Source of the DNA: Spirochaetia bacterium
Lineage (GTDB): Bacteria > Spirochaetota > Spirochaetia > UBA9216
Direction: 5' to 3'
DNA length: 64,000 nucleotides
NCBI GenBank assembly: GCA_965140585.1
Contig: OZ223270.1
Coordinates: 288,001-352,000, forward strand
Part shown: positions 1 to 64,000 of the stretch, piece by piece
Layout: each line of letters opens with the position of its first letter
How positions within the stretch are numbered: position 1 is the first letter of the stretch
The notes under the pieces: model-generated
Told to the model about the DNA's origin: nothing
Database searches by the model: none
What the model saw: the letters and a program-made list of their open reading frames with translations, nothing else
Program-made: the position numbers and the translations under genes

Positions 1-2323
1 ATGCCCGTTTAACTTCAATACGGTAAAGGCTGCCTCTGCAGGTTCTTTCAACTGTAAATCCGCTCCAGTCTTCAGGAATTACCGGGTCTACAACCAGATG
101 ATCAAAATCAGGTCTGATCCCCAGCACATACTGTGTGAAAGCAAAGAAGCTCCAGGATGCCGTACCGGTAAGCCATGAGTTCTTGGCTTCACCCTGAATA
201 AAACCATCGCGGCCGGATATCATCTGCGAATATACATAGGGCTCTGTCTTATGCCTTTCCATAAGCGCATCATCATATCCCGGGCATATAGTCCGGTGAT
301 ATTCCATAGCCTGAGCTCCGCGGCCCGCCATGGTCTCGGCAATTATTACCCAGGGATTATTGTGGCAGAAGATTGAACCGTTTTCCTTGTAGCCTTCCGG
401 ATAACTCGATATTTCTCCCAGCTCAATATGGTAGCCGGTGTAGGGCGGCGAAAGGATCTGGATGCCGTAGGGTGAGTACAGATGCTTTTTAACTGAATCA
501 AGAGCCTTAAGAGGTAATCCCTCATCCTTTCCAATCTCAGCCATCCCGCACATTCCCTGCGGTTCAATATAGATACTGCCTTCCGGGCATTCACGGCTGC
601 CTACCCTGCTTCCATTGTGATCATATGCCCTGACAAACCACTCGCCGTCCCAGCCCTCGGCTTTTACAGCAGCTTCCATAGAGCTGATAGCCCCGTCCAT
701 TTCCTCTGCGTCCTTATCAAGCCCGAGCTTACGGCAGAGGGCTGAGAAAGCACGGCCGGAGTATATAAACAGGCCGGCGATAAAAACAGATTCAGCTTTT
801 CCCCCTTCGGCATGTCCGCAGGTCTGAAAAGATTCGTCAGGGTTATCCGAAAATGCATTGAGGTTCAGACAGTCGTTCCAGTCGCCCCGCCCGATAAGCG
901 GAAGCCCGTGCGGACCGAGGTTTGAAAGCGTGAACCTGAATGAGCTTCTTATATGATCAAGCAGACTGCCGGTTTCTCCGTCACGATCCGCCCATTTGAC
1001 CTGTTCATCAAGAATGGAATAATCTCCGGTTTCCCTTACGTAGGTTGCCACTCCCATCGGCAGCCATAGCGGATCATCATTGAAATCTCCGCCGATATCA
1101 CTGTTGCCGGTCTTGGTCAAAGGCTGATACTGGTGATACGAGCTGCCGTCTGCAAACTGAAGGGACGCACCATCCAGTATTCTGGTTCTGACCCTCTGCG
1201 GCACAAGATGGTTGCAGGAAAGGGTATCCTGAAATGTATCCCTGAAACCGATGCCCCGGCTTATTCCTGATTCAAAAAGAGAGGCGCTTCGGGCAAGGTT
1301 GAACGTAACCATGCACTGGTACTGGTTCCAGGTGTTTATAATGCGGTCAATTTTGTTGTCAGGGGTTGAAATCTGAAATGCTGAAAGATAATCAGTCCAG
1401 TATTCCGCAAGATCTGCCAGGCCTGCAGCAATCTTTTCAGCCGAATCATACTTGCTAATCATTTCCAATGCTTCATCTTTTCGAAGCTTTCCCTTATCAT
1501 CCCATTTCTGATCACGGGGATTTTCGGCATAGCCGAGAACAAAGACAGCGGTTCTGCTTTCTCCGGGAGCAAGAGTCATTTTAAGATGGTGCGAGGCCTG
1601 CGGATGCCATCCGTGACAGACTGAATTTCCCGCTTTACCTGCTTCTACCGCCTGCGGCATAGCCAGCCCACGGTTTCGGCCCAGGAATGAGTCCCGATCG
1701 GTATCAAAGCCGGTGTAATCATCTGATACACAGCTGAAAAATGAATAATGGTTTCTTCTTTCCCGGTATTCGGTGCGATGATAAATAACCTGATTTTCAA
1801 TTTCCACTTCTCCGGTGCTGAAGTTGCGCTGAAAGTTGGTCATATCATCAAGAGCATTCCAGAGGCAGAACTCCACAAAAGAAAAGACATCTACAGTCTT
1901 TTGAGAACTGCTCTTATTACTCACTTTCAGGCGGATTACTTCACCCTTATATCCGCGGGGAATGAAATGCAGCTGTGAAACTTCAAGTCCGTTTTTAGCT
2001 CCGGTGATTTCGGTATAGCCCATTCCATGCCTGCATGAATAACTGTCAAGTTCTGCACATACCGGTTTGAATGAAGGACTCCAGACATCATTTCCATCAT
2101 TTATATAGAAGTAACGGCCGTTGCTGTCCACCGGAACATCATTGTAGCGGTACCTTGTAATACGTCTGAGCTTGGGATCCCGGTAAAAGGCATAACCTCC
2201 GGCTGTGTTGCTTATAATGGAAAAGAACTCATCGGTTCCAAGGTAGTTTATCCATGGATATGGTGTATCGGGTGTATTAATAAGGAATTCCCGTGCTTTT
2301 TCATCGAACTGTCCGAAACTCAC
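1..2323 (-). CDS. GH94 glycoside phosphorylase, cellobiose phosphorylase-like (3' end beyond window edge)
   Basis: Not in the ORF track because it runs off the edge. Manual translation from GTG at 2323 gives MSFGQFDEKAREFLINTPDTPYPWINYLG. Later motifs DWNDCLNL and GEAKNSWLTGTASW are typical of cellobiose phosphorylases. The start overlaps the ROK stop (TAGTG). Confidence 0.9.
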   Translation of the reverse strand, partial: MSFGQFDEKAREFLINTPDTPYPWINYLGTDEFFSIISNTAGGYAFYRDPKLRRITRYRYNDVPVDSNGRYFYINDGNDVWSPSFKPVCAELDSYSCRHGMGYTEITGAKNGLEVSQLHFIPRGYKGEVIRLKVSNKSSSQKTVDVFSFVEFCLWNALDDMTNFQRNFSTGEVEIENQVIYHRTEYRERRNHYSFFSCVSDDYTGFDTDRDSFLGRNRGLAMPQAVEAGKAGNSVCHGWHPQASHHLKMTLAPGESRTAVFVLGYAENPRDQKWDDKGKLRKDEALEMISKYDSAEKIAAGLADLAEYWTDYLSAFQISTPDNKIDRIINTWNQYQCMVTFNLARSASLFESGISRGIGFRDTFQDTLSCNHLVPQRVRTRILDGASLQFADGSSYHQYQPLTKTGNSDIGGDFNDDPLWLPMGVATYVRETGDYSILDEQVKWADRDGETGSLLDHIRSSFRFTLSNLGPHGLPLIGRGDWNDCLNLNAFSDNPDESFQTCGHAEGGKAESVFIAGLFIYSGRAFSALCRKLGLDKDAEEMDGAISSMEAAVKAEGWDGEWFVRAYDHNGSRVGSRECPEGSIYIEPQGMCGMAEIGKDEGLPLKALDSVKKHLYSPYGIQILSPPYTGYHIELGEISSYPEGYKENGSIFCHNNPWVIIAETMAGRGAQAMEYHRTICPGYDDALMERHKTEPYVYSQMISGRDGFIQGEAKNSWLTGTASWSFFAFTQYVLGIRPDFDHLVVDPVIPEDWSGFTVERTCRGSLYRIEVKRA

Positions 2324-3513
2324 TATACTGCTTCTCCTCTGGCGTCAACGATAGACTCTATGCTGCTTATAATATTCTGCCTGGTGCTCTGATTCTGGTC
2401 CGGAGAGATTGTCTGGGGCGGAATTGAAAAGAGATGCTCCAGAATGAGACCTGAAGCTCCATAGGCAACAGAAAACTCTTTTTTGGAAAACTCCGAAATG
2501 CTGCACTCCGGCTGTTCACTGTACATCCAGTTATCTTTTATGGCTGCTTTCATAACAGGAATAATCTCATCCTGAAAATCAGTCTCTGTTCCTCCAAAGA
2601 AAAGATGATCCATATTGAATGTATTAACAAGAAGTGCCGCATTTTTCGAAAGCTCGCTTATAAACTTCATAAAGACCGATTTATCATTCATGACATTTAC
2701 GGTCTCATCCTTTGTAAGTGAGAACTGATTAAGACTTCCCGGTGCAGTGAATATACTTTTGAACTCACCGGCTGTGTGGTCCGACCCGCTGTAGACCTTC
2801 CGATCTATCGCTATTCCAAGACCGACAGCAATACCGCCCTTTCCTGTATTCAGAATCTCATCCTTTCTGAACTCAATAAGAAGAACAAGGTAATTCCTCA
2901 GTTTTTCATCACGGTTAAGGGCCAGCTCTCCCCAGGCACAGCAGTTGGCATCATTCTCAATAAAGACAGGGATGCTGAAACTGTGCTTTTCAAATTCCTC
3001 ATAAACATTAAAATCTGAAGTTATATCAAGCGGTATTGATCTTCTGATGATCCCGTTAACAGAATCAATAATACCGGAAATACCTATACCAACAGAAATA
3101 ATCGGAGCTTCAATCTCCTTCTGAATTGAATTAGTGATCTCAATAATTTTAGACGCAAGGTTTTCACTTGTAAAAACCTCGTTTCTTATTTCTGAACGAA
3201 TCAGTTCACCTTCAAGATTTGTTACAGCAAGCTTGTATGATGAATAAGGCTGAATTTCCACACCCAGAATTACGCCGAAGTTCTTGTTAATTGCAAGATG
3301 CACCGGCTTACGTCCGCCTGTTGCTCCTGCCTTGCCTTCTGCTATGGTTTCAATAATTCCTGATTCAAGCAGTTTTGAAACAATCAGGGTAACAGTTGAT
3401 TTATCGATTTCAAGAAGTCTTGAAAGCTCAATCCTGCTTATACCCTTGTTCTGCCATACTGCCCGGAGAATCTTCGGGATATTTAATGAATTTGTGTCAG
3501 TAAAAAATGCCAA
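2323..3513 (-). CDS. ROK family transcriptional repressor (XylR/NagC-like)
   Basis: N-terminal HTH (ISRIELSRLLEIDKSTVT), GGRKP linker, ENDANCCAWGE ROK motif; TTG start with GAGGT RBS. Confidence 0.9.
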   Translation of the reverse strand: MAFFTDTNSLNIPKILRAVWQNKGISRIELSRLLEIDKSTVTLIVSKLLESGIIETIAEGKAGATGGRKPVHLAINKNFGVILGVEIQPYSSYKLAVTNLEGELIRSEIRNEVFTSENLASKIIEITNSIQKEIEAPIISVGIGISGIIDSVNGIIRRSIPLDITSDFNVYEEFEKHSFSIPVFIENDANCCAWGELALNRDEKLRNYLVLLIEFRKDEILNTGKGGIAVGLGIAIDRKVYSGSDHTAGEFKSIFTAPGSLNQFSLTKDETVNVMNDKSVFMKFISELSKNAALLVNTFNMDHLFFGGTETDFQDEIIPVMKAAIKDNWMYSEQPECSISEFSKKEFSVAYGASGLILEHLFSIPPQTISPDQNQSTRQNIISSIESIVDARGEAV

Positions 3514-3528
3514 AATAACCTCATTTGA

Positions 3529-3581
3529 TTGGTTGAATAAATCAACTAACCTAAGTCTAACATAGATCTGCGAACTGTCAA
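3529..3581 (-). promoter_or_regulatory. Promoter of the ROK-GH94 operon with palindromic ROK operator
   Basis: Minus strand: TTGACA (3581-3576), 16 nt, TG-n-TAGACT (3559-3554). The palindrome TTAGTTGA-N5-TCAACCAA (3549-3529) lies just downstream. Confidence 0.65.
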
Positions 3582-3625
3582 TAAAAAATCAGCACTAAAA
3601 ACGGGAAATTTACTGAAAATAAAAT

Positions 3626-3656
3626 TTGACCTTCCCATTTTGGCAAGGTTTATAAT
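3626..3656 (+). promoter_or_regulatory. MerR-type promoter of the glycyl radical enzyme gene
   Basis: TTGACC, 19 bp, TATAAT, with the dyad ACCTTCCCA-TTT-TGGCAAGGT across the spacer. Confidence 0.85.
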
Positions 3657-3685
3657 TTTTTTGTAACCCAAATGGAGGAAAATAT

Positions 3686-6076
3686 ATGATTACTGCAAGA
3701 GTCCAGAGAATGATGGACCGGCTGGAGGTAGAGAAATATCCGATACTAGCCGAAAAGGCCAGGCTTACAATTGAAGCATGGAACAGTCACGAAGGTCTTC
3801 CTTCCGTCCTGCAGCGTGCTTATGCTACCGCACACTACCTTGATAACCGCACCATTTATATAGATGACGATGAGCTTATTGCCGGAAATGTATCCAGCAA
3901 ACCGATGGGAATGGAAGCGGCAACATGGGGGCCCTTCTGGGAGGATAAGGATCTCGAAACAATGGACAGCGTTTTTGAGATCAGTGATGAGGATCGTAAA
4001 ACACTTAGAGGCCTTGATTCTTTCTGGGAAGGCAAGGGCCGTCAGATTTATGAATGGCAGGGACGTTACTATGACGATCACCACTTATGGCCTTTTATAA
4101 GATCAGGAATCCTCTGCCCGCCCTGGACAGATAAAACCAAGGGACGCGGTTCAGGAGGCGCAGGCTTCGGATGGGGTCTGGGAATCGGACTCTCATTCTT
4201 TGTTCCTGACTATGAAAAAATTGTAAAAGAAGGAATAAGCAAAACCCTGCATGATGCTGAGCAGGAACTTTTAACTCTCAGATACCATGACCAGGATTCA
4301 ATCGACAAGGCGGACTACCTTAAGGCGGTAATTATTGCGCTCAGTTCCATGGTAAGAATGTACCACCGCTACGGAGACGCCTGTCAGAAGAAGGCGGATG
4401 AAACTGCTGATGAAACACGAAAGAAGGAATTTCTGCGAATGGCCGACACCTGTCACTGGATAGCCGATAATCCTTCCCGCAATTTCCGTGACGCCCTTCA
4501 GAATTTCTATTTTTACTGGATGATGATTGCCCACGGAGTTACTCCGGGCGGCCGCTTTGACCAGTACATGTACCCATTCTATAAAAAAGACATTGAATCC
4601 GGTGAAATTACCGAGGATGAGGTAATAGAACTTCTGGGAATGCTTCGAATCAAGATAATGCAGTTCAACTTTATAAGCGGCGGAGCACTTCAGCGCGATA
4701 AATGGGCAGGAATGGCCAGATGGCACAACTTTGTCATCGGCGGTGTTGATAAAGACGGAAACGACGCAACAAACGAACTGTCCTACCATGTTCTTCAGGC
4801 TGCATTCGACGTAAGAGTTCCGCAGTACACAATTACTATCAGGGTAAACAAGAACACTCCCGACGCACTTATGAAAAAGGGAGCAGAACTGGTAAGAACG
4901 GGAATAGGAATGCCGGCCTTTATATCCGACGACAGCTATATCTCCGGTCTTGTTGACCAGGGAGTCCCGCTTGAAGAGGCTCGCGGCTATGCCCTTGCCG
5001 GCTGTCTGGATCTAAACATCCCCGGAAAATCCAGAATAAACGCCCTGGGTATGTTCATAGTTCCAAAGGTTCTGGATATAACAATGCATAACGGGTTACT
5101 TACTTCAACCGGAGAGCAGATCGGTCCTAAAACCGGAGAAATGAAAGACTTTAAAACCTTTGATGAGTTCTACACTGCCTTCAAGACCCAGCTTTTTCAC
5201 TTTATGGGTATGTACAATGAGGAACATAATATTCTTATCCATGTAACCCACCATACTCAGCCTGATGTAGTGCATTCAGCCTTCACCTATGAGGGTATAA
5301 CTTCCGGAAAGGACATGAATCAGCGGAAGATGTTCTACGAGAATGCATCAATGTTCAATCCTGTAGGCATGATTAACGTCGTAAATTCAATGGCAGCTGT
5401 TAAGAAACTTGTTTTTGATGAAAAGAAATTTTCAATGGTAGAACTCTATTCTGCTATTGAGGCTGACTGGCTCGGATATGAAAATATTCAGGATCTCTGC
5501 CTGAATGCTCCAAAATACGGAAACAACGACTCTTTCGTTGATGAAATTGCCAAAGATCTCTTCGGATACTGGATATCATCAACTTCAAAATTCAGATCCG
5601 TTTACGGTGAACAGCCCAGACCGACCGGAATATCAATTACCGCGCACGCACCGGGCGGTTCATACACCTGCGCAACTCCTGACGGCCGAAAATCTGGTGA
5701 AACCCTCTGTGACGGGGTAGTCTCTCCAGCCCAGGGAAGTGATGTTCATGGTCCAACAGCCTCTCTGCAGAGCGCAATGCAGATCGATCAGACTCCGTTC
5801 AATGCCATGCTGCTGAATATGAAAATTGATCCTAGCGCACTTAAAAGTGATTCTGATCTTATGAAGCTTTCCGCGCTTATCAAAACCTACATGTTCAACG
5901 GCGGAAAACATATTCAGTTCAACGTTGTAGACAATAAAACACTTAGAACTGCACAGATAACACCTGAAAAATACAGGGATCTGATTGTAAGGGTTGCAGG
6001 ATACAGCACCTATTTCACAATTCTCACACCTGCTGTGCAGGAAGAAATCATTAAGCGGACGGAAAATAAGCTATAG
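3686..6076 (+). CDS. Glycyl radical enzyme (PFL-like superfamily), uncharacterised subtype
   Basis: 796 aa. C-terminal RVAGYS glycyl motif (Gly772), HIQFNV motif, and Cys loop AGCLD with a single Cys440, so it is not a true PFL. Confidence 0.93.
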   Translation: MITARVQRMMDRLEVEKYPILAEKARLTIEAWNSHEGLPSVLQRAYATAHYLDNRTIYIDDDELIAGNVSSKPMGMEAATWGPFWEDKDLETMDSVFEISDEDRKTLRGLDSFWEGKGRQIYEWQGRYYDDHHLWPFIRSGILCPPWTDKTKGRGSGGAGFGWGLGIGLSFFVPDYEKIVKEGISKTLHDAEQELLTLRYHDQDSIDKADYLKAVIIALSSMVRMYHRYGDACQKKADETADETRKKEFLRMADTCHWIADNPSRNFRDALQNFYFYWMMIAHGVTPGGRFDQYMYPFYKKDIESGEITEDEVIELLGMLRIKIMQFNFISGGALQRDKWAGMARWHNFVIGGVDKDGNDATNELSYHVLQAAFDVRVPQYTITIRVNKNTPDALMKKGAELVRTGIGMPAFISDDSYISGLVDQGVPLEEARGYALAGCLDLNIPGKSRINALGMFIVPKVLDITMHNGLLTSTGEQIGPKTGEMKDFKTFDEFYTAFKTQLFHFMGMYNEEHNILIHVTHHTQPDVVHSAFTYEGITSGKDMNQRKMFYENASMFNPVGMINVVNSMAAVKKLVFDEKKFSMVELYSAIEADWLGYENIQDLCLNAPKYGNNDSFVDEIAKDLFGYWISSTSKFRSVYGEQPRPTGISITAHAPGGSYTCATPDGRKSGETLCDGVVSPAQGSDVHGPTASLQSAMQIDQTPFNAMLLNMKIDPSALKSDSDLMKLSALIKTYMFNGGKHIQFNVVDNKTLRTAQITPEKYRDLIVRVAGYSTYFTILTPAVQEEIIKRTENKL

Positions 6077-6130
6077 AGATTCGATAATCCTTCTAAATAT
6101 CGATTATTTAAAAACGTTACAACCAGCCAT

Positions 6131-6166
6131 GGGGTCATCCAATTTTTATTGGATGACCTCCTTTTT
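6131..6166 (+). terminator. Intrinsic terminator after the GRE gene
   Basis: GGGGTCATCCAAT-TTTT-ATTGGATGACCTC followed by CTTTTT. Confidence 0.8.
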
Positions 6167-6212
6167 AAAAACTGCGATAAACACTGATTTTGATCAATGA
6201 AATTAATTTTTC

Positions 6213-6243
6213 TTGACCTTCCCAATATGGTAAGGCTTAAAAT
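6213..6243 (+). promoter_or_regulatory. Second MerR-type promoter, upstream of tctBAC
   Basis: TTGACC, 19 bp, TAAAAT, with the dyad CCTTCCCA-ATA-TGGTAAGG; near-identical to 3626-3656. Confidence 0.85.
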
Positions 6244-6339
6244 TTCGAGAAATTCACAAAAGAATTGGTTGATTATCGGTTGGCGGCACTGACATGCATT
6301 GCGCAGCTAAAAACTGAGAAAATAATAAGGAGAAGGGTT

Positions 6340-6813
6340 TTGACCTCGAAATTTATCCACAAGGACAGAGTTCTCGGACTCATAATGCTGGCTGTAACGG
6401 CGTTCTTCGTATTTCACACCTTAAGACTGCCTGAATCTTACGTTCAGGGTGATCCCGGCCCACGAGTATTCCCCTACATAGGTTGTTTTCTTCTGGGAAT
6501 AATCGGAATTTCCTATCTGTTCAAGAAAAATCCGGACACAAAAACCGTTATGGACAGGGAAGAGCTGAAACGTCTTGTGCTTCTGTTTTCCCTGTATGTA
6601 CTGTTCTTTGTACTGCTCTGGCTTTTCGGCTACCTTGTTGCGATTCCTGCGGCGACATTCCTTATTTCAATGCTGTTCTCAAGGGAAGCAAGTATTAAAA
6701 CCAGAAGCGTAATTATTTATACCGCACTGGTTACGCTAGGAATCTACATCGCATACGTTGTAGCTCTCGGCTCTTCTCTTCCGAAGGGCATATTCTGGAA
6801 CCTTTTCAGGTAG
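6340..6813 (+). CDS. tctB: Tripartite tricarboxylate transporter small membrane subunit
   Basis: Small multi-TM protein with GPRVFP motif and LP.G C-terminus. Start moved to TTG 6340, which follows an AAGGAGAAGG RBS. Confidence 0.85.
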   Translation: MTSKFIHKDRVLGLIMLAVTAFFVFHTLRLPESYVQGDPGPRVFPYIGCFLLGIIGISYLFKKNPDTKTVMDREELKRLVLLFSLYVLFFVLLWLFGYLVAIPAATFLISMLFSREASIKTRSVIIYTALVTLGIYIAYVVALGSSLPKGIFWNLFR

Positions 6814-6831
6814 AAAAGGAAGGTAGACAAA

Positions 6832-8331
6832 ATGATACTTGAAACATTACAGGCAATCGCCACACCTGCGGGATTAATTTATATATTCGGAGGAGCCGTT
6901 CTGGGAATGCTTCTCGGTGCAATCCCCGGACTCAGCGGAGGAACAATAACAATCCTGCTGCTTCCGATATCCTACAAAATGAATCCGGCCCTTGCTTTGG
7001 GTCTGTTTACTTCAATTTACATTGGAAGTACATCCGGAGGCTGTATCGGATCTATTCTGCTTGGAATCCCGGGTACTAACTCATCTATAGTCACTACATT
7101 TGACGGTTATCCGCTAACAAAAAAGGGAGAGCCGGTACGTGCACTCAGTGCCGCTGTAAGCTCAAACTTCATAGCAATGATTCCATCACTTATCATAGCC
7201 ATAATAGCAGCGCCCCTGCTTGCAAAACTTGCTGTAAAACTCGGCCCCTGGGAATATTTTGCACTATGTCTCTGTGCAATTGCAATGGTTGTAGGCCTTT
7301 CAAAAGAGAATGCCTCAAAGGGATTACTTGCTGTAGGACTTGCAATTATAGCTGCATCAGTTGGAATGGCTCCAATTTCCTCTACTCAGCGTTTCACATT
7401 CGGAAACCTCTACCTCTTTGACGGCTTCAGCATTGTAAACATTATGATGGGAATGTTCGCCGCAAAGATTATTCTTCAGGAGTTTGCAAGCGGAAAAAAA
7501 GCCAAGGAAGCATCAAACATAAAAGTCAGCGGATTTAAACTGCCTGTGAGAGACCTGCTTAATAATGTGGGCAACATCATCAGATCCTTTTTCACCGGTC
7601 TTATTATAGGCTTCCTGCCGGGGCTAGGAGGAAAGACTTCTACATTCCTTGCCTATTCAACTGAAAGAAACCTGTCAAAGAACAAGGAAAACTGGGGCAA
7701 AGGAGAAATAGGCGGAGTTATCGCTCCAGAGGTTGCAAACAATGCCGGAATAGGCGGAGAGCTTATTCCGCTGATAGCCCTTGGCATACCGGGAAGCACA
7801 CCAATGACCTTATTCCTTGCTGCACTTACAATTCACGGTATCAATCCGGGACCTCTTTTAATTAGAAATAATCCTGAAATCGTTTATATGATCTACATCG
7901 CAGCTATCATAGCCGCAGTGCTCATCCTGATTGTTGAAATAGTAGGCATGCCCATTTTCCCGAGAATGCTAAAGGCTCCTTATCACTATCTGTACCCATT
8001 AATTATCATAATCTCACTGCTTGGAGCCTTTCTCTGCGGAAACAGCCTCTATGGTCTTTTCATAACCCTTGTTGCATGTCTGATGGGATTGGCAATGGAT
8101 TATTTCGGTATTCCTATTGTGCCATTTATCATGACCTTTATACTCAGTCCGCTTCTTGAGAAAAACTTAAGAATGGCGCTGAATTATTCAGACACCGGAT
8201 TCCTGTCATTTTTGACAAGACCTGTAAGTGCAATCCTTCTGGTTATTGCAGCAGCAGTTCTAATCTGGAATCTTATCGGCCACCACATAAAACCGAAAAA
8301 GACAAAGGAAACTGCAGGCACAGCTCTGTAG
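6832..8331 (+). CDS. tctA: Tripartite tricarboxylate transporter large membrane subunit
   Basis: 499 aa. GAIPGL, ILLGIPGT, APEVANNA and LGIPGS TctA motifs. Confidence 0.93.
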   Translation: MILETLQAIATPAGLIYIFGGAVLGMLLGAIPGLSGGTITILLLPISYKMNPALALGLFTSIYIGSTSGGCIGSILLGIPGTNSSIVTTFDGYPLTKKGEPVRALSAAVSSNFIAMIPSLIIAIIAAPLLAKLAVKLGPWEYFALCLCAIAMVVGLSKENASKGLLAVGLAIIAASVGMAPISSTQRFTFGNLYLFDGFSIVNIMMGMFAAKIILQEFASGKKAKEASNIKVSGFKLPVRDLLNNVGNIIRSFFTGLIIGFLPGLGGKTSTFLAYSTERNLSKNKENWGKGEIGGVIAPEVANNAGIGGELIPLIALGIPGSTPMTLFLAALTIHGINPGPLLIRNNPEIVYMIYIAAIIAAVLILIVEIVGMPIFPRMLKAPYHYLYPLIIIISLLGAFLCGNSLYGLFITLVACLMGLAMDYFGIPIVPFIMTFILSPLLEKNLRMALNYSDTGFLSFLTRPVSAILLVIAAAVLIWNLIGHHIKPKKTKETAGTAL

Positions 8332-8395
8332 AAATAATGTAAACGGTACCCGGAGAGCATATCCCGGGTATTAAAATATAAATGAGGAGAAAAGA

Positions 8396-9418
8396 ATGAA
8401 AAAGATGAGGAAAGTTTTACTGCTGCTGATCGCGGTAATGCTGGTATTCGGACTGCAGCTGGCTACTGCATCAGGACAGGAAGAAGCAGGTGCTGAAGGA
8501 AGCAGCGCTGTTGATTCATGGCCTACAAAGGATGTAAATGTTTACATTCCAAACCCTCCAGGATCACCACTTGATCTTTCAGTAAGAATAATGCTCGAGT
8601 ACCTTAGTGAAAAAACAGGCGGAACCTTTATTCCCCTGAACGAAACAACAGGAGTGGGAACACTTGCTCTGCAGAAACTTTCTGCAGCCAAACCCGATGG
8701 TAGCACAATTATGTTCACAGGTTCCGGAAGCAATATCCAGTACCACACCGGACAGAACACCATCAATCCCCTTGATGAAAGTAAGGTTACAATTATCTCT
8801 TCATCAGCAGGACTTAAAATTGACTTCGATTCAGTTCTAGTCACAGTTCCAGAAAGCCCCTATCAGACCTGGGAAGAGTTCCTTGCATATGTAAGAGCAA
8901 ACCCCGGAAAAGTTAACTATGGGACAAGCACAGGATCAACTGTAGAAGTAAAAGCGAAACTGATTCTTGATCAGTTCGACCTGACCGATAAAGTTAAACT
9001 TGTCTACGCACCAAGCACAGAGATTCCAATCGGAATGCTTGGAGGTTCAATCGATGTGGCAATGGTATCAGGCTTCAGCGGGCTTCAGTATCTTGAAGAA
9101 GGCTCATTCATTCCAATGATGCACACTATTGATGAGTATAATGGAAACAACCCTGTTTTCCTTGGTGTTCCGACCTACACAGATCTCGGATGTCCGGAAC
9201 TTTATTCTGCATTCCCGATGTATGTTATCGGCCCCGGAAACATGGATCCGCTGCTGGTTATGAAGATCAATTCTACAATGGCAGGCGCTGCTGACGATCC
9301 CGATTACGTTGCACGCTGGGACAAGATGCACAGTATCTACGTCCCCAAGAGCCCCGAAACTATCAGGGCCGAAGTTATGGTAATGGACAAAAACATAGAA
9401 AGAGTTTTCAAAAAATAA
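8396..9418 (+). CDS. tctC: Tripartite tricarboxylate transporter substrate-binding protein (Bug/TctC)
   Basis: Signal peptide; WPTKDVNVYIP...G..D and AKPDGSTI motifs; follows tctA. Confidence 0.88.
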   Translation: MKKMRKVLLLLIAVMLVFGLQLATASGQEEAGAEGSSAVDSWPTKDVNVYIPNPPGSPLDLSVRIMLEYLSEKTGGTFIPLNETTGVGTLALQKLSAAKPDGSTIMFTGSGSNIQYHTGQNTINPLDESKVTIISSSAGLKIDFDSVLVTVPESPYQTWEEFLAYVRANPGKVNYGTSTGSTVEVKAKLILDQFDLTDKVKLVYAPSTEIPIGMLGGSIDVAMVSGFSGLQYLEEGSFIPMMHTIDEYNGNNPVFLGVPTYTDLGCPELYSAFPMYVIGPGNMDPLLVMKINSTMAGAADDPDYVARWDKMHSIYVPKSPETIRAEVMVMDKNIERVFKK

Positions 9419-9428
9419 AACTTATTCA

Positions 9429-9455
9429 TGCGGGAGGTGGTTCCTGCCTCCCGCA
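9429..9455 (+). terminator. Stem-loop between tctC and merR (terminator or stabiliser, no U tail)
   Basis: TGCGGGAGGT...GCCTCCCGCA inverted repeat. Confidence 0.5.
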
Positions 9456-9471
9456 GATCCTTGAGAAATTT

Positions 9472-10302
9472 ATGAACAAAAACTGGGGCTCCGATAATTT
9501 ACTGATAGGCCAGATGGCCAGAATGCATAATATCTCACCGAAAATGCTGCGCTATTGGGACAGGATTGATGTGCTAAAACCCGCAGTAACCAATGAAATT
9601 AACGGCTACAGGTATTATACCACCAGACAGTTCCATACACTTAATTTCATAGTCTATATGCGCTCAATGGGTCTTTCATACAAGGAAATTAAAAATTACC
9701 TTAAAAACGACCATCACAACAGCCTGATTGAACTTCTTGATTCACAGATTGATATTAGCGAAAAACGAATACTGGAACTTCAGACTACACAGACAATGCT
9801 CAAGGGACTGAAATCAGAGATTGAGAATGCTCTGGATGTGAAGCAGGATGAGGCGGTCAGACTTGAACGGAGAAAGGCCAGACAGATTATTCGGATGAAG
9901 GGTGAAATCAAAACCAGGGTCGAGTTTGAAAAACTGGTATACAGTCTTCGAAATAAAATTGAGAACAAACCTCATATTCTGATGCCGAAGGTTGGATTGT
10001 TCCTTGATCGGGAAGAATTTAAAAATGGAAATTTTGACGTATTCAGCGGAATCTACATTCTTAAAGAAAACTACAACACCTCCCCCGGGCTTATTGCAAG
10101 CCTGCCGGCCGGAGACTACGCATCAATCACTTTCTGGGGACGGACTGAAGAATCTGAAAATCAGTTTGCCAAACTGGTTGATTTTCTGGATCGGAACAAT
10201 CTTCAGATGAAGGATGATGTTATACGCTGTGTAGTTGCTCCCGGTATGCATGAGGACGAGCGTGGTCATCTGGCTCAGATTGCTGTCAGAGTTTCTGACT
10301 GA
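9472..10302 (+). CDS. MerR family activator with GyrI-like effector domain (BmrR/BltR-like)
   Basis: IGQMARMHNISPKMLRYWD and NGYRYY HTH, coiled coil, LPAGDYA C-terminal domain. Confidence 0.9.
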   Translation: MNKNWGSDNLLIGQMARMHNISPKMLRYWDRIDVLKPAVTNEINGYRYYTTRQFHTLNFIVYMRSMGLSYKEIKNYLKNDHHNSLIELLDSQIDISEKRILELQTTQTMLKGLKSEIENALDVKQDEAVRLERRKARQIIRMKGEIKTRVEFEKLVYSLRNKIENKPHILMPKVGLFLDREEFKNGNFDVFSGIYILKENYNTSPGLIASLPAGDYASITFWGRTEESENQFAKLVDFLDRNNLQMKDDVIRCVVAPGMHEDERGHLAQIAVRVSD

Positions 10303-10304
10303 AA

Positions 10305-11030
10305 CTATTCCCAGGGCGTTTTAGTTTTTCGTCTTACAACAATCTCATCTATAACAGCATTACCCTTCATTTTCAGCAGAAAGCCTACTGATGCCGCAAT
10401 ATCTTCAGGCTGAATCATTTCCGATGTGTCAATATCAGGCCTGACAGTTCTTACCATATCGGTATCAACCCCGCCCGGCAGCACTGCATGAACACGGATA
10501 TTGGTTTTAGATAAATCACGGGCTGTTGATTTTGTCAGGCCGTAGAGAGCATGCTTTGATGCTGAATATAAAACCTGATTCTCATAACCCTTCTGTGAAA
10601 CAATTGAACAGATATTTATTATAAAACCGGGGTCTGCCTTCTTCAGATAAGGGATTGCTTCCTGAATCAGAAAAAAGGGAATTTTTGCATTTATATTCAT
10701 CACACGATCCCATTCCTCTGAAGAATATCCGCCGACAGGCTTTGCCATTGTAATTCCAGCATTATTTACAAGCAGATCCAGCCTGCCGAACTGTTCAACA
10801 GAAGCTCTTACTATATCAGCACAGTCAGAAACCTCAGCAAGCTCAGCCTCCCGTATAAAGACATCCGCTTTATCTTCTGAAGAAAGTGATTCAAAAACCT
10901 TAGCCTTGGTTTCTTCAAGCCTGGCTGCATTTCTTCCTGTAAGAAAGAGACTGTATCCCTGGGAAGCTGCTTCTACTGCTATAGCCCTTCCTATACCGCC
11001 CGAAGCCCCGGTAATAAGTGCAGCCTTCAT
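10305..11030 (-). CDS. Short-chain dehydrogenase/reductase
   Basis: TGASGGIG, NNAG and YSASK motifs. Confidence 0.92.
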   Translation of the reverse strand: MKAALITGASGGIGRAIAVEAASQGYSLFLTGRNAARLEETKAKVFESLSSEDKADVFIREAELAEVSDCADIVRASVEQFGRLDLLVNNAGITMAKPVGGYSSEEWDRVMNINAKIPFFLIQEAIPYLKKADPGFIINICSIVSQKGYENQVLYSASKHALYGLTKSTARDLSKTNIRVHAVLPGGVDTDMVRTVRPDIDTSEMIQPEDIAASVGFLLKMKGNAVIDEIVVRRKTKTPWE

Positions 11031-11491
11031 TTCTTAAGTACATCCATAGCCTTCGAAACAGTATCTCCAGGCTTAACCTTATACCAGGCTTCTAAAATTT
11101 TACCATCGGGATCAACAAGAAAGGAAGATCTGATGATACCGAAATACTTTTTACCATACATACTCTTCTCTCCCCAGACATTGAATGCCTCTGCAACTGT
11201 ATGCTCTTCATCAGCGAGAAGAGGAAATCCAAGTTCGTATTTTTCATCAAATTTTTTCTGTTTCACAGGCGCATCCGGACTTATACCGACGGCTTTACAG
11301 CTTAGTTTTGAAAAGTCATCACGGGCCTCACTGACGGCACAGCTCTGGGTTGTACAGCCGGAAGTCATGGCTTTCGGATAAAAGTACACAAGCAGGTAAC
11401 TTCCTTTAAAATCTTTAAGTTCAACTGTATTTCCGTCCTGATCAGAAAGTGAAAAATCGGGGCACTTATCCCCTGCTTTAAGTTTATCCAT
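11027..11491 (-). CDS. bcp: Thioredoxin-dependent peroxiredoxin Bcp
   Basis: YFYPKAMTSGCTTQSC and GIIRSSF motifs. Confidence 0.92.
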   Translation of the reverse strand: MDKLKAGDKCPDFSLSDQDGNTVELKDFKGSYLLVYFYPKAMTSGCTTQSCAVSEARDDFSKLSCKAVGISPDAPVKQKKFDEKYELGFPLLADEEHTVAEAFNVWGEKSMYGKKYFGIIRSSFLVDPDGKILEAWYKVKPGDTVSKAMDVLKK

Positions 11492-11492
11492 T

Positions 11493-12671
11493 TTATTCTC
11501 CTGATATTCTTTTAAATTCCTGTTTTATATAAACACCTATCTCCGAACCGGTGCAGATAAAAACAGCAAATTCCCGGCCGGCATCATTCGTGATATTTTC
11601 CTGATACCGGATCTGTGAATGAAGCCACAGAAAATCAGCCAGCTCTGCAGCCTTCTCAGACCTCAAAATAACAGACAAATCCATTCCGGTTTCATCTGCA
11701 AAATCACGAGCCATAGCTTCAACTGCGTACGACCTCGGCCAGGCTGTCAGTTCATCTCGCACCAGAGTAACATCTGCCGGTATCAGCTCTGCATCAACAC
11801 CGAAAAAGAAATCTGAATCACCCTCCCAGACACCATACGCACCTGAAGGTTCAATATATTCAGATTCTGCCCCGATGCCGGTTTCTGACCCACCTGAACC
11901 TTCTCCGGCATTCTGTATAAACCCGAAGTAGATTACCAGCCCGGCCGCTATAACAAAGGTAATAATAAAATTGACCCGCATCAACTTTCTTATTCCTGAT
12001 GAAGGCTGGATATTCTTAATGTTCTCACGAACCTCTTTAGGGAATACAGTTTCGGCTATGCTTTCAGAGGATCTAATCTCTATCCCCTTACTCTCAAGTT
12101 TTTCTGTAAATGCGGCAGGGGCTTCAGGTGTGATAATATAATAGCCGTTTACAGCATTCAGAATAACAGCGTCTGAGCCAGCATTAACGCCGTAGCTGCG
12201 GATATCAATCGGACCGCCCCGCCGAATCTCACTCATAATCGGGGCTACCGACATAAAACCGGTTACCTCTCCATATGATTTTGATGCTTTAATCCATTTA
12301 AAAAACTCAAGCCCCTTCTCCGCCTCAACCACAGGCCTGTAGAGATTCTCCAGAAACCCCCTCAGCTCTTCCCTGCTGACTGCAGACACCCACTTGATAT
12401 CAGCAAACTCAAGTTCCCGCTTCGTCATTCGGGTTTTAAGAATCAGGCTGTATTCTCCGACTCCGTATTTCCGGCTTCCCGGCAGATGCTGAAGCCCGAA
12501 AGCAAGCAGCAGAAGTAAACCGAACGCACTAACCGCAATACCTTCCACAGTATGTGATGTCAAAATCGCCATTACCCCCATCAGGGGAAAAAGCAGAATG
12601 CCCAGAAACATCGGCAGCAGCCTGGCTATCCGGTAACGGGCGGGAAAGTAATCGAAGCTATATTGTTCCAT
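11493..12671 (-). CDS. Hypothetical membrane protein (possible bacterial PH-like domain)
   Basis: 392-aa ORF with two N-terminal TM segments and one internal TM; in operon with bcp and the SDR. Confidence 0.6.
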   Translation of the reverse strand: MEQYSFDYFPARYRIARLLPMFLGILLFPLMGVMAILTSHTVEGIAVSAFGLLLLLAFGLQHLPGSRKYGVGEYSLILKTRMTKRELEFADIKWVSAVSREELRGFLENLYRPVVEAEKGLEFFKWIKASKSYGEVTGFMSVAPIMSEIRRGGPIDIRSYGVNAGSDAVILNAVNGYYIITPEAPAAFTEKLESKGIEIRSSESIAETVFPKEVRENIKNIQPSSGIRKLMRVNFIITFVIAAGLVIYFGFIQNAGEGSGGSETGIGAESEYIEPSGAYGVWEGDSDFFFGVDAELIPADVTLVRDELTAWPRSYAVEAMARDFADETGMDLSVILRSEKAAELADFLWLHSQIRYQENITNDAGREFAVFICTGSEIGVYIKQEFKRISGE

Positions 12672-12756
12672 ATCTAAAATATTAGATATCCGTACTGCAA
12701 AAATAAATAGCTGCAGAACTTCTTTTTACTGTTTTATTTTCTTATATCCCGAAAAA

Positions 12757-14370
12757 TTACAGCTTCTCAAGCTCGGAATTCAGCTGTTTCATCTGCTCAA
12801 TATTCTGCTTTCCAATCTCTTCAAGTCCGGCAGCCTCGCTTACTATTTTTTTTCCAATCTCTGTGAGAACGGCTATATGCTCCTTGGTTTCACCGCAGGA
12901 ATCAGAGATATTCTTAACCGACTTATCACTTAGTACAATATCCTGCTCCATACTGTCCAGAGCCTTCAGCACATCCTCATTTGACTGTAGCAGATGTTTT
13001 ACAGATGTTGTTATTATTGTAGTTCCGGAGGAAAGCTCCTTCATGCTTCCGACAATCTCTCTCAGAGAGTCGCCGACATTCATTACCTCATCAATAATTT
13101 TATTAAACACCAGTTTAAGTTCATTTATTGACTGGTTTGATTCTTCAAAATACCTGTTGTTGTTTTCCAGACTCTTCTTAACAGCATCCGAGTTCTGACC
13201 GGTTTCCTCGGACAGTTTTCTTATTTCCTCGGCAACAACAGCAAAACCGCGGCCGGCATCACCTGCATGAGCCGCTTCAATGGCAGCATTCATGGCAAGA
13301 AGGTTCGTCCTGCTGGAAATTGATTCAATTACTTCGATTATTTCTAGAATTTCCTTTGATGATTCGGACAGCTTTTTAATGGAATCAATTGACTCATCCA
13401 GCCTTTCGCCGCCCTCTATTGAAGAATCTTTAAGCTCCGCGAGGATTTGAAGCCGCTGCTCTGCTGCACTGCTGATAAATGAAATTTGATCTACAATCTG
13501 ATTTGCAGAGCTGCTTGAATCGGAAACAGCCCTGGTCTGAATATCCATTCGTTCCCGAACCTGTTTCTCTGAAACTGAAATCTTCCTGTTTGACTGCCCG
13601 GTTTCCACAGTCGAAGAAAAAAGCACTTCTGAGGTTCTTGTCAAATCCTGAATATCAGAAGAAAGTTCCTCAGTTACCTTACTTGTATTTTCAGCCGCAA
13701 GAAGAAGCCTTTCTCCGATATTGAATGTAGACTTCATAGAGCCTACTATCCGGTTAAGCTGTGTATACCCTTTGGCAGTATTGTCACGCTCTTTTTCTAT
13801 GAGGGATATCGACTTCAGCTGCATTCTAAATACCATAGTGGCAAAAAGAGCTGCTACAAAAAGAAAGGCAACAGCTATTACAAAGGAACCGTAGTCCGCT
13901 TCAGTCCCCTGATTTCTCAGCATAGGCATCATCATAGTAAAAAAGAAAAAAACCTCTCCTACAAGGCCTATTCCGGCTATAGTTATCATCTGCCACAGGT
14001 GATAGGACATTAAAGGAGCTACACAGATGATGGATATTGTATAGGTTGAAAACACATATAAATCATCCAGTTCAGTATGCTCCTGCATCATAAAAAGACC
14101 GAAGGCAGCCAATATAAAAAGAAACACACTAACAGTACTACTGATTTTATAAAAACCTTTGAATATCAAAAGTATATTTACACCAAGTAAAAGGGTAACA
14201 AAGAACTCACCTCCGGCAATTTTATAATCACCGGACACCACCCTGATAACTGAAAAGAGAAGGAAAAATATACCAAGTATAAAGTTTATCCGGTACAGAG
14301 TTACTACTTTTTCCTGAAAATTTTCACTCTCATTCTTATAAATCGATTTTAACCTGACTGAAACATTCAT
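12757..14370 (-). CDS. Methyl-accepting chemotaxis protein with multi-TM sensor
   Basis: [32 protein letters not shown] signature. Start moved to ATG 14370, which follows GGGGAG. Confidence 0.92.
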
Positions 14371-14504
14371 AAATTTCTCCCCCAGAAAAATTATAGGATA
14401 TCTGAAAGAGAATATAAACACAAAATTAATTTTTATGCCTAAATAAATTTATAAAAACAGATTAAAAGATTGACAATTTTCATGGTTAAAGAGATCCTAA
14501 GAGA

Positions 14505-15791
14505 ATGAAAAAATCATTACTCCTGACTAAGATTTTAACCCTTATTTTAGTAATTACACTTAATATTTTCCTATTACAATATATCAGGAATAATCTAAAC
14601 CTCACCGTCAGTGACATTAATAATGAGTCACTAATACACATCTCCGATCAACTGAACTCTCAGATCGGGTTCATGCATAATCTTACTTCCGCTGTATTTG
14701 AAACAGCGGTTATACCGGCAGTATCAGGAATTCCAGCCGGTTCCGAAAGCCGACTGAACAGTGAATGTGAGCGGATTTTCAGCAGCCTGAATGAGTATAT
14801 GATTTCAGGGATAAAGATCAGTTATGGAAACTCCAGCCTGCATTTCGGAGAAACTCCTTCATCCGGCAGCAGTCTGCTTATAGCAGACAGTTTTTCAGCC
14901 CGGGGAGCCTCAGCAGATATAACTGCAGAGTTTTATTATCCTCTGGAAAATCTGCTTACAGATATTTCCGGTGTTACAGGCATCACAGTTTTAAAAAACA
15001 CTTCGGATTCCGGGCTTCCTGATGAGCTGACTGAATTTACCAGTGAGATAATACAGTCGGCGGAGAGCGGCAGTCCTGCTGCCATGAGCACAAACGAAAC
15101 CGAAGGCCTGGTTATATTACCTCTTGAAAAATATTCAGGAGTCAGGGACTCGGTTCTCATAGCTGAAATCAGTAATCCATCACTGGCTCTGCTGTATCAC
15201 AACAGTAAAATAATACTGATACTACTTATAGTAATATTTATTACTATAACTGCATTTATCATGTTTATACATATAAAACAAAGAATCGTAAAAGATCTCA
15301 TTGCTCACGATCCGCTTACCGGAGCCTTTTCAAGAATGCAGATATTCAACCTTCTTAAGGGGGAATATATCCGTTCAAAAAGATACGGAACACCAGTATC
15401 GATAATTCTATTTGATATAGATCATTTTAAACAGTTAAACGACAAATACCACAAGACTACAGGAGATTCCATTCTGCAGATTTTCAGTAAAACAATAATG
15501 AAAGATCTCAGAACAACAGATCATTTCGGAAGAATCGGCGGAGACCAGTTTATGCTATTACTGCCGGAGACAGACAGGGACGGAGCATACCAGCTGGGGA
15601 AGCTCACTCTTGAACGCATTCACCAGACAAGTTTTCCTGAAATAGGGAAACTGAGCTGTAGTATGGGAATCGGCGAAATCAGCGAATCCGACTCCAGCCT
15701 TGATGCTTTTATAGACAGAATAGAATCCGGTCTCTATCTGTCAAAACAGACAAGAAGAGACCAGATTACTGTAGTAGCCTCAATTTCTTAA
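14505..15791 (+). CDS. Membrane-bound GGDEF-domain protein (variant GGDQF active site)
   Basis: DPLTGA, DIDHFK, RTTD...GRIGGDQF; two TM segments. Confidence 0.85.
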   Translation: MKKSLLLTKILTLILVITLNIFLLQYIRNNLNLTVSDINNESLIHISDQLNSQIGFMHNLTSAVFETAVIPAVSGIPAGSESRLNSECERIFSSLNEYMISGIKISYGNSSLHFGETPSSGSSLLIADSFSARGASADITAEFYYPLENLLTDISGVTGITVLKNTSDSGLPDELTEFTSEIIQSAESGSPAAMSTNETEGLVILPLEKYSGVRDSVLIAEISNPSLALLYHNSKIILILLIVIFITITAFIMFIHIKQRIVKDLIAHDPLTGAFSRMQIFNLLKGEYIRSKRYGTPVSIILFDIDHFKQLNDKYHKTTGDSILQIFSKTIMKDLRTTDHFGRIGGDQFMLLLPETDRDGAYQLGKLTLERIHQTSFPEIGKLSCSMGIGEISESDSSLDAFIDRIESGLYLSKQTRRDQITVVASIS

Positions 15792-15796
15792 AACAG

Positions 15797-17065
15797 CTAG
15801 AAACCTGCCTTAAGGCTTTCCTGATCAATAATAGTTTTATATTCAGATTCCATTTCCATCATGCCGGCAGGAAAACCGTAGCCTTCCATTCTTTCCATGA
15901 ATGGTTCTGATGGAAAACATTCCGGACCCTTAACACCGCTGCCGGTCCAGAGCCCTTTAGCAACAAGCTCCATCATTATTACAGGGTTGAATGCGGTCTG
16001 GGCAACAACGGCCTGGCTGCCGTACTTGTCCATACAATCCTTGTTATCCACAAGCTGATAAATATAAACGCTTCGTTCTTTGCCGTCTTTAAGGCCCTTT
16101 ACCCATAATCCGGCGGAAAGCTGGCCTTTCATCCGATCACCGATAGTTGCAGGGTCCGGAGCACAGGCGGCTACTACATCACGTGGAGAGACCTCAACAC
16201 CTTTGACCATCACCTTTTCGGTTTTATCAAGGCCAAGCGCTTCTAGAGTCTTAAGAACACGCCTCATGTCACGATCTACTCCGAATTTGAATGTCGCACG
16301 CTTAAGGCCCTTATTTGCAAAGGTTCTAGGGAGCATCAGAACTTCTTCATGCTCAACATTGATAACCTCCTGTTCACCAACAGGCTCTGGAAATCTGAAA
16401 ATTTCAGGCTCTGAAAAAGACTCAGTAACAAACCAGCCCTTATCCTTTTCCCATATAACGGGAGGATTGAGACATTCTTCTATAGTAGTCCATATTGAAA
16501 AACCAAATGCGACATCCAAACCTTCAACTTCAAGGTTATCAGCATCCCTTACATTCAGTTCATGTATTTCATCAAAAAGATATTTATCAGCATAATTTGC
16601 AAAAACATTCACCATTCCCGGTTCAACACCCGATCCGCAGATAGCCAGACAGCCCTTTTTAACCCAGTTATCATTCTCAGCATATTGAAGGTCTCCCAGC
16701 TTTAGAGCTGCTTTTCCATAAGGATCTTCCTTATCCCTCTCGGAAAGACTCATAGCCATATCCATATAGGTACAGCCTGATTCATAGGCTGCGTTGAATA
16801 TCGGCATATTGAAAACCGGATCACAGGCATTCATAATAAAATCAACCTTATGTTTTTCAGCCAGTGCCTTAATCTTTTCTTTATCAGAAGCATCAATCTG
16901 CTCAGCAACAAATCTTTTGTCCATAGACGCAACATCCGCCGCTCTCTGTTCGTTATAGTCGCTTATTACCATAAGCTCCATCCATTCCGCCTGTGCGTCA
17001 TTCTTGGAAATAATTGAAGCAATTGCACTTCCTACTCCGCCTGCACCAACAAGTAATACTCTCAT
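15797..17065 (-). CDS. Saccharopine dehydrogenase family protein (carboxynorspermidine dehydrogenase-like)
   Basis: GAGGVG Rossmann motif, GSGVEPG, EHEEV. Confidence 0.8.
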   Translation of the reverse strand: MRVLLVGAGGVGSAIASIISKNDAQAEWMELMVISDYNEQRAADVASMDKRFVAEQIDASDKEKIKALAEKHKVDFIMNACDPVFNMPIFNAAYESGCTYMDMAMSLSERDKEDPYGKAALKLGDLQYAENDNWVKKGCLAICGSGVEPGMVNVFANYADKYLFDEIHELNVRDADNLEVEGLDVAFGFSIWTTIEECLNPPVIWEKDKGWFVTESFSEPEIFRFPEPVGEQEVINVEHEEVLMLPRTFANKGLKRATFKFGVDRDMRRVLKTLEALGLDKTEKVMVKGVEVSPRDVVAACAPDPATIGDRMKGQLSAGLWVKGLKDGKERSVYIYQLVDNKDCMDKYGSQAVVAQTAFNPVIMMELVAKGLWTGSGVKGPECFPSEPFMERMEGYGFPAGMMEMESEYKTIIDQESLKAGF

Positions 17066-17118
17066 TATCTACCCCTTTTGTTTGTTTGCTTGTGCAAACA
17101 ATATATAAGTTAAAAAAA

Positions 17119-17715
17119 CTAACTCAACTGCTTAATGCAGTAGTCTGTGAACATTTCCTTCAATACCGAGGCAGCAGCATCAAGTTCCTGCTTGTCTCTG
17201 GTAACGGTATTATAATAACTGAGGCCTTCCATTATCGCGATAAGGGCGCTTGCCAGTTCATCAAACTTACCGGAATTACTACCACCGAAAACAGCCTGCA
17301 TCTCGGCAACGACTGCTTCTTTATCCCTTTTATACAGATCAGTAAAGATTTCTTTCACATGATCGTTTCTAAGGCTCAGATTAAAGACATCAAACCAGAC
17401 ACGGTCATCTACAATCTGTCTTGAGTATTCCCAGAAACGGGCATCGAGAACTGCTGAAAATCTTTTTTCCGGAGACTCAAAGCGGCTGAAATCAAGCATA
17501 AGAAATTCATCATAAGCTTCGACCATGTAATCGGCAAGAGAACATATAATTTCTTCTTTGGAATCAAAATAATGTGTCAGAAGACTTGTAGCTACGCCCA
17601 TGCTCTCCGCAATCTTGGCAAGAGTTGTATTCTCAAGACCTTCCCGTTTTACAACTTCATAGGCGTGCTCGAGGATTTCAGGCTTTCTTTGTTCGGCTTT
17701 GCTTTTTCTACCCAT
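17119..17715 (-). CDS. TetR/BetI-like transcriptional regulator
   Basis: TetR HTH TTLAKIAESMGVATSLLTHYFDSKEE. Start moved to MGRKSK at 17715. Confidence 0.88.
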   Translation of the reverse strand: MGRKSKAEQRKPEILEHAYEVVKREGLENTTLAKIAESMGVATSLLTHYFDSKEEIICSLADYMVEAYDEFLMLDFSRFESPEKRFSAVLDARFWEYSRQIVDDRVWFDVFNLSLRNDHVKEIFTDLYKRDKEAVVAEMQAVFGGSNSGKFDELASALIAIMEGLSYYNTVTRDKQELDAAASVLKEMFTDYCIKQLS

Positions 17716-17730
17716 AATATTTTCAGTAAT

Positions 17731-17752
17731 AAATTGAATGACCGTACAATTT
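17731..17752. promoter_or_regulatory. Palindromic TetR autoregulatory operator candidate
   Basis: AAATTGAATGACCGTACAATTT directly downstream of a minus-strand TTGACA-17-TATTAT promoter. Confidence 0.55.
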
Positions 17753-17839
17753 ATAATAAGCCTGCAGTATAAAGTTGTCAAGCTACCCGAATATAATTAC
17801 AATTAAATTATAAAAAAACAACCCTTATGGAGGAAATCA

Positions 17840-18079
17840 ATGGATTTTAAAACGGAACTGCAGAATAAATTTATCTGTTCAAAATGCAGAAGTACCGGTG
17901 GAGCTGTAAAAAGAGTCAGCATGAGCGGCGCAGGGCTTTCCAGACTTGTCAATCTGCAGCACAACACGTTCATCGCTGTTTCCTGCATTAGATGCGGATA
18001 CACGGAATTCTATAATCCAGAGGTCTATGAGGGCAAGAATAATGCAATGAATATTCTGGATTTACTGTTCGGAGTATAA
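17840..18079 (+). CDS. Zinc-ribbon protein (DUF2082-like)
   Basis: CSKC...CIRCGYTEFY; strong GGAGG RBS. Confidence 0.8.
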   Translation: MDFKTELQNKFICSKCRSTGGAVKRVSMSGAGLSRLVNLQHNTFIAVSCIRCGYTEFYNPEVYEGKNNAMNILDLLFGV

Positions 18080-18105
18080 GATAATGTTAAAGGAAGAAAA
18101 CAGAC

Positions 18106-18639
18106 ATGGCATATTATAAAAAAGTTAAGGGAGAACGATGCTACCTCTCACCCATCGATTCTGAAGATTATAAACTATATACGGCATGGTTAAACGATCC
18201 GGAAGTTACCGAAAACCTTACTCTTTCAGACAAGGTAATTACAGAATCCGGAGAAAGGTTAATGCTTGAAACCCTGTCAAAAGAACATTCATATACGATT
18301 GTTCTTAATGAAGGAGATGCACCGATTGGCGTATGCGGATTTCATATACTTGATCAGAGAAACAGAACATGTGAAATCGGTATTTTTATAGGTGAAAAAC
18401 AGCACTGGGGTAAGGGATACGGAACCGAAGCCATACGCCTGCTTATGGGATATGGAATAGACTATCTGAATCTTCACAGCTTTTTGATCTCTGTTTATTC
18501 GTTCAATAAGCGTGGATATAAATGCTATACCGGACTTGGCTTTAAGGAAATCGGTACGAGACGAAAATGTATCCGTCAAAAAGGTGAATACCATGATATG
18601 ATTTACCTTGACATGCTTGCAGAGGAGTTTGAACGCTGA
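18106..18639 (+). CDS. GNAT acetyltransferase (RimJ/RimL/SpeG-like)
   Basis: EIGIFIGE..HWGKGYGTEA motif and N...KCY..LGF motif. Confidence 0.88.
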   Translation: MAYYKKVKGERCYLSPIDSEDYKLYTAWLNDPEVTENLTLSDKVITESGERLMLETLSKEHSYTIVLNEGDAPIGVCGFHILDQRNRTCEIGIFIGEKQHWGKGYGTEAIRLLMGYGIDYLNLHSFLISVYSFNKRGYKCYTGLGFKEIGTRRKCIRQKGEYHDMIYLDMLAEEFER

Positions 18640-18642
18640 AAA

Positions 18643-19572
18643 ATGAAAGATAACAGTCCTGAAATTATCTGCTGCGGACATGCAGCTTACGACCTCAACT
18701 TTATGATTCCTTCATTTCCGGTAGAAGATCAGAAATACCGGATAGACACACTGGTTGAGACTGGAGGCGGCCCGGCGGCAAATGCAGCCTGCCTTATTGC
18801 TAAATGGGGACTTTCATCCGCCTTCGCCGGACTGGTAGGCAAGGATATCTATGGTGATAAAATTCTTATCGAGCTGAAGGACTGGAGTGTAGATACCTCT
18901 CTGGTTGAGCAGCGGGATAATAGCAACACGCCGCTTTCCGCGATTGTGGTCAACACAAGTACAGGAACAAGGACACTTCTAAACCGCCGGGACGAATCAG
19001 AACAGGCTGAGGTTTCAGAACAGCTCATTAAAAAACTATCAGAAATGAACCCGTCAATCCTTCTTTTTGACGGCCATGCGCTTAACCTGAGCCTGAAACT
19101 TATCGAAATGTTTCCGAGGGCGGTTAAGATTATGGATGCAGGAACCCTGCGTAATTCAACTGATACCCTCAGCCGGCTCTCCGACTACATCATCTGCAGT
19201 ACGGCCTATGCCTGCGAACTTGCCGGACTGGAAAATCTTAATACACATATCCTGCAGAAAAAGGCAGTCGATGTTCTTACCGAACGTTATAACGGTTTAA
19301 GTATAATTACCATGGGGAAAAGGGGTTTATGCTACCGGAAAAACAGTGCCGCCATAACCATGCCGTCCTACAGTGTAAAAGCTGTTGATACCACCGGGGC
19401 TGGGGATGTTTTTCATGGAGCCTTTGCTTACGGTATAGCGGAGGGGTTGAATCTACAGAAAAACCTCAGCTTTTCATCGGCCGCCGCGGCTCTTTCAACA
19501 ACAAAACCCGGCGGCAGAACCTCAATACCGGAACTCGAGGAGACTCTTCACCTTTGCAGTTTATCATTCTGA
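18643..19572 (+). CDS. PfkB family carbohydrate kinase
   Basis: GGGPAANAA and DTTGAGDVFHGAF signatures. Confidence 0.9.
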   Translation: MKDNSPEIICCGHAAYDLNFMIPSFPVEDQKYRIDTLVETGGGPAANAACLIAKWGLSSAFAGLVGKDIYGDKILIELKDWSVDTSLVEQRDNSNTPLSAIVVNTSTGTRTLLNRRDESEQAEVSEQLIKKLSEMNPSILLFDGHALNLSLKLIEMFPRAVKIMDAGTLRNSTDTLSRLSDYIICSTAYACELAGLENLNTHILQKKAVDVLTERYNGLSIITMGKRGLCYRKNSAAITMPSYSVKAVDTTGAGDVFHGAFAYGIAEGLNLQKNLSFSSAAAALSTTKPGGRTSIPELEETLHLCSLSF

Positions 19573-21579
19573 AAAGCTGAACCCCCAGCAGAATTCAGAA
19601 GCAGAGAAATCCCATCCGGCAAAGAGATTCAGGGGTACAGGTTTAAGTCCAATCAAAGACACATCCGAATGCAGAAAAAATCCCGTGCCGAAACCCGGTT
19701 CATCGGTGTAAGCAAAGACTCCGTAGGCACCGGCTTTTATATTCTGAAATATTACTATTTCAGAGAAAGCCGGCTCAAACATATATGGGTTAAACAAAAG
19801 CCTGATTTCATTGAAAACAAGCCGGGGATATCCAGCTGTCGTATCCTGATCAGCAGGATACGGGGTATAATGAGCGGCAGCAAGCTTGAGAGAATCTCTT
19901 TTAAACAGGGGAACAGTTCCGGAACTAAAAGGATAACGAGCCAGAGCCCGGTCCTCCAGGAGCAGAAGGTTTCCTGTACCGGGAACTGCAGCAGTCAGTG
20001 AAATTTCCGCAAGTCCGAACAGACTTTGAAAATCCCAGCCCTGAAGCCCTGCGGCAGCATAAATGCTTAAAGGTTTTTCAGAGTCTGCGTTTGGAAAGAG
20101 TGCTGCTTCTACAGTTCCAGTGTAGAGGCTGTCTGATAAAGTCCAGGAACTGTCAGTAGTAATTTCCGCCTTGATATTCAAGTCAGTTCTAAACTTTTCA
20201 GACGCAAAAGGGACCAGCTGCAGCTGTCCGTAATAATAGCCGGCATTAAAGAGCTCTTCGATTCCGGTGATATTTCCAAAATCCTCTGTAAGAGAGAACC
20301 CAGCGCCGGCGCGAAGTTTTAGAAAATAAAAGGGGTCATAATTTAACCCGGTAAAGAGCAATGGATGAATATCACCTTCACTCAACGACGAAACTTCCGC
20401 AGCGGCACCTGCCTCCATTCCGAAACTTCCCGCTTTAAAATCTGCACCCAGACCGGCATTATACCCGCTGTCCAGATAGAAATCATCTTCAACGCCTTCA
20501 GGAAACATAGCAGTAAAAACAAGGTTAAGCTCAGAAGGCTCCACGGGAATACTTTCAAGATATCTGTATTCACGGTTGGCGTTGTCCATAACCATCCTGT
20601 AGGACTCCCGGTATTCGCCTAAAGTCTCAGAGACTCCGCCGTTGCCGAACCTGGTCAGAACAGAACTCAGCATATCTGTCGATCTGTACCCGGCATCACT
20701 TATTTCATTGATAAGATTGAAAGACATGAAAGAGTAATGCTCCACATCACACCTTATAAGAACTGGATCAAACTGTTTAAGCTGTGAAATCCCTGTCCGG
20801 CTTTTACCGACATCCATGGCGATATTAAGAATAGTAAGCGGACTTTTCAAATCAAGTTTAGGATTATCATAGAAGGCCGTAGCGGCAATTATCCGGTCTG
20901 AATATTTATAGGCGACATCCAGCGGAACCAGATTGGAAATACCGCCGTCAATTAAAGTAAAATCATACATTTCAACCGGATTAAAATAAACCGGAAGAGC
21001 ATAGGAGGCTTCCATTACAGTCAGCAGCTTTCCTTCTGCTATACGGATCTGCCGCTTTGATCTAATATCTTCACAGACTACCATTATCGGAACCGGAAGC
21101 TCGGACAGATCAGGGTTTCCAAGGTATGATCTTATTAGTCCGCTGAACAGACTTACATCCATTACACCGCCGTCAAGCGGCATTACAATATTAAACAGCT
21201 CTCCAATATTTGTAGTATTAACAGCCTCCTGAATCATATCAGGAGACATTCCGGCGGCATACATCAGCCCGACTATAGCACCCATCGAATTGGCCACGAT
21301 AAAATCGGGAACGATTTCTAGTTCCTCCAGCCGTTTAAGAACACCGATATGCGCAAATGCCCTGGCAGATCCGCCGCTTAAAACAAGCCCGATAGGCTCA
21401 CGGGTTCCTCCTGTTTTTTCATTAATCCGCTGAATAAATTTTTCTTCTCCAAGAAAAACAGGAAGATCCGAAGACATAATGCGATCCGGAACATCCTCAG
21501 CGAACAGCCTCAAGAGACTGAAAAACAATGTAAAAACCAATAATATTTTTCTGTATACAGAATTGCTGTGCTGGTACAT
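19564..21579 (-). CDS. Exported patatin-like phospholipase with C-terminal beta-rich domain
   Basis: SGGSARAFAHIG, ANSMG nucleophile motif, DGG; signal peptide; aromatic-rich C-terminus. Confidence 0.82.
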   Translation of the reverse strand: MYQHSNSVYRKILLVFTLFFSLLRLFAEDVPDRIMSSDLPVFLGEEKFIQRINEKTGGTREPIGLVLSGGSARAFAHIGVLKRLEELEIVPDFIVANSMGAIVGLMYAAGMSPDMIQEAVNTTNIGELFNIVMPLDGGVMDVSLFSGLIRSYLGNPDLSELPVPIMVVCEDIRSKRQIRIAEGKLLTVMEASYALPVYFNPVEMYDFTLIDGGISNLVPLDVAYKYSDRIIAATAFYDNPKLDLKSPLTILNIAMDVGKSRTGISQLKQFDPVLIRCDVEHYSFMSFNLINEISDAGYRSTDMLSSVLTRFGNGGVSETLGEYRESYRMVMDNANREYRYLESIPVEPSELNLVFTAMFPEGVEDDFYLDSGYNAGLGADFKAGSFGMEAGAAAEVSSLSEGDIHPLLFTGLNYDPFYFLKLRAGAGFSLTEDFGNITGIEELFNAGYYYGQLQLVPFASEKFRTDLNIKAEITTDSSWTLSDSLYTGTVEAALFPNADSEKPLSIYAAAGLQGWDFQSLFGLAEISLTAAVPGTGNLLLLEDRALARYPFSSGTVPLFKRDSLKLAAAHYTPYPADQDTTAGYPRLVFNEIRLLFNPYMFEPAFSEIVIFQNIKAGAYGVFAYTDEPGFGTGFFLHSDVSLIGLKPVPLNLFAGWDFSASEFCWGFSFSE

Positions 21580-21674
21580 AACTATTTTATTTGCCGCTCT
21601 TTTTCAAAACCTTTATATTGATTATATATGCTTATAACACAACAGTAAAATAAAAATGTTACTGGAGGATTAAC

Positions 21675-22253
21675 ATGGTAAAAGGCAGCGAAAAAAGAAC
21701 TAATAACAATAATGCAGATATGATATTTGTAGATCGATGGTCACCCAGAGCCATGTCAGGTGAACCCTTATCAGAAGAGGACGCGCGAAAGCTGTTTGAG
21801 GCAGCAAGATGGGCACCCTCGTCAATGAATAACCAGCCATGGCGATTCATATATTCCATAAATGGCGATGAAAACTGGGATACTTTTTTCAATCTCCTTA
21901 ACGCGGGCAACCAGAAATGGGCAGGAAAAGCAGGAATGCTTATGGTTGTAGTATCAAAAAACACTTTTGATACCGGGAAGGAATCAGTAACCCACAGCTA
22001 CGACACAGGAGCAGCCTGGGTAAGTCTTGCACTTCAGGGCTCCTTAATGGGACTGGTAGTGCACGGAATGCAGGGCTTTGATTATGAGGCAGCAAGGGAC
22101 AAGCTTGGAATACCGGAAGGGTATACAGTTGAAGCTATGGCTGCAGCAGGAAAACCGGGCGAGATTTCAGAGCTTCCGGAGAATCTTCAGCAGAGGGAAA
22201 GCCCCAATGACCGGAAACCGATCGAGGAAACAATCAGAAGAGGGCACTTCTAA
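21675..22253 (+). CDS. Nitroreductase family protein
   Basis: RWSPRAM and AARWAPSSMNNQPWRF motifs. Confidence 0.92.
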   Translation: MVKGSEKRTNNNNADMIFVDRWSPRAMSGEPLSEEDARKLFEAARWAPSSMNNQPWRFIYSINGDENWDTFFNLLNAGNQKWAGKAGMLMVVVSKNTFDTGKESVTHSYDTGAAWVSLALQGSLMGLVVHGMQGFDYEAARDKLGIPEGYTVEAMAAAGKPGEISELPENLQQRESPNDRKPIEETIRRGHF

Positions 22254-22379
22254 AACAACGCTTAATTAATACCGGGGTTAATACAAAACTAACAATTCCC
22301 GTATATGATACTTTGAAATATTGATAAAGCATATTAAACTAGTATTATTCATGTTCAAATGCTTATCAGGAGTGTCAAA

Positions 22380-23441
22380 ATGTCAAAGACAAAGGGAATG
22401 AAAATAGGAATACTTACCGCCGGAGGAGATTGTCCCGGACTTAATGCCGCAATCAGAGGCGTCGGAAAGACTGCCATTCTGAAATACGGTATGGAAGTCT
22501 ACGGATTTTCCTCCGGATACCTCGGTCTTGTGAATAACGAGTACAAACAGCTCTCAGAAAGAGACCTTTCAGGCATCCTGACAGTCGGGGGAACAATCCT
22601 CGGCACCTCAAGAGAAAAACCATTCAAACATTCAGAATATGATCAGTATGTAGTAAGCAAACCCGACCAGATAAAGGAAAACTATGCAGCGCTTGGCCTT
22701 GACTGTGTGGTTTGCATCGGCGGAAACGGAACTATGAAAACTGCAGGAAAGCTTCAGGATGAGGGGCTGAATGTAATCGGAATACCGAAAACAATCGACA
22801 ACGATGTCTGGGGAACCGACAGAACATTCGGGTTCGATTCTGCCGTTACTATAGCTACAGATGCCATTGACCGCATTCACACAACGGCAAACTCACATAA
22901 ACGAATCATGGTAGTTGAAGTTATGGGTCATCATACCGGCTGGCTGACACTTTTTTCAGGGGTTGCAGGCGGAGGAGATATCATCCTTATTCCGGAAATA
23001 CCCTATGAACGAAAAATACTGAAAAAATATATAATGAAAAGAGCCGAATCAGGAAAACCCTACTCAATCGTAGTTGTTGCAGAAGGTATCAGGGTTCCGC
23101 CCAAGAAGAACGGGCAGCCGAGTGTGAAAAGCGCCGGAAGGTATATTTCAGAAATTATCCAGAAAGATACCGGCATTGAAACCAGGGACACCATACTCGG
23201 CTACATACAGCGCGGAGGCTCACCCTCCGCCACTGACCGTGTCCTGGCAACCGAGCTCGGGGCCTTTGCCGCAAAAATGATTTCAGAGCAAAAGTTCGGA
23301 CACATGGCGGCAATTCAGGACAGAACACTCACCTCAATACCTCTGAGCGATGTGGCGGGAAAACTGAAACTTGTACCGCCTGACTATCCGCTCATTCAGT
23401 ACGCAAGAAATCTGGACACCTGCTTCGGCGACGGCAAATAA
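22380..23441 (+). CDS. pfkA: 6-phosphofructokinase (group III-like)
   Basis: GGDCPGLN, GGNGT, PKTIDND, EVMG, GYIQRGG. Start at ATG 22380 after AGGAG. Confidence 0.92.
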   Translation: MSKTKGMKIGILTAGGDCPGLNAAIRGVGKTAILKYGMEVYGFSSGYLGLVNNEYKQLSERDLSGILTVGGTILGTSREKPFKHSEYDQYVVSKPDQIKENYAALGLDCVVCIGGNGTMKTAGKLQDEGLNVIGIPKTIDNDVWGTDRTFGFDSAVTIATDAIDRIHTTANSHKRIMVVEVMGHHTGWLTLFSGVAGGGDIILIPEIPYERKILKKYIMKRAESGKPYSIVVVAEGIRVPPKKNGQPSVKSAGRYISEIIQKDTGIETRDTILGYIQRGGSPSATDRVLATELGAFAAKMISEQKFGHMAAIQDRTLTSIPLSDVAGKLKLVPPDYPLIQYARNLDTCFGDGK

Positions 23442-23453
23442 AAAAGGACTCAC

Positions 23454-25517
23454 ATGGCGGAAGATATTTATAAATTCATCAATAAAGAAGTAAGCTGGCT
23501 CTCGTTCAACGAAAGAGTTCTGCAGGAGGCTGAAGATAAAAGAAACCTCCTGGGAGAACGTTTAAAATTCCTTGGTATTTTTTCATCAAACCAGGATGAG
23601 TTTTTCAGAGTCCGTGTTGCAATGCTTAAAAAGTTCTGCCTTATGAACAGAAAAAGCCGTAAATACCTGCCCGAAGATCCTGAAGAGGCAATGAATCAGG
23701 TAAGGGTGATAGTTCACAGGCAGCGTCAGCGTTCAGAGAAAATTTATAAAGATATAATGAATGAACTTGAAAAAGAGAAGGTCTTTATAAAGTCTCACAA
23801 TGAACTCAATAAAAAGCAGCAGCGTTTTGTCTTTGATTATTTTACCGTCCATGTAAGACCGCAGATTTTTCCGATGATTATCGACAGCCGGTACGAAATC
23901 CCCTATTTGCAGGACGACTCGCTCTATCTTGCAGTTGAGCTGCGGAACAATACCACTCACAGGATTCGCTACAGTATTATTGAAATTCCGACAAAATCGC
24001 TTCCCCGATTTATAAAACTGCCCCATTCCGGCGATGAAACCCATATCATCCTTATTGATGAAATTGTACGCTTCGGCCTGCCCGGAGTTTATTCCAGCCA
24101 TCAGTTTACAAGTTTTCATTCCTATAACTTCAAGGTAACCAGAGACGCTGAACTGGAAATAGATGAGGATGATATCTCGGTAAGTTATCTTAACAAGATT
24201 TCAGAAAGCCTTAAAAAACGAGGCGAAGGTGATATCATCAGGCTCGTTTATGATGAAAAAATGCCGAAGGCAATGCTTGATTTCTTCAGAAAAAAGAACA
24301 AAATGCATCCTCTCGACACGCTCTCTGCAGGAGGTCGCTATCACAGGCTGAAAGATATGCTGAGTCTTCCGGGTGTTGCCGGACTGGAAACAACCAAGCC
24401 TAATCCTCCGATAAGGCACGCTGAAATAGACCAGAGCAAGATTTCCTTTGCATCAATTAAAAAACACGATGTTCTGCTGTTTTTCCCCTATCACACATTC
24501 AGCAGTATGATCGACTTTATAAGGGATGCATCCATCGACGCCTCAGTTGAAAGCATCAAAGTCACTCTCTACAGGGTCGCAAAATTTTCAAGTATCGCGA
24601 ACGCCCTGATCAATGCCCGTCGAAACCGTAAGGATGTAACAGTACTTCTTGAACTTCAGGCACGCTTTGATGAGGAAAACAACATCTACTGGGCAAACAG
24701 GCTCAAAGATGAGGGTGTAAAAATCCTCTTTGGTATTTCCGGTCTCAAAGTTCATTCGAAGCTATGTCTGGTCACAAGAAAAGAAAGAGGAAAGCTTGTA
24801 AAATACTGCAGTATCGGAACCGGAAATCTTAACGAAGAAACCGCCAAAATGTATACAGACTGTACCCTGCTGACAGCAAATCCTGAAATAACCATGGAGG
24901 TTGAGGTTCTGTTCAACTTTCTGGAACGAAACTTTCACTACAACCTGTCATTTGAACACCTGCTTGTTTCCCCAGTTAATTTTCGTCAGAAACTCAATGA
25001 ACTAATTGATTTTGAGATTGAAGAAGCAAAGGCCGGCAGGCCTGCATGGATCAACATCAAGATCAACAACCTGGCGGATAAGGAGATTGGTACAAAGCTT
25101 TACGATGCCAGTATGGCCGGGGTAAAAATCAGACTGATCTGCAGAAGCCGTTTTACGATAATCCCCGGTGTTCCGGGTCTAAGTGAAAATATTCAGGCAA
25201 TAAGCATCATAGACAAATATCTTGAACATGCCCGTTTTTTTATCTTCTGCCATGGAGGTGAAGATCTGACCTATCTTGGTTCAGCAGACTGGCAGACAAG
25301 AAATATTGATCGACGGGTAGAGGTAACAACACCAGTCAGCAGGGAAAGACATAAAAAAAGGTTAAGGGATATTTTTGAAATTCAATGGAATGATAACTGC
25401 AAGGCACGGATTCTTGATCAGGAAATGTCAAACCGTTTTGTTGAAAAAAAAGATAACGAAACTCTTAACCGATCCCAGGATTCTGTATACCAATATCTGG
25501 TTGACGAGAACCACTAA
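23454..25517 (+). CDS. ppk1: Polyphosphate kinase 1
   Basis: SWLSFNERVL, ELQARFDEENNI, KVHSK, YLEHAR, SADWQTRNIDRRVE. Confidence 0.96.
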   Translation: MAEDIYKFINKEVSWLSFNERVLQEAEDKRNLLGERLKFLGIFSSNQDEFFRVRVAMLKKFCLMNRKSRKYLPEDPEEAMNQVRVIVHRQRQRSEKIYKDIMNELEKEKVFIKSHNELNKKQQRFVFDYFTVHVRPQIFPMIIDSRYEIPYLQDDSLYLAVELRNNTTHRIRYSIIEIPTKSLPRFIKLPHSGDETHIILIDEIVRFGLPGVYSSHQFTSFHSYNFKVTRDAELEIDEDDISVSYLNKISESLKKRGEGDIIRLVYDEKMPKAMLDFFRKKNKMHPLDTLSAGGRYHRLKDMLSLPGVAGLETTKPNPPIRHAEIDQSKISFASIKKHDVLLFFPYHTFSSMIDFIRDASIDASVESIKVTLYRVAKFSSIANALINARRNRKDVTVLLELQARFDEENNIYWANRLKDEGVKILFGISGLKVHSKLCLVTRKERGKLVKYCSIGTGNLNEETAKMYTDCTLLTANPEITMEVEVLFNFLERNFHYNLSFEHLLVSPVNFRQKLNELIDFEIEEAKAGRPAWINIKINNLADKEIGTKLYDASMAGVKIRLICRSRFTIIPGVPGLSENIQAISIIDKYLEHARFFIFCHGGEDLTYLGSADWQTRNIDRRVEVTTPVSRERHKKRLRDIFEIQWNDNCKARILDQEMSNRFVEKKDNETLNRSQDSVYQYLVDENH

Positions 25518-25543
25518 TTAAACCTCAGCGGAGTTGATTCAAA

Positions 25544-25942
25544 TCAGCCCCGCTGCGCCAGAAAGTTATCCACAGCTTTTCCCCAGGGCAGAAACTTAAG
25601 CCTTCTTAAAGCCCTGTCCGATTTCAGAAATCGACGCTTACGGTATTTTCGTTCAGGCCATCTCTTACGTATGCTTGTTACCTTGAAGGGATAAAGTTTA
25701 TATACAACAGTGTCTTTCCCCTTCTCCACAGGGATTTTTATCGCTTTCCCTTTGATTGAACCTATAAGACCGGCTTCTTCAAAAGCTTCAAGGGCCGCAA
25801 CCTCACGATCTGTACGGTCTGCTTCAGGCTGCCCCTTGGGAAGTATCCATCTCCCGGGATTAGATCTGGAGGTAATTATCACAAAACGGTAAGTATTATT
25901 TCTTTTTATGTAAGGGATAACCCCTATCTGCTTATATTCCAA
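25544..25942 (-). CDS. NUDIX hydrolase (DIPP/Ap6A-like)
   Basis: WILPKG, Nudix box ...AALEAFEEAG, WPE...RKRRF. Confidence 0.8.
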   Translation of the reverse strand: MEYKQIGVIPYIKRNNTYRFVIITSRSNPGRWILPKGQPEADRTDREVAALEAFEEAGLIGSIKGKAIKIPVEKGKDTVVYKLYPFKVTSIRKRWPERKYRKRRFLKSDRALRRLKFLPWGKAVDNFLAQRG

Positions 25943-25943
25943 T

Positions 25944-26966
25944 TCAAACAGACTCCACCAGATTTCCGGAACTCAGATCAAGAATCCTCCATCCAAGTGC
26001 GTTTATCAGCTCATTGTCATTGGAAACAATTATAATTGTAGGAACCTCAAGCATCAGCAAATCTCTCAATATTTTTATAAAGCCTTCCCGTGATGCCGCA
26101 TCAAGGGAGGCTGTCGGCTCATCCATAAGAAAAACACCGGGGGCCTGAGAAATGCACCCGGCAAGGGAAACCCTCAGTTTTTCACCGGCCGATAGTTCAT
26201 TAAAAGAACTATTCTGAAGGTGAAAACAGCCGGTTCGCTTCATTGCAAGCTCTATTTTATATGCCTGCTCAGAGGCCGTTTCAACAGAGTCCGGAAGCTT
26301 CTTTCTTACAACGTCCGCTGCAGAAACCGGGGTCTGTATTGATCTGTCGGCAGATTCCAGGAAAGCGATATTTTCGGCAGCGGCGTTGACCGCTACGCCC
26401 TTCGCATCAACCAGAGAAACAGAACCTGCTACAGGTTTCAGTATTCCCGCAATTGCTTTAAGCAGAGTTGTTTTCCCGCTGCCCTGGGCTCCCCGGATTA
26501 CAAGCTGATCACCGGCATCCAGCATAAAAGACAGATTGCTGAAAACTGGAGTATTCCCGTATCCTGCTTCGAGACGGTTCAGCCTGAGACCAATCCCCTT
26601 TGAAAAGCCAGCACGTTTCCTGAGGAACATACATGCATCTGCAGCAGACATTTCATCAGTAATTAAATCTTCAGTCCTGCATTCAATTTTCTCAACAAGC
26701 TCATCATAGCGGCATTCAACCCCGTTCTGCTCAAAAACCTTCAGACCAAGTTCACTTATCAGATGAATATATACTTTTTTTATCCCCATCCCTGCGGTTA
26801 AAGAAGCAGCAGCCCTTCCGGCAATTTTGTCTTCAACTGAGACATCTGCGGGGTCAATCCCACCGGCTCTTAAATGTTCTTCGAGTTCAAAAAGCGGATA
26901 CAGCCATTTACCATCGCTTTCAAAAATAATTTCATTATCCAGAAATGCTCTAAGGGAGTAAGACAT
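25944..26966 (-). CDS. DUF1893-like domain fused to an ABC ATPase
   Basis: N-terminal DKIAGRAAA...C..E motif (DUF1893/TM1506-like); GAQGSGKTT, LSAGE, FLMDEPT. Confidence 0.72.
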   Translation of the reverse strand: MSYSLRAFLDNEIIFESDGKWLYPLFELEEHLRAGGIDPADVSVEDKIAGRAAASLTAGMGIKKVYIHLISELGLKVFEQNGVECRYDELVEKIECRTEDLITDEMSAADACMFLRKRAGFSKGIGLRLNRLEAGYGNTPVFSNLSFMLDAGDQLVIRGAQGSGKTTLLKAIAGILKPVAGSVSLVDAKGVAVNAAAENIAFLESADRSIQTPVSAADVVRKKLPDSVETASEQAYKIELAMKRTGCFHLQNSSFNELSAGEKLRVSLAGCISQAPGVFLMDEPTASLDAASREGFIKILRDLLMLEVPTIIIVSNDNELINALGWRILDLSSGNLVESV

Positions 26967-26971
26967 ATTAC

Positions 26972-27520
26972 CTATATTCCTTTGATATAAAACCTGTTGA
27001 TGATTTCATCGTCTTCAGCCTGTCCAACCATCTTCTCAAGTTCGCAGAAGAAATTTGACTCACGATCAAGACGTTTTCTGAAATCTTCAGTTATTTCAAC
27101 CGGTTCTGATTCAAGCTCATCCTTCCAGCCGGGACAGCCGGAGACCGGAGCAAGTGCAGACCATTTTTCAGTATCCATGCGACAGTCATATTCCCTGCAG
27201 TGGGGAGCCAGCATGCATACCAGCGGTTTATGATTCGGATGCAGGCTGCAAAGCCCATAAAATCTGCCGTTATCATCCAGTCTATTTTCAATGAAGGGGC
27301 AGAATTTCAGCTTTCCGCCTTTGAATCTTATCCGCGGAAGCGGTGCATTATTCCGCTCATTATCAATTATAACAAAACCACGGCTGAAAAGATCAGCAGT
27401 ACTGTTAAATTTGAGATAATTTGCCATCAGAGCCAGATCTTCTGGATTGAGGAAAACCTTCATCAGGCCGCTGCAGCATTCACCGCAGCATTTACAGTCG
27501 AATTTAAGCGGATCGGCCAA
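26972..27520 (-). CDS. YkgJ family cysteine-cluster (Zn/Fe-chelating) protein
   Basis: FDCKCCGECC, CPF, CSLH..KPLVC..AP, CPG. Confidence 0.85.
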   Translation of the reverse strand: MADPLKFDCKCCGECCSGLMKVFLNPEDLALMANYLKFNSTADLFSRGFVIIDNERNNAPLPRIRFKGGKLKFCPFIENRLDDNGRFYGLCSLHPNHKPLVCMLAPHCREYDCRMDTEKWSALAPVSGCPGWKDELESEPVEITEDFRKRLDRESNFFCELEKMVGQAEDDEIINRFYIKGI

Positions 27521-27522
27521 GC

Positions 27523-28200
27523 TTAAAAGGCTCCGTATTCTTCAAGATTTTCAATTTCCAGGGCAACCGACATTCGGCACTTGTAGCTGCCTGAATCAAT
27601 TGTAATATAGGGAACTGAATTAATTCTGACCCTGCCGCTGACAGATCTCGGTTTATTGTAGATCCGCGGCTGAAGATAGTCACGCAATGCCTGTTTTACT
27701 GAATTATTGATGGCATCAATTTTACCATCGTAGCCTTTAACAAATCGGCCCTCCCCGATTGATGAAACCCTCGACAGGGTTCCACTGTCCCAGCTTATAT
27801 ACCACGGCAGCTGATATTCATGCAGATCGTAGGATAATTCAACTATATAAAGGTCTCCTTCCTTCCTGCTGGATTTCACCTTCAAAGCCTCATCGCCCCA
27901 TGGAATTGAATGAACCGGAGAGAGTTCAAATTCCTCTTTAATGCTTCTTATGGAATCGTAGGGAACGTACCTGAAGCTGAACCCGTAAATCATTCCGGAA
28001 TAGACATATACAGCCTCATCAAGGATCTGTCTAAGGTACTCTTCATCCGAGGTTTTATCCTCTTTAAACGGATCGGTATTTTCGAGCACAGTAAAAAAAC
28101 TGCCTGTAAACCTTATCTGATCATACTCAGGATCAGCCTCTCCAAATAGAGCTCCGGAGAAAATCAGCAGTATTGAAAGGATAAAAAGGATTCTCTTCAA
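27523..28200 (-). CDS. Exported hypothetical protein
   Basis: 225-aa ORF with signal peptide, in operon with the rhomboid and YkgJ genes. Confidence 0.7.
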   Translation of the reverse strand: MKRILFILSILLIFSGALFGEADPEYDQIRFTGSFFTVLENTDPFKEDKTSDEEYLRQILDEAVYVYSGMIYGFSFRYVPYDSIRSIKEEFELSPVHSIPWGDEALKVKSSRKEGDLYIVELSYDLHEYQLPWYISWDSGTLSRVSSIGEGRFVKGYDGKIDAINNSVKQALRDYLQPRIYNKPRSVSGRVRINSVPYITIDSGSYKCRMSVALEIENLEEYGAF

Positions 28201-28206
28201 ATTCTC

Positions 28207-28845
28207 CTACCAGCGGCTTCCGCCTCTTCCCCTGAGGGCATCTATAGGATTTGTTCCCTCTCTGACAATAAAATAAAGAAATGCAAAACCAAAGCCGGCA
28301 AGATGAGTGAGGTGAGCAACCCCCGTCCTGAATCCTGCAAACTGGTAGAAAATAGAAATACCTGCAAATAAAAGGACCAGAGTTCTGGCTTTCAGCGGAA
28401 TAATTCCGAATACATATATCAGTGAATCAGGATAGTAAACTGCATATGCAAAGGTAACAGCATATACTGCTCCTGAGGCTCCAAGCAGAACGACATTCAT
28501 CCCGGTAAGAAAGTAGACAATAAAGGAAAAGACACCGGCAAGAGCCCCTGTCAGAAGGTAGAAAAGCAGGAATTCGCGGCTTCCCATCCGACGTTCAACG
28601 GCCTGTCCGAAGAAAAAGAGGGCCAGCATATTGAATGCTATATGGCTTATTCCGGAGTGGACAAACATGTAGGTAACAAACTGCCAGACAAAGCCGTGAA
28701 GAACCAGTGAGGGAACCATGGCCAGATAGTAAAAACTGCTGGATGCAATCATTGTAAGCATAAAAACTGCAAGATTTATCCCGATAATTATAAAAGATAC
28801 ATTTGAATAGGTGTATCGAAAAGGTTTCCTGAGAATGTTGTTCAT
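28207..28845 (-). CDS. Rhomboid intramembrane serine protease
   Basis: WQFVTYMFVH, HIAFNM, GASG, AHLTHLAG. Confidence 0.93.
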   Translation of the reverse strand: MNNILRKPFRYTYSNVSFIIIGINLAVFMLTMIASSSFYYLAMVPSLVLHGFVWQFVTYMFVHSGISHIAFNMLALFFFGQAVERRMGSREFLLFYLLTGALAGVFSFIVYFLTGMNVVLLGASGAVYAVTFAYAVYYPDSLIYVFGIIPLKARTLVLLFAGISIFYQFAGFRTGVAHLTHLAGFGFAFLYFIVREGTNPIDALRGRGGSRW

Positions 28846-28940
28846 GCTCTATAAAGTAAAACTTTTACGAGCCGCGGTCAAGAAATCTATTAATATTAAG
28901 ATCATTGAATATTCACATGGGAAGTGTTATTATTTAATTG
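28846..28940. promoter_or_regulatory. Back-to-back sigma70 promoters, each 7 nt from a start codon (leaderless)
   Basis: Minus strand: TTGACC-17-TACTTT-7-ATG (rhomboid). Plus strand: TTGAAT-17-TATTAT-7-GTG (M14 peptidase). Confidence 0.65.
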
Positions 28941-30533
28941 GTGAGAAAGCTTTTATTTGTTTTTACAGGCTTAATTATTCTCTTTTCCTGCAGTGATAAT
29001 CCAGGTGATTTTTCCTTTGACGGCGACTACACCTCTGTAAAAGAAACGTACACCGATGCCGACGGGATTGCTGAATGGATAGTAAATGAAGCCGAAAATA
29101 ATAAAGATATCACAGAACTGAGATCAATCGGGACTTCCGCAGCCGGAAGGGACATCTACGCGATAGAGATTTCCGATAATCCGGGAGAAGCAGAGACTGA
29201 ACCGGCAATCCTCATCAATGCCGGAATTCACGGAAACGAACAGATTTCTTCAGCTGTAGCAATGCAGATGATCGACTACCTGATTACAGCCTACAGATAC
29301 TATACAGACCCTGATTCTTTTGAGGACTATGAAGGCGATCTTCCCACCGAAGAGGAAACACTTCTTGTTGCCGATCTGGTTGAAAACTACAAGCTGCATT
29401 TCATTCCAGCAGTTAATCCGGACGGTCTGGATGCCGGCTCAAGATATAATGACAACTACGTGGATATCAACCGTAATTTCGACTATACCTGGGATGAATC
29501 AGAATGGAATAACGGCGATGAAGCCTTTGATCAGTCTGAAAGTCAGGCACTCCGTGATGACTATATCAAATACGGCTATGTCCTCTCAATCAACATGCAT
29601 ACAGCCGCATCTGGAACATATGATACAGAAAGCGGTCCCGGCATTTACGGAGCCTGGGACGCCATATCATCTGAGTTCGCGAAGGACGATGGACTTGATG
29701 AAGACAGCGACGGCGATGAATCCGACTACAAGGAAACATACCTTCCGAATTATGAGATAATACAGGAACTTGGAAACAGCTACGCTTCAGAGGTAACCGA
29801 ATCATCAAGCTATCTTTTTGAGAATTTCGGATTTAATATCGGCGCGGACTGGTATGTAATGTACGGCTCAATGGCCGACTGGGCGCTTGGAGAGAGGGGT
29901 TCTGTTTCATTTACAGTTGAACTTCTTGAAGGACAGCGATCAACAGAAGAAGATTACTACCTTGCAGAAGAGGCCTGGAAAGCACATAAAAACGCATTGC
30001 TCAAGCTTGCAAAGGCCGGGTCGAGATCCATTAAAGGCCGGATTTTTGATGACTCTACTGACTTTGTCATTGAAAACGCAAGGGTAAGCCTTGAATACAC
30101 CGGAAGCACATCAAGGGCTATTTCATTCACACCGGTTCCCTACAGAAACCTTGCAGGATATACCGGTGAAGAAGGTACTTTCGGCCTCCTGACCCCTGCC
30201 GGAATTTATAACCTGACTGTAACAGCAGACGGATTTGAAGATGCGGTGTTCACTGTCTCACTGACACCTGAAGGAAGTACATTATTTATTTCAGAATCCG
30301 GAGGCCGATTCAGTTCACTTTATGATATCCCCGGCTACTATCTGACACCTGCAGACCGGACTCCCGAACTTGAAGAAGCAGAAATAATTTCAGATAATTC
30401 AGAAGATGCTGAATTAATTATTCAGGAAGAGGGTTCCGGGACTCCGAAAAATGAAGGCTTGATTCTTCCGGAATACTACAACGGTATCACATCGGGCGAA
30501 ATTCTCCCCGAAACTGAACAAACTGTCGAATAA
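28941..30533 (+). CDS. M14 zinc carboxypeptidase lipoprotein with CarboxypepD-reg-like domain
   Basis: Lipobox LFSC; HGNE, NPDG, NRNF and VEL motifs. GTG 28941 preferred as the start. Confidence 0.85.
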   Translation: MRKLLFVFTGLIILFSCSDNPGDFSFDGDYTSVKETYTDADGIAEWIVNEAENNKDITELRSIGTSAAGRDIYAIEISDNPGEAETEPAILINAGIHGNEQISSAVAMQMIDYLITAYRYYTDPDSFEDYEGDLPTEEETLLVADLVENYKLHFIPAVNPDGLDAGSRYNDNYVDINRNFDYTWDESEWNNGDEAFDQSESQALRDDYIKYGYVLSINMHTAASGTYDTESGPGIYGAWDAISSEFAKDDGLDEDSDGDESDYKETYLPNYEIIQELGNSYASEVTESSSYLFENFGFNIGADWYVMYGSMADWALGERGSVSFTVELLEGQRSTEEDYYLAEEAWKAHKNALLKLAKAGSRSIKGRIFDDSTDFVIENARVSLEYTGSTSRAISFTPVPYRNLAGYTGEEGTFGLLTPAGIYNLTVTADGFEDAVFTVSLTPEGSTLFISESGGRFSSLYDIPGYYLTPADRTPELEEAEIISDNSEDAELIIQEEGSGTPKNEGLILPEYYNGITSGEILPETEQTVE

Positions 30534-30600
30534 TCCGCAATATTTCATAGACATTAGACTCAATATACACTAATCTTTTTCTCCGGACAGGAGGCTGACT

Positions 30601-31878
30601 TTGGAAAAATTTGATGTAATCATTGTTGGTTCCGGACCGGCCGGACTTGGCGCAGCTTTTCATCTTATCCGAAACAAACCCGATCTAAAAATTCTTATGC
30701 TCGAAAGCGGAAAGGTCTCAAGCGGCGGACTGCGCAACGACTGTAAAATGAATTTCACCTTTCCCATCGGATTCCCGCTTGAAAACTGGAACCGGGAACA
30801 GGCGGACCAATATCTTGAACTGGTGATTAAGGAACTGCAGCCGCAAATTTTTGAAAAGAAAAACCTTTCAACCTACTTTAAAAGAGCTGAAAAGCTTGGA
30901 GTCGAACTGCTCAATATCCGGCAGACCCATCTGGGCACCGACGGCGGGCTGAAACTGATCAAAAAACTGGTTTCAGAACTTGAAGAAGCCGGTGTTACGG
31001 TCCGACTGCAGGAGGAAATGCTCTCTGTCGACTCTGCTTCAAAAACAGTTACTACATCAAAATCTGAATTAGGGTATGAAAAACTGTTTGTGGCACCCGG
31101 ACGAAAGGGTTTCAGATTCCTTCAGACAATAATGGACAGCATTGATGTCGGCTACATCGATCACATCGTAGATATCGGGATCAGAATAGAAACAAGGATA
31201 GAACACTATCCGATAGTGTCGGATTATTACGACCCCAAGTTCATCTTTCCTGATAAGGTACGAACTTTCTGTACAAACAGCGGAGCCGCCCATGTAGTCA
31301 TGGAAAAGTATCAGACTAATAATGGAAAGGAATATTTCAGTGTTAACGGGCATGCCTACTCCGGAGAAAGAGAACCAAACGGCCTGGTTAACTTTGCAAT
31401 GCTTAAAACCGTAAAATTTACCGAACCCCTGGCAAGCGGACAGGAATTTGCGGAAATCCTGGGACTCCAGGCCATGCTGATGGGCGGGGGAAAACCTATA
31501 ATGCAGAGAGTCGGGGACTTCAGACTCGGCAAACGTTCAAAGGCAGGAAGCTTCAACGATGACCTTTATGATTTCAAGCCGACTCTTCCCAACTGTACTC
31601 CAGGAGACATCAGCCTTTCAATGCCTTCCCGAATCCTCAGGGGCATCTGGAAGTCCATGAAATCACTTGATACTATCATCCCCGGAGTTCTGCACCCGGG
31701 AACTATCATGTACTATCCTGAAATTAAACTTTATGCAAACAAGCCGGTTTTTAAAGATAGTCATTTCAAGGTCTACGACAGCATATACCTCGCAGGTGAC
31801 GGTGCCGGAACAAGCAGGGGAATCACTGCAGCCTGGGCAAGCGGCATTCGGGCGGCTGATGGAATTCTTGCAGGCTAA
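30601..31878 (+). CDS. FAD-dependent oxidoreductase (uncharacterised family)
   Basis: GSGPAG, HLGTD, VRTFCTN, YYPEIK, GDGAGTSRGITAA. Confidence 0.85.
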   Translation: MEKFDVIIVGSGPAGLGAAFHLIRNKPDLKILMLESGKVSSGGLRNDCKMNFTFPIGFPLENWNREQADQYLELVIKELQPQIFEKKNLSTYFKRAEKLGVELLNIRQTHLGTDGGLKLIKKLVSELEEAGVTVRLQEEMLSVDSASKTVTTSKSELGYEKLFVAPGRKGFRFLQTIMDSIDVGYIDHIVDIGIRIETRIEHYPIVSDYYDPKFIFPDKVRTFCTNSGAAHVVMEKYQTNNGKEYFSVNGHAYSGEREPNGLVNFAMLKTVKFTEPLASGQEFAEILGLQAMLMGGGKPIMQRVGDFRLGKRSKAGSFNDDLYDFKPTLPNCTPGDISLSMPSRILRGIWKSMKSLDTIIPGVLHPGTIMYYPEIKLYANKPVFKDSHFKVYDSIYLAGDGAGTSRGITAAWASGIRAADGILAG

Positions 31879-31940
31879 TTTCATCAATAAACTTGATTTC
31901 AGGTTTCCGAAAGCTTAAGTTTAAGTAGTAGGAACCTCCA

Positions 31941-32048
31941 GCGCGGGGAGAACACCGAGCAAAACAGATATTCAATATTTGCTGCCCTGAATATCGAGCA
32001 GACTTCGTCGGTGACACTTCCTCCTGAAACTCTCCCTGCGCGTTTTTT
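31941..32048 (+). ncRNA. Candidate structured RNA element (nested three-helix hairpin ending in a U-tract)
   Basis: 31941-31951 pairs with 32031-32041, 31953-31958 with 32008-32013, and 31967-31974 with 31988-31995; then GTTTTTT. No family recognised. Confidence 0.4.
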
Positions 32049-32093
32049 CTCATTTTTATTAACCTTTCGCCGGAAAATTATTATATTTACAAC

Positions 32094-34262
32094 ATGGGTC
32101 TCAGACATAAGTATAACATGATTCTTGAATTTAGCAGCCTGGACTGGAATTTCGAAGCTCCCGGGGATATTAATGATTTTCTACAGACAACAGGAAACCT
32201 TATCAGCAATCATATGCAGACGAACCTCTGTCATATATACCTCTGGGACGACAGCCTTAGCCAGCTGATTTTTCACGATGATACGCCTCAGGATATCATC
32301 AGTTTCTGTTCTCAAATTAATGATTTTCAAAACACTCAATATGCTGATAAAGGCAGAAAAATGATGTGCCATCCAATACTGCGCGGTCCGCAGATTCTTG
32401 GGGTCATATTTCTAAACAGAAGCAGAAAACCTTTTACAGTAGTTGATGAAAGAATAATTAATCTGCTTTCACAGCAGCTCGGGAATATAATTGAGACAGC
32501 GAGAAGGATTTCCACCGAAAAAATTTCAGGAAGCATTGAAACCGGTGAGGGCACCCTGGAATTCAACCGGCAGATACTTATGCAGGGCGTCGGCGCATCT
32601 CCGGGAATGGCTCTGGGCTTAAGTTATACACTTGACAGGAAACGGCGATTCAATGAACTTCAAAGAACACGTTTCAAAAAGAAATACAGCCTAGATGAAT
32701 TTGATAATGCAATTTCGGCAACAAAAGAGCAGATAAAAAAGCTGCAGCAGAAGGTTGAAACAAGACTGTCCGATGATGCCGCCCTTATCTTTACATCGCA
32801 TCTGCTTATTCTGGATGATTCAGGATTCAGAAAAGAGATAAGCAGCATGGTCTACACCGGCATAAATCCCCCGGCAGCGCTTTTATCAGTAGCCAATAAG
32901 TACATCAACGTTTTTTCAGCAAGCGACAATCCGCTGGTACAGGAAAAAGCTGATGATATGGAAGACCTGGTGTTCAGAATCATTGCAAACCTGATGGGAG
33001 AAAAAACATCATCATTCTCTGCCGACGGAAGAATTATAATTGCGAGATCAATTTATCCTTCCGACATACTTGCGCTGGCTTCTGAAAACTGTGCGGGAAT
33101 CCTGCTTGTTTCAGGAGGAGTTACAGCCCATATATCCATTCTTGCCCAGTCTCTTAAACTTCCTCTTGTGATTATTGATTTCAACGACATCCTGAGAACA
33201 AGCAAACCTGTACCCATTGCAATTGACGGAACTACCGGTAGAATATGTATTAATCCTGAGCAGGATCTGGTTGAGGAGTTTCACGAGGTTCAAAGAACTG
33301 AACGTCAGCAGAAAAAGGATATGTCCCTCAAGCAGGAAACTCTGACTCGGGACGGCGCAAGAATTAAACTGCTCAGCAATATTAACCTCATTTCAGATCT
33401 TGAAGAAGCCATGGCAATTGAAGCCGAAGGGATAGGTCTATACCGTACAGAATACCAGTTTCTGCTTAGAAACAACTTTCCCACCGAAAATGAACAGTAC
33501 AGGATATACAAACAGATAATAGACCTGTCTGACGGACGGCCTGTGACCTTCAGGACGCTTGATGCAGGCGGTGACAAGGTTCTCTCATATTACGGCGGAC
33601 ATAAGGAAGAAAACCCCTTCCTGGGACTTCGATCCATACGCTTCAGCCTTCAGAATCCTGTAATTTTCAATCAGCAGATCAGGGCAATTCTAAGAGCTGC
33701 AGGCAGAAGAAAGATTAAAATAATGTTCCCGATGATTTCGACTCTCGAAGAGCTTAGAACAGCAAAGAGCATGGTAATCGAAAACTACCGTCAGCTTTCA
33801 GAGCGTGGACTGGAAATTGAAATGCCCGAAATAGGCGCTATGATTGAAATTCCCTCTCTTCTTTTCATGATAGACCATGTATGTGAAGAGGTTGATTTTC
33901 TGTCGATTGGAACCAATGATTTTATTCAGTATATGCTTGCAGTCGACCGTAACAATGAGAAACTGAGCAGCTATTACAACCCGCACAATCCTTCGGTTCT
34001 CAGAGGCCTTAAAATAATTGCCGATGCCTGTATCAAGTATAGCATCGACCTGACAGTCTGCGGGGAGATGGCACACCAGAAAGAATACTTACCCTTTATC
34101 CTTGGTATCGGTATCAGAAGCCTGAGCGTGTCTACAGGCTTCCTCAAGGAAACACAGGAGACTATTGCCGGAATAAGCGCAGCCGAGGCCGTAAAGACAG
34201 CAGAGAGAAGCCTTGAGTGCAGTTCTCTCTATGAGATTGAGAAGATACTTGGAATAGTATAA
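32094..34262 (+). CDS. ptsP: PEP-protein phosphotransferase with N-terminal GAF-like domain (EI-Ntr-like)
   Basis: GGVTAH phospho-His, GLYRTE, ENPFLGLRSIR, SIGTNDF, VCGEMA; about 150-aa N-terminal extension. Confidence 0.9.
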   Translation: MGLRHKYNMILEFSSLDWNFEAPGDINDFLQTTGNLISNHMQTNLCHIYLWDDSLSQLIFHDDTPQDIISFCSQINDFQNTQYADKGRKMMCHPILRGPQILGVIFLNRSRKPFTVVDERIINLLSQQLGNIIETARRISTEKISGSIETGEGTLEFNRQILMQGVGASPGMALGLSYTLDRKRRFNELQRTRFKKKYSLDEFDNAISATKEQIKKLQQKVETRLSDDAALIFTSHLLILDDSGFRKEISSMVYTGINPPAALLSVANKYINVFSASDNPLVQEKADDMEDLVFRIIANLMGEKTSSFSADGRIIIARSIYPSDILALASENCAGILLVSGGVTAHISILAQSLKLPLVIIDFNDILRTSKPVPIAIDGTTGRICINPEQDLVEEFHEVQRTERQQKKDMSLKQETLTRDGARIKLLSNINLISDLEEAMAIEAEGIGLYRTEYQFLLRNNFPTENEQYRIYKQIIDLSDGRPVTFRTLDAGGDKVLSYYGGHKEENPFLGLRSIRFSLQNPVIFNQQIRAILRAAGRRKIKIMFPMISTLEELRTAKSMVIENYRQLSERGLEIEMPEIGAMIEIPSLLFMIDHVCEEVDFLSIGTNDFIQYMLAVDRNNEKLSSYYNPHNPSVLRGLKIIADACIKYSIDLTVCGEMAHQKEYLPFILGIGIRSLSVSTGFLKETQETIAGISAAEAVKTAERSLECSSLYEIEKILGIV

Positions 34263-34271
34263 ACTTTCTGG

Positions 34272-34694
34272 ATGAACATTATTCAGAAAGAGATACAGCT
34301 GCGTCCTGTAAGACGCGGATTTCATCTGGTAACTTCGGAAATAGAGGCGGCTATCCCCGAACTTCGAACAGTAAAAAAAGGCATTGCCTTTCTTCACATA
34401 AAGCATACATCAGCTTCACTTACCCTCAACGAGAATGCAGATCCGGATGTAAGGGCTGATATGGAATCCATATTCAACCATATGGTTCCTGAATCACAGT
34501 CATACTATGTACACACATTCGAAGGTACTGATGACATGCCGGCACATGCGAAAAGTTCACTGCTTGGTGCGGGACTTACAATTCATATAACTGACGGAAG
34601 GTTCAACCTGGGAACATGGCAGGGAATATATCTCTGCGAACACCGCAATAACGGCGGTGCCCGCAGAATGGTAATAACAGTTATCGGGGAATAA
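34272..34694 (+). CDS. yjbQ: YjbQ/UPF0047 family protein
   Basis: HTSASLTLNENADPDV, DMPAH, LGTWQGIYLCEHR. Confidence 0.93.
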   Translation: MNIIQKEIQLRPVRRGFHLVTSEIEAAIPELRTVKKGIAFLHIKHTSASLTLNENADPDVRADMESIFNHMVPESQSYYVHTFEGTDDMPAHAKSSLLGAGLTIHITDGRFNLGTWQGIYLCEHRNNGGARRMVITVIGE

Positions 34695-34705
34695 CCCCGA
34701 TAATT

Positions 34706-37216
34706 CTAAATAAACAGGTTTACATTTGAATCTTCGGCGGCATCAAGATAGGCAGCAACACCTCCAAGTTCGATACCGTCGACCAGTTCTTCAGCTTTAA
34801 TTCCCATAAGATCCATACTCATATTACAGGCAATAAGCTTTGCTCCGCCTGCTACGGCCTGCTGAATGAGATCCTGAAGAAGGGGAACATTGTGCTTTTT
34901 CATCAGCCCCTTGATCATGGCCGGGCCCATACCGCCCATGTTCATATTAGACAGCTTAAGCCTCTTTGCCCCGCGCGGCATCATGGCACCGAACATTCCG
35001 CTAATAAAATCCTTCTTAACGGCAACCTTTTCATGCTTCCTTATAACATTCAGACCCCAGAAGGTGAAAAACATCGTAACCTTACGGCCCATTGCAAGGG
35101 CGCCGTTGGCTATAATGAAGGAAGCGATAGCTTTATCAAGATCTCCGCTGAAGCAGACCATTGTTTTGTCGTCTGCAGCCTTCTGCACTGAAGTTACAAC
35201 TCCGGTATTCATTGCGGAGACGGAATTTTCGAGATCACCCTTTCTGATTCTGGCAACAAACTCCTTGTCTTTTTTCTCTATATTCAAAAGAGTATTTCCG
35301 GTACGTTTGCACCAGGACGCAATATCAGATTTAAAGCCGGGGTCGGTAACATGGACTTCAAGAACATCGCCTTCGGCCATTTCACCCATCCGTTCGTAGA
35401 CCTTCTTAATAGGGCCGGGACAGGAAAGACCACAGGCATCAACTATAATTATATTTCCCTTATGCATATCAGCCATCTTTACAGCAACCTCTTTGAGATT
35501 TACTGTTTTAAGACCCGCATCGGCAACTCCGCAGGAATCAGACTTATTCCACATGGCAGGCTGCCAGGTTCCAAACCCTCCGGCCAGATTTTTTACATTT
35601 TCAAAGCCGTGCTGTTTCATCATTCGGGCTGCGATATAGCCGCGAAGTCCCTGTGCACAGTAAATAATGTACGGCTTACTCTTATCAAGCTCACCAAGTC
35701 TTTCACGCAGCTGCGGAAGAGGCAAAAGAGTAGAACCCGGAATTGCTCCAAGTTCAAATTCCTCCTTATCACGGACATCAAGGAGAACTGCAGTCTCATT
35801 ATCCTTAAGTTCATTCCATTGAACCATTTCGATATAGCCGTTAAGAATATTTTCCGCTACAAAGCCTGCCATGTTAACAGGGTCTTTTGCAGATGAATAG
35901 GGAGGGGCATATGCCAGTTCAAGGTCAGTCAGAACATCAACTGTTCCGCCCATTCTGATTACCGTGGCAATAACATCTACCCTTTTATCAACACCTTCCC
36001 ATCCTACAAGCTGGGCTCCGATAATCTTCCTTGTCTGTGGATCAAAAATCATCTTCATTGACAGAGGAAGCGCTCCGGGGTAGTAGCTTGCATGTGACTT
36101 GGAATGGGTCATTGTAAAAAGGTAGTCCTTGCCATATTCTTTTCCGGCGGCCTTAAGCTGCTTTTCATTCATACCCGTCGCCGCTACTGTGATATCAAAT
36201 ATCTTTACAATACTTGTACCCTGGGTTCCGCGGTATGATTCATTTCCGCCTAGAACATTAGCAGCCGCCATCCTTCCCTGCCGGTTAGCGGGCCCCGCGA
36301 GGGGCACCATAGTCTGCTCACCGGTCATATAGTCTTTGATTTCAACAGCGTCTCCGACTGCATATATATCAGGATCAGAGCTCAGCATGTTCTGATCAAC
36401 AACTATTCCTTTACGTTTATTGAGGGTAAGGCCTGCAGCTTCTGCAAGTTCAGTCTGCGGCCGAACTCCGATTGCAAGAATTACCATGTCAGTTTCAAGC
36501 TTGACTCCGTCTTCCATAACAACAGCGACTCGGCGCGGATCATCTGTATCTTCAAAACCCTTAACAGGACTTCCAAGATGCAGATCAACCCCCTCCTCAT
36601 CAAGATGTCTGTGTACAACCTGAGCCATCTCAAAATCAAGCGGCATCATTACCTGGTCTGCTGCTTCAACGAGGGTAACGTGCACGCCCCTCTCAGCAAA
36701 GTTTTCTGCAACTTCAAGACCAATAAAGCCTCCGCCGACAACGACAGCTCTACAGACGTCTTTCTCTTCCATATACGCCTTGATTCGGTCAAGGTCGGGG
36801 ATAGTCCAGAGTGTAAAAATCTGTTTCTTGTCTATTCCGGGAATAGGGGGAGTAATGGGCTTAGAACCGGGAGACAGAATCATTCTGTCATATGATTCTT
36901 CATACTCTTCAATCACATTTCCAGACTTATCAGAGTGCCTTACGCTTACAGTTTTACTGTCACGGTTAATTGATATAACCTCGCTGAATACTCTTACTTC
37001 AATATTGAATCTTTCTTTGAAACTTTCGGGAGTCTGTAGAAGCAGGTTCTCACGTTCAGAGATTATCCCGCTTATATTATACGGAAGTCCGCAATTTGCA
37101 AATGAAATATACGGCCCCTTTTCAAACATAATTATTTCGGCGTGCTCATCAAGCCTCCTGAGTCTTGCCGCCGCGCTTGCTCCGCCGGCAACTCCACCGA
37201 TGATGACAACTTTCAT
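34706..37216 (-). CDS. CoA-disulfide reductase - rhodanese - TusA - DsrE fusion
   Basis: SFANCGLPY, YAPPYS, rhodanese YCAQGLRG, TusA DACGLSCPGP, DsrE-2 FFTFWG and ACNMSM. Confidence 0.92.
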   Translation of the reverse strand: MKVVIIGGVAGGASAAARLRRLDEHAEIIMFEKGPYISFANCGLPYNISGIISERENLLLQTPESFKERFNIEVRVFSEVISINRDSKTVSVRHSDKSGNVIEEYEESYDRMILSPGSKPITPPIPGIDKKQIFTLWTIPDLDRIKAYMEEKDVCRAVVVGGGFIGLEVAENFAERGVHVTLVEAADQVMMPLDFEMAQVVHRHLDEEGVDLHLGSPVKGFEDTDDPRRVAVVMEDGVKLETDMVILAIGVRPQTELAEAAGLTLNKRKGIVVDQNMLSSDPDIYAVGDAVEIKDYMTGEQTMVPLAGPANRQGRMAAANVLGGNESYRGTQGTSIVKIFDITVAATGMNEKQLKAAGKEYGKDYLFTMTHSKSHASYYPGALPLSMKMIFDPQTRKIIGAQLVGWEGVDKRVDVIATVIRMGGTVDVLTDLELAYAPPYSSAKDPVNMAGFVAENILNGYIEMVQWNELKDNETAVLLDVRDKEEFELGAIPGSTLLPLPQLRERLGELDKSKPYIIYCAQGLRGYIAARMMKQHGFENVKNLAGGFGTWQPAMWNKSDSCGVADAGLKTVNLKEVAVKMADMHKGNIIIVDACGLSCPGPIKKVYERMGEMAEGDVLEVHVTDPGFKSDIASWCKRTGNTLLNIEKKDKEFVARIRKGDLENSVSAMNTGVVTSVQKAADDKTMVCFSGDLDKAIASFIIANGALAMGRKVTMFFTFWGLNVIRKHEKVAVKKDFISGMFGAMMPRGAKRLKLSNMNMGGMGPAMIKGLMKKHNVPLLQDLIQQAVAGGAKLIACNMSMDLMGIKAEELVDGIELGGVAAYLDAAEDSNVNLFI

Positions 37217-37234
37217 ATGAATCCTCCTTTATCG

Positions 37235-37278
37235 ATATATGTTGCATCTAATATATGGCGAGATTTATATACTGTCAA
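37235..37278 (-). promoter_or_regulatory. Promoter of the CoADR fusion with ATATAT-N10-ATATAT dyad
   Basis: Minus strand TTGACA (37278-37273)-17-TATATT (37255-37250); the dyad at 37235-37256 overlaps the -10. Confidence 0.5.
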
Positions 37279-37301
37279 GTTATCGATAAAAAAAGTGATA
37301 T

Positions 37302-38459
37302 TTACTGTTTTTCTTCGATAAGATCAATTATGGTCATTGCAAGGTATCCGGCCGCACGGATCATTGCCTCTTCTGCATCAGGTGTTTTACTTCCTTCAAC
37401 AACATCCGTTGAGTGCCATGTAATTCCCGCCTCATGCGTTTTGTAGAGCAGCGATACAGCTGGAATACTGCGGCTTACATCACCAAAATCGGAAGAAGCT
37501 TCCCACAGCGGCATTCGTTTAAGCTTTTCGCCGCATGTTGCCATATTTTTTTCAAGCAGACCGAATATCTTTTCATCGAAAAGAATCGGATTAACACTTG
37601 AATTCACAATAAACTCAAAGCCGCAGTTTGATGCAAGAGCTGAGCCTTCGGCTGCCTTCCGGATAAGCTTTTCAGTTTCTTCCAGGTCCTCAGGTTCAGA
37701 AGAACGTATCATAACCTCCGCACTACTATAATCGGGTATAACATTAAGAAGCTTCCCGCCTTCGGTTATTATACAATGAAGTTTTACTCCGGGCAAAAAT
37801 TGTTGTCTCATTCGGCCAATTGAATTGTAGAACCCCACGACAGCGTCCAGAGCATTACTGCCGTGCCAGGGATCAGCTGCAGCGTGAGCTGTCTGTCCTG
37901 TAAAATTTACGCTAAAGGAGCGGTAACCGAAATCCTTCAAAGCAACCCCCGTTTCTGTCCAGGGATGAAAAATAAGTGCGTTTTCAATATTGTTAAATGC
38001 ACCCTTCTCAAGCAGAAGGGTTTTACCTGAAATCTTATCTATAACCTCTTCTGCAGGAGTACCGAAAAGACAGAATGAAGAAGCAAGTTCCGGATAATCA
38101 GGCATCAGTGTATTTTTTACTGCTATAGCGGCTGCAGCAGCCGCTGAGGCTATAAAATTATGGCCGCATCCGTGACCTATACCCTCAAGTGCATCATATT
38201 CAGCAAGGACAGCAGTCTTCTTACCGGAAAAATCAGCTGTTACATCTGGATCAGCACGGAATGCTGTTTCTACATCACAAAAAGGTGCCTCTATGCGGAA
38301 CCCCTTTTCTCTAAGAAAGCTGCTTATTTTATAGGCGGAACCTTTCTCAAGATAGGCGGTTTCCGGATGATCTATAAGATACCGGCTGAGTTCAAGGATC
38401 TCAGGCTTAAGCTTCTGTAGTTCATTGAGAACCTGCTGTTTCAGTTCTGATAAGTTCAT
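37302..38459 (-). CDS. M20 family amidohydrolase (Acy1L2/AbgB-like)
   Basis: HPE, AEYDAL, HGCGHN, GTPAEE, AHAA..PW.G.NALDA. Confidence 0.9.
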   Translation of the reverse strand: MNLSELKQQVLNELQKLKPEILELSRYLIDHPETAYLEKGSAYKISSFLREKGFRIEAPFCDVETAFRADPDVTADFSGKKTAVLAEYDALEGIGHGCGHNFIASAAAAAAIAVKNTLMPDYPELASSFCLFGTPAEEVIDKISGKTLLLEKGAFNNIENALIFHPWTETGVALKDFGYRSFSVNFTGQTAHAAADPWHGSNALDAVVGFYNSIGRMRQQFLPGVKLHCIITEGGKLLNVIPDYSSAEVMIRSSEPEDLEETEKLIRKAAEGSALASNCGFEFIVNSSVNPILFDEKIFGLLEKNMATCGEKLKRMPLWEASSDFGDVSRSIPAVSLLYKTHEAGITWHSTDVVEGSKTPDAEEAMIRAAGYLAMTIIDLIEEKQ

Positions 38460-38465
38460 TTTGCG

Positions 38466-40544
38466 CTATGCCTCTCTCTCAATTTTTACAAAGGTGCTGT
38501 GTGTTCTGGCTCCGCCTGACGGCATTGTTGGTTCAGAAGAAGTAAGCATGTTCGGACAGCCTGCAGTATCTGTACACATATCAGCAGAAATGTCCGGCCA
38601 TGTTCCGGCCTCCAGACAGAGGGTTCCGCTTATTATATCATCTGTGAGCCTTGCCTTGATACGGATCTTTGCCTCATTCCTGCTTAATATCACCGGCTTC
38701 CCGTCACTTATATTAAGTGCTGCAGCATCGGAGGAGTTAATTAAAATACCGGAGTTCCGGTCTGTCATTGACGGAACATTAGCAAACTGGGAATTTATCT
38801 TTAAAAAACTGTGGGGAGTTATTAGTGAGAACATACCTTCCTCTTTAAAATCGGTATACACAGGGAAGGGTGAACCTCCCGCTTTTTCATATGGAGCACT
38901 GCATATTTCGATCTTTCCGGATGGAGTCTGCAGCGGATTAGCCTCGGGGTCTTTAACAAATTCAGAAAGTCCTACCCTCTCATGTTCATTTCCGTAGAAA
39001 ATTCCTCTGCTCATAAATTCCTCAGGATCGCTTATTTCAGAATTTTGCATAAAATGGCGGAGCCATCCGGTTTCATCCCGGCCCCCGGTGAATTCTTCCT
39101 TGAATCCAAGCCTTTCAGATAAAAGAGTAAATATTTCATAATCTGTTTTTACTCCTGAAGGAGGCTCAACAGCCTTTGCTGAATAGAGTAAAAAGTTACC
39201 TTCAGGAAACACAATATCCGATCTTTCAGTAAAATCAGCAGCAGGAAGTACCACTGAACTTTCAGCAGCAGTGGGAGTCATAAAAAGATCATGAGTAACA
39301 GAAAAATCGAGACTCTTAAAAGCCCGCCTGCTGCGAAGAGTATCCGCCCCCTGAACCAGATAGTTTCCGCCGCAATTATATGCAGCCCTTATCGGCGGAG
39401 ACAGTGAATCATCGAGTATCCGGTCGGCCCAGGTGTAGACAGGGATAAGCCTTTTGCGGATCGGCTGAGCTGCAACGGCATAGTCTTCCGGTAGCTGACC
39501 GAGCTTTCCGCAACGCGGATGAGGCATAGGGCCCCAGATATTTGCACCGCTTGAACCGCCTTTGATACCAGTGTTCCCGGTCACGGACTGAAGAACCATC
39601 GCCAGCCTTGCGGCATCCTCACCGCCGAGAGTTCTTTGTATTGATAAACCGGGAATAAGCGCAACGGGGTGTGATTGTGAGTAAGCATCAACAATCCTGA
39701 TTATATCAGAGACTTCTGTACCGCAGATATCTGATGCCCACTGGGCGTTTTTTACAGGAGCCAGTTTTAGCCATGAATTAAATTCTTCAAAACCGCTGCA
39801 GTATTTTTCAATATATTCATAATCCAGGGCTTTTCTTTTATCAAGCTCACAGATCACCGCAGCCATCATTGCAGAGTCAGTCCCGGGCTTTATACGAACC
39901 CATTCAGCATCAAGGCTGCGGACTGTTCTGCTTTTTCTGGGATCTACAACTATAATTCTGACGCCACGGCTTCCGGCCTCTTTGAGTCTGCTCAAAAGAG
40001 CCGGTCCGAATCTGGTTTCAGCTATATTCGCACCCCAGAGAATGATAAGTTCAGAATACGTAAGCGTACCGGCATCGATTGCCGCGTTCGAAGTTCCGTA
40101 GACAAAGGGAGTTGCAAAACTTACAGCTGCTGAACTGTATGAACCGGTTGTCTCTGTATAGCCTCCGAACAGGTTGAGAAAGCGTTTTGCAAGGGTTGAT
40201 GTATTATGGAGAGCCCCCCTGCAGGAGCCGCTTCCCCCAAGCCTTATAACAGCCTCCGGACCGTAGCTATCCTTAATTTCAAGCAGTTTTTCGGCTGTAA
40301 AATCCAGGGCGTCATCCCAGCTGCATTCTTTCAATGTCGCATCGGGACCTGTTCTCATCAGAGGCTTAAGAAGCCTTTCAGGATGATAGGTCAGCTTTGC
40401 AGCATTATATCCGCGGGCACAGCCTTTCATCCATTGTGTTTTCAGGGGATTGTCGGTGATTTTTGTAATTCGGCCGCCGATAACTTCCGCCATAAGCGGG
40501 CAGCCTCCGCCGCAGTCTTTATTGCAGCTGACAGGTATTCTCAT
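38466..40544 (-). CDS. Molybdopterin oxidoreductase, DMSO reductase family, no Tat signal
   Basis: CNKDCGGGC...C 4Fe-4S motif, GSYS (Ser-ligand position), WGAN, LQTPSGKIEI, molydop-binding C-terminus. Start moved to 40544 because the longer ORF start lies in a terminator. Confidence 0.88.
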   Translation of the reverse strand: MRIPVSCNKDCGGGCPLMAEVIGGRITKITDNPLKTQWMKGCARGYNAAKLTYHPERLLKPLMRTGPDATLKECSWDDALDFTAEKLLEIKDSYGPEAVIRLGGSGSCRGALHNTSTLAKRFLNLFGGYTETTGSYSSAAVSFATPFVYGTSNAAIDAGTLTYSELIILWGANIAETRFGPALLSRLKEAGSRGVRIIVVDPRKSRTVRSLDAEWVRIKPGTDSAMMAAVICELDKRKALDYEYIEKYCSGFEEFNSWLKLAPVKNAQWASDICGTEVSDIIRIVDAYSQSHPVALIPGLSIQRTLGGEDAARLAMVLQSVTGNTGIKGGSSGANIWGPMPHPRCGKLGQLPEDYAVAAQPIRKRLIPVYTWADRILDDSLSPPIRAAYNCGGNYLVQGADTLRSRRAFKSLDFSVTHDLFMTPTAAESSVVLPAADFTERSDIVFPEGNFLLYSAKAVEPPSGVKTDYEIFTLLSERLGFKEEFTGGRDETGWLRHFMQNSEISDPEEFMSRGIFYGNEHERVGLSEFVKDPEANPLQTPSGKIEICSAPYEKAGGSPFPVYTDFKEEGMFSLITPHSFLKINSQFANVPSMTDRNSGILINSSDAAALNISDGKPVILSRNEAKIRIKARLTDDIISGTLCLEAGTWPDISADMCTDTAGCPNMLTSSEPTMPSGGARTHSTFVKIEREA

Positions 40545-40560
40545 ACTTAAAAAAATATAA

Positions 40561-40600
40561 AAAAACCGGTGTCTTTTCAACGGAGAAGACACCGGTTTTT
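40561..40600. terminator. Intrinsic terminator (bidirectional form) after 40622-42073
   Basis: AAAAACCGGTGTCTT...AAGACACCGGTTTTT perfect stem with T-runs on both strands. Confidence 0.85.
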
Positions 40601-40621
40601 CAGTGGATTATAGTATGAAAA

Positions 40622-42073
40622 TCAATCAAATCGGATGGCAGCCTCTATTGTAGCTCCGAAATCTGAATAACCTACTCTTGCACCATTTGCCTTTACAAAT
40701 GCAGCGGCAGAGAGTTCAAATATCAGAAGGTCAAAGGAAGCTCCAGCACTCAGGTAACCTGAATTATATCCAGCCATTACACCGATAAAATTAAAGAGTT
40801 CAGCATAGGCACCGGCGTGGATGACTGAAAGATAATCAAAATAATCACCGTTTATCAGGGCGGCGATTCCTGTATACATATTATCAAGTTCAGCATTGAT
40901 TCCAAGAGCAAACCAGTCGCCGAGGTTAATATCAAATGCTGCGCCGAAAGTTACGTCCATAGGTATTTTATAAACAGTATTTGTTGCGGTGCTCGAATCA
41001 CTTACAAGACCGAAGCTTTCTATTACAGAACCTATTGATGTTTCTGTAAAATGCATCTTTGTGCCAAACAGGTCGGTAACTGTTAAACCAAGCTTTAATG
41101 GACCAAGTTTCATTATTGTTCCGAGATCGAGGCCAACACCCCAGCCTGAATAGGCGGAATATGCATTCATCGCCGTGGCTATATCAGTGGCACCAATCAA
41201 TTCAAAAACCTGAGAACCGGAAACAGGTACGTAGACCTTGTACATGGGACGTAAATCTGCTCCGATATACAGGAAGTCAGGCAGAACCTCAAATGAGTAG
41301 CCGCCGGTAAACGTTGCTGTAGTATCAGCCCATCCGACAGCTCCGAGGATTGTAGCACCCTTCATATAGATGTCTGAGTTAAGGTTAAGTCCGAAACCCC
41401 AGCCTTTGCCTACTATACCAAGCAGACCGAAGTTTGCACCAAGCCTGAAGTTTCCTGAAGGAAGGGCTTTAAGGTCCTCTCCTGTAACATCTTCAATTAC
41501 AAGGGTGGCTAGGTTAACTGTGTTGGCAGCAAGTGCAGGATCATCTAAAAGCGATTCGGGATTCGCAACTACAGATTCAGGATCATCTATAATTGCCTCA
41601 ACCCCTAAATCTGCAAGAAGTGCATCAACACTGTCATAAGAATCCAGATCGTCTACTCCAAATCCGGCTTCCTGTAGAAGTGTCCCCATACTCTCAACAT
41701 CCTGCTCCTCAGCCCAATTCGCAAAATCTTCTGCATCAACAGAGGCAAGAGTTTCAGTAAGCTGGGTCTGAGTATCGGCAATATATGCTTCCGGGTTAGA
41801 GGCAAAATCGATTAAGGACTGATCGAAAAACCCCCAGACGTTGGCGCTGGTCAGAGTAAATGAACCGTCTTCCATTGCAAATCCGGCCGGATTCTTGAAA
41901 AGCGAGTTATATCCGGATGCATTGGCAGTAAACGAACCGCCCTGGCCGGCAACCTGCGGATTAACAGGAACTGCGGAGGGGATATCTACAACTGTGGTAT
42001 CGGTCTGAGCAAAAAGCAGCATTCCGGGAACCAGTACATTTATTAATATGAATAATAACAGTAAGCGTTTCAT
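40622..42073 (-). CDS. Exported, probably outer-membrane beta-barrel protein (TraF-2-like N-terminal motif)
   Basis: Signal peptide, G.GG..TA......LF.NPAG motif, alternating beta-strand C-terminus ending AAIRFD. Confidence 0.6.
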   Translation of the reverse strand: MKRLLLLFILINVLVPGMLLFAQTDTTVVDIPSAVPVNPQVAGQGGSFTANASGYNSLFKNPAGFAMEDGSFTLTSANVWGFFDQSLIDFASNPEAYIADTQTQLTETLASVDAEDFANWAEEQDVESMGTLLQEAGFGVDDLDSYDSVDALLADLGVEAIIDDPESVVANPESLLDDPALAANTVNLATLVIEDVTGEDLKALPSGNFRLGANFGLLGIVGKGWGFGLNLNSDIYMKGATILGAVGWADTTATFTGGYSFEVLPDFLYIGADLRPMYKVYVPVSGSQVFELIGATDIATAMNAYSAYSGWGVGLDLGTIMKLGPLKLGLTVTDLFGTKMHFTETSIGSVIESFGLVSDSSTATNTVYKIPMDVTFGAAFDINLGDWFALGINAELDNMYTGIAALINGDYFDYLSVIHAGAYAELFNFIGVMAGYNSGYLSAGASFDLLIFELSAAAFVKANGARVGYSDFGATIEAAIRFD

Positions 42074-42322
42074 GGCTTCCTCCCTAAATAGTTTCTCCCA
42101 GTACTTCTAATGATATCGCATTTTACATGCCAAAAAAAGATTATTCTTACAAAAAAAATCAATTTTTTAAATCACTTATATACAAGAAATTAAACTTACG
42201 ATTTTTCTGGTATTAATATATATACCACAAAATGAAGATAACTGTATGTTTTTTAATACAGCTCTTCTTAAATTTGTATTATATTGCATCTTTACTTTCC
42301 AGCTGATAATATATCCCCGTCT

Positions 42323-44239
42323 ATGAATAACAGAATTAATAAAGCATATTTTCTTATACCGATATTTTATTCTTTGATTATTGTATCACTGCTCTATCTT
42401 CAGTTTTCAGGCTCAAGGTCTTTTTCTGCAGAGATTGAGGGGATAAGCATAAAAGGTAGAACTACAGCAGGAGGCCCGGGGAAAGAAAGGGCTTTAAAGA
42501 ATCTGCATGTATACTGCGGGGGTATAGACTTCTCCTTTGACGAAGAAAACCCCGTAATAATTTATACTCAGGACGGGCTGAACCACCTTGCGCATCCGGT
42601 TGACTACAGGGTAACCGCAACAGGTATTGATGTCCTTCTCGCCAAGAAAACCTCTGTATCCTTTTATATTCAGCAGAACAACAAGCAGCAGATAAATATT
42701 GAAGTTAATTCTGAAGATCCTCTTTCTGTGAGGTACATTTCACTTCCCTTTTCAAGCGAAGGCTATACCGTTAGTGCAAGAGACGGTGTACCAGTAATTA
42801 CCCTGGAAAACGAGGAAGGTTCATCCAGATACTTTATTACCATGCCTGAAAACTGCGAATTCGATGCTGAAAATACTAAACTCAATATTTATCCTTCGGA
42901 TGCAACTTTCGGCTTACTGGCTGTAGAAAAAGCTCCAGAAAATATTCTTGATGCCTTTGCGTTCTGGTTTAACGGAAATTCGGAGCTGACTACCGAAGAA
43001 GATCTGCAAAAAGAAATAAAGAATTACCTTGATAAATCAGTTTCCGCCATGAGAAATTCCAGATACAATTCAAGCGGCGGAACATGGGAATCGAAAACCG
43101 GACTTGATGTTTTTTCTGAAACAGCTTTAATGGCCAGCATGTCAGAAGCAGTAAATACTTCAAACTATATCAGAACCAGGGAAACGCTTGAGAACTCAGC
43201 AGCAAGAAACAGCGAGGACCTTACTATACTGAGTGCACCTTTATTCGGAAATATTGTAAACGCCGGATGGAGCTATGATAAAAAAATCTCGGATCTTGTG
43301 AACACGCTTGAAAGAAAATCCGGGCTCTCTGATTACTCAATCTTTACCCAGCCTGAACTTATCAATGTCATAATGACAGAGAGTTCGGATAAGCTGCTCA
43401 CAAACATCCGGAAAATGTCTGAAGATCTTGCCGGGCACAGCATTGATGTATCAACTGCTGTTTCAATCCTGGATTTTTACAACAGGCTTAAAATGGAAGC
43501 ACCCTCAAAAGCCGTCGGGCTACAAGGTTTTGAAACTCTGCTCAGTGAGGTTATTCTTCCTTCTGTGGCAATGGCCGGAAAAGGGCTCTTCATCATGACT
43601 GATGAGTCGAGTTCCGATGTCTCTGTATCACTTACTGCGGGACTCAACATGATTCACAACGAGAGCGCCGAAGAGGCTGAAAACGTTCGTACTCTAGGAC
43701 GTGAGCTTGTAAAATCGGTACTGGATCTTTCAGACAGCAGAGGCTTTCTGCCGGAGAGGGTTATTAAAGATGAAAACGATGAGGCTTTAACCGACGGAGT
43801 AATAAACCCGGAAGACGTTTACCCATTACTGAGTACAAACACCTACTATCCAAAGGAAGACTTCTTTCTTAGCGAACTTGGCGAGCCGGTCAGCGTTTAT
43901 AATGCGGCTGATAATTTTGAGATTGAAAAGACTGAAACCGGTTACAAAATAAGTATGGATTATCCCGCAGGAGCGATTCACTCCTTTGTAATTAGAAACT
44001 TCAAACCGTTTTATTCGATGAATCTTCTAGGCTATCAATGGAACGCCGACCACCGCTTTATGACCTACTTCAGCGGATGGTGGTACGATAGATCTAACCA
44101 GTGTCTGTATGTAAAAATACGTCACCGGTTCACAACAGAAGAGATCCTGATCGAAACAAACCGTCCGGCAACACAGCCCGCCCCGGCAGCTGAAACAACA
44201 ACTGAAACAGCAGCACCTGCAGCGGAAACCGTACAATAA
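42323..44239 (+). CDS. Membrane-anchored hypothetical protein
   Basis: Long ORF with N-terminal TM helix and Ala/Pro/Thr tail. ATG 42323 preferred as the start. Confidence 0.65.
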   Translation: MNNRINKAYFLIPIFYSLIIVSLLYLQFSGSRSFSAEIEGISIKGRTTAGGPGKERALKNLHVYCGGIDFSFDEENPVIIYTQDGLNHLAHPVDYRVTATGIDVLLAKKTSVSFYIQQNNKQQINIEVNSEDPLSVRYISLPFSSEGYTVSARDGVPVITLENEEGSSRYFITMPENCEFDAENTKLNIYPSDATFGLLAVEKAPENILDAFAFWFNGNSELTTEEDLQKEIKNYLDKSVSAMRNSRYNSSGGTWESKTGLDVFSETALMASMSEAVNTSNYIRTRETLENSAARNSEDLTILSAPLFGNIVNAGWSYDKKISDLVNTLERKSGLSDYSIFTQPELINVIMTESSDKLLTNIRKMSEDLAGHSIDVSTAVSILDFYNRLKMEAPSKAVGLQGFETLLSEVILPSVAMAGKGLFIMTDESSSDVSVSLTAGLNMIHNESAEEAENVRTLGRELVKSVLDLSDSRGFLPERVIKDENDEALTDGVINPEDVYPLLSTNTYYPKEDFFLSELGEPVSVYNAADNFEIEKTETGYKISMDYPAGAIHSFVIRNFKPFYSMNLLGYQWNADHRFMTYFSGWWYDRSNQCLYVKIRHRFTTEEILIETNRPATQPAPAAETTTETAAPAAETVQ

Positions 44240-44241
44240 AG

Positions 44242-44271
44242 AAAAACCCCTCAGCGAACCCGCCGAGGGGT
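44242..44271 (-). terminator. Intrinsic terminator between convergent genes
   Basis: Minus strand CCCCTCGGCG-GGTT-CGCTGAGGGG followed by TTTTT. Confidence 0.8.
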
Positions 44272-44297
44272 GATTAATCAAATTTATTTATTAATAT

Positions 44298-46454
44298 TTA
44301 CTCAGTAATGTGGAAAGTGATGCTCATGCTAAGGCTGTCAATGAAATTATTAAGATTTAAGCCATCATAAGTTATTAAAGTACCATCTGCTGTTGCATCA
44401 CCATCTGGATCATTAGTTCCATCCCCAAAAATATCAAAATTTAATGCAGTCATTATGGACTGACCAAAGAAATCCAGGGTAACAAAGCCAGTGGGTTGCC
44501 ATCTTACCATGAAGTTCATCAGACCTCCCCAGTCTGTATTGGTATAATCCACCGTTGTTGATCCTGTTGTAGAAGAACTGACAGAAGTGCTTGCAGCAGG
44601 AGAAACATTTGTACCATCTGTTGTAGTACTTGTAATGACACTGGTTATTGTTGAATCAGCTGTAGTAACAACTTTTTTACTTACCGAACTAAACAGGTTA
44701 TACCCGCCGACAATAGTAAGTTTGTTATCAAAAAGATTGACCGCGGCAGAAACAGGAATGATAAAGTTATGTGTAAATTCGTTATCTGTGGATTTTCCAG
44801 TGTAGGAAGTTGTGGTAACTTCAGTAACAGTTCCCTGTACATTACCTGCACCAAGTCCGACATCTGTAACACCGGAAGCATTTGTAGCCTGTGCAAGTGT
44901 TGATGTTGCATCTGTAGCAGTAGCGGTCTCAGTAGTAACTTCATTCAGATTAGAGGTACTACCGAATGTGAAATCAGGAGCATAAAAGGCTCCGGCAGAA
45001 ACAACTAGAGTATTATCCTTAGTTTTAGCTTCAAGGACTCCTCCGACTTCAAAATTCATAAGGAAGGAACTGCTTACATTAGGATTTGTAGTGGTATAGC
45101 TATATGAATATGTTGAGTTTGTAGCCGCACTGTCAGCTCTTGAATAGCTGATAGTTTTTGTTCCTGAAGTAGTATCGGTATTAGAGTAATAACCAAAACC
45201 CATTTGAAATCTGGTCTTTGCACTTAAAATATCTGAAAGTTCAAATTTCGGATCTATTCTACCTTTTACAAGTCCTGTGAAAAATCCGTCATCAATTGCT
45301 GCCATATTTTGTGCTTCATTTCCAACAGCATCCCTAATAGCTGTAACATCAGCCCATTCTGCGCTTGCGGTAACCGGGGTTCCAGCAGCTATATGCTCAG
45401 CAGCTATAGTGTCATAATCCAGATTTGCAACACCAATAAGGTATGTAAGAGTTGAAGTATCATCTGCAGTTCCACCTGCACCATCGGTATCAACGTATGA
45501 ATCAACAACAGTTACATTTTGCGGGATGCCCCAAGAGGTACTGCCGTCACAGCCTGCATTGACCTGGACTGAAGCAGTCACCGGCATTGAGTAATCAGCA
45601 ATCGTAAGCGGAAACTCTCCATTTAATGCAAGTGTCCAGTTATTATTAAGCAGCCCGGCTCCAGCAGAACCGTCTTCCTTATAACCATAGATGATATTTT
45701 TTGATACTGTCTGTTCGGCGGCAGTTGGATTGAAATCCAGCGTATCTGTACCCGGGGTGATTGTGTATGAATATGTTCCGCCTGTGTATTCAGTATAATC
45801 GTTTATATTGAAGTATGCAGAGACTCCCATAAACCCTAGGTCCACTCCGGAACCGATTGAGAAACTATTACCTGTAGCATAATCAGTATATGTATAAGCA
45901 GAGGTTGCAGTATATCCGCTTACACCGTCAACGTTAGTATCATCATTTACATAGGTTGTTGATTCTGAATATTCTGAGTTGAGCTCTCCACCGTTGGTTG
46001 GATAATCATCAAGAAGCTCAGTATAAAACTCTTCAAATCCTAATACAATTCCAGACTGGAAACCCATAACAGGCATAAGGTAGCCAAGAGAAAAAGCCAC
46101 ATCACCAGATGAAGTATCTCCGTTTCCAAAGACTCCGGTAAGAAGGTTTGTCGTAAATGGATTCACAGATTGAACAGGCACAGTGACAGGGGCGCCAAGA
46201 GGGACGAAATTAAATGATTGATAATTACCATAGGCTGTATAAACTGATACCCCCTCAAAATCTGAAAGTTCAGCCGGTGAGGTAAGCAGAACATCTATTG
46301 CATCATAGAGCATTCCGTTCGAAACAACACTTATCATTGATCTTGGAATCAGATAGGTGCTTGAGTCATAGGGGTTTGTCCAGGTTGTTTCCTGCGCGCT
46401 TGCGAAGGAAACCGCGAGAACCAGTAGAAGGCAAATCACGAGTAGTTTTTTCAT
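44298..46454 (-). CDS. Exported Thr/Ser/Asp-rich surface or outer-membrane protein
   Basis: Signal peptide (ASA-QE), AGGAG RBS, own TG-TATAAT promoter, long Thr-rich beta segments. Confidence 0.7.
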   Translation of the reverse strand: MKKLLVICLLLVLAVSFASAQETTWTNPYDSSTYLIPRSMISVVSNGMLYDAIDVLLTSPAELSDFEGVSVYTAYGNYQSFNFVPLGAPVTVPVQSVNPFTTNLLTGVFGNGDTSSGDVAFSLGYLMPVMGFQSGIVLGFEEFYTELLDDYPTNGGELNSEYSESTTYVNDDTNVDGVSGYTATSAYTYTDYATGNSFSIGSGVDLGFMGVSAYFNINDYTEYTGGTYSYTITPGTDTLDFNPTAAEQTVSKNIIYGYKEDGSAGAGLLNNNWTLALNGEFPLTIADYSMPVTASVQVNAGCDGSTSWGIPQNVTVVDSYVDTDGAGGTADDTSTLTYLIGVANLDYDTIAAEHIAAGTPVTASAEWADVTAIRDAVGNEAQNMAAIDDGFFTGLVKGRIDPKFELSDILSAKTRFQMGFGYYSNTDTTSGTKTISYSRADSAATNSTYSYSYTTTNPNVSSSFLMNFEVGGVLEAKTKDNTLVVSAGAFYAPDFTFGSTSNLNEVTTETATATDATSTLAQATNASGVTDVGLGAGNVQGTVTEVTTTSYTGKSTDNEFTHNFIIPVSAAVNLFDNKLTIVGGYNLFSSVSKKVVTTADSTITSVITSTTTDGTNVSPAASTSVSSSTTGSTTVDYTNTDWGGLMNFMVRWQPTGFVTLDFFGQSIMTALNFDIFGDGTNDPDGDATADGTLITYDGLNLNNFIDSLSMSITFHITE

Positions 46455-46502
46455 AGTTTTTCTCCTAACTTATTTTTCTATAATTATATCACGTAATATA
46501 AT

Positions 46503-47126
46503 TTACATTTCGAATATTACTGTAAATCTCATCCGCACAGCGACCGGGGAGCTGCCGGAAATTGCCGGACTGAAATCAGATTCTCTTATCATTCTCTCAG
46601 CTGCTTCATCAAAGCCGAAACCTGCAGACTTCAGTATCCGTATTTCGTGCACGGTTCCTGCTTCATCAATATCCGCTTCAAGGATGACTGTACCCTCTAT
46701 CCGTTCACGTTCGGCCTGAAGCGGATACTCGAGCTCAGCCCTGTATAAAAACTCCGGGCGGGTATCCACGCGATAAAACGGAAGATATTCTCTTGCAGGC
46801 ACCCCGCCTTCAGCGACCGCAGGTTCAGTTTTCTGAAGCGGCGCCTCTACCGGTTCGGGCTCTTCAGGAACAGGTTCCTCAACAGCGGTTACTGCCTCGT
46901 TTACTGTTTCCCTGATTTCCGGTTCAGGCTCTATAAACGACTCCGGCCTGGGCTGTTCCGGAATCACCGGTTGTTCAATCAGAACGACATCTACCATCTC
47001 TATGAATTCCGCTTTTTTCTTTATTGTTTCATCTGCAGAGATATGAAAAGTCCGCGACAGCAGCAGGACATGAATCAGGATTGAAACGGCAACTGCCGCA
47101 GCCCAGGCAAAACGTTTAAGTTTCAT
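46503..47126 (-). CDS. tonB: Energy transducer TonB
   Basis: TM helix with S..IH, Pro/Glu-rich linker, YP..A....IEG.V...FDEAA C-terminal domain. Confidence 0.9.
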   Translation of the reverse strand: MKLKRFAWAAAVAVSILIHVLLLSRTFHISADETIKKKAEFIEMVDVVLIEQPVIPEQPRPESFIEPEPEIRETVNEAVTAVEEPVPEEPEPVEAPLQKTEPAVAEGGVPAREYLPFYRVDTRPEFLYRAELEYPLQAERERIEGTVILEADIDEAGTVHEIRILKSAGFGFDEAAERMIRESDFSPAISGSSPVAVRMRFTVIFEM

Positions 47127-47518
47127 TCATTCACCGTTTCATCATCCATGATCAGAACTATATCGGTAAGACCTGCGGACTGCAGGAGATCAAGTGTTTT
47201 ATCTATATTACTGTAATAAGTGTTTTTATCGGCAACAAGGTTGATTACCGTCCCTTGCGGCACCTGATTCAGAGCCGCTGAAAAACTATCCGCAGACATA
47301 TATTCACCGCTTATTCCGGTGAGTCCTCCGGAAGATATATTAACCGTCAAGGTTGCCGGAAACTCGGTCTGCTGCATAAAGCGGAACTGCGGCAGCTGAA
47401 TCTCACCATACTCATCAACGCTGGCTGTTAGTATCAGAAAAATGAGCAGAAGAAATGCAATATCCGGCATAGCAAACATCGTTATTGAGGATTTTCTCTG
47501 TCTGATGCGTATTTTCAT
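47123..47518 (-). CDS. exbD: Biopolymer transport protein ExbD
   Basis: MPDIAFLLLIFLIL TM motif and ADK motif. Confidence 0.88.
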   Translation of the reverse strand: MKIRIRQRKSSITMFAMPDIAFLLLIFLILTASVDEYGEIQLPQFRFMQQTEFPATLTVNISSGGLTGISGEYMSADSFSAALNQVPQGTVINLVADKNTYYSNIDKTLDLLQSAGLTDIVLIMDDETVNE

Positions 47519-47958
47519 TCAGCAGCCTCCCCTACCTTTAAACCTATCGGCTCGCCTTCAAGGTAACGGATTGTAAACTTTGAAATTCCTGATTCTTTAG
47601 TTATTTCCATTATACTGATAATGCTCTGATATCTCACATCAGCGTCTACATTCAGTATCATTACCGGGTCCAGAATCGAAACTGCGGCCTGCTCAATCAG
47701 CACAGAGAGCGCAGGTTTTCCGGAGGCAGGCTGAGTGTTTACCATAAAATCATCCTCTGAGAGAACATCGACAATAACAACTTCGTCGGCAGTAATGGTT
47801 CTGGGACTTGAATCTTTCTCGGGGAGCTTCAGAACAATACCTGATGTGGACATAAAGACTGCTGAAACAAGAAAAAAGATTATCAGGAGAAATGAGATGT
47901 CAGTCATGGCTCCGGTAAAATCACTAACTTTCCCGGACTTTCTGGTATTTAACTTCAT
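47515..47958 (-). CDS. exbD: Biopolymer transport protein ExbD (second copy)
   Basis: MTDISFLLIIFFLV motif. Confidence 0.88.
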   Translation of the reverse strand: MKLNTRKSGKVSDFTGAMTDISFLLIIFFLVSAVFMSTSGIVLKLPEKDSSPRTITADEVVIVDVLSEDDFMVNTQPASGKPALSVLIEQAAVSILDPVMILNVDADVRYQSIISIMEITKESGISKFTIRYLEGEPIGLKVGEAAE

Positions 47959-47962
47959 AGTG

Positions 47963-48529
47963 TCAAACGTTTCTGTTTCTGGCTATCCTGGTCACAAGCT
48001 CCTCTACACTGTGAGCCGAAGCCGTAAGAACAAAACGAAAGAGATGCTCGGAAGCGAGGCAGATAACAGCAATTATAAGTCCGAAGCCTGTTGTAATAAG
48101 TGCCTCGGAGATTCCGCCGGCGACAAGATTAACCGACACCTTGTTGGCGTCGGCAATAGTCTGAAAGGAGGCGATCATTCCAGACACTGTTCCGATAAAG
48201 CCGAGAAGCGGCGCTACTGCGCTGATAGCAGAAAGATACTCCAGCCTCCGGAACATCCGATCATAGACAAGCTGTACTTCCTGGCCGATGTACTTCTCAA
48301 AATCATCTGCACTCTGAGAGAAAAGATCAGTTTGCTCAAATCCCGGAAGCAGGCGGCCCTGTGCACCGGAGCTTTTTAAAAATATCTGAAACTGCGAGAT
48401 ACTCTTATTAAAGAAGAACATCTGTATAAGGCATTCAATGATCAGAGCAACTCCGGCTGCTGATAAAACCAGAAGCGGCCACATAAAGATACCGCCGGAA
48501 AAAAATAAGGCTGAAATTGTAGTATTCAT
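47963..48529 (-). CDS. exbB: MotA/TolQ/ExbB proton channel protein
   Basis: APLLGFIGTVSGMI and GISEALITTGFGL. Start at 48529 after CAGGAG. Confidence 0.9.
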   Translation of the reverse strand: MNTTISALFFSGGIFMWPLLVLSAAGVALIIECLIQMFFFNKSISQFQIFLKSSGAQGRLLPGFEQTDLFSQSADDFEKYIGQEVQLVYDRMFRRLEYLSAISAVAPLLGFIGTVSGMIASFQTIADANKVSVNLVAGGISEALITTGFGLIIAVICLASEHLFRFVLTASAHSVEELVTRIARNRNV

Positions 48530-48549
48530 ATATTCTCCTGAAAATATTT

Positions 48550-50994
48550 TTAAAATGAAATGCTGAAGCCTAATTCGCACATAATAAGAGTTACCAGAAG
48601 ATCAGTCCATGTGTAATCATAGGTATAGTTTCTTGATGAAAAATTTGCAGTGGTCGCACCAGGCGTTTCCTGAAGAGTCTCCTTCAAACCAAAACCCGAA
48701 AAATTCAGCCCGTCAATCAGGTTTCCGGTTTTGAAAAAGAAACTTAAGCTTTCATCCCCGTAAGACAAATTGGCATTCAGTTCATAGGTTGGAAGATAAT
48801 TATAAACTGAATTGTAATCACCGGAGGTTTCTATAATTCCGAACAGGCTATCTTTGATTACAACAGGGGTAAACGGCTGTCCGCTGTACACAAAGAGATT
48901 CATTCCCAGCCGGAACTTACCTTTTTTATAAACCATCCCGCCTTTCAGGGCATTCTGCACTTCTGTATTCGGCGGAATCCACCCGTAATCGTCGGTCAGA
49001 TATCTGGTCCAGGCGAAGGCATATGTGAGTGATAAATCAAAATTGCTGTTCAGTTTGCTCTTCCAGCTTAAATCAATACCTGTTGAATATCCTCGATCAG
49101 GCTCAAGGGCAATAAGAGTATTATCCACATCAGAATAGGAAGTATTCATGTTTGCCCCAGTCAGATCATAATACCAGGCAAAATAAGGTGTGGCCTTAAG
49201 AAGGGTGTTATCGTTGAGTTCATACACAGACTGAAAAGAGCCGGAAACAGCCATCGGCGGCTGTTCAAAATCGGTTATAGTCTCAGCTTCATAATAGATT
49301 TCATCTATGCGGCGTTCGATTAGTGAAAACTCATCGATTATTCCAGGCGACCAGCCGGCTGTCATGGCAAGCGAAAGTTTATCGGCTGAATAAACAAGCT
49401 CTCCGTCAACAGCAGGCCTGAAGGCATTTGATTCAGGATACCAGAGAACGCCTGCACCTGTGTGATAGTTAAAAAGCTCTGAAGTGCCGAATATTTTACC
49501 ATAGCCATAAGATGTAAATAGTAAATCATCAAACTTCGGATGATTTTCGAAATAAGCAATAACTGTTCCTGCTTCATCTGAAATATTCTGACTATCATTG
49601 TAGGCTGCAATCAACTTTGAAAGCCTGGTGTTAACTCCGGCGATAAAGAAATGGTTTTGCCCGAAATTTATCTGAAACTCTTCACCGGCCTGGAAAGACT
49701 GTGACTGGTATAAATAATTTGCGGCATAATCCAGCTCAGAGAGGCTTTCATCATCTTCCAGATGATATGAGATATCGGCAGTATCCTGATAAAGGGAGCC
49801 GAAGGCATAGACCGTATTTCCCATATCGGGATTCAATGACCATACCCATTTGGATCCTGCGGAAACAAAGAAGGGAAGATAGGAAGTATGCATTTCTGAA
49901 CCGGCATATTCGAGATCCCATTTAAAGGAATCGTAAAACCCCAAAAGATCAACCGATACCTTATGATTCGGAGGCGTATACCTGAGACTTATCAGGGCAT
50001 CACCGTAAGATAGATCAGTAGGCATGTCATCTTCATTCATGTCCTCATCACCTTCAATGGTCATAACCGTACTCAACAGAGGCAGCGTTGTATAATTAAG
50101 AATTGACTGAGTCAGTGAAACCAGAAGACTGAGTTCCGGAGTAAAACTCCCGATGATTAATCCTGAAACTTCCGATGTTGACGGGGTAACTGTAAAAACC
50201 CACCCTTCATCGGGTTCTACAGGATTAAGCACAAAAGTTCCCCCGATTGCCGGACCGTATTCAACCGGACTTGCGCCCTTGTAGATACCAACCGAATCTA
50301 CGGCTTCACGGGGAATGACAGTTTCGGCCACAGGACTTCCGTAGGCATGTTTGTTTGAAGGAAGGCGGATATAGTCATAATAATAATTGTTCCAGTCACT
50401 TTCACCGCCGTAAACTGAAACGCCCCTGTTGTCTGAAGTTTTCAGCCTGCGCTCAGGCATAGCAGCACTCTCAACCGTATCTTCAGAATAATAATCTGTA
50501 GATACGGCATCTGAGACCAGCGCCGAAAGAATGTTAAGCTCACCGAGGACTCCATCCTCCAGGGCTGCGGCATCAAAGGGATCAGCTCCGACAGGAAGCC
50601 GCTCAAGCTCTTCCGCCGTAACACCGTCGTTGATTTCAGCTGCAGCCTTCTTCGGTTCAGCCTTTACTGTTATTGTATCCATCTCGACGACTTCCGGTTC
50701 AATCTGCAGAGTCAGCGGTTGGTTGGTGAGCTCCAGACCGGGGAATTCTTTCTCAATAAATCCTGGAACAGAAACCAGGATGGTAAAAGTACCGTCCGGG
50801 ATAAGATACAGAATAAAGCTGCCGTCTGCTTCGGTAATCGCTATGTCGTCGGTTTCAAGAAGAACTACGGTAGCATCCGCAACAGGCTTCCCGGTATCAG
50901 AAATAATTACACCGTTAAGTTCCTGCGAAAAACCCGCAGAGACCAATACCATACTGATAGTAATGATACTTAATAATAATTTTACATTTTTCAT
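48550..50994 (-). CDS. TonB-dependent receptor with N-terminal carboxypeptidase-regulatory-like domain
   Basis: Signal peptide, G.P...ATV...T.ADGSF domain, DTITV TonB box, plug-like YKGA.PVEYG.AIGG, C-terminal Phe; first gene of the exbBDD-tonB operon. Confidence 0.8.
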   Translation of the reverse strand: MKNVKLLLSIITISMVLVSAGFSQELNGVIISDTGKPVADATVVLLETDDIAITEADGSFILYLIPDGTFTILVSVPGFIEKEFPGLELTNQPLTLQIEPEVVEMDTITVKAEPKKAAAEINDGVTAEELERLPVGADPFDAAALEDGVLGELNILSALVSDAVSTDYYSEDTVESAAMPERRLKTSDNRGVSVYGGESDWNNYYYDYIRLPSNKHAYGSPVAETVIPREAVDSVGIYKGASPVEYGPAIGGTFVLNPVEPDEGWVFTVTPSTSEVSGLIIGSFTPELSLLVSLTQSILNYTTLPLLSTVMTIEGDEDMNEDDMPTDLSYGDALISLRYTPPNHKVSVDLLGFYDSFKWDLEYAGSEMHTSYLPFFVSAGSKWVWSLNPDMGNTVYAFGSLYQDTADISYHLEDDESLSELDYAANYLYQSQSFQAGEEFQINFGQNHFFIAGVNTRLSKLIAAYNDSQNISDEAGTVIAYFENHPKFDDLLFTSYGYGKIFGTSELFNYHTGAGVLWYPESNAFRPAVDGELVYSADKLSLAMTAGWSPGIIDEFSLIERRIDEIYYEAETITDFEQPPMAVSGSFQSVYELNDNTLLKATPYFAWYYDLTGANMNTSYSDVDNTLIALEPDRGYSTGIDLSWKSKLNSNFDLSLTYAFAWTRYLTDDYGWIPPNTEVQNALKGGMVYKKGKFRLGMNLFVYSGQPFTPVVIKDSLFGIIETSGDYNSVYNYLPTYELNANLSYGDESLSFFFKTGNLIDGLNFSGFGLKETLQETPGATTANFSSRNYTYDYTWTDLLVTLIMCELGFSISF

Positions 50995-51029
50995 TCTAGT
51001 ATTATATCTGCAGCCAGCAGCTGTATCAA
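50995..51029 (-). promoter_or_regulatory. Leaderless sigma70 promoter of the TBDR-exbBDD-tonB operon
   Basis: TTGATA (51029-51024)-17-TATAAT (51006-51001)-6 nt-ATG (50994), with no Shine-Dalgarno. Confidence 0.75.
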
Positions 51030-51030
51030 T

Positions 51031-51074
51031 AAAAAAGCCTCCGGAGATACTTAAAACGTTTCTCCGGAGGCTTT
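51031..51074 (-). terminator. Intrinsic terminator after tkt
   Basis: AAAGCCTCCGGAGA...TCTCCGGAGGCTTT with a T-run on the minus strand. Confidence 0.85.
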
Positions 51075-51093
51075 CTATAAGCTGTTAAGCTTC

Positions 51094-53064
51094 TTATTTT
51101 TCTATAAGCGCCTTGAGGTATGGTGCTGTAAAATGGAAGTGCTCGGCAACCTTTGCTGCAGGTCCTGATTCACCGAATCTTTCGATGCAGAACATATCAT
51201 CAGCTGAAGTCGCAAGTTTTTCCCATCCGTATGAGCTTCCTGCTTCAGCGGCAATAACTCTGCAGCCCGGAGTTACTATTGAATCCCTGAAAGCCTTATC
51301 CTGCTTGAGGAAGGTTCCAAGATCCGAGATGGATACAACTCTTACTTTCTTTGATGAACCTTCTGCGGCTTCTACAGCAAGTGAAACCTCAGAACCGGTT
51401 GCAACAACAATTACATCAGGTGTTCCGTCACAGTCAACGGCCACGTATCCGCCCTTTCTATAGTTTGTTTTCCAGTTTTTATCGGCCTTTTCATAAACCT
51501 TGAGGTTCTGCCTTGTAAGAGCGATTGATGTAGGTCCGTCTTTTTTCTCGATAGCCATCTGCCATGCTACGTTTGTTTCTTCCGCATCTCCGGGTCTGAG
51601 CGCCTGAAGGTTCGGAATAACACGGAGCGATGCCATATGCTCAATCGGCTGATGTGTAGGTCCGTCTTCACCGACAAAGATTGAATCATGAGTGAAAACC
51701 CATACTGAGGGGATTCCCATGAGTGCTGCAAGCCTGATTGGCGGTCTCATATAGTCGGCAAATACGAGGAATGTTGCACCGTAGGATCTGAGTCCGCCGT
51801 GAAGAACCATACCGTTTACGATACCGCCCATTCCGTGTTCCCTGATTCCAAAGTGAAGGTTTCTTCCGCTTCTGTCTGTTTTGGAATAATCGCCCATTCC
51901 CTTGAGAACTGTCTTGTTTGAAGGACCGAGGTCAGCAGAACCTCCGTAGAGGTTTGGAATTGCAGCTGCTACAGCATTTATTGCCTTTTCACCGGCCACA
52001 CGGGTAGCAACACTGTCGCCGGCCTTATACTCGGGCATTGCAGAATCGGCAACGCTTAAATCCTCTTTAAACCACTGATCCCATTCGGCCTTGAGAGCTG
52101 CATTTTCACTGCTCCAGTTTTTGAAAGCATCCTGCCATGCATCATATGCAGAAGCACAGCGCTTTTTAACATCGTTGAAGTATGATAGCGCATCCGGATC
52201 AACATAGAAATCCTGATCCTCAGGGATTCCGAGTTTTTTTCTAGTAGCAACAATTTCTTCCTGGCCGAGCGGTGCGCCGTGGGTGTTATGATCGCCTTCC
52301 ATGTTGGCTGAACCCTTTCCGATAATGCCTTTCATAATAACCAGAGTCGGTTTTCCTGTTTCAGCCTTTGCCTTTTCAACTGCGGCATAGAGCTCATCAA
52401 CGTTGAATGCATCAGCATTGAGAACCTGCCAGCCGTAGGCTTCGAATCTCTTGCCAACATCTTCTGAAAAAGCGATATCAGTATCACCTTCGATAGTGAT
52501 TCCGTTTGAGTCGTAGAACATAATAAGCTTGCCAAGACCAAGATGGCCGGCAAGGGAAGCCGCTTCAGATGAAACGCCTTCCATAAGACAGCCATCGCCA
52601 TTAATAACATAGGTATAATGGTCGATAACCTTATGCTTATCGGTGTTGAACTTTTTGGCCAGAATGGTCTCGGCCATTGCCAGACCTACTGCATTGCTGA
52701 TACCGGCACCAAGCGGTCCGGTTGTTGTATCAACACCTTCGGTATAATTATATTCAGGATGACCCGGAGTCATTGAGCCAAGCTGCCTGAAGTTTTTCAG
52801 GTCATCCAGAGTTACCTTGAATCCTGCAAGATGCAGAATAGAATAGAGAAGCATTGAACCGTGTCCCGCAGAGAGGACGAACCTGTCTCTGTTGATCCAT
52901 TTCGGATCTGCAGGGTTGTAGTTCATTACTTCACCGTAAAGAACTGAGGCTACCTCAGCGTTACCCATCGGCATTCCGGGATGTCCCGAGTTAGCCTTCT
53001 GTACGGCATCCATTGCAAGAGCTCTTATACTCTTTGCTGATGCACTTAATCCTTTGTTATTCAT
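51094..53064 (-). CDS. tkt: Transketolase
   Basis: SGHPG, DRFVLSAGH, GDGCLMEG, THDSIFVGEDGPTHQP. Confidence 0.97.
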   Translation of the reverse strand: MNNKGLSASAKSIRALAMDAVQKANSGHPGMPMGNAEVASVLYGEVMNYNPADPKWINRDRFVLSAGHGSMLLYSILHLAGFKVTLDDLKNFRQLGSMTPGHPEYNYTEGVDTTTGPLGAGISNAVGLAMAETILAKKFNTDKHKVIDHYTYVINGDGCLMEGVSSEAASLAGHLGLGKLIMFYDSNGITIEGDTDIAFSEDVGKRFEAYGWQVLNADAFNVDELYAAVEKAKAETGKPTLVIMKGIIGKGSANMEGDHNTHGAPLGQEEIVATRKKLGIPEDQDFYVDPDALSYFNDVKKRCASAYDAWQDAFKNWSSENAALKAEWDQWFKEDLSVADSAMPEYKAGDSVATRVAGEKAINAVAAAIPNLYGGSADLGPSNKTVLKGMGDYSKTDRSGRNLHFGIREHGMGGIVNGMVLHGGLRSYGATFLVFADYMRPPIRLAALMGIPSVWVFTHDSIFVGEDGPTHQPIEHMASLRVIPNLQALRPGDAEETNVAWQMAIEKKDGPTSIALTRQNLKVYEKADKNWKTNYRKGGYVAVDCDGTPDVIVVATGSEVSLAVEAAEGSSKKVRVVSISDLGTFLKQDKAFRDSIVTPGCRVIAAEAGSSYGWEKLATSADDMFCIERFGESGPAAKVAEHFHFTAPYLKALIEK

Positions 53065-53088
53065 TTTTCACCTCGTTTTGTGAGCTGC

Positions 53089-55134
53089 TTATTTCATCAT
53101 TACTGCCGCAGTAGGACAGACCTTGACGCATTCTCCGCAGCCGTCACATGTCGTATTAACCAGAGACTTGCCAAAAGGAGCCCGCATCCTTGTAACAAAA
53201 CCTCTGTTTACATAGGCCAGAACATCCAGCCCCTTTACTTCGGCACATGCACGCACACAGCTTCCGCAGTTGATACATTTACCGAATTCCATTTTAACAA
53301 GTTCATGAGTTCTGTCGACCTCATATTCCCTTCTTTCACCAAGGAAGTAGGACTGATCAGCACCGTAACGGCCCGAGTAGTCACGAAGCTTACAGTCATC
53401 TGCGGAATCACATCCGCATTTAAGACAGCGTTCGGCTTCCTTTCTGGCAAGTTCAGTACTGAAACCGGTCTCGATCTCTGTGAAAGTTGTATTTCTGGTT
53501 TTATCATCAATAAGAGGCATTTCGATCTTTGCCTGCTTTTCATAACCTTCGAAGAGCTTTTCGCTTACATCCTTGAGTTCACCCATCTTCGAGTTGAACA
53601 GTACAGGTTCACCTGTAACAGCTTCTCCGGCAAGGAACTGATTGATAGAGTAGGCAGCCTTTCTTCCGGCTCCAACTGCCCTTACGGCAATATCTGCACC
53701 GGTCTGACAGTCTCCGCAGGCAAAAACGCCGGGGCGTCCGGTCATATAGGTTTTTTCATCAGTTAGGATTGAACCCCATCTTGTAAGCTCTATTCCAAGC
53801 TCTGCGACAGACTCGGGAACGACCTTCTGGCCGATTGCTCCTATAACCGCGGATGCTTCAATTTTAAACTCTGAGCCCTTGATCTGAACAGGACTTCGGC
53901 GGCCACTTGCGTCAGGTTCACCGAGTTCCATTCTGATGCACTCAACCATCAGCTTGTTGCCCTCTTTGGAAATACCGACCGGAGCTGCAAGGTATTCTAT
54001 GTTTACGCCTTCATGAAGTGCTTCATCGATTTCAAAGTCGCTTGCAGGCATTTCAGCACGTGTTCTTCTGTAGAGGATGGTTACGTTCGCGCCCTTTCTG
54101 AGAGCAGATCGGGCAACATCGATAGCGGTATTTCCGCCTCCGACAACAACAACATTTGAGCCGACATCCGGGTCCTCATCCTCGGCAAGCTGACCAAGGT
54201 ATTCGATACCGGAAAGTACGCCGGGAAGATCTTCACCGGGAACCCTGATTGATGAGGCACCCTGAGCACCGATAGCAAGCAGAACTGAGTCGAACTCTTT
54301 TTCAAGATCTTTTGCACTGATGTCCTTGCCTACTGTTGTTTCGTATTTTACTGTTGCACCCATATCCTCTACAACACCGAGTTCGTCCATCAGGACTTCA
54401 TCCGGAAGTCTGTAATATGGAATACCATAGCGGAGCATACCGCCTGATTTTTTATGTGATTCGAACACAGTTACATTGTGGCCGTTGAGCCTTAAAAAGT
54501 ATGCGGCCGACATACCTGCAGGACCGGCACCGATAACTGCGACTTTCTTGCCAGTTGATGCTGCAGGAGAGGGAATCGAACGCTTGCCCAGTTCCTTCTT
54601 CTCAAAGTCGGAGATGTAGCGCTTCATGTAGCAGATGGACATAGCATCTTCCACACGGTTTCTGCGGCAGGCATCTTCACAGGGTCTTGGACATATTCGG
54701 CCGAGAATTCCCGGAATGGGGGCTTTTTCCCTGATTAGTTTTGCGGCTTCGAGTTCCTTACCCTCTGCAACAAGACCCATAAAGCCCTTGATGTCGATTG
54801 ATGAGGGACATGCATCCTCACAGGGAGGGAGACAGTCACCGCAGTGGTCGGAAAGAAGCAGGTTCAGACACATGCGTCTGGCTGCGTCGATTTCTTCTGA
54901 TTCAACAGTTACCACCATTCCGTCTCTGACCTTGGTTGCACAGGAAGGTACAAGGTTTCCCTTTCCACCCTCAACCTTTACCGCACAGATAAAGCAGCTT
55001 GTAAAAGGTTTGAGGTTTTCGGCATGACAGAATGTCGGAACGTCAAATCCGGCTGTTCTGGCGGCTTCAAGGATTGTGGAATCCGGCGCCACCTTTACTT
55101 CTATATCATTTATCTTAACTGAAACTTCAGACAT
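53089..55134 (-). CDS. 2Fe-2S / GltD-like FAD-NADPH / 2x4Fe-4S oxidoreductase subunit (StnC/NfnA-like, no H-cluster)
   Basis: HydA-type N-terminal 2Fe-2S (CHAE..CFIC..C), CPRPCEDAC, GAGPAG, GGGNTAIDVAR...YRRT, two C-terminal CxxCxxC ferredoxin motifs. Confidence 0.88.
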   Translation of the reverse strand: MSEVSVKINDIEVKVAPDSTILEAARTAGFDVPTFCHAENLKPFTSCFICAVKVEGGKGNLVPSCATKVRDGMVVTVESEEIDAARRMCLNLLLSDHCGDCLPPCEDACPSSIDIKGFMGLVAEGKELEAAKLIREKAPIPGILGRICPRPCEDACRRNRVEDAMSICYMKRYISDFEKKELGKRSIPSPAASTGKKVAVIGAGPAGMSAAYFLRLNGHNVTVFESHKKSGGMLRYGIPYYRLPDEVLMDELGVVEDMGATVKYETTVGKDISAKDLEKEFDSVLLAIGAQGASSIRVPGEDLPGVLSGIEYLGQLAEDEDPDVGSNVVVVGGGNTAIDVARSALRKGANVTILYRRTRAEMPASDFEIDEALHEGVNIEYLAAPVGISKEGNKLMVECIRMELGEPDASGRRSPVQIKGSEFKIEASAVIGAIGQKVVPESVAELGIELTRWGSILTDEKTYMTGRPGVFACGDCQTGADIAVRAVGAGRKAAYSINQFLAGEAVTGEPVLFNSKMGELKDVSEKLFEGYEKQAKIEMPLIDDKTRNTTFTEIETGFSTELARKEAERCLKCGCDSADDCKLRDYSGRYGADQSYFLGERREYEVDRTHELVKMEFGKCINCGSCVRACAEVKGLDVLAYVNRGFVTRMRAPFGKSLVNTTCDGCGECVKVCPTAAVMMK

Positions 55135-55145
55135 TATTCTTACCT

Positions 55146-56903
55146 CTACTCCACATCGATGGCGTCAAACTTACAGGTGTCACGGCAGATACCGCATTTA
55201 ACGCATTTTTCAGGATCAATAAAATGAACACCCTTTCTTTCGCCGCTGATACACTTGGTAGGACAGGCCTTTGCACAGGCTGTACAACCGATACATTTAT
55301 CCGCATTCACTGTGAACTTGATAAGCGGCTTACAAACTCCGGCCGGACATTTCTTGTCGAAGATGTGGGCTTCATACTCATCTCTGAAGTACTTCAGGGT
55401 TGTGAGAACCGGGTTCGGCGCAAGCTGTCCCAGACCGCAGAGTGATGTCTTGTTGATATGTCCTGCAAGCTCTTCAAGCAGGGTAATATCACGTTCAACA
55501 CCCTTACCCTCGGTAATCCTTGTGAGAATTTCGAGCATTCGCTTTGTTCCGATTCGGCAGAAGGTACACTTACCGCAGCTTTCTTTCTGGGTAAAATTTA
55601 AAAAGTACCTTGCAACATCCACCATACAGGTCTGGTCGTCCATAACAACCATACCGCCGGAACCCATGATAGCACCGGTAGCGTTAATTGCATCATAGTC
55701 GATGGGTGTATCAAAGAGGCTTTCAGGAATACATCCGCCTGCAGGCCCGCCCATCTGGACAGCCTTTATAGGCCTTCCGGTTGAACTTCCGCCGCCGATT
55801 TCTTCAATTACCTCACGAAGCGTAAGCCCCATTGGAACTTCTACAAGTCCTACTCTTTTAATCTTTCCTGCAAGAGCAAAAACCTTGGTTCCGACACTCT
55901 TTTCGTAGGAGTATTTGTTAAAAGCCGAAGGCCCCTCACGCAGAATGAAAGGAACGTTCGAATATGTTTCTACGTTATTTATGTTAGTTGGCTTCTTATT
56001 GATACCTGCTTCAGCTGGAAAGGGGGGTCTGAGAGCCGGCATTCCGCGACGGCCTTCAATTGAAGCCATGAGAGCGGTTTCTTCACCGCATACAAATGCT
56101 CCTGCACCTTCCTTAACCTTGAGATGAAAGGAAAAGTCTGTTCCGAGGATGTTATCACCCATCAGGTTCTTCGCTTCCGCATCCTTAATTGCAATTTTAA
56201 GTCTCTTGATTGCAAGGGGATATTCAGCACGGCAGTAAACGTAACCGTAGCTTGCGCCTGTTGAATAGGCGGCAATAAGCATACCCTCGATTACTGCATG
56301 CGGGTCGCCCTCAAGCACTGCCCGGTCCATAAACGCACCGGGGTCGCCCTCATCGGCGTTACAGACCAGATACTTTGGCTCGTTCTTTGCGCCTGCAAGA
56401 AATGACCACTTAAGACCGGTAGTAAAACCCGCACCGCCGCGGCCTCTGAGGCCTGATTCCTTGACAGCTTCGATAACCTCTGCCGGCTTCATGGTTTTAA
56501 CGCACTTTTCAATTGCAGAATAACCGCCTGCAGCTATGTAGTCATCAATGCTTTCGGGATTAATAACACCGCAGTTTTTAAGAGCGATTTTCACCTGACG
56601 ATCCAGGTATTTTTTACCGGTTTCATCTTCTTTAATCCTGTTTTCAACAGGAAGATCTTCAAAATTATTTTTTACAGCTTCGATAAGCCTTTCAGTAAAC
56701 TTTGCATCAACATTACCGTACATAATCCGTTCGGTACCGTTGTCCAGTTCCACTATCGGCTCAGCGTAGCACATTCCTACACATGAAGTAACACTGAGTT
56801 CCGTACTCAGTTCAGCCTTTTCAAGCTGTTCATATACAGCCTTCGCACCTGCAGCAATACCGCAGGAGCCCATTCCTACTATTACCCTGCTGTTATTTAC
56901 CAT
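55146..56903 (-). CDS. NuoF/HydB-like FMN-NADH subunit
   Basis: N-terminal thioredoxin-like Fe-S domain, GLRGRGGAGF, NADEGDPGAFMDR, FVCGEETAL, ESCGKCTFCR, C-terminal 2x4Fe-4S. ATG 56903 follows GAGG; an alternative start is 56918. Confidence 0.92.
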   Translation of the reverse strand: MVNNSRVIVGMGSCGIAAGAKAVYEQLEKAELSTELSVTSCVGMCYAEPIVELDNGTERIMYGNVDAKFTERLIEAVKNNFEDLPVENRIKEDETGKKYLDRQVKIALKNCGVINPESIDDYIAAGGYSAIEKCVKTMKPAEVIEAVKESGLRGRGGAGFTTGLKWSFLAGAKNEPKYLVCNADEGDPGAFMDRAVLEGDPHAVIEGMLIAAYSTGASYGYVYCRAEYPLAIKRLKIAIKDAEAKNLMGDNILGTDFSFHLKVKEGAGAFVCGEETALMASIEGRRGMPALRPPFPAEAGINKKPTNINNVETYSNVPFILREGPSAFNKYSYEKSVGTKVFALAGKIKRVGLVEVPMGLTLREVIEEIGGGSSTGRPIKAVQMGGPAGGCIPESLFDTPIDYDAINATGAIMGSGGMVVMDDQTCMVDVARYFLNFTQKESCGKCTFCRIGTKRMLEILTRITEGKGVERDITLLEELAGHINKTSLCGLGQLAPNPVLTTLKYFRDEYEAHIFDKKCPAGVCKPLIKFTVNADKCIGCTACAKACPTKCISGERKGVHFIDPEKCVKCGICRDTCKFDAIDVE

Positions 56904-57378
56904 TGGCGTATTCCTCAAGAATTTTTGTCATTTTGGCGGGTGTGAGCTTTCCATAGATGTTGTCATTTATCATAACAACCGGAGCAAGCGAACAGCATCC
57001 CAAACAGGCTACAGATTCAACTGTGAACATGCCGTCTTCTGTTGTTTCACCCTCATCCACTTTTAGATTTTCAGTGATAATGGAAAACACCTTTTCGGCT
57101 CCTGCTACGTGGCAGGCAGTCCCTTTACATACTTTCACGAGATATTTACCCATAGGTGTAAAACGGAACTGCGAGTAAAAAGTTGCTACTCCATAGAGCC
57201 TTGAAACAGGGAGATTAACTTCCGCGGCTACAGCTTCCACAAGTTCCTGTGAAAGATAACCGTGCCGGACCTGAATTTCCTGTAAAAGAGGAATTACCTT
57301 CTCCGGTTCAGAACCGACTTTCTGGACGATTTCGCGGGCTTCCTCTACGATTGCGTTTCCGCAGTCAGCACAAGACAT
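56893..57378 (-). CDS. NuoE/HydC-like 2Fe-2S subunit
   Basis: GVATFYSQF, VCKGTACH, CLGCCSLAP. Confidence 0.92.
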   Translation of the reverse strand: MSCADCGNAIVEEAREIVQKVGSEPEKVIPLLQEIQVRHGYLSQELVEAVAAEVNLPVSRLYGVATFYSQFRFTPMGKYLVKVCKGTACHVAGAEKVFSIITENLKVDEGETTEDGMFTVESVACLGCCSLAPVVMINDNIYGKLTPAKMTKILEEYANGK

Positions 57379-57501
57379 ATGCCCTCCTTTCTCTTAGATA
57401 TAATATTTGGGGACTGGTTAGTGTACCGTAACTATATAAAAGTTTCAAATTTTATTCTATAATTGAGGCATGGAAAATAAAAACATTAGTATGGATATAA
57501 A

Positions 57502-58530
57502 ATGAAGGAATCTATAGCAATTCTATGGGATATTGAGAACGTTACCCCGCGTTCAGACTCACTTTTTGTGAATGGACTAATCGAATATGCAAACGACATC
57601 GGAAAGGTTTCGGTTGCAACAGCCTACGGAGACTGGGCCAGACCGCAGATTAGAAAGACATCAGAAGCGCTTGCCGAGCACTCCTTTGAAATGGTCCATG
57701 TTCCGACCAACAAGAAACAGAAAAACAGTGCTGATATGGCCCTGAGCACACACGCAGTTGAGCTCATCTATCAGTATCCTCATATAAGAAAACTGATACT
57801 GGTAACAGGCGATGCAGACTTCAGACCGCTGCTTCAGAGCCTTAGAAAGCATGGTATAGAAACAATAATTATCTGTGATTCACAATCTGCAAGTGAAGAC
57901 CTGCTGCTGCTTGCCGACGAGTACAAGGACTTCCGTGACCTTATTCCCGATCCGGATGAAGATTATCATGATACCAGCAGTACAAGCGCTGAGGTTGAAA
58001 AACACGCCATCAGCCTTCCCGAGGCAGTAAACCTGCTTAAGGAAGCAATAGTTCTGATGAACCGACGTAAAAAGCTCACTACAATGGGCGCGGTCAAAAT
58101 CAGGATGAAACTGCTCAACGATACATTCGATGAAAACCGGCTTGGGTTCAAAACCTGGAAAAAATTTATTCTATTTGCTGAACAGCAGAAAGCCATCGAA
58201 CTGGAACATACCGAGAACGACGTAATCCTGAGACTACCCGAATCGGACAGCAGGGAAGTTGAAACACAGGGAGTCCGCCTGCCGCAGATCATGTACAACA
58301 TGCTCAAGGCAATCAGGGAAAGCAACCAGAAATCTGGCAAATCGCTTATCCCCTTCTCTACTGTAAATAACCGGATGCTTGAGCAGAATATAGACATCAA
58401 GAAATCGGGATATTCACAGATGAAGAAGCTTGTGCAGGATGCCGAGAAGCGCGGACTTGTCAGGGCTGAGAACCAGGGAAAGTTCTGGTATGTTGAAATG
58501 ACCGACGACGGATCCGCCTACTTTAAGTAG
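57502..58530 (+). CDS. NYN (LabA/DUF88) domain protein with C-terminal OST-HTH/LOTUS-like domains
   Basis: WDIENV, KNSADMAL, LVTGDADF; two F/I...GF/Y...KK helical repeats. Confidence 0.85.
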   Translation: MKESIAILWDIENVTPRSDSLFVNGLIEYANDIGKVSVATAYGDWARPQIRKTSEALAEHSFEMVHVPTNKKQKNSADMALSTHAVELIYQYPHIRKLILVTGDADFRPLLQSLRKHGIETIIICDSQSASEDLLLLADEYKDFRDLIPDPDEDYHDTSSTSAEVEKHAISLPEAVNLLKEAIVLMNRRKKLTTMGAVKIRMKLLNDTFDENRLGFKTWKKFILFAEQQKAIELEHTENDVILRLPESDSREVETQGVRLPQIMYNMLKAIRESNQKSGKSLIPFSTVNNRMLEQNIDIKKSGYSQMKKLVQDAEKRGLVRAENQGKFWYVEMTDDGSAYFK

Positions 58531-58542
58531 ACGTTTTCCGGA

Positions 58543-59568
58543 TTAAAAAATAACATTCTGCTCCTGCACGGCCCGTTTAATCTGGTCGTGCTGAGTGTTC
58601 AGGTCTTCAATTTCCTTCTGCCAGAAGGCTCGGCTTCCCCAGTCGGGAAAATGCTGCTGAAACTTGTAGTCATGCCGCTGCGAACCGCACCAGCATAGAA
58701 AATAGATCATCCGCATTGCGCGCAGGGGTTCTATAAGCATCAGGGTTTCGGTGTTGAAAGACCGGAACTCCCGGTAGCCTTCAAGGATTAGGGCTATTTC
58801 CTTTCCTGAGTCAGGTGCATGATCGGGCAGTAGAAGCCAGAGATCCTGAACCGGCAGCGACATGGACATATCATCAAAATCTATCACCATAAGCCCCTCT
58901 CCGGGCCGTTCAAGAAGGTTGCCGCTGTGAAAGTCGCCGTGCACACGTATGAGTTCATCATTTCCGTACTCACTGAATAGGTTATCCACCGATTCCTGCA
59001 GTCTGGTGACAGAGGCCTCCAGATCTGCGTACAGTTCCTGCGGAACCCAGTCGGAGCCGAGAAGTTTATCAACATCAGCCGCAAAGCCTTCCGAAGCCGT
59101 AAGCGTAATACGGTTTTTAGCCTGGCGCTCAGAGCCTACGTTGTGAATCCTTGCCAGTAGTGAACCTACCCTGCCCCAGGCTTCCTCATCGGAGGATTCC
59201 CATAGGCGGCCTCCCTTGCGGGGAAATACGGCAAAGGGCATGCCTTCTATACGTCCAAGTGTAGGAGCTGAGGACTCATCCCCGTCGTCAACCAGACCGG
59301 TAAGTTTTAATGGGGCGGCGACAGGGATATCAGAAGCCTCACAGTCAAGGATGAAGCGGTGTTCCTCAAGAATGGCCTTATCGGACCAGCGTCCCGGACG
59401 GTAGAATTTTACGATATAATAATTTCCTTCATCATCCTTAAGCTCGAAAACGCGGTTGATGTAACTGGGCATGGGCTGGGTGTAGCCGGTAAGATCGATA
59501 TCAAGCCCGGCCTCTACAGCGTCGATTACAAGATCGGGTGACAGGTTTTCAAATTCCGATTTATTCAT
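58543..59568 (-). CDS. srkA: Stress response kinase SrkA/RdoA
   Basis: SYINRV, KFYRPGRWS..ILEEH, HGDFHSGN, DFDD, QDLWLLL. Confidence 0.9.
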   Translation of the reverse strand: MNKSEFENLSPDLVIDAVEAGLDIDLTGYTQPMPSYINRVFELKDDEGNYYIVKFYRPGRWSDKAILEEHRFILDCEASDIPVAAPLKLTGLVDDGDESSAPTLGRIEGMPFAVFPRKGGRLWESSDEEAWGRVGSLLARIHNVGSERQAKNRITLTASEGFAADVDKLLGSDWVPQELYADLEASVTRLQESVDNLFSEYGNDELIRVHGDFHSGNLLERPGEGLMVIDFDDMSMSLPVQDLWLLLPDHAPDSGKEIALILEGYREFRSFNTETLMLIEPLRAMRMIYFLCWCGSQRHDYKFQQHFPDWGSRAFWQKEIEDLNTQHDQIKRAVQEQNVIF

Positions 59569-59615
59569 ACTGAAACAAGATAATAATTTGTATGAGTGTT
59601 ATCAAGCGGAAAGTA

Positions 59616-60815
59616 TCATGCGTTGAATTTAATAGTGCAGATAGTTCCTTTATCGTTCACAAGAGTAATTTCACCTTCCAGCTGACTCACCATCATATCT
59701 ATCAGAAACAATCCAAATCCGGACGTCTTCCTGGAAATATAATCTTCAGAAAGGCCCAGGCCGTTATCCCTGATCTCCAATATGACTTTCCCTTTAATCT
59801 GATGCATGCTTAATTCAATCTTTCCTGATTGTCTTCCAATAAATGCATATTTCATTGCGTTTGTTATCAGCTCATTCACGATAATCCCAATCAGAAACAG
59901 CTTTTTCACATCCATAGTAAAATCATCGATATGTTTTTCAAGCTTAATATTATGGACTTCTGAAAAAATTGCCATGACTGCCTGCAACAGATCTTCAAGA
60001 TAATCTTTGACTGAAACCTCATTGAAACTTTCGTTCAAAAGCATCTTCTGATACAGCTGCCCCATACTCTCAACTCTGCCAATCGCATCAAGAAGCGCCG
60101 ATTTGCCTTCTCCATCCGGCATATTATTTGCCTGAAGGCTCAGGAGGGTTTCGATATATACAAAATTATTCTTTATTCGGTGATGAACTTCACGTAGAAT
60201 TATTTCTTTCTGCTCCAGCTGCTGCCTAATTATAACTTCATCTTCCTTCACTTTAATCTGAGCCTGTTTATGAGCTGCCGACTCCTTTTCAAGCAGTATG
60301 TTGGAGTAGCTTAAATCTGATACCATTTTGAAAAATCTGACCAGGAAAGACATCAGATCATCAACATACTCTCTGCTATACCGGGGAACCCTATGAAGCG
60401 CATCGAGATAAAGATCTCTGTCGAAGCCGTATTCTTCTGCCTGCTTGATAAAAACATCCTCATCTACAACATCTTCTTCATAGAAAAACTGTCCCGTAAA
60501 AATGTTTCCTATGTGTTTTCCACCAATATACAGCGGCGTTACAACATCCCAGAGACCGTTTTTACATTTATACGACGCGACTTCGCCCGGTTTGATTCTG
60601 CTGGACAGGTTAAGATCACTTTCAATACAGTTTTTTGCTGATTTATCATTAATCCTGTGAAACTTTGTGCATATATCCTGCCACCCGGTTGCAACAAGAA
60701 TATTTCCTTTTATATCCAGAAGTGCAGAAACCATACCGGTAAATTTATACAGGAGCTCCATAACAGACTGAATTTCTTCACGATTTATAATTTCTTCGAG
60801 ATTGATTTCATCCAT
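59616..60815 (-). CDS. PocR-sensor histidine kinase (HisKA_2 + HATPase), cytoplasmic
   Basis: PocR WQDIC..FHR....C...YKC.NGL...GQF; EVHHRIKNN; NELITNAMKYAF; DNG.G. Confidence 0.88.
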   Translation of the reverse strand: MDEINLEEIINREEIQSVMELLYKFTGMVSALLDIKGNILVATGWQDICTKFHRINDKSAKNCIESDLNLSSRIKPGEVASYKCKNGLWDVVTPLYIGGKHIGNIFTGQFFYEEDVVDEDVFIKQAEEYGFDRDLYLDALHRVPRYSREYVDDLMSFLVRFFKMVSDLSYSNILLEKESAAHKQAQIKVKEDEVIIRQQLEQKEIILREVHHRIKNNFVYIETLLSLQANNMPDGEGKSALLDAIGRVESMGQLYQKMLLNESFNEVSVKDYLEDLLQAVMAIFSEVHNIKLEKHIDDFTMDVKKLFLIGIIVNELITNAMKYAFIGRQSGKIELSMHQIKGKVILEIRDNGLGLSEDYISRKTSGFGLFLIDMMVSQLEGEITLVNDKGTICTIKFNA

Positions 60816-60892
60816 AATAACTAAAATAATAAAGGATTATGTCTTCAGATCAAATAGTAAGCATTGTTTTAATTTATTTCGTTAAAATATTA

Positions 60893-60948
60893 TTGACATT
60901 ATATAGAACTTATTATATATTACTAAAAGCAAATGTTGCTAAGCGCAA
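60893..60948 (+). promoter_or_regulatory. Promoter of the marR-methyltransferase-peptide-rSAM operon with tandem TTGC-N5-GCAA sites
   Basis: TTGACA (60893)-17-TATATT (60916); TTACTAAAAGCAA (60920-60932) and TTGCTAAGCGCAA (60936-60948). Confidence 0.6.
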
Positions 60949-60968
60949 ATATTTCATTATAATTACTA

Positions 60969-61376
60969 TTGGAGAACATTTTGATCGACCAGATACTTGA
61001 GTTGAAAAAAAAGTGTAATTTCGACCGCGAGATAGGAGAAGCCCTTAACCTTAAAGATAAGGAAATTTCCGCCATTGCCGCCATCGCTGAATGCAGTGAA
61101 CTTACATCAAAAGAAGTATCAGATCAGATTTTGCTGTCACCTTCCAGAGGAAGCAGGGTGATAACCGGCCTTATGGAAAAGGGCCTTGTTGAACTTAACC
61201 ACAACAGCGACGACAGAAGGGTTATCAATATCACTCTTACCAGGGCCGGAGAAGCATGCTACTCAAATATGGTTGAAGAAATAAAGAAATGCGAACGGCG
61301 CCTTACAGAGAATCTTACCGAGCAGGAAAAGCTGATTATTTCAGAAGGCCTGCAGATATTACTGAAAACGATATAG
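60969..61376 (+). CDS. MarR family regulator with four Cys
   Basis: LSPSRGSRVITGLMEKGLV and DRR...LT..G winged helix. Confidence 0.88.
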   Translation: MENILIDQILELKKKCNFDREIGEALNLKDKEISAIAAIAECSELTSKEVSDQILLSPSRGSRVITGLMEKGLVELNHNSDDRRVINITLTRAGEACYSNMVEEIKKCERRLTENLTEQEKLIISEGLQILLKTI

Positions 61377-61384
61377 GAGAGAAA

Positions 61385-62047
61385 ATGGCTGAAACAAATA
61401 CTTCAAACGCAATAAATATAAGGTATTCGGATCTGGCGGAAACAAGCTGCTGCCTTTCATGCGGCGGGGCTGTAAATCATAGCAAGGCTAAAACCGGTGA
61501 GGTTTGTGTCGATCTTGGAAGCGGAAGAGGTACTGACGTCCTCAGGCTGGCTGAAGATGTGGGCGAAACAGGTTTTGTATACGGTATTGATCTTTCAGAC
61601 GGGATGATACGGAAAGCCGAAAAAACAGCAGAAAGGCTTGGCGTTAAAAACGTGAAATTTGAACAGGCGGATCTTGAAGCACTTCCGGTTGAAGATTCCA
61701 CCGTTAATCTAGTGATCTCAAACTGTGTAATTAATCATGCTGAAAACAAACAGAATGTATGGAACGAAGTTTACAGAATTCTGAAAAAGGGCGGACGCTT
61801 TGTTGTCAGTGATATCTATTCAAGTGAACCTGTTCCTGAAGAATATAAAAACGATCCTGAAGCAGTAGCAGAATGCTGGGCGGGCTCAGTTACCCGTGAA
61901 GTGTATCTGAATCAGCTTGCTGCAGCGGGATTTAAGGATGTAGAGATTCTTGAAGAAAGCAATCCCTACCCCAAAGGCAAGATTGAAGTTAGCAGCTGGA
62001 CCATTCTGGGCAAAAAACCGGGTGGCTGCAGCTGTAACAATAATTAA
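61385..62047 (+). CDS. Class I SAM methyltransferase, arsenite methyltransferase (ArsM)-like
   Basis: DLGSGRG motif I, SNCVIN, ECWAGS, N-terminal CCLSCGG and C-terminal CSC. ATG 61385 follows an AGGAGA RBS. Confidence 0.82.
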   Translation: MAETNTSNAINIRYSDLAETSCCLSCGGAVNHSKAKTGEVCVDLGSGRGTDVLRLAEDVGETGFVYGIDLSDGMIRKAEKTAERLGVKNVKFEQADLEALPVEDSTVNLVISNCVINHAENKQNVWNEVYRILKKGGRFVVSDIYSSEPVPEEYKNDPEAVAECWAGSVTREVYLNQLAAAGFKDVEILEESNPYPKGKIEVSSWTILGKKPGGCSCNNN

Positions 62048-62058
62048 AGGAGTGGTAG

Positions 62059-62154
62059 ATGAAATCACTTATCAAGAAGAAACCGGAAGGCAAAAAAGAA
62101 GTAGCTCAGTGCTGCGCTAAGCTTTCCAAAGTTGTGGCCGGCTGCCACGATTAA
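62059..62154 (+). CDS. 31-aa Cys-containing RiPP precursor peptide candidate MKSLIKKKPEGKKEVAQCCAKLSKVVAGCHD
   Basis: Below the ORF-track size cutoff and read manually. AAGGAG RBS 6 nt before ATG 62059, TAA at 62152-62154, directly upstream of a SPASM radical SAM gene. Confidence 0.8.
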   Translation: MKSLIKKKPEGKKEVAQCCAKLSKVVAGCHD

Positions 62155-62161
62155 TCCTTTA

Positions 62162-62192
62162 CCGGAGCGGAGGGTTTAATCCTCCGTTCCGG
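62162..62192 (+). other. Strong stem-loop between the precursor and maturase genes
   Basis: CCGGAGCGGAGGG-TTTAA-TCCTCCGTTCCGG: 13-bp stem with 2 G-U pairs and no U-tail. Confidence 0.75.
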
Positions 62193-62217
62193 ATCTTATC
62201 AGGGGCTATTTTAATTT

Positions 62218-63540
62218 ATGGAATATACATTATCGAAACATAATATTATCGGGAAACTTGCGGACTCAGAAAACTGGTACATCGTAAACCCTTTAAGCAG
62301 GAACGCAGACATCATTACTTCTGAAACCGCTGATGCGCTGAATGAGGGAACCTTTACAAATCATGAAGAACTTCTGGAAAAGGGCTACATCGTTGACCTC
62401 ACTGAAGAGGATAAAACATTCAGAACTGAATACCTGAGTTTCATTGACAACCGTGAAACTGATGAAATCCAAATCTTTTATGTACCGACCTATGCCTGCA
62501 ACTTTGCATGTTCATACTGCTACCAGGAAGGCTATTCTCATGATAAGAACGAAAAGCCGCTGGAAGTAATTGATGCATTTTTCAGTTACATCGATAAGGA
62601 ATTCGCCGGACGCAGAAAATATATAACCGTTTTCGGAGGCGAACCTATGCTGCCGGATCCGCTGACCCGGGAAAAACTCGGCCATATTATTAAGAATGCC
62701 AATGAGAGAAATCTGTCTCTTGCCTTTGTGACCAACGGCTATACCCTTGAATCCTACGTTCCGATGCTGCAGATGGCCAGCGTAAGGGAAGTACAGGTTA
62801 CCCTGGACGGACCGGCAGAAGTTCATGATAAGCGCAGAATGCTCAGAGGCGGAAAGGGTACTTTCAGTGAAATAGCCGACGGAATAAATGCAGCTCTCAG
62901 AGCAGACATTCCAATAAACCTGAGGGCGGTTATAGACAGGGACAACCTGCCTTCACTGCCTGAGCTTGCAGAGTTTGCAGTATCACAGGGATGGACCGAT
63001 AATAAACTTTTTAAAACACAGCTCGGCCGAAATTATGAACTGCACTACTGTCAGGCGGATGAGAACAGACTTTACGACAGACTGACAATGTATGCAGATC
63101 TGTATGAGCTTATTAAGAAAAATCCGGTGATAATGCAGTTTCACCGTCCGGCATATTCGATTTCAAGATTTCTATTTGACAACGGAGAGATGCCGGAACC
63201 GCTGTTTGACTCATGTCCGGGCTGCAAAACCGAGTGGGCCTTTGACTACACAGGAAACATCTACTCGTGCACCGCGACAGTCGGTAAGAGCGGAGAAGAA
63301 CTTGGAACTTTTTATCCTTCTGTTACAAGGAAGGAAGAAATAATAGAAGAATGGCAGGATCGCGATGTCACATCAATCAGTGAATGCGCGGACTGTTCAC
63401 TTAAGCTGGCATGCGGCGGAGGCTGTGCTTCTGTAGCCAAGAACAAATCCGGCAGGATTTGCTCCCCTGACTGCCGTCCTGTAGACGGACTGTTGTCATA
63501 CGGACTTTCGCTTTATTTCGGAGAAGAAGCGGAAGCTTAA
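62218..63540 (+). CDS. Radical SAM/SPASM peptide maturase with putative N-terminal RRE
   Basis: CNFACSYC, GGEP, VTNG, TLDG...HD..R; SPASM CPGC...G.IYSC...CADC...CGGGC...C; about 80-aa N-terminal extension ending L..KGYIV. Confidence 0.92.
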   Translation: MEYTLSKHNIIGKLADSENWYIVNPLSRNADIITSETADALNEGTFTNHEELLEKGYIVDLTEEDKTFRTEYLSFIDNRETDEIQIFYVPTYACNFACSYCYQEGYSHDKNEKPLEVIDAFFSYIDKEFAGRRKYITVFGGEPMLPDPLTREKLGHIIKNANERNLSLAFVTNGYTLESYVPMLQMASVREVQVTLDGPAEVHDKRRMLRGGKGTFSEIADGINAALRADIPINLRAVIDRDNLPSLPELAEFAVSQGWTDNKLFKTQLGRNYELHYCQADENRLYDRLTMYADLYELIKKNPVIMQFHRPAYSISRFLFDNGEMPEPLFDSCPGCKTEWAFDYTGNIYSCTATVGKSGEELGTFYPSVTRKEEIIEEWQDRDVTSISECADCSLKLACGGGCASVAKNKSGRICSPDCRPVDGLLSYGLSLYFGEEAEA

Positions 63541-63576
63541 ATAAGTAATTTTAACCCACACGAAAGGAGTTTAGAT

Positions 63577-64000
63577 ATGGCAGGAAAAATTAAAGAGATT
63601 CAGCAGGCAGATTTTGAGAATGAAGTACTGAAAGCAGATAAGGTAGCTGTAGATTTCTACTCAACCGAATGTCCGCCCTGTGAGGCGCTTGCAGCTAAGT
63701 ATGAAAGCCTCAGTATAATATACGGTGATGATATAAAATTTATCAAAATATTCCGTCAGGGAAACAGAGAACTTGCACAGGAACTTGATATCAGCGGTTC
63801 ACCTACAGTTATATTCTATAATAACGGAGAGAGAACCGGAGCAACACTCACAGGCGGGATAAAAAGATCAGAGCTGATGGAAAACCTTGATGCTCTTCTT
63901 CCTGCAGAAAAAGTAGAAGAAATTCATGCAAAGATTGCACCCGTGGTTACCAACGCTGATGTTGTAATCCTCGGCGGCGGGCCTGCAGGTCTTACTGCAG
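63577..64000 (+). CDS. Thioredoxin - thioredoxin reductase-like fusion (3' end beyond window edge)
   Basis: Manual translation gives MAGKIKEI...DFYSTECPPC...SPT...DVVILGGGPAGLTA with no stop between the two domains; AAGGAG RBS. Confidence 0.85.
   Translation, partial: MAGKIKEIQQADFENEVLKADKVAVDFYSTECPPCEALAAKYESLSIIYGDDIKFIKIFRQGNRELAQELDISGSPTVIFYNNGERTGATLTGGIKRSELMENLDALLPAEKVEEIHAKIAPVVTNADVVILGGGPAGLTA

Follow-up and report, generated by a model that had tools for sequence, protein, structure and literature searches.

The window, a 64,000 nt stretch of DNA from a Spirochaetia bacterium, ends in an operon where a small cysteine peptide is encoded between a shortened ArsM-type methyltransferase and a radical SAM/SPASM (rSAM) enzyme, with a thioredoxin–thioredoxin reductase (Trx-TrxR) fusion downstream. 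The small ORF is a real gene and, judged from codon variation between loci, its core is under clear protein-level selection. We propose that the operon is an intracellular peptide-maturation cassette in which an rSAM-modified thiol peptide serves the methyltransferase and Trx-TrxR recycles disulfides, a reading with about an even chance of being correct. Enzymes of the rSAM/SPASM type are familiar as peptide maturases. The cassette is a variant of this kind of maturation, set apart by a deeply conserved 16-residue core, a constant ArsM-type methyltransferase and a dedicated Trx-TrxR.

If characterised, the cassette could provide a new class of rSAM-modified peptide. Another gain could be insight into the way anaerobes cope with thiol-reactive metalloids or sulfur species; to our knowledge the host organisms have no glutathione. 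In addition, short "ArsM-like" enzymes could be assigned a function as a whole clade; we expect these, from NCBIfam scores relative to cut-offs, to be annotated only generically.

Operon layout and the peptide gene

The operon consists of five ORFs on the + strand, spaced 8, 11, 63 and 36 nt apart (Table 1). The same genes and gaps had been described in an earlier note on this DNA and are confirmed to the base. The methyltransferase is read from the ATG at 61385, which is preceded by AGGAG; a longer ORF from 61289 overlaps the MarR gene. The peptide gene has an AGGAG 8 nt upstream. The full-length Trx-TrxR gene is found at window-extended positions 63577–64860 (L004:3578–4861), and 3' of it is a terminator-like hairpin with a T-run (L004:4884–4916). 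The consensus match upstream of MarR is by itself only suggestive of an operon promoter; sigma-70-like sites in the region number 8, compared with 6.2 +/- 2.3 in shuffled sequences, and are not above the shuffles. The stem-loop that follows the peptide gene has a folding energy of -27.3 kcal/mol (z = -3.5), and 0 of 200 shuffles are equally stable. Another locus (L006) has a hairpin of different sequence at the matching place after its peptide gene. The stem-loop is possibly an attenuator or mRNA stabiliser.

Table 1. Features of the operon and their positions in the window
Feature	Position	Strand	Basis
Candidate sigma-70-like promoter, TTGACA-17-TATATT	60893..60921	+	upstream of MarR; 11/12 consensus matches
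MarR-family regulator, 135 aa	60969..61376	+	PF12802
Shortened ArsM-type SAM methyltransferase, 220 aa	61385..62047	+	Cys alignment to CmArsM, NF008823 match
Putative precursor peptide, 31 aa	62059..62154	+	core conserved across loci
14-bp stem-loop, directly 3' of the peptide stop codon	62162..62192	+	folding energy vs shuffles
Predicted RRE + radical SAM + SPASM enzyme, 440 aa	62218..63540	+	motifs, AF2 model, fold matches
Trx(CPPC)-TrxR(CATC) fusion, 427 aa	63577..64000, cut by window end	+	TIGR01292, PF00085

The peptide, MKSLIKKKPEGKKEVAQCCAKLSKVVAGCHD, has a leader, MKSLIKK, and a C-terminal core of the form AQCC(A/S/T)K-x-S-x4-GCHD-stop, which at this locus is AQCCAK-x-S-x4-GCHD-stop. 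The core is present at 120 of 124 rSAM-bearing loci; a conserved small Cys ORF with a CC...GCHD-like motif beside the rSAM gene, as anticipated in the earlier note, is thus found in the homologous loci. Eight residues (A, C, C, K, G, C, H and D) are invariant among 117 distinct DNA versions, with free variation between their synonymous codons, all of which are used, and the stop codon directly follows the core Asp in 117/117. At the protein level the core comes in 58 distinct versions, and 8 of its 16 positions are fixed across two phyla. The reality of the gene follows from the eight residues fixed despite synonymous variation, the fixed stop and the presence at nearly all loci. The peptide has no match among Pfam and NCBIfam families, precursor models included.

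Of 105 loci with all four genes, 103 show the gene order methyltransferase–peptide–rSAM–Trx/TrxR on one strand, which places the arrangement far beyond chance. The methyltransferase and Trx-TrxR are constant companions of the peptide and rSAM. The order is also kept in 7 of 8 distant loci where the rSAM is just 34–39% identical. Among 401 sampled Spirochaetota genomes, 44 (about one in nine) carry the rSAM gene; in Bacteroidota it is present in some anaerobic members, with 4 of 401 genomes positive, and it recurs in 80 metagenome contigs. The methyltransferase gene adjoins it in 43 of the 44 positive Spirochaetota genomes. At one locus (L084), flanks of 3.7–4 kb around the peptide and rSAM genes contain neither methyltransferase nor Trx-TrxR.

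The rSAM enzyme and predicted leader binding

The radical SAM domain (PF04055, 72.7 bits) has the CX3CX2C motif at C94/C98/C101. This motif is invariant in 37 aligned sequences and is found in all but 2 of 121 members of the rSAM cluster. Seven further cysteines are invariant in the same alignment (C333, C351, C390, C393, C399, C403 and C419) and represent the SPASM region, which aligns to the SPASM domain of CteB, with no match of the enzyme to the Pfam SPASM model. The AF2 model (pLDDT 92.2) displays an N-terminal domain at residues 10–79 with three strands (10–13, 20–24, 29–33) and three helices (35–42, 49–54, 61–79); in this model the domain is an RRE-like fold. The closest solved folds are CteB (5why/5wgg), which is also the best solved sequence match, and then anSME, SuiB and ChlB among the best.

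Co-folding of the peptide with the rSAM enzyme gives a score of 0.80 (0.81, 0.79 and 0.80 in separate runs), compared with 0.06 for the best control. Of 80 solved complexes 58 reach the pass mark, as do 2 of 110 mismatched pairs. The runs have in common at least 44% of contacts, with a partner pLDDT of at least 44. The predicted interface is between peptide residues 1–7 and rSAM residues 21–23, 29–33, 37, 48–55, 319–325 and 430–438, and places the leader against the RRE strand 29–33. No core residue is placed confidently in the co-fold. The model supports binding of the leader by the RRE, although the pass may in part be a memory of the solved RRE–leader complexes of CteB, SuiB and ChlB. The radical SAM motif, the SPASM cysteines and a predicted leader-binding RRE are all present, as is characteristic of radical SAM/SPASM peptide maturases at the superfamily level. 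The assignment made in the earlier note, an rSAM/SPASM enzyme with an RRE in a conserved peptide cassette, holds on the basis of these two predictions.

The methyltransferase and the proposed chemistry

Cys26, Cys114 and Cys164 of the methyltransferase align with Cys72, Cys174 and Cys224 of CmArsM (4fr0/4kw7) and are present in 32, 33 and 33 of 33 orthologue rows. An N-terminal CC at 22–23 is found in 29 of 33 rows, and we infer that it is the counterpart of CmArsM Cys44. The C-terminal tail, GGCSCNNN, also carries Cys, and Cys-rich tails (CC, CxC, CCCC) are present in roughly half of 106 listed methyltransferases of at least 150 aa. The enzyme shares 43% identity with a canonical ArsM paralogue of the same phylum and is shortened by about 30 residues at the N-terminus and 40 at the C-terminus. 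Its match to NF008823 (ArsM) covers profile positions 59–233 of 272 and is below the cut-off (199.7 bits vs 263); canonical paralogues of this phylum, with 341 and 334 bits, are above it. Because a separate canonical ArsM is also present in seven genomes, the cassette enzyme may act on another substrate. The conserved Cys set favours chemistry on a metalloid or thiol over simple methylation of the peptide. The role of a peptide-tailoring enzyme that the earlier note gave to the methyltransferase is doubtful, as all ArsM catalytic cysteines are kept.

An extra CC is found upstream of the peptide core in 8 of 9 loci whose methyltransferase is without the N-terminal CC, and in 15 of 81 loci where the methyltransferase keeps it (locus L043 was recounted by eye); with related genomes not independent, the association represents about four independent lineages. 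We count this sequence pattern in favour of a coupling between methyltransferase and peptide.

The MarR protein matches PF12802 with 29.9 bits, above the gathering cut-off of 27, and a MarR homologue is upstream of the cassette in 18 of 33 loci. Its Cys16 is present in 19/19 rows that have the position and Cys108 in 21/21. The Trx-TrxR fusion scores 319.8 bits against TIGR01292 (cut-off 343.45), and its Trx domain 68.8 bits against PF00085. Among 97 such fusions the Trx motif is CPPC in 87 and CAPC in 7, and CATC is present in 94.

Recurrent neighbours at 121 clustered loci are DUF302 (20), MarR (19), a Zn-ribbon protein (18), DUF6132 (14), DUF1847 (9), NifX-like (9), SQR-like Pyr_redox_2 (7), rhodanese (6) and DUF5714 (4). 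Extra thioredoxins near the cassettes group inside the Trx-TrxR cluster, and DsrE2-like and DsbD-like neighbours were each seen once. The annotated clusters, which are those present in at least 4 of the 121 loci and exclude clusters 16–23 with 3 loci each, include none named ArsR, Acr3/ArsB, ArsC, ArsA or ArsD. No transporter, exporter or protease is among the recurrent neighbours. Together with the near-invariance of the core, this fits an intracellular peptide that acts as a carrier or like a cofactor better than a classical secreted RiPP antibiotic.

In the proposed cassette, the MarR regulator with its two conserved Cys would control the operon, probably in response to a signal that reacts with thiols, i.e. 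an oxidant, an electrophile or a soft metalloid. The peptide would be the substrate of the rSAM/SPASM enzyme, with MKSLIKK pairing with the third RRE beta-strand, as modelled, and the invariant core AQCCAK-x-S-x4-GCHD thereby brought into the active site. By analogy with the nearest relatives CteB, PapB and CefB, the enzyme would most likely form a Cys-derived crosslink in the core, e.g., a thioether to a downstream carbon; the acceptor may be the invariant C-terminal Asp, as in the Cys-to-Asp links of the QhpD/PapB type. The product would be neither exported nor cleaved, and would act as a dedicated thiol partner of the methyltransferase. It may pass on a soft, thiol-bound substrate, a metalloid resembling As(III), much as As(GS)3 serves ArsM, or instead supply a resolving Cys pair. 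Trx(CPPC)-TrxR would then use NAD(P)H to re-reduce the disulfides left on methyltransferase or peptide by each methylation cycle, a role modelled on thioredoxin as the proposed ArsM reductant. PMC6138428 describes an ArsM cycle that depends on Trx to reduce disulfides and favours As(III) in thiol-conjugated form.

The peptide may go further and be a ribosomally made, rSAM-crosslinked thiol scaffold that carries a soft metalloid for methylation and takes the place of glutathione beside ArsM. At its boldest, this reading has the rSAM enzyme itself forge a carbon–metalloid or carbon–sulfur–metalloid link on the peptide. This is a long shot. It is kept open by the intact ArsM cysteines, the CC pairs in the peptide, the Cys-rich methyltransferase tails and the peptide CC where the methyltransferase CC is lost, and it leans on the cooperation of rSAM enzymes with ArsM in arsenosugar and arsinothricin synthesis. 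If true in its boldest form, the product would be the first ribosomally templated organo-metalloid peptide.

A classical RiPP pathway, the reading put forward in the earlier note, is possible but unlikely. Here the rSAM enzyme would install sacti- or ranthipeptide thioethers, the methyltransferase would S-, O- or N-methylate the peptide, Trx-TrxR would merely keep its Cys reduced beforehand, and export and leader removal would be provided by unlinked genes. In its favour, the rSAM families closest to the enzyme mature peptides, by thioether formation or otherwise, no solved relative is closer than CteB, the leader–RRE co-fold passes, and a stem-loop follows the precursor gene, as is common in RiPP operons. 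However, antimicrobial peptides do not typically keep a core so nearly invariant across two phyla, the 121 loci have no recurring exporter or protease, and a peptide methyltransferase has no obvious need for the ArsM Cys set, yet the set is conserved.

It is improbable that the peptide instead gives a redox or thiol cofactor or a stress peptide, along the lines of mycofactocin, PQQ or SCIFF, with the ArsM-like enzyme methylating sulfide, persulfide or selenide rather than a metalloid. Peptide, rhodanese, DsrE-like protein and Trx-TrxR would then be a sulfur/selenium relay. The thiol and sulfur neighbours listed above (rhodanese, SQR-like Pyr_redox_2, DsrE2-like, DsbD-like and extra thioredoxins) are in agreement with this, as are the C-terminal core, invariant as in cofactor precursors, and the absence of export genes; but such neighbours are found in a minority of loci (6–20 of 121) and there is no peptidase to free a small cofactor. 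In addition, the ArsM-type Cys arrangement is the one described for arsenicals in PMC6138428.

A spurious ORF, or an accidental adjacency of an arsenic-methylation/redox operon and an unrelated rSAM gene, could be argued from the small size and lack of a Pfam or NCBIfam family, but is refuted, to the extent that sequence evidence allows, by the synonymous-only variation, the fixed stop, the recurrence at 120/124 loci and the order in 103/105, and the co-fold score of 0.80 vs 0.06 is also against it.

Comparison with known systems

The proposed peptide-maturation cassette does not correspond to a named system, as the earlier note had suspected. No cassette protein reaches an NCBIfam family cut-off, the four libraries searched give no family name for the rSAM enzyme, and a description of the cassette was not found in the literature searched. 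The best NCBIfam match of the rSAM enzyme is CefB (NF038107) with 135.7 bits, compared with a cut-off of 600. It is followed by TIGR04463 (130.1, cut-off 525), PapB (NF047865; 111.1, cut-off 340) and the Clo7bot maturase (106.1, cut-off 600); these four score best over the full length, including the RRE region. Scores are lower for SCIFF ScfB (TIGR03974; 79.7, cut-off 425), mycofactocin MftC (TIGR03962; 67.6, cut-off 265) and the QhpD model (61.4, cut-off 453).

The SCIFF peptide has a six-Cys motif, and we know of no SCIFF loci with an ArsM-like methyltransferase or Trx-TrxR. Like SCIFF (ScfA/ScfB; CteA/CteB, 5wgg/5why), the cassette has an RRE-rSAM-SPASM enzyme with a single short Cys peptide of high conservation, is found in anaerobes and has no linked exporter or protease. 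Its peptide differs in having three core Cys and in ending in GCHD.

QhpD forms Cys-to-Asp/Glu thioethers, and PapB-type enzymes form Cys-to-Asp links. With mycofactocin, PQQ and QhpD-QhpC the cassette shares an invariant C-terminal core, modification by an RRE-rSAM-SPASM enzyme and, as proposed here, a product used in the cell; unlike mycofactocin and PQQ, it is without MftB-F, Pqq genes or a peptidase.

Radical SAM enzymes are paired with ArsM-type methyltransferases in the arsenosugar (ArsS + ArsM) and arsinothricin (ArsL + ArsM) pathways. Unlike the cassette enzyme, these rSAM enzymes are not known to have the RRE/SPASM peptide-maturase architecture or a peptide substrate, and the cassette methyltransferase scores 83.7 against AsSugarArsM (cut-off 400) and 113.6 against AST ArsM (cut-off 500). 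With ArsM/AS3MT themselves it shares the fold family and the four-cysteine logic (N-terminal CC and the equivalents of Cys72, Cys174 and Cys224). A Trx system is encoded alongside, which fits the disulfide-cascade model as given in PMC6138428. The cassette enzyme differs from ArsM/AS3MT in being 220 aa rather than 263–383 aa, in having no ars resistance genes among its annotated neighbour clusters, and in being always tied to a peptide and an rSAM enzyme.

Organization of the operon in the window

The five ORFs that the earlier note proposed as an undescribed RiPP operon are present at the places it gave, all on the plus strand and separated by gaps of 8, 11, 63 and 36 nt. The first encodes a MarR-type regulator with two conserved cysteines. 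The remaining four form a cassette of an ArsM-like methyltransferase, a 31-aa cysteine-containing peptide, a radical SAM/SPASM enzyme and a thioredoxin-thioredoxin reductase fusion (Trx-TrxR). Such promoter-like sites are no more numerous in the region than expected from shuffled sequences, so this one counts as a consensus match and no more. The stem loop that follows the peptide stop codon has 14 base pairs and a delta G of -27.3 kcal/mol (z = -3.5), and none of 200 shuffled sequences was as stable. A hairpin with a T-run is found 3' of the Trx-TrxR gene.

Features of the operon and its upstream flank (window positions)
Feature	Position	Strand	Remark
NYN-domain protein	57502-58530	+	upstream, unrelated to cassette
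APH-family kinase	58543-59568	-	upstream, unrelated to cassette
PocR-sensor histidine kinase	59616-60815	-	divergent from MarR, unrelated to cassette
Promoter-like site	60893-60921		TTGACA-17-TATATT, consensus match
MarR	60969-61376	+	
ArsM-like methyltransferase	61385-62047	+	
31-aa peptide ORF	62059-62154	+	AGGAG 8 nt upstream
Stem loop	62162-62192		
Radical SAM enzyme	62218-63540	+	
Trx-TrxR fusion	start 63577, beyond window end	+	427 aa in genome (L004:3578-4861, the same locus extended)

The downstream flank of the cassette is a 2-hydroxyacid dehydrogenase gene. This gene and the PocR kinase, APH kinase and NYN genes differ in kind from the cassette, and no flanking gene recurs at related loci, save in the near-identical genome L005.

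Conservation and distribution of the cassette

Loci were collected from reference genomes (4 loci), from metagenome contigs (the best 80 of 302 confirmed relatives) and from a phylum sample of 401 genomes searched with the radical SAM enzyme at E <= 1e-50, together with eight further distant matches from the phylum search. At this threshold 44 of the 401 genomes have the enzyme; the figure is 37 of 336 when high-quality genomes alone are counted, and 26 of 153 at the level of genera. A Bacteroidota sample was a further source of loci, with the enzyme in 4 of 401 genomes, the query genome included.

The earlier note had suggested looking for a conserved small ORF beside homologues of the radical SAM enzyme, and the peptide core is indeed present in 120 of 124 loci that carry the enzyme, as a single copy wherever found. 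At three of the peptide-negative loci (L008, L113 and L115) the sequence ends within the radical SAM gene or at most 149 nt upstream of it; at the fourth, L087, no peptide was found in 755 nt upstream. The core residues A, C, C, K, G, C, H and D are fixed over 117 distinct nucleotide versions of the 16 codons, with every synonymous codon used at the fixed residues and a stop after Asp in 117/117. This pattern of codon use points to a translated gene under strong selection. Within the reach of sequence evidence, a spurious small ORF can be dismissed.

The methyltransferase is found in 112/124 loci, and nine of the 12 negative loci have less than 800 nt upstream; it was not found at L084, L098 and L111 despite at least 3.6 kb of upstream sequence. 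Trx-TrxR is likewise found in 112/124 loci, with under 700 nt of downstream sequence at eleven of the 12 negative loci. The twelfth, with 4 kb downstream, is L084, a metagenome contig that has the peptide and radical SAM genes with flanks of 3.7-4 kb on each side in which neither methyltransferase nor Trx-TrxR was detected. The order methyltransferase, peptide, radical SAM, Trx-TrxR on one strand is kept in 103 of the 105 loci carrying all four genes, the exceptions being L045 and L133. The architecture is also maintained at 34-39% identity of the radical SAM enzyme (7 of 8 distant loci). In the phylum sample the methyltransferase is beside the radical SAM gene in 43 of 44 positive genomes; the exception, G169, is 71% complete. 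Genome G040 has a methyltransferase of 62% identity and no radical SAM match.

The components of the cassette

The radical SAM enzyme has the PF04055 domain by Pfam search and aligns end to end with the radical SAM/SPASM peptide maturases of NCBIfam, far under every cut-off: CefB (135.7 bits, cut-off 600), TIGR04463 (130.1, cut-off 525), PapB (111.1, cut-off 340), SCIFF ScfB (79.7, cut-off 425) and mycofactocin (67.6, cut-off 265). The earlier note, which did not recognise the operon as SCIFF or mycofactocin, is supported on this point. The best solved relative is CteB, both by sequence (2e-16) and by fold (ranks 1-3). Across 37 sequences there is no variation at cysteines C94, C98 and C101 or at seven SPASM cysteines. 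In the AF2 model (pLDDT 92.2, pTM 0.89), the N-terminal residues 10-79 are predicted as three strands and three helices, which is the architecture of an RRE.

Co-folding of the radical SAM alignment with the peptide alignment gave 0.80 (runs 0.81, 0.79 and 0.80; best control 0.06), a pass that represents a likeness and may be memory, because leader-RRE complexes have already been solved (CteB, SuiB, ChlB). Of 80 solved complexes 58 attain the mark used, as do 2 of 110 mismatched pairs. Contact agreement between runs is at least 44%, and the partner pLDDT is at least 44. The confident interface is between peptide residues 1-7, the conserved M-x-S-L-I-x-K leader, and RRE strand 29-33 with its neighbours; the core residues of the peptide are not placed.

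The methyltransferase scores 199.7 bits against the ArsM model NF008823, below the cut-off of 263. It shares 43% identity with a canonical ArsM of 263 aa from the same phylum, which is over the cut-off with 341 bits. Aligned against CmArsM structures, Cys26, Cys114 and Cys164 correspond to Cys72, Cys174 and Cys224 of CmArsM. These are kept in 32/33, 33/33 and 33/33 orthologues, respectively, and a CC at positions 22-23 in 29/33, in an alignment that takes in the truncated row of L020 and a row of L018 with a read-through artefact. Cysteine-rich tails (CC, CxC, CCCC) are frequent across orthologues; the tail in the window is GGCSCNNN. In six loci of a distant clade (L038-L043) a TGA stands where other orthologues carry these tails, and selenocysteine was considered and rejected at this position. 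A second stop lies 0-7 codons past the TGA, with a double TGA in L043. The SelB model (TIGR00475) is over its cut-off in 0/5 genomes of these loci, therefore the TGA is probably read as a plain stop.

Separate canonical ArsM paralogues are present in seven cassette-bearing genomes. They are 263-269 aa long, with 341 and 334 bits against the cut-off of 263 (L134, L136, L138 and the gene pair L135:3558-3809 and L135:3851-4639). An AbrB-type protein of 84-94 aa, which is over the cut-off of the HgcC model (86.9 vs 70) and starts with CC-x4-C, is encoded ahead of them; in L138 a MarR-like regulator takes this place. Five genomes of genus g2 (G015, G042, G065, G085 and G215) have ArsM-like matches of 256-261 aa with one in-frame TGA, outside the cassette. 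These matches may represent the form of arsenite methyltransferase already known as a selenoprotein.

Trx-TrxR scores 319.8 bits against TIGR01292 (cut-off 343.45). Of 97 fusions, 87 have CPPC and 7 have CAPC as the thioredoxin motif; 94 have CATC as the reductase motif. Extra thioredoxin genes sit within the cassette at several loci; they were clustered together with Trx-TrxR and have no separate tally. One type, of 149-165 aa and with an N-terminus resembling a signal peptide, is encoded between the methyltransferase and peptide genes (L073:1257-1718, L076, L092, L094, L097, L103, L109, L114 and L125). Another, of 124 aa with a WCQPC or WCGPC motif, lies between the radical SAM and Trx-TrxR genes (L064:2014-2388, L081, L094 and L125).

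Neighbourhood and possible function

All neighbouring ORFs of at least 80 aa were clustered over 121 loci, leaving out L001-L003, L005 and L046-L049 (duplicates from the window's own genome or a near-identical genome). One representative was annotated for each cluster present in at least 4 loci; clusters 16-23, with 3 loci each, fall outside the annotation. The neighbours are DUF302 (20/121), MarR (19), a Zn-ribbon protein (18), DUF6132 (14), a chemoreceptor (10), DUF1847 (9), a NifX-like protein (9), Pyr_redox_2 (7), DUF134 (6), Crp (6), rhodanese (6) and DUF5714 (4), the last related to the "metal-binding selenoprotein MbdU" model. DsrE2-like and DsbD-like neighbours occur once each. Among the annotated clusters (at least 4 of 121 loci) there is no exporter, no protease and no ars resistance family, and an arsenic-operon context was rejected on the last of these results. 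The theme of the neighbourhood is thiol, disulfide and soft-metal handling, and not secretion. In the distant Spirochaetota clade the DUF5714 protein (PF18978) overlaps or abuts the cassette (L038:2507-3208, L039:6640-7386, L041 and L042) and scores 133-150 bits against the MbdU "metal-binding double selenoprotein" model (cut-off 600).

PMC6138428 describes ArsM enzymes with four conserved cysteines, two of which bind the arsenical. The N-terminal cysteine pair reduces the pentavalent intermediate and becomes a disulfide, with thioredoxin proposed as its reductant, and thiol-conjugated As(III) is the preferred substrate, delivered by thiol transfer (PMC6138428). The cassette holds every element of this scheme, together with a three-cysteine peptide and its maturase. 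In a joint reading, the radical SAM enzyme would bind the leader, as the co-fold suggests, and, on the model of CteB and PapB, would crosslink the core. The product would stay unexported and may serve the methyltransferase, as a carrier of thiol-bound substrate or as a resolving dithiol, and Trx-TrxR would recycle the disulfides. The chances that this reading is correct or incorrect appear about equal. Against it stand the shortened methyltransferase under the ArsM cut-off, the absence of ars genes from the annotated clusters, the separate canonical paralogues in the seven genomes, and L084, with its peptide and radical SAM genes alone.

A comparison of the peptide and methyltransferase bears on the joint reading. 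Where the methyltransferase has no N-terminal CC, the peptide has an additional CC ahead of its core in 8 of 9 loci (L034, L036, L037, L038-L040, L042 and L043, the last scored by eye), compared with 15 of 81 loci where the N-terminal CC is present. This association may tie the peptide to the thiol chemistry of the methyltransferase and is only a lead, because relatedness among the loci reduces the count to perhaps four independent events.

The main rival is the reading of the earlier note, a tailored RiPP natural product in which the peptide is methylated by the methyltransferase. The radical SAM enzyme does align with peptide maturases, and the neighbourhood is not one of secretion; we consider this reading unlikely. 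A sulfur- or selenium-relay or a cofactor is a further reading of the same genes and seems improbable.

Neither the radical SAM family nor the peptide has a naming model in NCBIfam (June 2026) or Pfam, and the peptide has no match in either. Homologues with public names are annotated only as "radical SAM protein", "radical SAM/SPASM domain-containing protein" or "hypothetical protein"; Marispirochaeta aestuarii and Spirochaeta isovalerica are named among the homologues. Full-text literature searches gave no description of the cassette, the peptide motif or DUF5714; Haft & Tolstoy 2025 and Haft & Gwadz 2023 might touch related neighbourhoods. Compared with known systems, the cassette is best seen as a radical SAM/SPASM peptide maturation system with an invariant, cofactor-like core, in which the ArsM-type and Trx-TrxR genes form a fixed module that is without precedent in the literature searched.
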